Positions 1-32,000 of a DNA stretch of 32,000 nucleotides are shown here, one piece after another (within the stretch, counting starts at the first letter, position 1; the number at the start of each line of letters is the position of its first letter). Position numbers and translations under genes: made by a program. The stretch is taken from contig CAKPSF010000001.1 in assembly GCA_934183305.1 (NCBI GenBank), positions 212,931 through 244,930 on the forward strand. The letters run 5' to 3'. Source of the DNA: an uncultured Clostridia bacterium. Lineage in GTDB: Bacteria > Bacillota > Clostridia > TANB77 > CAG-508. Below the pieces are notes generated by a model that was not told where the DNA came from, did not search any database, and saw nothing but the letters and a program-made list of their open reading frames with translations.

Positions 1-1
1 T

Positions 2-892
2 TTTGATTTAATGCTTTTAGACTTTATAATGACTCCTATTCATGGTGACCAGGTTGTTGAAGAAATTCGTAAGTTCAATAAAGAATTATATATTCTATTA
101 CTTACTGGTCATAAAGATTTAGCTCCACCATTGGAAACAATTAAAAGATTAGATATTCAAGGTTATTGTGAAAAAAGTGATAAGTTTGATCAATTACTTT
201 TACTTGTTGAATCTGGAATAAAAGCAATAGAACAAATGAATTTAATTAAGAAAATTAATGCAGAATTAAAAGAAACTAATGAAAAATTAGAAAAGGCATA
301 CTTAGAAACAATACAAACTTTGCGTTTCACTGTTGAAGCAAAAGATGTATACACAAGAGGTCATTCAGATAGAGTTTCTGCATATTCAGTTTTAATTGGA
401 AAATACTTAGGATTAACTGAAGAAGATATACATTTACTAAAAGTTGGTGGTCTTTTCCATGATATTGGAAAAATAGGCGTTCCTGATAGTATTCTATTAA
501 AAACATCAAAACTTACTGATGATGAGTATTCAGAAATAAAAAACCACCCAACAATCGGTGCACATATACTATCAAATGCTTCTATTTTTGAAAAAGCAAT
601 ACCTATTGTTAAACATCATCATGAAAGATACGATGGACACGGTTATCCTTCAAAACTTGCTGGCGAGGACATCCCTTATTTAGCAAGAATAGCAGCTGTT
701 GCAGATAGTTTCGATGCCATGACATCTAGAAGAACTTATAGAGATTCGTTACCAATTGATATTGTAAAACAGGAAATTGAAAAAAATAAAGGAACTCAAT
801 TTGATCCAAAAATTGCAGACGTATTTTTAGATATTTTAAATAATCATTATGATGAGATTGAAGAAATTAGAAATACATTTCCTTGTAATTAA
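2..892 (+). CDS. Response regulator with HD-GYP domain (c-di-GMP phosphodiesterase type), 5'-truncated by the window edge
   Basis: The frame is open from base 2. The N-terminal part looks like the end of a receiver domain (LLLTGH...DIQGYCEK). The HD-GYP motifs are present: HSDRV, FHDIGKIGVPD, HHHERYDGHGYP. A hairpin terminator follows at 901-934. Confidence 0.85.
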   Translation, partial: FDLMLLDFIMTPIHGDQVVEEIRKFNKELYILLLTGHKDLAPPLETIKRLDIQGYCEKSDKFDQLLLLVESGIKAIEQMNLIKKINAELKETNEKLEKAYLETIQTLRFTVEAKDVYTRGHSDRVSAYSVLIGKYLGLTEEDIHLLKVGGLFHDIGKIGVPDSILLKTSKLTDDEYSEIKNHPTIGAHILSNASIFEKAIPIVKHHHERYDGHGYPSKLAGEDIPYLARIAAVADSFDAMTSRRTYRDSLPIDIVKQEIEKNKGTQFDPKIADVFLDILNNHYDEIEEIRNTFPCN

Positions 893-900
893 ATATTGCC

Positions 901-934
901 AAAAAATAAGATTTCAAACGAAATCTTATTTTTG
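901..934. terminator. Bidirectional intrinsic terminator between convergent genes
   Basis: 12-bp stem AAATAAGATTTC / GAAATCTTATTT with loop AAAC, flanked by an A-run and a T-run. Confidence 0.7.
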
Positions 935-936
935 CT

Positions 937-3090
937 TTATATTCCTTTCATTGTTAATGCTACTTTTTGTTTTTCCAAGTCTATGCTTAATACTTTAACC
1001 TTAACAATATCTCCAACAGAAACAACATCTCTTGGATTTTTTATATATTTATCACTTAGTTCTGATATATGAACTAAGCCATCATGTTTTACACCAATAT
1101 CAATGAAAGCACCAAAATCTATAACATTTCTTACTGTTCCGTTTAGTACCATTCCTTCTTTTAAATCTTCAAGTTTTAATACATCATTTCTTAATATTGG
1201 TTTTGGCATATCTTCACGTGGATCTCTTCCCGGTTTAGATAATTCTTTAATTATATCTTCTAATGTCAAACTTCCAACACCTAATTCTTCTGATAATTTA
1301 CTTATATTAATAGAACTTAACTTTACTTTTATTTCTGATAATTTTTCTTTATTTAATAAATCCTTTTTAGAAAACCCTATTTTTTCTAGTAACTTCTCTG
1401 CAACCTCATAACTTTCAGGATGAACAGATGTTATTTCTAAAGGGTTATCTCCATCAAATATTCTTACAAATCCTGCGCATTGTTCAAATGCTGCATTTCC
1501 CAGTTTTGATACTTTTAGTAATTGTTTTCTGTTCTTAAATTTACCGTTTTCATTTCTATATGCAACTATATTTTTAGCAATTGTTTTATTAATTCCTGAA
1601 ACGTATGATAATAATGATGGTGTAGCTGTATTTAAATCCACTCCAACTCTATTAACAGCATCTTCAACAACTCCTGTTAAGCTTTCTGATAAATTCTTTT
1701 GATCAACATCATGTTGATATTGTCCTACACCAATTGCTTTAGGATCTATTTTTACAAGTTCTGCAAGAGGATCTTGCAATCTTCTGGCTATTGATATTGC
1801 TCCTCTTAGTGAAACATTTATATCTGGATATTCTTCTGTTGCAAGTTTAGAAGCAGAATACACTGATGCTCCCGCTTCACTTACAATTGCATAATATACT
1901 GCATGGTCCGCTTCTTTTATTAAATCTGCAACAAACATTTCAGATTCTCTTGAAGCTGTTCCATTTCCAATAGCAATCATATTTATTTTATCTTTTTTTA
2001 TTAACTCTAATAATACCTTTTTGGCACCTTGAACATCATTTTGTGGCGCAGTAGGATACACTGTTGTAGTATCCAAAACTTTTCCAGTTTCGTCTATAAC
2101 TGCTATTTTACATCCTGTTCTATACGCTGGATCAAATCCCATCACTACTAAATCCTTTAGAGGTGCTCCTAATAATAATTGTTTTGCATTTTCTCCAAAC
2201 ACTTTTATTGCTTGCTCCTCTGCTTTTTCAGTTAAGTCTGAACGTAATTCTCTTTCTATTGATGGCTCAATTAATCTTTTATAACTGTCTAAAATTGTTT
2301 CTTTTAAGATATTAGTAAACTGTGTTTCTCCTTTTATAAGGTCTTTTTCTATGTAGTAAATAATTTTATCTTCTGGTTTTACAATTTTAACCTTTAGGGC
2401 CTCTTCCTTTTCACCTCTATTTATTGCTAAAATTCTATGACTAGGAATTTTTTTAATTTCTTCCGAGAAATCATAATACATTTCATAATTTGATTTTTCA
2501 TCTTTCTTTGATGCTTTAGTTTCTATTTGTGCCTCTCTATAACAAGCAGATTTAATATATTTTCTATATTTAGCGTTGTCTGAAATATCTTCTGCAATAA
2601 TATCTTTTGCACCATTTATTGCATCTTCTACTGATGTTACACCTTTTTCTTCATTTATATATTTTTGAGCTATTTTATTTATGTCCTCTTCCTCTGTTTG
2701 GCTTAAAATTTTTTTTGCTAAAGGTTCTAACCCTCTTTCTTTTGCAATTACTGCCCTTGTTCTTTTCTTTTGTTTATATGGTCTATATAAATCTTCTACT
2801 TCTGCCAATGTTTTGGACGTTCCAATTGCAATTAATAATTCATCTGTTAATTTACCTTGCTCATCTATTATCTTTATAACTTCTTCTTTTCTCTTTTCTA
2901 AATTTCTTAAATATGTTAATCTTTCATTTAAATCTCTTAATATTTCATCACTCAAATTGCCTGTTACTTCCTTTCTGTAACGTGCAATAAAAGGAATTGT
3001 ATTTCCTTCATCTATCAATTTTATTGTGTTTTCTACTTGAACAGGCCTTATATTAAATTCTCCTGCTATTGTTTGAATAATTTTATCCAT
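937..3090 (-). CDS. tex: Transcription accessory protein Tex (S1 RNA-binding domain protein, YhgF-like)
   Basis: 717 aa. The N-terminus is typical of Tex (IRPVQVENTIKLIDEGNTIPFIARYRKE). It has a central YqgF/RuvC-like region and HhH region, and a C-terminal S1 domain (GTVRNVIDFGAFIDIGVKHDGLVHISEL). Confidence 0.93.
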   Translation of the reverse strand: MDKIIQTIAGEFNIRPVQVENTIKLIDEGNTIPFIARYRKEVTGNLSDEILRDLNERLTYLRNLEKRKEEVIKIIDEQGKLTDELLIAIGTSKTLAEVEDLYRPYKQKKRTRAVIAKERGLEPLAKKILSQTEEEDINKIAQKYINEEKGVTSVEDAINGAKDIIAEDISDNAKYRKYIKSACYREAQIETKASKKDEKSNYEMYYDFSEEIKKIPSHRILAINRGEKEEALKVKIVKPEDKIIYYIEKDLIKGETQFTNILKETILDSYKRLIEPSIERELRSDLTEKAEEQAIKVFGENAKQLLLGAPLKDLVVMGFDPAYRTGCKIAVIDETGKVLDTTTVYPTAPQNDVQGAKKVLLELIKKDKINMIAIGNGTASRESEMFVADLIKEADHAVYYAIVSEAGASVYSASKLATEEYPDINVSLRGAISIARRLQDPLAELVKIDPKAIGVGQYQHDVDQKNLSESLTGVVEDAVNRVGVDLNTATPSLLSYVSGINKTIAKNIVAYRNENGKFKNRKQLLKVSKLGNAAFEQCAGFVRIFDGDNPLEITSVHPESYEVAEKLLEKIGFSKKDLLNKEKLSEIKVKLSSINISKLSEELGVGSLTLEDIIKELSKPGRDPREDMPKPILRNDVLKLEDLKEGMVLNGTVRNVIDFGAFIDIGVKHDGLVHISELSDKYIKNPRDVVSVGDIVKVKVLSIDLEKQKVALTMKGI

Positions 3091-3114
3091 TTTTTAATTA
3101 CCTCTTTCGTAATA

Positions 3115-3143
3115 TTGATTTATGTAAATTTGTGTGATATAAT
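3115..3143 (+). promoter_or_regulatory. Sigma-A-type promoter for the small GC-rich ORF
   Basis: TTGATT (3115-3120), 17-nt spacer, TATAAT (3138-3143), about 30 nt upstream of the RBS. Confidence 0.5.
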
Positions 3144-3176
3144 AGAAAATGTATTAACCTAAAGGAGGTGGAATAC

Positions 3177-3377
3177 ATGAAACAGGAAGTTGTCGTCAGC
3201 AAAAAAGGCGGTCTTGTATATTCAATCGACAAGGATTTCCTGGTGGGGTTAGTCATTCATAACTTCGACGGTGATTTTCCGGACGAAGGAGTCAAAATCT
3301 ATTATGATCTTGATGATTTGAATGCATGTCCTTATAGACTTTATAAACGGTCTAACGGAACATATTTCATTGAATAA
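3177..3377 (+). CDS. Small hypothetical protein (66 aa) with atypically high GC
   Basis: GGAGG at 3163-3167 lies 9 nt before the ATG at 3177. The track start at 3168 is a GTG inside the RBS. The gene has its own promoter and a terminator hairpin. Its codon choice (GTC, GGC, CTG, CCG, GAC) differs from the neighbouring genes. I recognise no family. Confidence 0.6.
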   Translation: MKQEVVVSKKGGLVYSIDKDFLVGLVIHNFDGDFPDEGVKIYYDLDDLNACPYRLYKRSNGTYFIE

Positions 3378-3387
3378 TCCCATTGAA

Positions 3388-3423
3388 AAGGGAGTAAAGA
3401 GTTTTTCTCTTTACTCTCCTTTC
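3388..3423. terminator. Bidirectional intrinsic terminator
   Basis: GGAGTAAAGAG / CTCTTTACT(CT)CC stem with a TTTTT loop, between the convergent 3177..3377 (+) and 3424..5004 (-) genes. Confidence 0.65.
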
Positions 3424-5004
3424 TTATTCTAATTCTAGATATTCATTATATGTTACTTCTCTATCAATTAATCCAGTTTCTTTTATATCGAAAATCCTGT
3501 TTGCAACAGTTTGAGTTAATTGATGATCGTGAGATGTAAATATCATATTTCCTTTAAATCTGCTCATTCCCTCATTTAGTGCAGTAATACTTTCCATATC
3601 TAAATGGTTTGTTGGTTCATCTAGTATTATAAAATTTGCTCCAGAAAGCATCATTTTAGAAAATACACATCTAACTTTTTCTCCACCAGACAATACAGAT
3701 ACATTTTTTAATGCTTCTTCTCCTGAAAATAACATTCTACCTAAGAAACCTCTAACATATGTTTCGTCTGGATCTTTTGAATAGCCTCTAAGCCATTCTA
3801 CAAGTGGCATATCTTCTTTAAATAGATAATTATTATCTTTTGGAAAATATGTTGTACTTACTGTTGTTCCCCACTTTATTTCACCACTATCTGGTTCTAA
3901 TTCTCCTGCTAATATTTGAAATAATACTGTTTTTGCTATTTCATTATCTGCCAAAACTGCTATTTTGTCGTTTGCCTTTACTGTAAAGCTAATATTATCT
4001 AAAACTTTGTTTCCATCAATTGTTTTAGAAAGTCCTGTTACTGTTAATATATCTTTTCCAACTTCTCTATCTGGTTTGAAATCTATGTATGGATATTTTC
4101 TATTTGAAGGCTTAATTTCATCTAGTTCAATTTTTTCTAATGATTTCTTTCTAGATGTTGCTTGCTTAGATTTTGATGCATTTGCACTAAATCTAGCAAT
4201 AAATTCTTGTAGCTCTTTAATTTTTTCTTCTTTCTTTTTATTTTGTTCTTTAGCTTGTTTTAATGCTAATTGGCTTGATTCATACCAGAAATCATAGTTT
4301 CCTGGATATACCTTAATTTTCCCAAAGTCCACATCAGCTATATGTGTACACACTTTATTTAAGAAGTATCTATCATGTGATACTACTATTACAGTGTTTT
4401 CAAAGTTAATTAAAAAGTCTTGCAACCAGTTTATACTTTTTAAATCTAAGTCGTTTGTAGGTTCATCTAATAAAAGGATATCAGGGTTTCCAAATAATGC
4501 TTGTGCCAAAAGCACTTTTACTTTATCTTTAGCTTCTATCTCTCTCATTAGTTTATAATGAACTTCTGTAGCAATTCCTAAATCATTTAATAAAATAGCT
4601 GCATCTGACTCTGCATTCCAACCATCAAGCTCTGCAAATCTTTCTTCAAGTTTTGCAGCTTTCATTCCATCTTCTTCTGAAAAGTCAGGTTTAGCGTATA
4701 TTGCCTCTTTTTCCTTCATTATTTTATATAATTCTTCATTTCCCATTATTACTGTATCTATAACAGTATAATCTTCAAAAGCAAAGTGATCTTGTTTCAA
4801 AACAGATAATCTTTCTGTTTTTTCTTTTGTTACCTCTCCTTTGCTTGGTTCTAACTCTCCTGATAAAACCTTAAGAAATGTTGATTTTCCAGCTCCATTT
4901 GCACCTATTATTCCATAGCAATTTCCTTTGCCAAAACGTATATTAACGTCTTCAAATAATACTCTTTTTCCAAATCTAACTGTTACTCCATTTGCAGATA
5001 ACAT
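3424..5004 (-). CDS. ABC-F family ATPase (YbiT-like, two ABC domains, no TM domain)
   Basis: 526 aa. It has two Walker A motifs (GANGAGKST and a degenerate second site), two LSGGE signatures and two LLLDEPTN/ILDEPTNHLD Walker B motifs, with a charged inter-domain linker. The N-terminus resembles E. coli YbiT as I recall it. Confidence 0.88.
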   Translation of the reverse strand: MLSANGVTVRFGKRVLFEDVNIRFGKGNCYGIIGANGAGKSTFLKVLSGELEPSKGEVTKEKTERLSVLKQDHFAFEDYTVIDTVIMGNEELYKIMKEKEAIYAKPDFSEEDGMKAAKLEERFAELDGWNAESDAAILLNDLGIATEVHYKLMREIEAKDKVKVLLAQALFGNPDILLLDEPTNDLDLKSINWLQDFLINFENTVIVVSHDRYFLNKVCTHIADVDFGKIKVYPGNYDFWYESSQLALKQAKEQNKKKEEKIKELQEFIARFSANASKSKQATSRKKSLEKIELDEIKPSNRKYPYIDFKPDREVGKDILTVTGLSKTIDGNKVLDNISFTVKANDKIAVLADNEIAKTVLFQILAGELEPDSGEIKWGTTVSTTYFPKDNNYLFKEDMPLVEWLRGYSKDPDETYVRGFLGRMLFSGEEALKNVSVLSGGEKVRCVFSKMMLSGANFIILDEPTNHLDMESITALNEGMSRFKGNMIFTSHDHQLTQTVANRIFDIKETGLIDREVTYNEYLELE

Positions 5005-5038
5005 TTTATTTCCTCCTAATTAAGTTTGTACTTATAGG

Positions 5039-5067
5039 ATTATATATTAAATCTCCTTAATTTTCAA
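5039..5067 (-). promoter_or_regulatory. Promoter for the ABC-F gene
   Basis: On the minus strand: TTGAAA (5067-5062), 17 nt, TATAAT (5044-5039). Confidence 0.45.
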
Positions 5068-5377
5068 GCAAAAAAAGTGGTTTAACCACTTTTTTAAAAT
5101 ATTTAAATATTCTAATTATATAAATATTTTTGATTAGTTGAGGAGCATTTCTTTCTTTTTCAATATTTTTTTCTTTAATTATTTCTTCAAGTTTACTTCT
5201 TTCTTTCGCAATTTCAACTTCTAATTCTTTTATTTTTATTCTTTCATTCATACATTCTTCTAATATTCTATTAATTGCTGTATTAATTTCTTCAGCACTT
5301 ATATAATTATAACTCTTTATGCTAGGCTCACTTATTACCGCTTCATTTAATATGTCTTCAGCTTCTTCTATACTCAT
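5057..5377 (-). CDS. Hypothetical coiled-coil protein (106 aa)
   Basis: RBS GGAGG lies 5 nt upstream of the ATG, and a consensus promoter lies upstream. The central segment is E/K-rich and coiled-coil-like. The last ~12 codons read through the terminator hairpin at 5071-5096, so the C-terminal tail may be incidental. Confidence 0.6.
   Translation of the reverse strand: MSIEEAEDILNEAVISEPSIKSYNYISAEEINTAINRILEECMNERIKIKELEVEIAKERSKLEEIIKEKNIEKERNAPQLIKNIYIIRIFKYFKKVVKPLFLLEN
5071..5096 (-). terminator. Intrinsic terminator overlapping the 3' end of 5057..5377
   Basis: AAAAGTGG(TTTAAA)CCACTTTT hairpin flanked by an A-run and a T-run. Confidence 0.5.
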
Positions 5378-5420
5378 TTTTTCCTCCGTTTATTATGTTT
5401 TTTTATTGCGCAACTTTTGT

Positions 5421-5449
5421 ATTATAATACTTATCCATTTAAAATGCAA
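5421..5449 (-). promoter_or_regulatory. Promoter for 5057..5377
   Basis: On the minus strand: TTGCAT (5449-5444), 17 nt, TATAAT (5426-5421). Confidence 0.55.
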
Positions 5450-5498
5450 TTATTTTTTCAAAAATTTTTTCGACATTTTTTGCGTGCTTTTCATATCA

Positions 5499-5687
5499 TT
5501 AGTCTTCAAATGCAATTTTTATTCCCCATAGCCCAGATATACCAACTAATGTGTATATTATTCTTGCTAATGCTGTCATATCTCCAAATATTAATTCAAC
5601 TAGGTTAAACTTAAATAACCCAATTAGTCCCCAATTTATTGCACCAATAATTATAAGAACTAAAGCAATTTTATCTATAACTTTCAT
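5499..5687 (-). CDS. DUF378 family small membrane protein (YuzA-like)
   Basis: 62 aa, two TM helices, with the characteristic IGAINWGLIGLF...L..IIY.LVGISGL pattern. Confidence 0.85.
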   Translation of the reverse strand: MKVIDKIALVLIIIGAINWGLIGLFKFNLVELIFGDMTALARIIYTLVGISGLWGIKIAFED

Positions 5688-5778
5688 TTTTTTCTCACCC
5701 CTTTTTTCTTTTTATATATTTTTTTCTTTTTTATCTATTTTTATTCATTTTATTGAAAATATTCTTTTTTTATGATAT

Positions 5779-5821
5779 TTTTTATATAATAGGAAAGTGA
5801 TACTTTCCTATTATATAAAAA
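5779..5821. repeat. Perfect 43-bp palindrome (20-bp arms, 3-nt spacer)
   Basis: TTTTTATATAATAGGAAAGT gat ACTTTCCTATTATATAAAAA, read directly. It lies between the divergent DUF378 and capA-like genes. Confidence 0.9.
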
Positions 5822-5971
5822 GCTACAATCGCTAGCCCTTTGAGATTTTCTCCTTTTAGTCGAAAACTCAAATCGGGCGAGAACAAATCAAAGAAAAATT
5901 AAAAATTTTTCTTATTTGTTCTATTGAAATATTTTTAAAATTTTATTATACAATAATAAAAGGGGGAAAAT

Positions 5972-7180
5972 ATGAAACGTAAAAAAATGAGAATTAATTA
6001 TAAAAAACTTTTTAAATATATTTTTATATTAACACTTTTTATTTTTTTAATTTTTAAATTATCATCTGTTATATTTGCACCAAATGATAATTCTAAAGAA
6101 ACTCAAGTAGCAGAAACATCTACTAAACCAGAACCTATTACAATTCATATGTCTGCTTTTGGAGACACTATGTGTCATTTAACAAATATCAAAAATGCTT
6201 ATAATTCATCTACAAAAGATTATGATTTTGCTAATGTTTTTCAAAATATTAAAAAATATACTCAAAATGCTGATATTGCCATTGGAAATTTAGAAACAAC
6301 TTTTGCTGGTAGTTCAAGAGGATATACTGGTTATCCAACTTTTAATGCTCCAGAAATCTTAGGTAAGAATTTAAAAGATATAGGAGTTGATGTTTTAACT
6401 ACTGCAAACAATCATTGTATGGATAAGGGAAATTCAGGGTTAGTTAGTACTTTAAATTTCTTGGATAATTATGGAATTGCGCATACAGGAACTGCAAGAA
6501 GTGAGGACGAACAAAATACCATTTTAATAAAAGATGTAAATGGAATAAAGATTGCATTTCTTTCTTATACATATGGTACAAACGGAATTACTATTCCTAG
6601 CGATAAACCCTATAGTGTAAATTTAATAGATAAAGAACTTATTAAAAAACATATAACTTCTGCTAAAGAACAAAATGTTGATGTTATATGTGTTAGTATG
6701 CACTGGGGAATCGAGTATAAATTAAAGCCAAATTCAACTCAAAAAGATTTAGCTGATTTTCTTTTTGATAACGGCGTTGATATAATTTTAGGAAGTCATC
6801 CACATGTACTAGAACCTATGGAAAAAAGAACTATAACTTTAAATGATGGTACTACAAAAGATGGATTTGTTATATATTCACTAGGTAATTTTGTTTCTGG
6901 TCAAATATATGCAAATACCAAAAGTACAGTTATTTTAGACATACAAATTACCAAAGATAGTGAAGGAAAAATATCAATAGATAGTGTAAAATATACACCT
7001 GTTTATTTGTATGATAAAGGCTCTACCTCTAAATCAAGAACTAGATATACTTTAATTGATATAAATCAAGCTATTAAAGACTACGAAAGTGGAAAAGATA
7101 ATTCTATAAGTAAAAGCTTATATAATACACTAAAAGATGAATTAAATAATATAACTAAAACGGTTGGAAATGAAATATAA
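5972..7180 (+). CDS. CapA/PGA_cap family metallophosphatase-like protein (poly-gamma-glutamate CapA-like), membrane anchored
   Basis: 402 aa. N-terminal TM anchor, then CapA motifs: AFGDTMCH, ADIAIGNLETTF, VLTTANNHCMDKG, SMHWGIEY, GSHPHVLEP. RBS GGGGGA lies before the ATG. Confidence 0.85.
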   Translation: MKRKKMRINYKKLFKYIFILTLFIFLIFKLSSVIFAPNDNSKETQVAETSTKPEPITIHMSAFGDTMCHLTNIKNAYNSSTKDYDFANVFQNIKKYTQNADIAIGNLETTFAGSSRGYTGYPTFNAPEILGKNLKDIGVDVLTTANNHCMDKGNSGLVSTLNFLDNYGIAHTGTARSEDEQNTILIKDVNGIKIAFLSYTYGTNGITIPSDKPYSVNLIDKELIKKHITSAKEQNVDVICVSMHWGIEYKLKPNSTQKDLADFLFDNGVDIILGSHPHVLEPMEKRTITLNDGTTKDGFVIYSLGNFVSGQIYANTKSTVILDIQITKDSEGKISIDSVKYTPVYLYDKGSTSKSRTRYTLIDINQAIKDYESGKDNSISKSLYNTLKDELNNITKTVGNEI

Positions 7181-7192
7181 TATTAGAAAACA

Positions 7193-7226
7193 AAAAGAGA
7201 TAATAACAATTATCTCTTTTTATTTT
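7193..7226 (+). terminator. Intrinsic terminator after the capA-like gene
   Basis: AAAAGAGATAAT aaca ATTATCTCTTTT followed by a T-rich tail. Confidence 0.7.
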
Positions 7227-7327
7227 CTAAAAAAATAATAAAATTTTTTCTTTTCGACAGCTTTTGACATAAGGCAAATAAAAATTATGTTAAAATATAA
7301 TTAAATTTTACATCAAGTTTATGCAAA

Positions 7328-7588
7328 TTAAAACTTAAATATATCTTCAGCACCCTCAAACAATTGGTCATAAGATACATTTAAAATTTTAGAAAAAGCA
7401 TATAATTCATAATCTTTTACAGTACGTTTATTATGCTCTATTTTATAAATATCATTATTATACATCGTCACACCCATTAAAGCCAATTCTCTACAAATAT
7501 CTGGTTGAGATAATCCTCTTTCCAATCTATATTTGCTTATGTTTTTAGCAATAATGTTTAACTTATTATTTAATTTTCTAGCACCCAT
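7328..7588 (-). CDS. XRE-family helix-turn-helix transcriptional regulator (86 aa)
   Basis: HTH_3-like pattern: NISKYRLERGLSQPDICRELALMGVTM...IYKIEHNKR. Confidence 0.75.
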   Translation of the reverse strand: MGARKLNNKLNIIAKNISKYRLERGLSQPDICRELALMGVTMYNNDIYKIEHNKRTVKDYELYAFSKILNVSYDQLFEGAEDIFKF

Positions 7589-7716
7589 ATTATTATAACC
7601 CTTTCAAATATGTATATATGATATAATAAAATTTGTCTGTGTTTTGCATACACTAGATGCAAGATATTGTTTTCATTTTTTATATTTTTATTCAATATTT
7701 TAAGGAGGTGTATTTT

Positions 7717-7974
7717 TTGAAGCGTTCATGTTTTGTTAGAAAAATTGATGAGTTAGGTAGAATTGTACTTCCAATAGAAATAAGAAAGTCTTTAGATATA
7801 CAAGAAAGGGATTCTTTAGAAATATTTTTAAAAGATGATGGGATATTTTTAAAAAAAGATCAGGATTTATGTACTTTTTGTAATTCTGAATCAAACGTTG
7901 AAACAACATTCAACTCAAAAAAAATTTGTAATGATTGTTTAAAATTAATTAAAGAGGTGGAAGTAAGTGAATAA
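7717..7974 (+). CDS. abrB: AbrB/SpoVT-family transition-state regulator with a C-terminal CxxC...CxxC motif
   Basis: TTG start 8 nt after GGAGG (7704-7708); the track's 7657 start has no RBS. It has the SpoVT-AbrB swapped-hairpin motif VRKIDELGRIVLPIEIRKSLDI..DSLEIF. The C-terminus (CTFCN...ICNDC) resembles clostridial AbrB homologues. Confidence 0.8.
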   Translation: MKRSCFVRKIDELGRIVLPIEIRKSLDIQERDSLEIFLKDDGIFLKKDQDLCTFCNSESNVETTFNSKKICNDCLKLIKEVEVSE

Positions 7975-8149
7975 CAGTTTACAAGAACTAAGAACACAAG
8001 CAAAAAAATGCTTGTCTGAAATGCATATACAAGATGGTGATGCATTTGTAAATAATTTGCTTTTTGAGTTAAGTGAAACAAATGAAAGAAACTTAGAATT
8101 AAAAATGCAAATTCTTAATATTATAAAAGAGTATTTAAAAATAAGGTGA
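7967..8149 (+). CDS. Small hypothetical protein (60 aa), start overlaps the abrB stop (GTGAATAA)
   Basis: GTG start 6 nt after GAGGTGG. Predicted helical. A strong terminator follows. I recognise no family. Confidence 0.45.
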   Translation: MNNSLQELRTQAKKCLSEMHIQDGDAFVNNLLFELSETNERNLELKMQILNIIKEYLKIR

Positions 8150-8175
8150 AAAAATCTTTTCACCTTTGTTTTTAT
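8144..8175 (+). terminator. Intrinsic terminator
   Basis: AAGGTGAAAA aatc TTTTCACCTT followed by TGTTTTT. Confidence 0.75.
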
Positions 8176-8179
8176 TGTA

Positions 8180-8209
8180 TTGACAATTGTATTACTTTGG
8201 TAGTATAAT
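8180..8209 (+). promoter_or_regulatory. Promoter for tRNA-Lys(CUU)
   Basis: TTGACA (8180-8185), 18-nt spacer, TATAAT (8204-8209). Confidence 0.55.
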
Positions 8210-8249
8210 ATTAAAAGTTTAGAAAATTAATTTCTAACTTTTATAATTT

Positions 8250-8325
8250 GGGTTATTAGCTCAGTTGGTAGAGCAGCGGACTCTTAATCCGAAGGTCCGG
8301 GGTTCGACCCCCCGATGACCCACCA
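8250..8325 (+). tRNA. tRNA-Lys (anticodon CUU)
   Basis: Hand-folded 76-nt cloverleaf. Acceptor GGGTTAT/ATGACCC (one G-U), D arm GCTC-AGTTGGTA-GAGC, anticodon loop CTCTTAA, T arm CGGGG-TTCGACC-CCCCG, encoded CCA. There is a G27:A43 mismatch at the top of the anticodon stem. Confidence 0.88.
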
Positions 8326-8326
8326 C

Positions 8327-8358
8327 AAAAAATCGAGATTTAAAAATCTCGATTTTTT
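8327..8358. terminator. Bidirectional terminator (tRNA-Lys / VanW gene)
   Basis: AAAAAATCGAGATTT...AAATCTCGATTTTTT palindrome with flanking A-run and T-run. Confidence 0.75.
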
Positions 8359-10180
8359 ATTCTCCTATCACTTCTGTAGAATTATTATTGTTTTCTGTTG
8401 TAGACGCAGGGACTGTTTCTGCAGGAATTGAGCTTGCTGTTTTTTTAGTTCCAACCTGTACTATTCTATCCATAGGTTTATAAGTATCTTTTGATAATAC
8501 TGTTTTTGATATTACCGTTCCATTATATTTTATTGTTTTGTAAGCTACACTTTTAAGTCCACTATGTCCTTTTTGTATAATTTTTTCTTTTCCTTCTGTC
8601 AAACTACTATTTTTTTCATATACAGTTTGACATGGTGTCGTACTTAAAACACTACTTGATAGCACCACTTCATATTCTTTTTCTTCTTTTATACCTGCTA
8701 TTGATACACTTACTACCCCATTTTTTGCATTTGCAACAATTTTAACTGGATAGCTTCTATTATTTTTGAATTTAAAATCTTTTCCACCATATGCAACTGT
8801 AGCATCTCTTCCTGCTGGTACATAATTTACAGCATATGAATGATTATGTCTTTCAACAATTTCTAAATTTGCATATAATACAGCATTATATAATGTAGTA
8901 GAAACTTGGCAAATTCCTCCTCCATATGCTTGAACTACTTTTCCTCCAACATATGCTCCGCCTTCTTTATATCCTTTTTCCTTTGTAGTGTTTCCTAATG
9001 TACCATTATATGAAAAACTTTCACCAGGTAAAAGTATTGTTCCATTTATTGTACTAGCAGCCAAAGCAATATTATGAGCCCTATTAGAATTTCCAGCATC
9101 ATATATTGTAGTGTATTTAGCTAAAGTTTGTTTAAATAATTTATCACCCAGATCCTTAACTTTTACTTTAGCTTTTGTTATTTTTAATGGGATTGTATAA
9201 GTTTCACTATCTGTTTCTAATATTTTTTTTGCTTCATCAAGACTAATATCAAAATCTACTCCATCTTCATCCTTATGTAATTCAAATGGATCTTCAACAA
9301 TATATGCATCTTTAGCATCTTTATGGATTTCATTATAAATCTTAGATATATCTATACTTTCAGGAATAGCATCTACTACTGGTATAATTTCTTTTTCTTT
9401 TTCATCATTAAATTGTTTTTTTAAATTTTTAATTAAAATTTCCCTTAATTTTTTTTCATCAATAGTTTTACCCGCTACTCCTTTTGTTATTATAAGTTCA
9501 TCGTTGTTAATTTCATATGAGTATTGTTTTACCGCTTCTGGCATTTCTGCCAAAATATTTTGAATCATTTCATCAAACTTCTCTTTGTTAATTGATATAT
9601 TTAATTCAAATTTTGTTTTAAATATATTAGTTTTTAGAATAGAATAATTGTCTATAAGAATATTATTAGATTTTCCTATATTTATCGCTTGTTTCATAGC
9701 TTCTTTTGCATCGATTGTTATACCTAATTCTTCTAATTTTATAATTGTACTATAATCATTATAGGTCAACTCTATGTCTTCTATTTGCTTTAATCTTTCT
9801 TCGACAATTGAATTTGCTTCATCTTTAGTTAAATTAGAAATATTTATTTTCTCTATATAAACACCGTTAACAATATTATTATTATCAATATTTAGTATTG
9901 CAAATATTGTTGAAATAAATAATAAAATAACAACTATAATTGGGATAATCAAAAGCCATTTCTTTTTTGTTTTTTCTTCTTTTTTATTATTTTCTTCTTC
10001 GTTATCTTTTATTTCTTCTACATCTTGTTCTTGTTTATCACTTTCGGGCTCGTTACAATCTTCCACTTCTTCATTTTTCTCTTCTATTTCAATGCTTTCA
10101 ATATTAGGATTACTCTCATCTATTGTTTCTTCATCTTTTTTTACAATTTCATCTTCAAGGTTTTCATTATCTTTTTCCAT
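8357..10180 (-). CDS. VanW/YoaR-like protein with an acidic N-terminal tail, a TM anchor and a C-terminal G5 domain
   Basis: 607 aa. VanW core: LPGESFSYNGTLGNTT..GY..G......GGGICQVSTTLYNA...ANLEIVERHNHS. G5-like segment: TVYEKNSSLTEGKEKIIQKGHSGLKSVAYK...DRIVQVGTK. The first ~75 aa are E/D/N-rich, followed by one TM helix. Confidence 0.85.
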   Translation of the reverse strand: MEKDNENLEDEIVKKDEETIDESNPNIESIEIEEKNEEVEDCNEPESDKQEQDVEEIKDNEEENNKKEEKTKKKWLLIIPIIVVILLFISTIFAILNIDNNNIVNGVYIEKINISNLTKDEANSIVEERLKQIEDIELTYNDYSTIIKLEELGITIDAKEAMKQAINIGKSNNILIDNYSILKTNIFKTKFELNISINKEKFDEMIQNILAEMPEAVKQYSYEINNDELIITKGVAGKTIDEKKLREILIKNLKKQFNDEKEKEIIPVVDAIPESIDISKIYNEIHKDAKDAYIVEDPFELHKDEDGVDFDISLDEAKKILETDSETYTIPLKITKAKVKVKDLGDKLFKQTLAKYTTIYDAGNSNRAHNIALAASTINGTILLPGESFSYNGTLGNTTKEKGYKEGGAYVGGKVVQAYGGGICQVSTTLYNAVLYANLEIVERHNHSYAVNYVPAGRDATVAYGGKDFKFKNNRSYPVKIVANAKNGVVSVSIAGIKEEKEYEVVLSSSVLSTTPCQTVYEKNSSLTEGKEKIIQKGHSGLKSVAYKTIKYNGTVISKTVLSKDTYKPMDRIVQVGTKKTASSIPAETVPASTTENNNNSTEVIGE

Positions 10181-10297
10181 AATATCTCCCCATTATTCAT
10201 TTTTACAACAAAATATTATCATAAAGAAGAAAACTTTACAATATAATTTTAAAATATTGCTTATATAATAATATGAACAATTTAAATTATTATAACA

Positions 10298-10495
10298 CTA
10301 TTTAGAAAAAAATACTTCTGTTATACTTCTATTTAAAATAATGGATATATTTTCCATTACCTCCACAGACGGATTATCCCTACTTCCATTCTCTAAATGA
10401 CTTAAATATCCAGCTGAAATACCACTTCTTTGGGCCAATTCTTTTAATGTTAATTTTCTTTCTTTTCTATATTTTCTTATCTTATTTTTATACAT
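10298..10495 (-). CDS. XRE-family HTH regulator, Cro-like (65 aa)
   Basis: HTH_3 motif LTLKELAQRSGISAGYLSHLENGSRDNPS. It is divergent from a CI-like repressor gene. Confidence 0.8.
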   Translation of the reverse strand: MYKNKIRKYRKERKLTLKELAQRSGISAGYLSHLENGSRDNPSVEVMENISIILNRSITEVFFSK

Positions 10496-10660
10496 TTTAT
10501 CACCTCTTTTTATTTGTCAAAATGTTATCATAATTCAATTTGACAAGTCAAGAGTTTTATGATATTTTTATAAAAAATATTTTTTTAAGTTTACTACTAG
10601 ACAAATTGTGTTTTTTTATGTATAATGTTGTAAAAAAATAGAAAAAGAGGTATTTTTATT

Positions 10661-11233
10661 ATGATGATTGGTGACATGATTGCAAAGGCAAGAAAAGAAA
10701 AGGGTATGTCTAAAACAGAATTGGCAAGACTTACAGATATTAATATAGGACATCTTACACATATAGAAAAAGGTGAAAGAAATCCTAGCCATAAAGCTTT
10801 AAAAAATATTTGCAAAGCTCTAAATATACCTTATCAACAATTAATGTTTACTTATGATAAATGCGTTAACGAAGAACAAGAAAGCTATAATTTAGTAAAA
10901 CATATTTCTTATAATAAACTTATAGCAGTAGATAATATTGGTGGATTTATTGATTGTCCTCCAGACATTCCAAGTTCAGCAATAGCTTTAAAAGTTAGAG
11001 ATGATTCAATGGCTCCAACAATAGCTAAAAATTCTTATGTTTTTGTTGAATTCAATTCTCCTTTATCAAATAAAGAAATTGGATTATTCTCATATAATGA
11101 TAAAATAATAATAAGAAAGTTCTATTCTAGAAATGGAAAAATAACTTTAAAAGCAGATAATACTGAGATTGAAGATATCAAAATAAATGATAATGATACT
11201 TTTTACATGATTGGAAAAGTTTTTGTAAAATAA
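10661..11233 (+). CDS. CI/LexA-like repressor: XRE HTH fused to an S24 peptidase domain
   Basis: N-terminal HTH (MSKTELARLTDINIGHLTHIEKGERNPS). C-terminal S24 fold with the catalytic Ser context (VRDDSMAPTI) and a downstream Lys (IIIRKF). RBS AGAGGT lies upstream. Confidence 0.82.
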   Translation: MMIGDMIAKARKEKGMSKTELARLTDINIGHLTHIEKGERNPSHKALKNICKALNIPYQQLMFTYDKCVNEEQESYNLVKHISYNKLIAVDNIGGFIDCPPDIPSSAIALKVRDDSMAPTIAKNSYVFVEFNSPLSNKEIGLFSYNDKIIIRKFYSRNGKITLKADNTEIEDIKINDNDTFYMIGKVFVK

Positions 11234-11321
11234 TAACTTTTTTTAGCAAAAAGTATTGCTTTTAATTATTTTTAATAATATAATAATTCATACAAAAGAG
11301 AAAGTTTTTAAGGAGTTAAAA

Positions 11322-11783
11322 ATGGAACTATCAAAGAATATATTTTTTAATACAGATAGATTGGTACAAAATTCTAAAGTTAAAATTTCGTATACAGGAG
11401 CATTATTTAGCGAAAATGCTGATGATGTATTTATTCATTATGGTTTTGATAATGACTGGAAAGAATTAAATGAAATTAAAATGGAAAAGACAGATTTAGG
11501 TTTTCAAGCTGAAATAGAACTTCCTTCTTACGAAACATTTAATTTCTGTTTTAGAGATGGAAATAATAATTGGGATAATAACAATAATGCTAATTATATA
11601 TTCAATATAGAAAAATCTGAAACAGCTCTAGCAATTAGAGAAGAATTTGCTCTAGAAACAAAACGTCATTTAAGAAAGTCTTATATTTGGAGCAAAAAAA
11701 TTAGATTAGCTATTTACAAACTATTAGTATACGTACCTAGATTAATTTCTGGAAACTATAAAAGAAAAATTACTGAAGAATAA
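11322..11783 (+). CDS. Carbohydrate-binding-module-like protein (CBM25/CBM53-like) with a basic amphipathic C-terminal tail
   Basis: The ATG at 11322 is preceded by AAGGAG; the track's 11256 start has no RBS. The pattern VKISY.G......V.IHYGFDNDW........M.....GF.A.I.L.....FNFCFRDG.NNWDNN...NY recalls starch-binding CBM repeats. The family assignment is tentative. Confidence 0.55.
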   Translation: MELSKNIFFNTDRLVQNSKVKISYTGALFSENADDVFIHYGFDNDWKELNEIKMEKTDLGFQAEIELPSYETFNFCFRDGNNNWDNNNNANYIFNIEKSETALAIREEFALETKRHLRKSYIWSKKIRLAIYKLLVYVPRLISGNYKRKITEE

Positions 11784-11785
11784 AC

Positions 11786-11816
11786 AAAAAGCACTTTTAA
11801 AAAGTGCTTTTTTTGT
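11786..11816. terminator. Bidirectional terminator
   Basis: AAAAAGCACTT ttaaa AAGTGCTTTTT between convergent genes. Confidence 0.75.
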
Positions 11817-11820
11817 TTTA

Positions 11821-12546
11821 TTATATATTCCATCCACCATTTACAGATATTATTTGTCCTGTAACATATTCATCTTCAATTAACCATTTAATACTTTTTG
11901 TAATTTCTTCTGGTTTTGAAATTCTTCCAAGTGGAATTTCATCTTCTATTTCTTTTATTTCTTCTAATTTTATATCTTTGTTCATATCAGTTTCAACAAA
12001 TCCAGGTGCAACAGAATTTACTCTTATATTAGATGGTCCCATTTCTTTTGCAAGAGCTTTTGTCATTCCGTCGATTGCAGCTTTTGAAACACTATATGCA
12101 ACTTCACAAGAAGCTCCTGTTATTCCCCATATTGAAGAAATATTAATTATACAACCTTTTTTATTATGTATCATATTTTTTAATACTTCTTGACTACAAT
12201 AAAATACAGAATTTAAATTTGTTTGTATTATATTATTCCAGTCCTCATCCGTTGTGTCCATAAAAAGCTTTATTTGGTCTATTCCTGCATTATTTATTAA
12301 TACATCTATATTGTTATACCTTTTTATTGCAAAATCAATTAATTCTTTAACTTCATTTCTTTTAGATACATCAGCTTTAAATATTTCTATATCTATTCCA
12401 TTTTCTTTTAATTCATTTTGTATTTGTTTTGCAGTTTCTGCTGAATTATTATAATTCAACACTACATTATAATTATTTTTTGCAAGCTCTTTAACTATTG
12501 CAGCACCAATCCCCCTTGATCCGCCAGTTACAATTACAGTTTTCAT
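11821..12546 (-). CDS. Short-chain dehydrogenase/reductase, 3-oxoacyl-ACP reductase (FabG)-like
   Basis: 241 aa. TGGSRGIG cofactor motif, NNAG, catalytic S...YSVSKAA, and a PG..ET motif. RBS AGGAGG lies upstream. Confidence 0.85.
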   Translation of the reverse strand: MKTVIVTGGSRGIGAAIVKELAKNNYNVVLNYNNSAETAKQIQNELKENGIDIEIFKADVSKRNEVKELIDFAIKRYNNIDVLINNAGIDQIKLFMDTTDEDWNNIIQTNLNSVFYCSQEVLKNMIHNKKGCIINISSIWGITGASCEVAYSVSKAAIDGMTKALAKEMGPSNIRVNSVAPGFVETDMNKDIKLEEIKEIEDEIPLGRISKPEEITKSIKWLIEDEYVTGQIISVNGGWNI

Positions 12547-12944
12547 ACTATTCCTCCTATTTTATATTTGCTTCTCTCTTTTCTTCCATTATTTAAATTA
12601 GCTTCCTTATACGTAGCTGTCAAAGAATGACAATTAGGACATAGTAAAATTAAATTCTCTTCATTATTATTTTTGTAATTTCCATCCATATGCTCAACTT
12701 CTAAAGGAATTTTATTTGTATATATATTTTTTTCTCCCCAACCACATCTTGCACATTTATTATTATATTTATTAAATAAATATGTTTTTATATGATTAGA
12801 TATTTGATATTCTCCTTTTAGTCCAGATTGAATTCCATTCTTCCATTCATCAATATATAACTTATATTCAAATTCTTTTTGACATACGTTTGAACAATAT
12901 TTATTCTTTTGTTTAATTTATCTTTCACAATTTAAACATTTCAT
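12543..12944 (-). pseudogene. HNH endonuclease gene inactivated by an in-frame TAA at codon 9
   Basis: I translated it by hand as one continuous 134-codon frame (133 sense positions plus the terminal TGA): MKCLNCER*IKQKNKYCSNVCQ...KCARCGWGE...LEVEHMDGNYKNNNEENLILLCPNCHSLT...IV*. The TAA lies at 12920-12918. There is no ATG between it and the HNH core. The terminal TGA overlaps the ATG of the SDR gene (ATGA). Confidence 0.8.
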
Positions 12945-12950
12945 AATTAT

Positions 12951-12978
12951 ATTATATAGTATTTTTTCAAAATGTCAA
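12951..12978 (-). promoter_or_regulatory. Promoter that would give a leaderless (or near-leaderless) HNH/SDR transcript
   Basis: On the minus strand: TTGACA (12978-12973), 16 nt, TATAAT (12956-12951), then only ATAATT before the ATG at 12944. No RBS precedes that ATG. Confidence 0.5.
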
Positions 12979-12989
12979 TTGATAGGAAA

Positions 12990-13030
12990 TAAAAAAATCA
13001 AGAATTAAGATTACTCAAAACTCTTGATCT
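12990..13030 (-). terminator. Terminator of the tRNA operon
   Basis: On the minus strand: ATCAAGA...TCTTGAT stem followed by TTTTTTT. The loop is long, so the hairpin is imperfect. Confidence 0.5.
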
Positions 13031-13032
13031 TT

Positions 13033-13328
13033 TGGAGCCACTTGTCCGAATCGAACGGACGACCTACTGATTCATACCACTACAATTTTCATTGCCATTT
13101 TTACATGTTTGCGGTCTGGACTTTCTCTTTACCATAGCTTACGCTTTAGGTACACCGTATAAAGTCTCTACACTCGAATTTCTTCTAGCTCGGGATTAAC
13201 ATATTTTCACTTAGTCTTCCCCGAATTAGCGGTGTCCACTTTATATGTTTCCATATAAAGGTGCAAAATAGTTCTAGATTTTCATCTATTCCACAAGTCA
13301 GTTGCTCTACCAGCTGAGCTAAAGTGGC
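13033..13328 (-). tRNA. tRNA-Thr (anticodon UGU) interrupted by a 220-nt group I intron after U36
   Basis: Exon 1 (13328-13293) is GCCACTTTAGCTCAGCTGGTAGAGCAACTGACTTGT. Exon 2 (13072-13033) is AATCAGTAGGTCGTCCGTTCGATTCGGACAAGTGGCTCCA. Joined, they give a canonical 76-nt cloverleaf with a perfect acceptor (GCCACTT/AAGTGGC), anticodon stem ACTGA/TCAGT, loop CTTGTAA and T arm GTCCG-TTCGATT-CGGAC. The central part matches the B. subtilis tRNA-Thr(UGU) core as I recall it. Confidence 0.9.
13073..13292 (-). ncRNA. Group I self-splicing intron, IC3-like, no internal ORF
   Basis: Hand fold on the minus strand. P1: exon TGT plus GGAATAG pairs with CTATTTTGCA, placing a U-G wobble at the 5' splice site. 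P2: CTTTATATG-GAAA-CATATAAAG. P3: ACACCG/CGGTGT. P4: TTCGGGG/TCCCGAG. P5 carries an ACUAAG/UAUGU tetraloop-receptor-like motif. P6: CTAGAA-GAAA-TTCGAG. J6/7 plus P7: TGTAGAGACTT / AAGTCC with a bulged A. P8: CCTAAAGC-GTAA-GCTATGG, also receptor-like. P9: GCAAT-GAAA-ATTGT. The last intron nucleotide is G. Confidence 0.85.
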
Positions 13329-13334
13329 ATTTAT

Positions 13335-13409
13335 TGGTGACCCCTACGGGAATCGAACCCATGTCTCCGCCGTGAAAGGGCGATGTCTTAACCGCTTGAC
13401 CAAGGGGCC
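13335..13409 (-). tRNA. tRNA-Glu (anticodon UUC)
   Basis: The minus-strand sequence GGCCCCTTGGTCAAGCGGTTAAGACATCGCCCTTTCACGGCGGAGACATGGGTTCGATTCCCGTAGGGGTCACCA folds as a cloverleaf and closely resembles Bacillus tRNA-Glu. Confidence 0.9.
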
Positions 13410-13413
13410 ATAT

Positions 13414-13489
13414 TGGTGAGCCATCGCAGACTCGAACTGCGGACAACTTGATTAAAAGTCAAGTGCTCTACCACCTGAGCTAATGGCCC
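13414..13489 (-). tRNA. tRNA-Lys (anticodon UUU)
   Basis: The minus-strand sequence is GGGCCATTAGCTCAGGTGGTAGAGCACTTGACTTTTAATCAAGTTGTCCGCAGTTCGAGTCTGCGATGGCTCACCA. The cloverleaf is canonical, with anticodon loop CTTTTAA. Confidence 0.9.
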
Positions 13490-13542
13490 ATGTCACCAAT
13501 AATTAATAAATATAAGCAGTCTTAAAACGCGACTGCCTATAT

Positions 13543-13571
13543 ATATTACTACATTTTTTGTCATATGTCAA
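13543..13571 (-). promoter_or_regulatory. Promoter of the tRNA Lys-Glu-Thr operon
   Basis: On the minus strand: TTGACA (13571-13566), 17 nt, TAATAT (13548-13543). A GCAGTC...GACTGC leader hairpin follows. Confidence 0.55.
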
Positions 13572-13597
13572 TATTTTTATAAAAATTTTATGAAATT

Positions 13598-13783
13598 TTA
13601 TGCATTTAATTTTTCTACTAACTCGTTAACATCTATTCCATGTACCATACAAGCCTCTTCTATTGTTTCAGCTTGTGATGCAGGGCATCCTAAACAATGC
13701 ATTCCAGCATTTAATAATATTTCTGCTTTTTCTGGTGCAACCTTTAATAATTCCCCAATTGTCATATTTTTTTCTATTTTCAT
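13598..13783 (-). CDS. DUF1858 domain protein (hybrid-cluster-protein-associated redox disulfide type)
   Basis: 61 aa. Characteristic motifs: TIGELLKV.PE.AEIL...GMHCLGCP.S..ETIEEA...HGID...L...LN. Confidence 0.85.
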   Translation of the reverse strand: MKIEKNMTIGELLKVAPEKAEILLNAGMHCLGCPASQAETIEEACMVHGIDVNELVEKLNA

Positions 13784-13839
13784 ATTATTCCTCCCAAATT
13801 AAATTTTATATTATTTTATCATATTTTTTATTAAAAGTA

Positions 13840-13868
13840 TAGACAAGTTTAAATAATTGTTGTATTAT
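13840..13868 (+). promoter_or_regulatory. Promoter of the T4SS-like operon
   Basis: TAGACA (13840-13845), 17 nt, TATTAT (13863-13868). Confidence 0.4.
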
Positions 13869-13887
13869 GATAATAATTTTAAAGGTG

Positions 13888-14040
13888 GTGATAATTATTC
13901 AAAACCTAATTCATTATTTTTTTATATCTTATATTATTAGTTTTTTAATTTCTTTTTATTCAATTTATATTTTCATTGATTCTCTATTTTTCCAAAGAGT
14001 TCAGGGTTCAAAATTAAATATTAAGAAAGATTATTTGTAA
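13888..14040 (+). CDS. Possible small single-TM protein (about 50 aa), first gene of the T4SS-like operon
   Basis: The frame is open from the GTG at 13888 and reads VIIIQNLIHYFFISYIISFLISFYSIYIFIDSLFF.... It is too short for the ORF track. Its TAA stop abuts the GGAGG of the next gene. The exact start is uncertain, because the GGTGG RBS overlaps the GTG. Confidence 0.3.
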   Translation: MIIIQNLIHYFFISYIISFLISFYSIYIFIDSLFFQRVQGSKLNIKKDYL

Positions 14041-14051
14041 GGAGGTGTATT

Positions 14052-32000: not shown

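Follow-up and report, generated by a model that had tools for sequence, protein, structure and literature searches.

The window considered here, i.e., a stretch of 32,000 nucleotides from an uncultured Clostridia bacterium (assembly GCA_934183305.1, contig CAKPSF010000001.1, positions 212,931 to 244,930 of the forward strand), carries on its minus strand a small tRNA operon with the gene order Lys(UUU)-Glu(UUC)-Thr(UGU). All the features described below lie on this strand. Upstream of tRNA-Lys is a promoter-like site, TTGACA and TAATAT separated by a 17-nt spacer (13543..13571), whose putative function is suggested by 10 matches out of 12 to the consensus. The first two genes, tRNA-Lys(UUU) (13414..13489) and tRNA-Glu(UUC) (13335..13409), are recognized by ARAGORN and by the Rfam tRNA model, with 67 and 63.4 bits, respectively. 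The operon may end in a terminator-like hairpin, AUCAAGA...UCUUGAU followed by a U run (12991..13028), which was read by eye and is proposed with low certainty; a terminator scan did not call it because its stem has too few G-C pairs.

The final gene of the operon, tRNA-Thr(UGU), is split in the anticodon loop between U36 and A37. Its 5' exon (13293..13328; nt 1-36, 36 nt, GCCACTTTAGCTCAGCTGGTAGAGCAACTGACTTGT) ends in U34-G35-U36 and is the same as the 5' half of uninterrupted genes, while its 3' exon (13033..13072; nt 37-76, 40 nt, AATCAGTAGGTCGTCCGTTCGATTCGGACAAGTGGCTCCA) includes an encoded CCA and is the same as uninterrupted alleles. The 220 nt between them (13073..13292, GGAATAG...GTGGTATG) contain no ORF and are assigned to the group I (IC3-type) introns on the basis of the Rfam model RF00028, covariation, and empty sites. 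When introns are allowed, ARAGORN returns both exons as a tRNA-Thr(tgt) interrupted at 36-37 by an intron of 220 nt, and their ligation yields a perfect cloverleaf of 76 nt with the anticodon UGU. This agrees with the preliminary description of this DNA, which had placed a split of 220 nt after U36 at 13073-13292 of the minus strand. The splice sites are unambiguous, since GG opens the insert and AA the 3' exon. With default settings, neither ARAGORN nor the Rfam tRNA model calls the split tRNA-Thr(UGU) gene in the window. The codon concerned, ACA, is the dominant threonine codon of the window ORFs, where it accounts for 284 of 465 Thr codons (61%).

An insertion sequence scar or a random insert, already dismissed in the preliminary description, is ruled out by the absent ORF, the exact boundaries, and the conserved RNA structure.

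Covariation and structure of the intron

Homologues were collected by scanning species-representative genomes for the exon end CTTGT together with two core strings; the CTTGT anchor was added after the core pattern without it had proved too general (more than 120 viral contigs matched), and the counts that follow are lower bounds. At least 30 of these genomes have a tRNA-Thr(UGU) gene split at 36/37 by an insert of 215-233 nt. Among the hosts listed, the gut MAGs that bear the names uncultured Clostridia or Clostridium come from human, rabbit, and goat samples; the others are Clostridium sp. CAG:492, CAG:245, and UMGS1476, uncultured Bacilli, Candidatus Caccenecus avistercoris, and two marine betaproteobacteria. 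In an nhmmer search with a profile of the Thr family, members score at least 200 bits and all other sequences at most 125 bits, the nearest outsiders being introns in phage tRNA genes; judged from these scores, the Thr family is a tight cluster.

Covariation was evaluated on an alignment of 25 distinct Firmicutes copies, from which RNAalifold recovers the P1, P2, P3, P4, P5, P6, P8, and P9 helices unaided. When an explicit group I structure including the P7 pseudoknot is imposed, 99.0% of the cells form standard pairs, and 28 of the 64 pairs are compensatory, i.e., altered on both sides (164 cells). For the covariation score, the observed 0.336 compares with 0.149 for shuffles, none of 500 of which reached it; as a control, sliding the partners by 1-3 columns lowered pairing to 37-40% with six compensatory pairs at most. 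The minimum free energy of the window intron alone has a z-score of -3.0 with respect to shuffled sequence. The P1-P9 helices that had earlier been drawn by hand are thus borne out by compensatory changes in homologues. All the parts of a group I core are found, namely the P3-P8 and P4-P6 domains and the P3/P7 pseudoknot, with P4 and P7 compatible with the alignment rather than proven by it, since both are invariant and covariation is therefore uninformative on them.

Starting from the 5' splice site, P1 (13262..13295) is a helix of 10 bp formed by the exon UGU and intron nt 1-7 (13295-13286) with the guide CUAUUUUGCA (13271-13262), i.e., TGT|GGAATAG with CTATTTTGCA, the U36·G pair included. 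In the alignment, 98.4% of its cells are paired and four pairs are compensatory; the window copy has A in place of G at intron nt 3 and, in compensation, U in place of C in the guide. None of the 25 copies departs from U·G at the splice site, and the guide UUGCA is invariant. The loop of the P1 extension is short in the window copy compared with the aligned relatives. P2 (13239..13260) has 9 bp, 7 of which are compensatory, and is capped by an invariant GAAA loop (L2). P3 joins CACCG (13230..13234) to CGGUG (13153..13157), with 3 of 5 pairs compensatory and pairing in 100% of the cells. P4 (UUCGGGG with UCCCGAG) encloses P5 with its receptor-type motif ACUAAG/UAUGU (13189..13225); P4 is invariant, whereas a variable pair of P5 occurs as five pair types. 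The P6 hairpin CUAGAA-GAAA-UUCGAG (13173..13188) is paired in all copies, 3 of its 5 pairs being compensatory.

Regarding the 3' half of the core, the presumed guanosine-binding helix P7 consists of a 5' strand (G, a bulged A, and GACUU, within GUGUAGAGACUU; 13162..13168), invariant in the 25 copies and always paired with 13123-13118, and of the equally invariant 3' strand AAGUCC (13118..13123; 100% paired). P8 (13130..13152) carries the receptor-type motif CCUAAA/UAUGG and has 4 of 7 pairs compensatory, with CCUAA invariant. P9 is a three-way junction (13076..13115) made of the stem ACCGC with GUGGU, the P9a hairpin, and the P9b hairpin with an invariant GAAA cap; over these three elements, 6 of 13 pairs are compensatory. 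The last intron nucleotide is the terminal G, or omega G (13073), which is invariant in the alignment, and among the matches listed 30 of 30 full-length homologues follow a 5' exon ending in U36 and end in ...TATG. A search by eye for a P10 pairing with the 3' exon gave no convincing candidate.

Two of these features, the U·G wobble in P1 and the omega G, are those expected of group I introns in general, while a core without P5abc, GNRA-capped P2 and P9, and 11-nt-type motifs in P5 and P8 are those of subgroup IC3. The sequence motifs among them had been listed in the preliminary description, i.e., the 10-bp P1 with its wobble, the final G, the 9-bp P2 and the P9 hairpin with their GAAA caps, and the motifs ACUAAG/UAUGU in P5 and CCUAAA/UAUGG in P8, and all were present as it had them. 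By analogy with the structure of the Azoarcus intron, the tetraloops of P2 and P9b would dock into the receptor motifs of P5 and P8. The UAAG/UAUG motif of P5, present in the window copy, is absent from 4 of the 25 aligned relatives (L150, L151, L186, and L238).

The Rfam model RF00028 (Intron_gpI), which the preliminary description had proposed as a check, gave a mixed answer. In a search of a 471-nt region alone, the model aligns over its full length (1-253) to window positions 13285-13101 with 40.7 bits and E = 4.6e-9, which is significant, but this score lies below the gathering score of 50 bits. The intron was not reported in a whole-window search at the gathering score, nor in one at E ≤ 0.01, where it was lost by the search filters. 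Two of the homologues exceed the gathering score, L160 with 51.2 bits and L252 with 57.7 bits, and seven others stay below it; the Thr intron family straddles the cut-off of RF00028.

Relationship to other tRNA introns

The idea that the insert would be among the smallest natural group I ribozymes had to be abandoned. Among the matches listed, many phage tRNA introns found by ARAGORN measure 187-213 nt, the betaproteobacterial tRNA-Thr copies 215-216 nt, and the Thr family 217-233 nt, and the Azoarcus intron has 205 nt. A length of 220 nt is ordinary for tRNA introns of such type, and it is a trimmed P1 extension hairpin that makes the window copy short.

The introns in Azoarcus tRNA-Ile(CAU) (Ile2.5Ug) and in Agrobacterium-type tRNA-Arg(CCU) (Arg.5Ug) were reportedly described by Reinhold-Hurek and Shub in 1992. 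As far as the seed alignment of Williams (cited below) goes, they are small ORF-less IC3 introns at site 36/37, like that of the window, with GAAA loops on P2 and P9, CCUAAG/UAUGG-type motifs in P5 and P8, and an identical GUGUAGAGACU; this last string, for which the preliminary description had noted a match to the Azoarcus intron, is found in the Azoarcus seed of that alignment. The Arg.5Ug seeds given there also share with the window the P9 three-way junction and the ending GUGGUAUG. The window intron differs from both classes in its host tRNA, in a guide (UUGCA) that pairs with UGU, in its very low GC content, and in its gut Firmicutes hosts. It further has CUAAUUCGG as J3/4 and UUUAUACGG as J7/3, whereas the proteobacterial seeds in the alignment have UCAAAUUCGG and UAGACGG. 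The genome scan also matched Arg(CCU) copies in Acetobacteraceae and Azospirillum.

The intron of cyanobacterial and plastid tRNA-Leu(UAA) genes (Leu.3Ug) has in common with the window an IC3 core in the anticodon loop, next to an anticodon stem that is left intact to align the exons, but it is located after U34 and not after U36. The Anabaena member of this class, with GUGCAGAGACU, has 249 nt. A viral tRNA-Thr(UGU) gene (L132) also carries its intron at the U34 site and not at 36/37.

Introns in phage tRNA genes, taken from IMG/VR contigs, are 70-78% identical to the window intron over the core, reach 75-125 bits against the Thr-family profile, and are of similar size (187-260 nt), but they occupy other tRNA hosts and other insertion sites. 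In the deposited phage genomes, blastn gave a sole match, to an uncultured megaphage of 735 kb (75% identity over the core).

A catalogue of such introns is that of a 2020 bioRxiv preprint by Williams (doi 10.1101/2020.01.27.920355), which used tFind/TIGER, sorts 5292 split bacterial tRNA genes into 21 tRNA/site classes, has a seed alignment that includes Thr.5Ug, Thr.3Ug, and Thr.2Ug, and quotes Leu, Arg, fMet, and Ile2 as the sole hosts in GISSD. The preliminary description had considered a tRNA-Thr host to be outside the textbook cases; this holds for GISSD, as quoted there, and for reviews, such as a 2014 review of bacterial group I introns that does not name tRNA-Thr, but not for the preprint with its three Thr classes. 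The window intron agrees with the definition of Thr.5Ug, i.e., a tRNA-Thr host, site 5 (36/37), a U at position -1 before the 5' splice site, and a terminal G, and shares with this class an IC3-type core with GUAGAGAC...AGUCC and a P9 ending in ...aug. In the same source, the Thr.5Ug seed Rba53 is rich in GC and, given the GGU at the end of its exon, interrupts tRNA-Thr(GGU) and not tRNA-Thr(UGU) as in the window. Firmicutes tRNA-Thr(UGU) copies are likely to be already contained in this catalogue. A literature search on bacterial tRNA-Thr group I introns and on papers citing the preprint found nothing beyond the preprint itself, and a preprint on phage stop-codon recoding (doi 10.1101/2021.08.26.457843) does not discuss tRNA introns.

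Empty sites and the history of the insertion

A metagenome scan for uninterrupted genes with the same 5' half returned at least 120 loci. Of the 120 listed, 94 are found in a Glu-Thr (8 loci) or a full Lys-Glu-Thr (86 loci) context, and 17 are identical to the predicted 76-nt ligated product, most of them in the same operon. Two of the intron-less loci, L311 and L277, are syntenic with the window, with about 73-74% identity over several kb to either side of the intron; each of them aligns with the window as far as 13293 and again from 13072 onwards, and in a multiple alignment the 220 nt stand as a clean insertion between identical exons. Hence, the intron boundaries are fixed independently of the RNA models, the terminal G included, and the intron-less alleles that the preliminary description had suggested looking for do delimit the intron to the base. 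In another locus, L010, tRNA-Lys and tRNA-Glu seemed to be deleted, but their absence is due to a scaffold gap of N.

The distribution of the intron is patchy. It is found in two operon contexts, one of which is Lys-Glu-Thr, as in the window and often with a tRNA-Lys(CUU) about 5 kb away, and the other Val-Thr-Tyr-Gln-Lys, in MAGs named Bacilli. When the loci are ordered by the similarity of their flanking proteins, those with the intron are mixed with those without it, and the nearest syntenic relatives of the window are the intron-less L277 and L311. A neighbour-joining tree was built from the flanking short-chain dehydrogenase/reductase (SDR) protein, with 240 residues and 92 syntenic loci, 14 of which have the intron. 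On this tree, the intron state requires nine changes, whereas random labelling takes 13.2 on average and never fewer than 10, and the distances between introns correlate weakly with those between SDR proteins (Spearman 0.31). As the tree represents a single short gene, was built from distances, and covers the loci unevenly, this pattern is no more than suggestive of repeated loss, transfer, or both.

An old passenger that is inherited vertically is one reading of these data; the other is that the intron is currently mobile in gut Firmicutes and passes from one tRNA-Thr(UGU) gene to another, possible routes including reverse splicing, recombination of the conserved tRNA operon, and transport by phages. 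The nine changes for 14 intron-bearing loci, the intron-less state of the closest syntenic relatives, the two operon contexts in MAGs that are named as different classes, the weak tracking of the host, and the abundance of related introns in phage tRNA genes all speak for mobility. Nevertheless, the intron encodes no homing endonuclease, the tree is that of one 240-residue protein obtained with a simple distance method, the intron-bearing and the intron-less loci were drawn from different collections, repeated precise loss would give this pattern as well, and the intron appears to be fixed in the species of the window. Taken together, current mobility is a possibility that we hold to be doubtful. 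Tentative to a similar degree is the broader proposal that an endonuclease-less intron may have been repeatedly gained or lost at the tRNA-Thr(UGU) gene of the Lys-Glu-Thr operon within a family-level group of low-GC gut Firmicutes, and that a second lineage may share this intron in another operon. If it were true in the form of gain, for example by reverse splicing, phage, or recombination, and not by precise loss alone, these bacteria would offer a natural system for the study of ORF-less intron mobility, with empty and filled sites in close relatives.

The state of the intron within the species can be read from 10 gut-metagenome contigs that encode an identical neighbouring SDR protein. Eight of them span the whole intron; all eight carry it, with no differences inside it, and on these contigs it appears fixed within the species of the window.

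Splicing and its consequences for the host

Collectively, the full-length alignment to RF00028, the covariation, and the empty sites make it very probable that the insert is a genuine IC3-type group I intron without ORF, located at 36/37 of a functional tRNA-Thr(UGU) gene, and that it would be catalytic; this is the reading of the preliminary description, which had seen a compact IC3-like intron in a tRNA-Thr(UGU) gene of a Firmicutes-like genome. Judged from sequence comparison, the catalytic core is present and evolutionarily maintained. As for the tRNA gene itself, its ligated exons form a canonical cloverleaf and have identical uninterrupted counterparts in metagenomes, as expected of a functional gene.

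Splicing would follow the standard group I mechanism. The guide (...UUGCA) pairs with the whole anticodon UGU, with U36 in the U·G wobble at the end of P1; because all three anticodon bases are engaged in this way, the specificity of the intron for the UGU anticodon is explained. After transcription, an external guanosine bound in P7 would attack the bond after U36, the terminal G (13073) would then take its place in P7, and the freed 3' hydroxyl of U36 would attack the bond after the terminal G. The exons would thereby be ligated to the 76-nt tRNA, with the predicted junction ...GACUUGU|AAUCAGUAGG..., and the intron released. Throughout, the exons are probably aligned by the intact anticodon stem (ACUGA with UCAGU), by analogy with Anabaena pre-tRNA-Leu, in which this stem holds the exons together (Zaug et al. 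1993, as cited in PMC3984707). Since the ligated product is the same as the uninterrupted genes of the relatives, the intron would be phenotypically silent, provided that splicing is efficient.

It could be argued that the split gene is dead or redundant, its task being performed by an uninterrupted tRNA-Thr(UGU) at another place in the genome, as some metagenome contigs of the species end inside the tRNA cluster, which a repeated tRNA sequence would cause. What is seen in the homologues is rather the mark of selection. Their acceptor stems are of five distinct kinds (GCCACTT/AAGTGGC, GCCGAAA/TTTCGGC, GCCGCTG/TAGCGGC, GCCGACA/TGTCGGC, and GCCGGTT/AACCGGC), in each of which the 5' exon is compensated in the 3' exon across the intron, a signature of a tRNA under selection. 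The exons and the intron are intact in at least 25 species, and compensatory changes are found both in the acceptor and T stems across the intron and in 28 pairs of the intron, so that the pattern in exons and intron is that of purifying selection and not of decay. Moreover, no second tRNA-Thr(UGU) is present in the loci of the intron-bearing relatives (up to 8 kb each), and no substitution was seen in the intron among the contigs of the species. It is thus very improbable that the copy is dead or redundant. We consider it most improbable that splicing depends on a host protein, or is deliberately slow, and thereby gates the supply of tRNA-Thr(UGU) according to conditions such as the levels of guanosine nucleotide or Mg2+: ACA is the dominant Thr codon, so that a limit on this tRNA would act broadly, and Clostridium difficile offers a precedent for conditional splicing in a group I ribozyme triggered by c-di-GMP (Lee et al. 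2010, as cited in PMC3984707), but the intron has no sensor domain or extra conserved element beyond the standard IC3 core, and the same operon lacks the intron in many close relatives, which indicates no essential regulatory role.

With a genuine IC3 intron as the preferred reading, the finding is neither a new mechanism nor a new class; what is new is a well-populated family within a known type of tRNA intron. The main practical consequence concerns annotation. Default ARAGORN and the Rfam threshold miss the gene or its intron, and tRNAscan-SE, according to the paper on its version 2.0, was not designed for the detection of group I introns; for this reason, genomes such as this one seem to be without tRNA-Thr(UGU), although the tRNA that is seemingly missing is the reader of their commonest Thr codon. 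Beyond annotation, the IC3 introns of tRNA genes are extended to a well-populated family in uncultured gut Firmicutes, whose many natural variants and matched intron-less sites would be useful for studies of ribozyme folding at very low GC content and of intron gain and loss.

Introns with IC3 core strings in phage tRNA genes

According to a 2014 review of bacterial group I introns, every phage intron reported to date resides in a protein-coding gene. In our scans, IC3 core strings identical to those of the window intron were found on more than 120 IMG/VR viral contigs (L011-L144, a count that is a lower bound), such as L071, L044, L073, L079, L124, L024, and L083. Most of the viral matches listed lie within phage tRNA genes that are split by introns, with called lengths of 187-260 nt. 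The split phage tRNAs among these matches include Leu (UAA and CAA), Arg (UCU and CCU), Pro, Lys, and Met, along with others carrying suppressor-like anticodons, i.e., cta, tca, and tta.

Regarding individual viral relatives, one phage-borne tRNA-Thr(UGU) contains a group I intron of 210 nt (L132:2430-2598, viral contig IMGVR_UViG_3300047548_001418), which is inserted 3' of U34, whereas the window intron is inserted 3' of U36. The U34 position is that of the tRNA-Leu(UAA) intron, and it corresponds to the class Thr.3Ug in Williams' preprint (K. P. Williams, bioRxiv 2020, doi 10.1101/2020.01.27.920355). If the Thr family (the homologous introns at 36/37 of tRNA-Thr(UGU)) is set aside, the match listed that comes closest to the window intron is also viral (L141:1859-2081, IMGVR_UViG_3300031957_002393; nhmmer, 124.5 bits). 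It is followed on its 3' side by what looks like the 3' half of a tRNA-Leu, with a long variable arm, and a search for the 5' tRNA half of this intron did not find one. Finally, the only match of the window intron in 50,697 deposited phage genomes belongs to a 735-kb uncultured megaphage (LR756501.1 and LR756503.1:190296-190393, a record without annotation), and covers the 3' half of the intron core with 75% identity.

Split tRNA genes in bacterial genomes

Among the bacterial matches listed, tRNA-Ser(UGA) genes of Burkholderiales, Steroidobacteraceae, and Acidobacteria are split 3' of U34 by introns of 211-255 nt (L145, L155, L161, L165, L177, L182, L187, and others), and these fit the class Ser.3Ug of Williams' preprint. 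Among the same matches, the classical tRNA-Arg(CCU) intron occurs in many loci of Acetobacteraceae and Azospirillum, where ARAGORN labels it wrongly as His or Tyr.

Surroundings of the tRNA operon

The tRNA operon adjoins a run of genes at 22-24% GC (14052-19372, plus strand) that looks like a mobile element: it includes a homologue of TraG/VirD4-like coupling proteins with weak Pfam matches, two ORFs for which no matches were found, a DnaB_2-type gene, and one or more IstB/DnaA-like genes. A recent insertion was rejected because the TraG-like gene is syntenic, with 56-69% protein identity, in many relatives, both with and without the intron. On the other side, a perfect 12/12 match to the sigma-70 consensus (TTGACA, 16-nt spacer, TATAAT; 12951-12978, minus strand) lies immediately downstream of the tRNA-Thr gene and upstream of a 133-residue ORF and an SDR gene. 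In a metagenome scaffold from this species, tRNA-Lys and tRNA-Glu seemed to be missing, but a run of N takes their place (L010:2365-2390), which is a scaffolding gap and not a deletion.

Variation of a receptor-type motif and detection of the Thr family

The UAAG/UAUG receptor-type motif of P5 would be the expected docking partner of the P9b GAAA loop. It is absent from four of the 25 aligned Firmicutes copies (L150, L151, L186, and L238; alignment columns 99-113), and the loop is retained despite this in all four, as well as in L263, whose intron is identical to that of L186.

The Rfam model RF00028 matches the window intron (13073-13292) only if the search is confined to a short stretch around it; whole-window searches returned no match to it, neither at the gathering score nor at E <= 0.01. 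Only two of the nine relatives tested, L160 and L252, reached the gathering score, and for these reasons most Thr-family introns will escape routine annotation.
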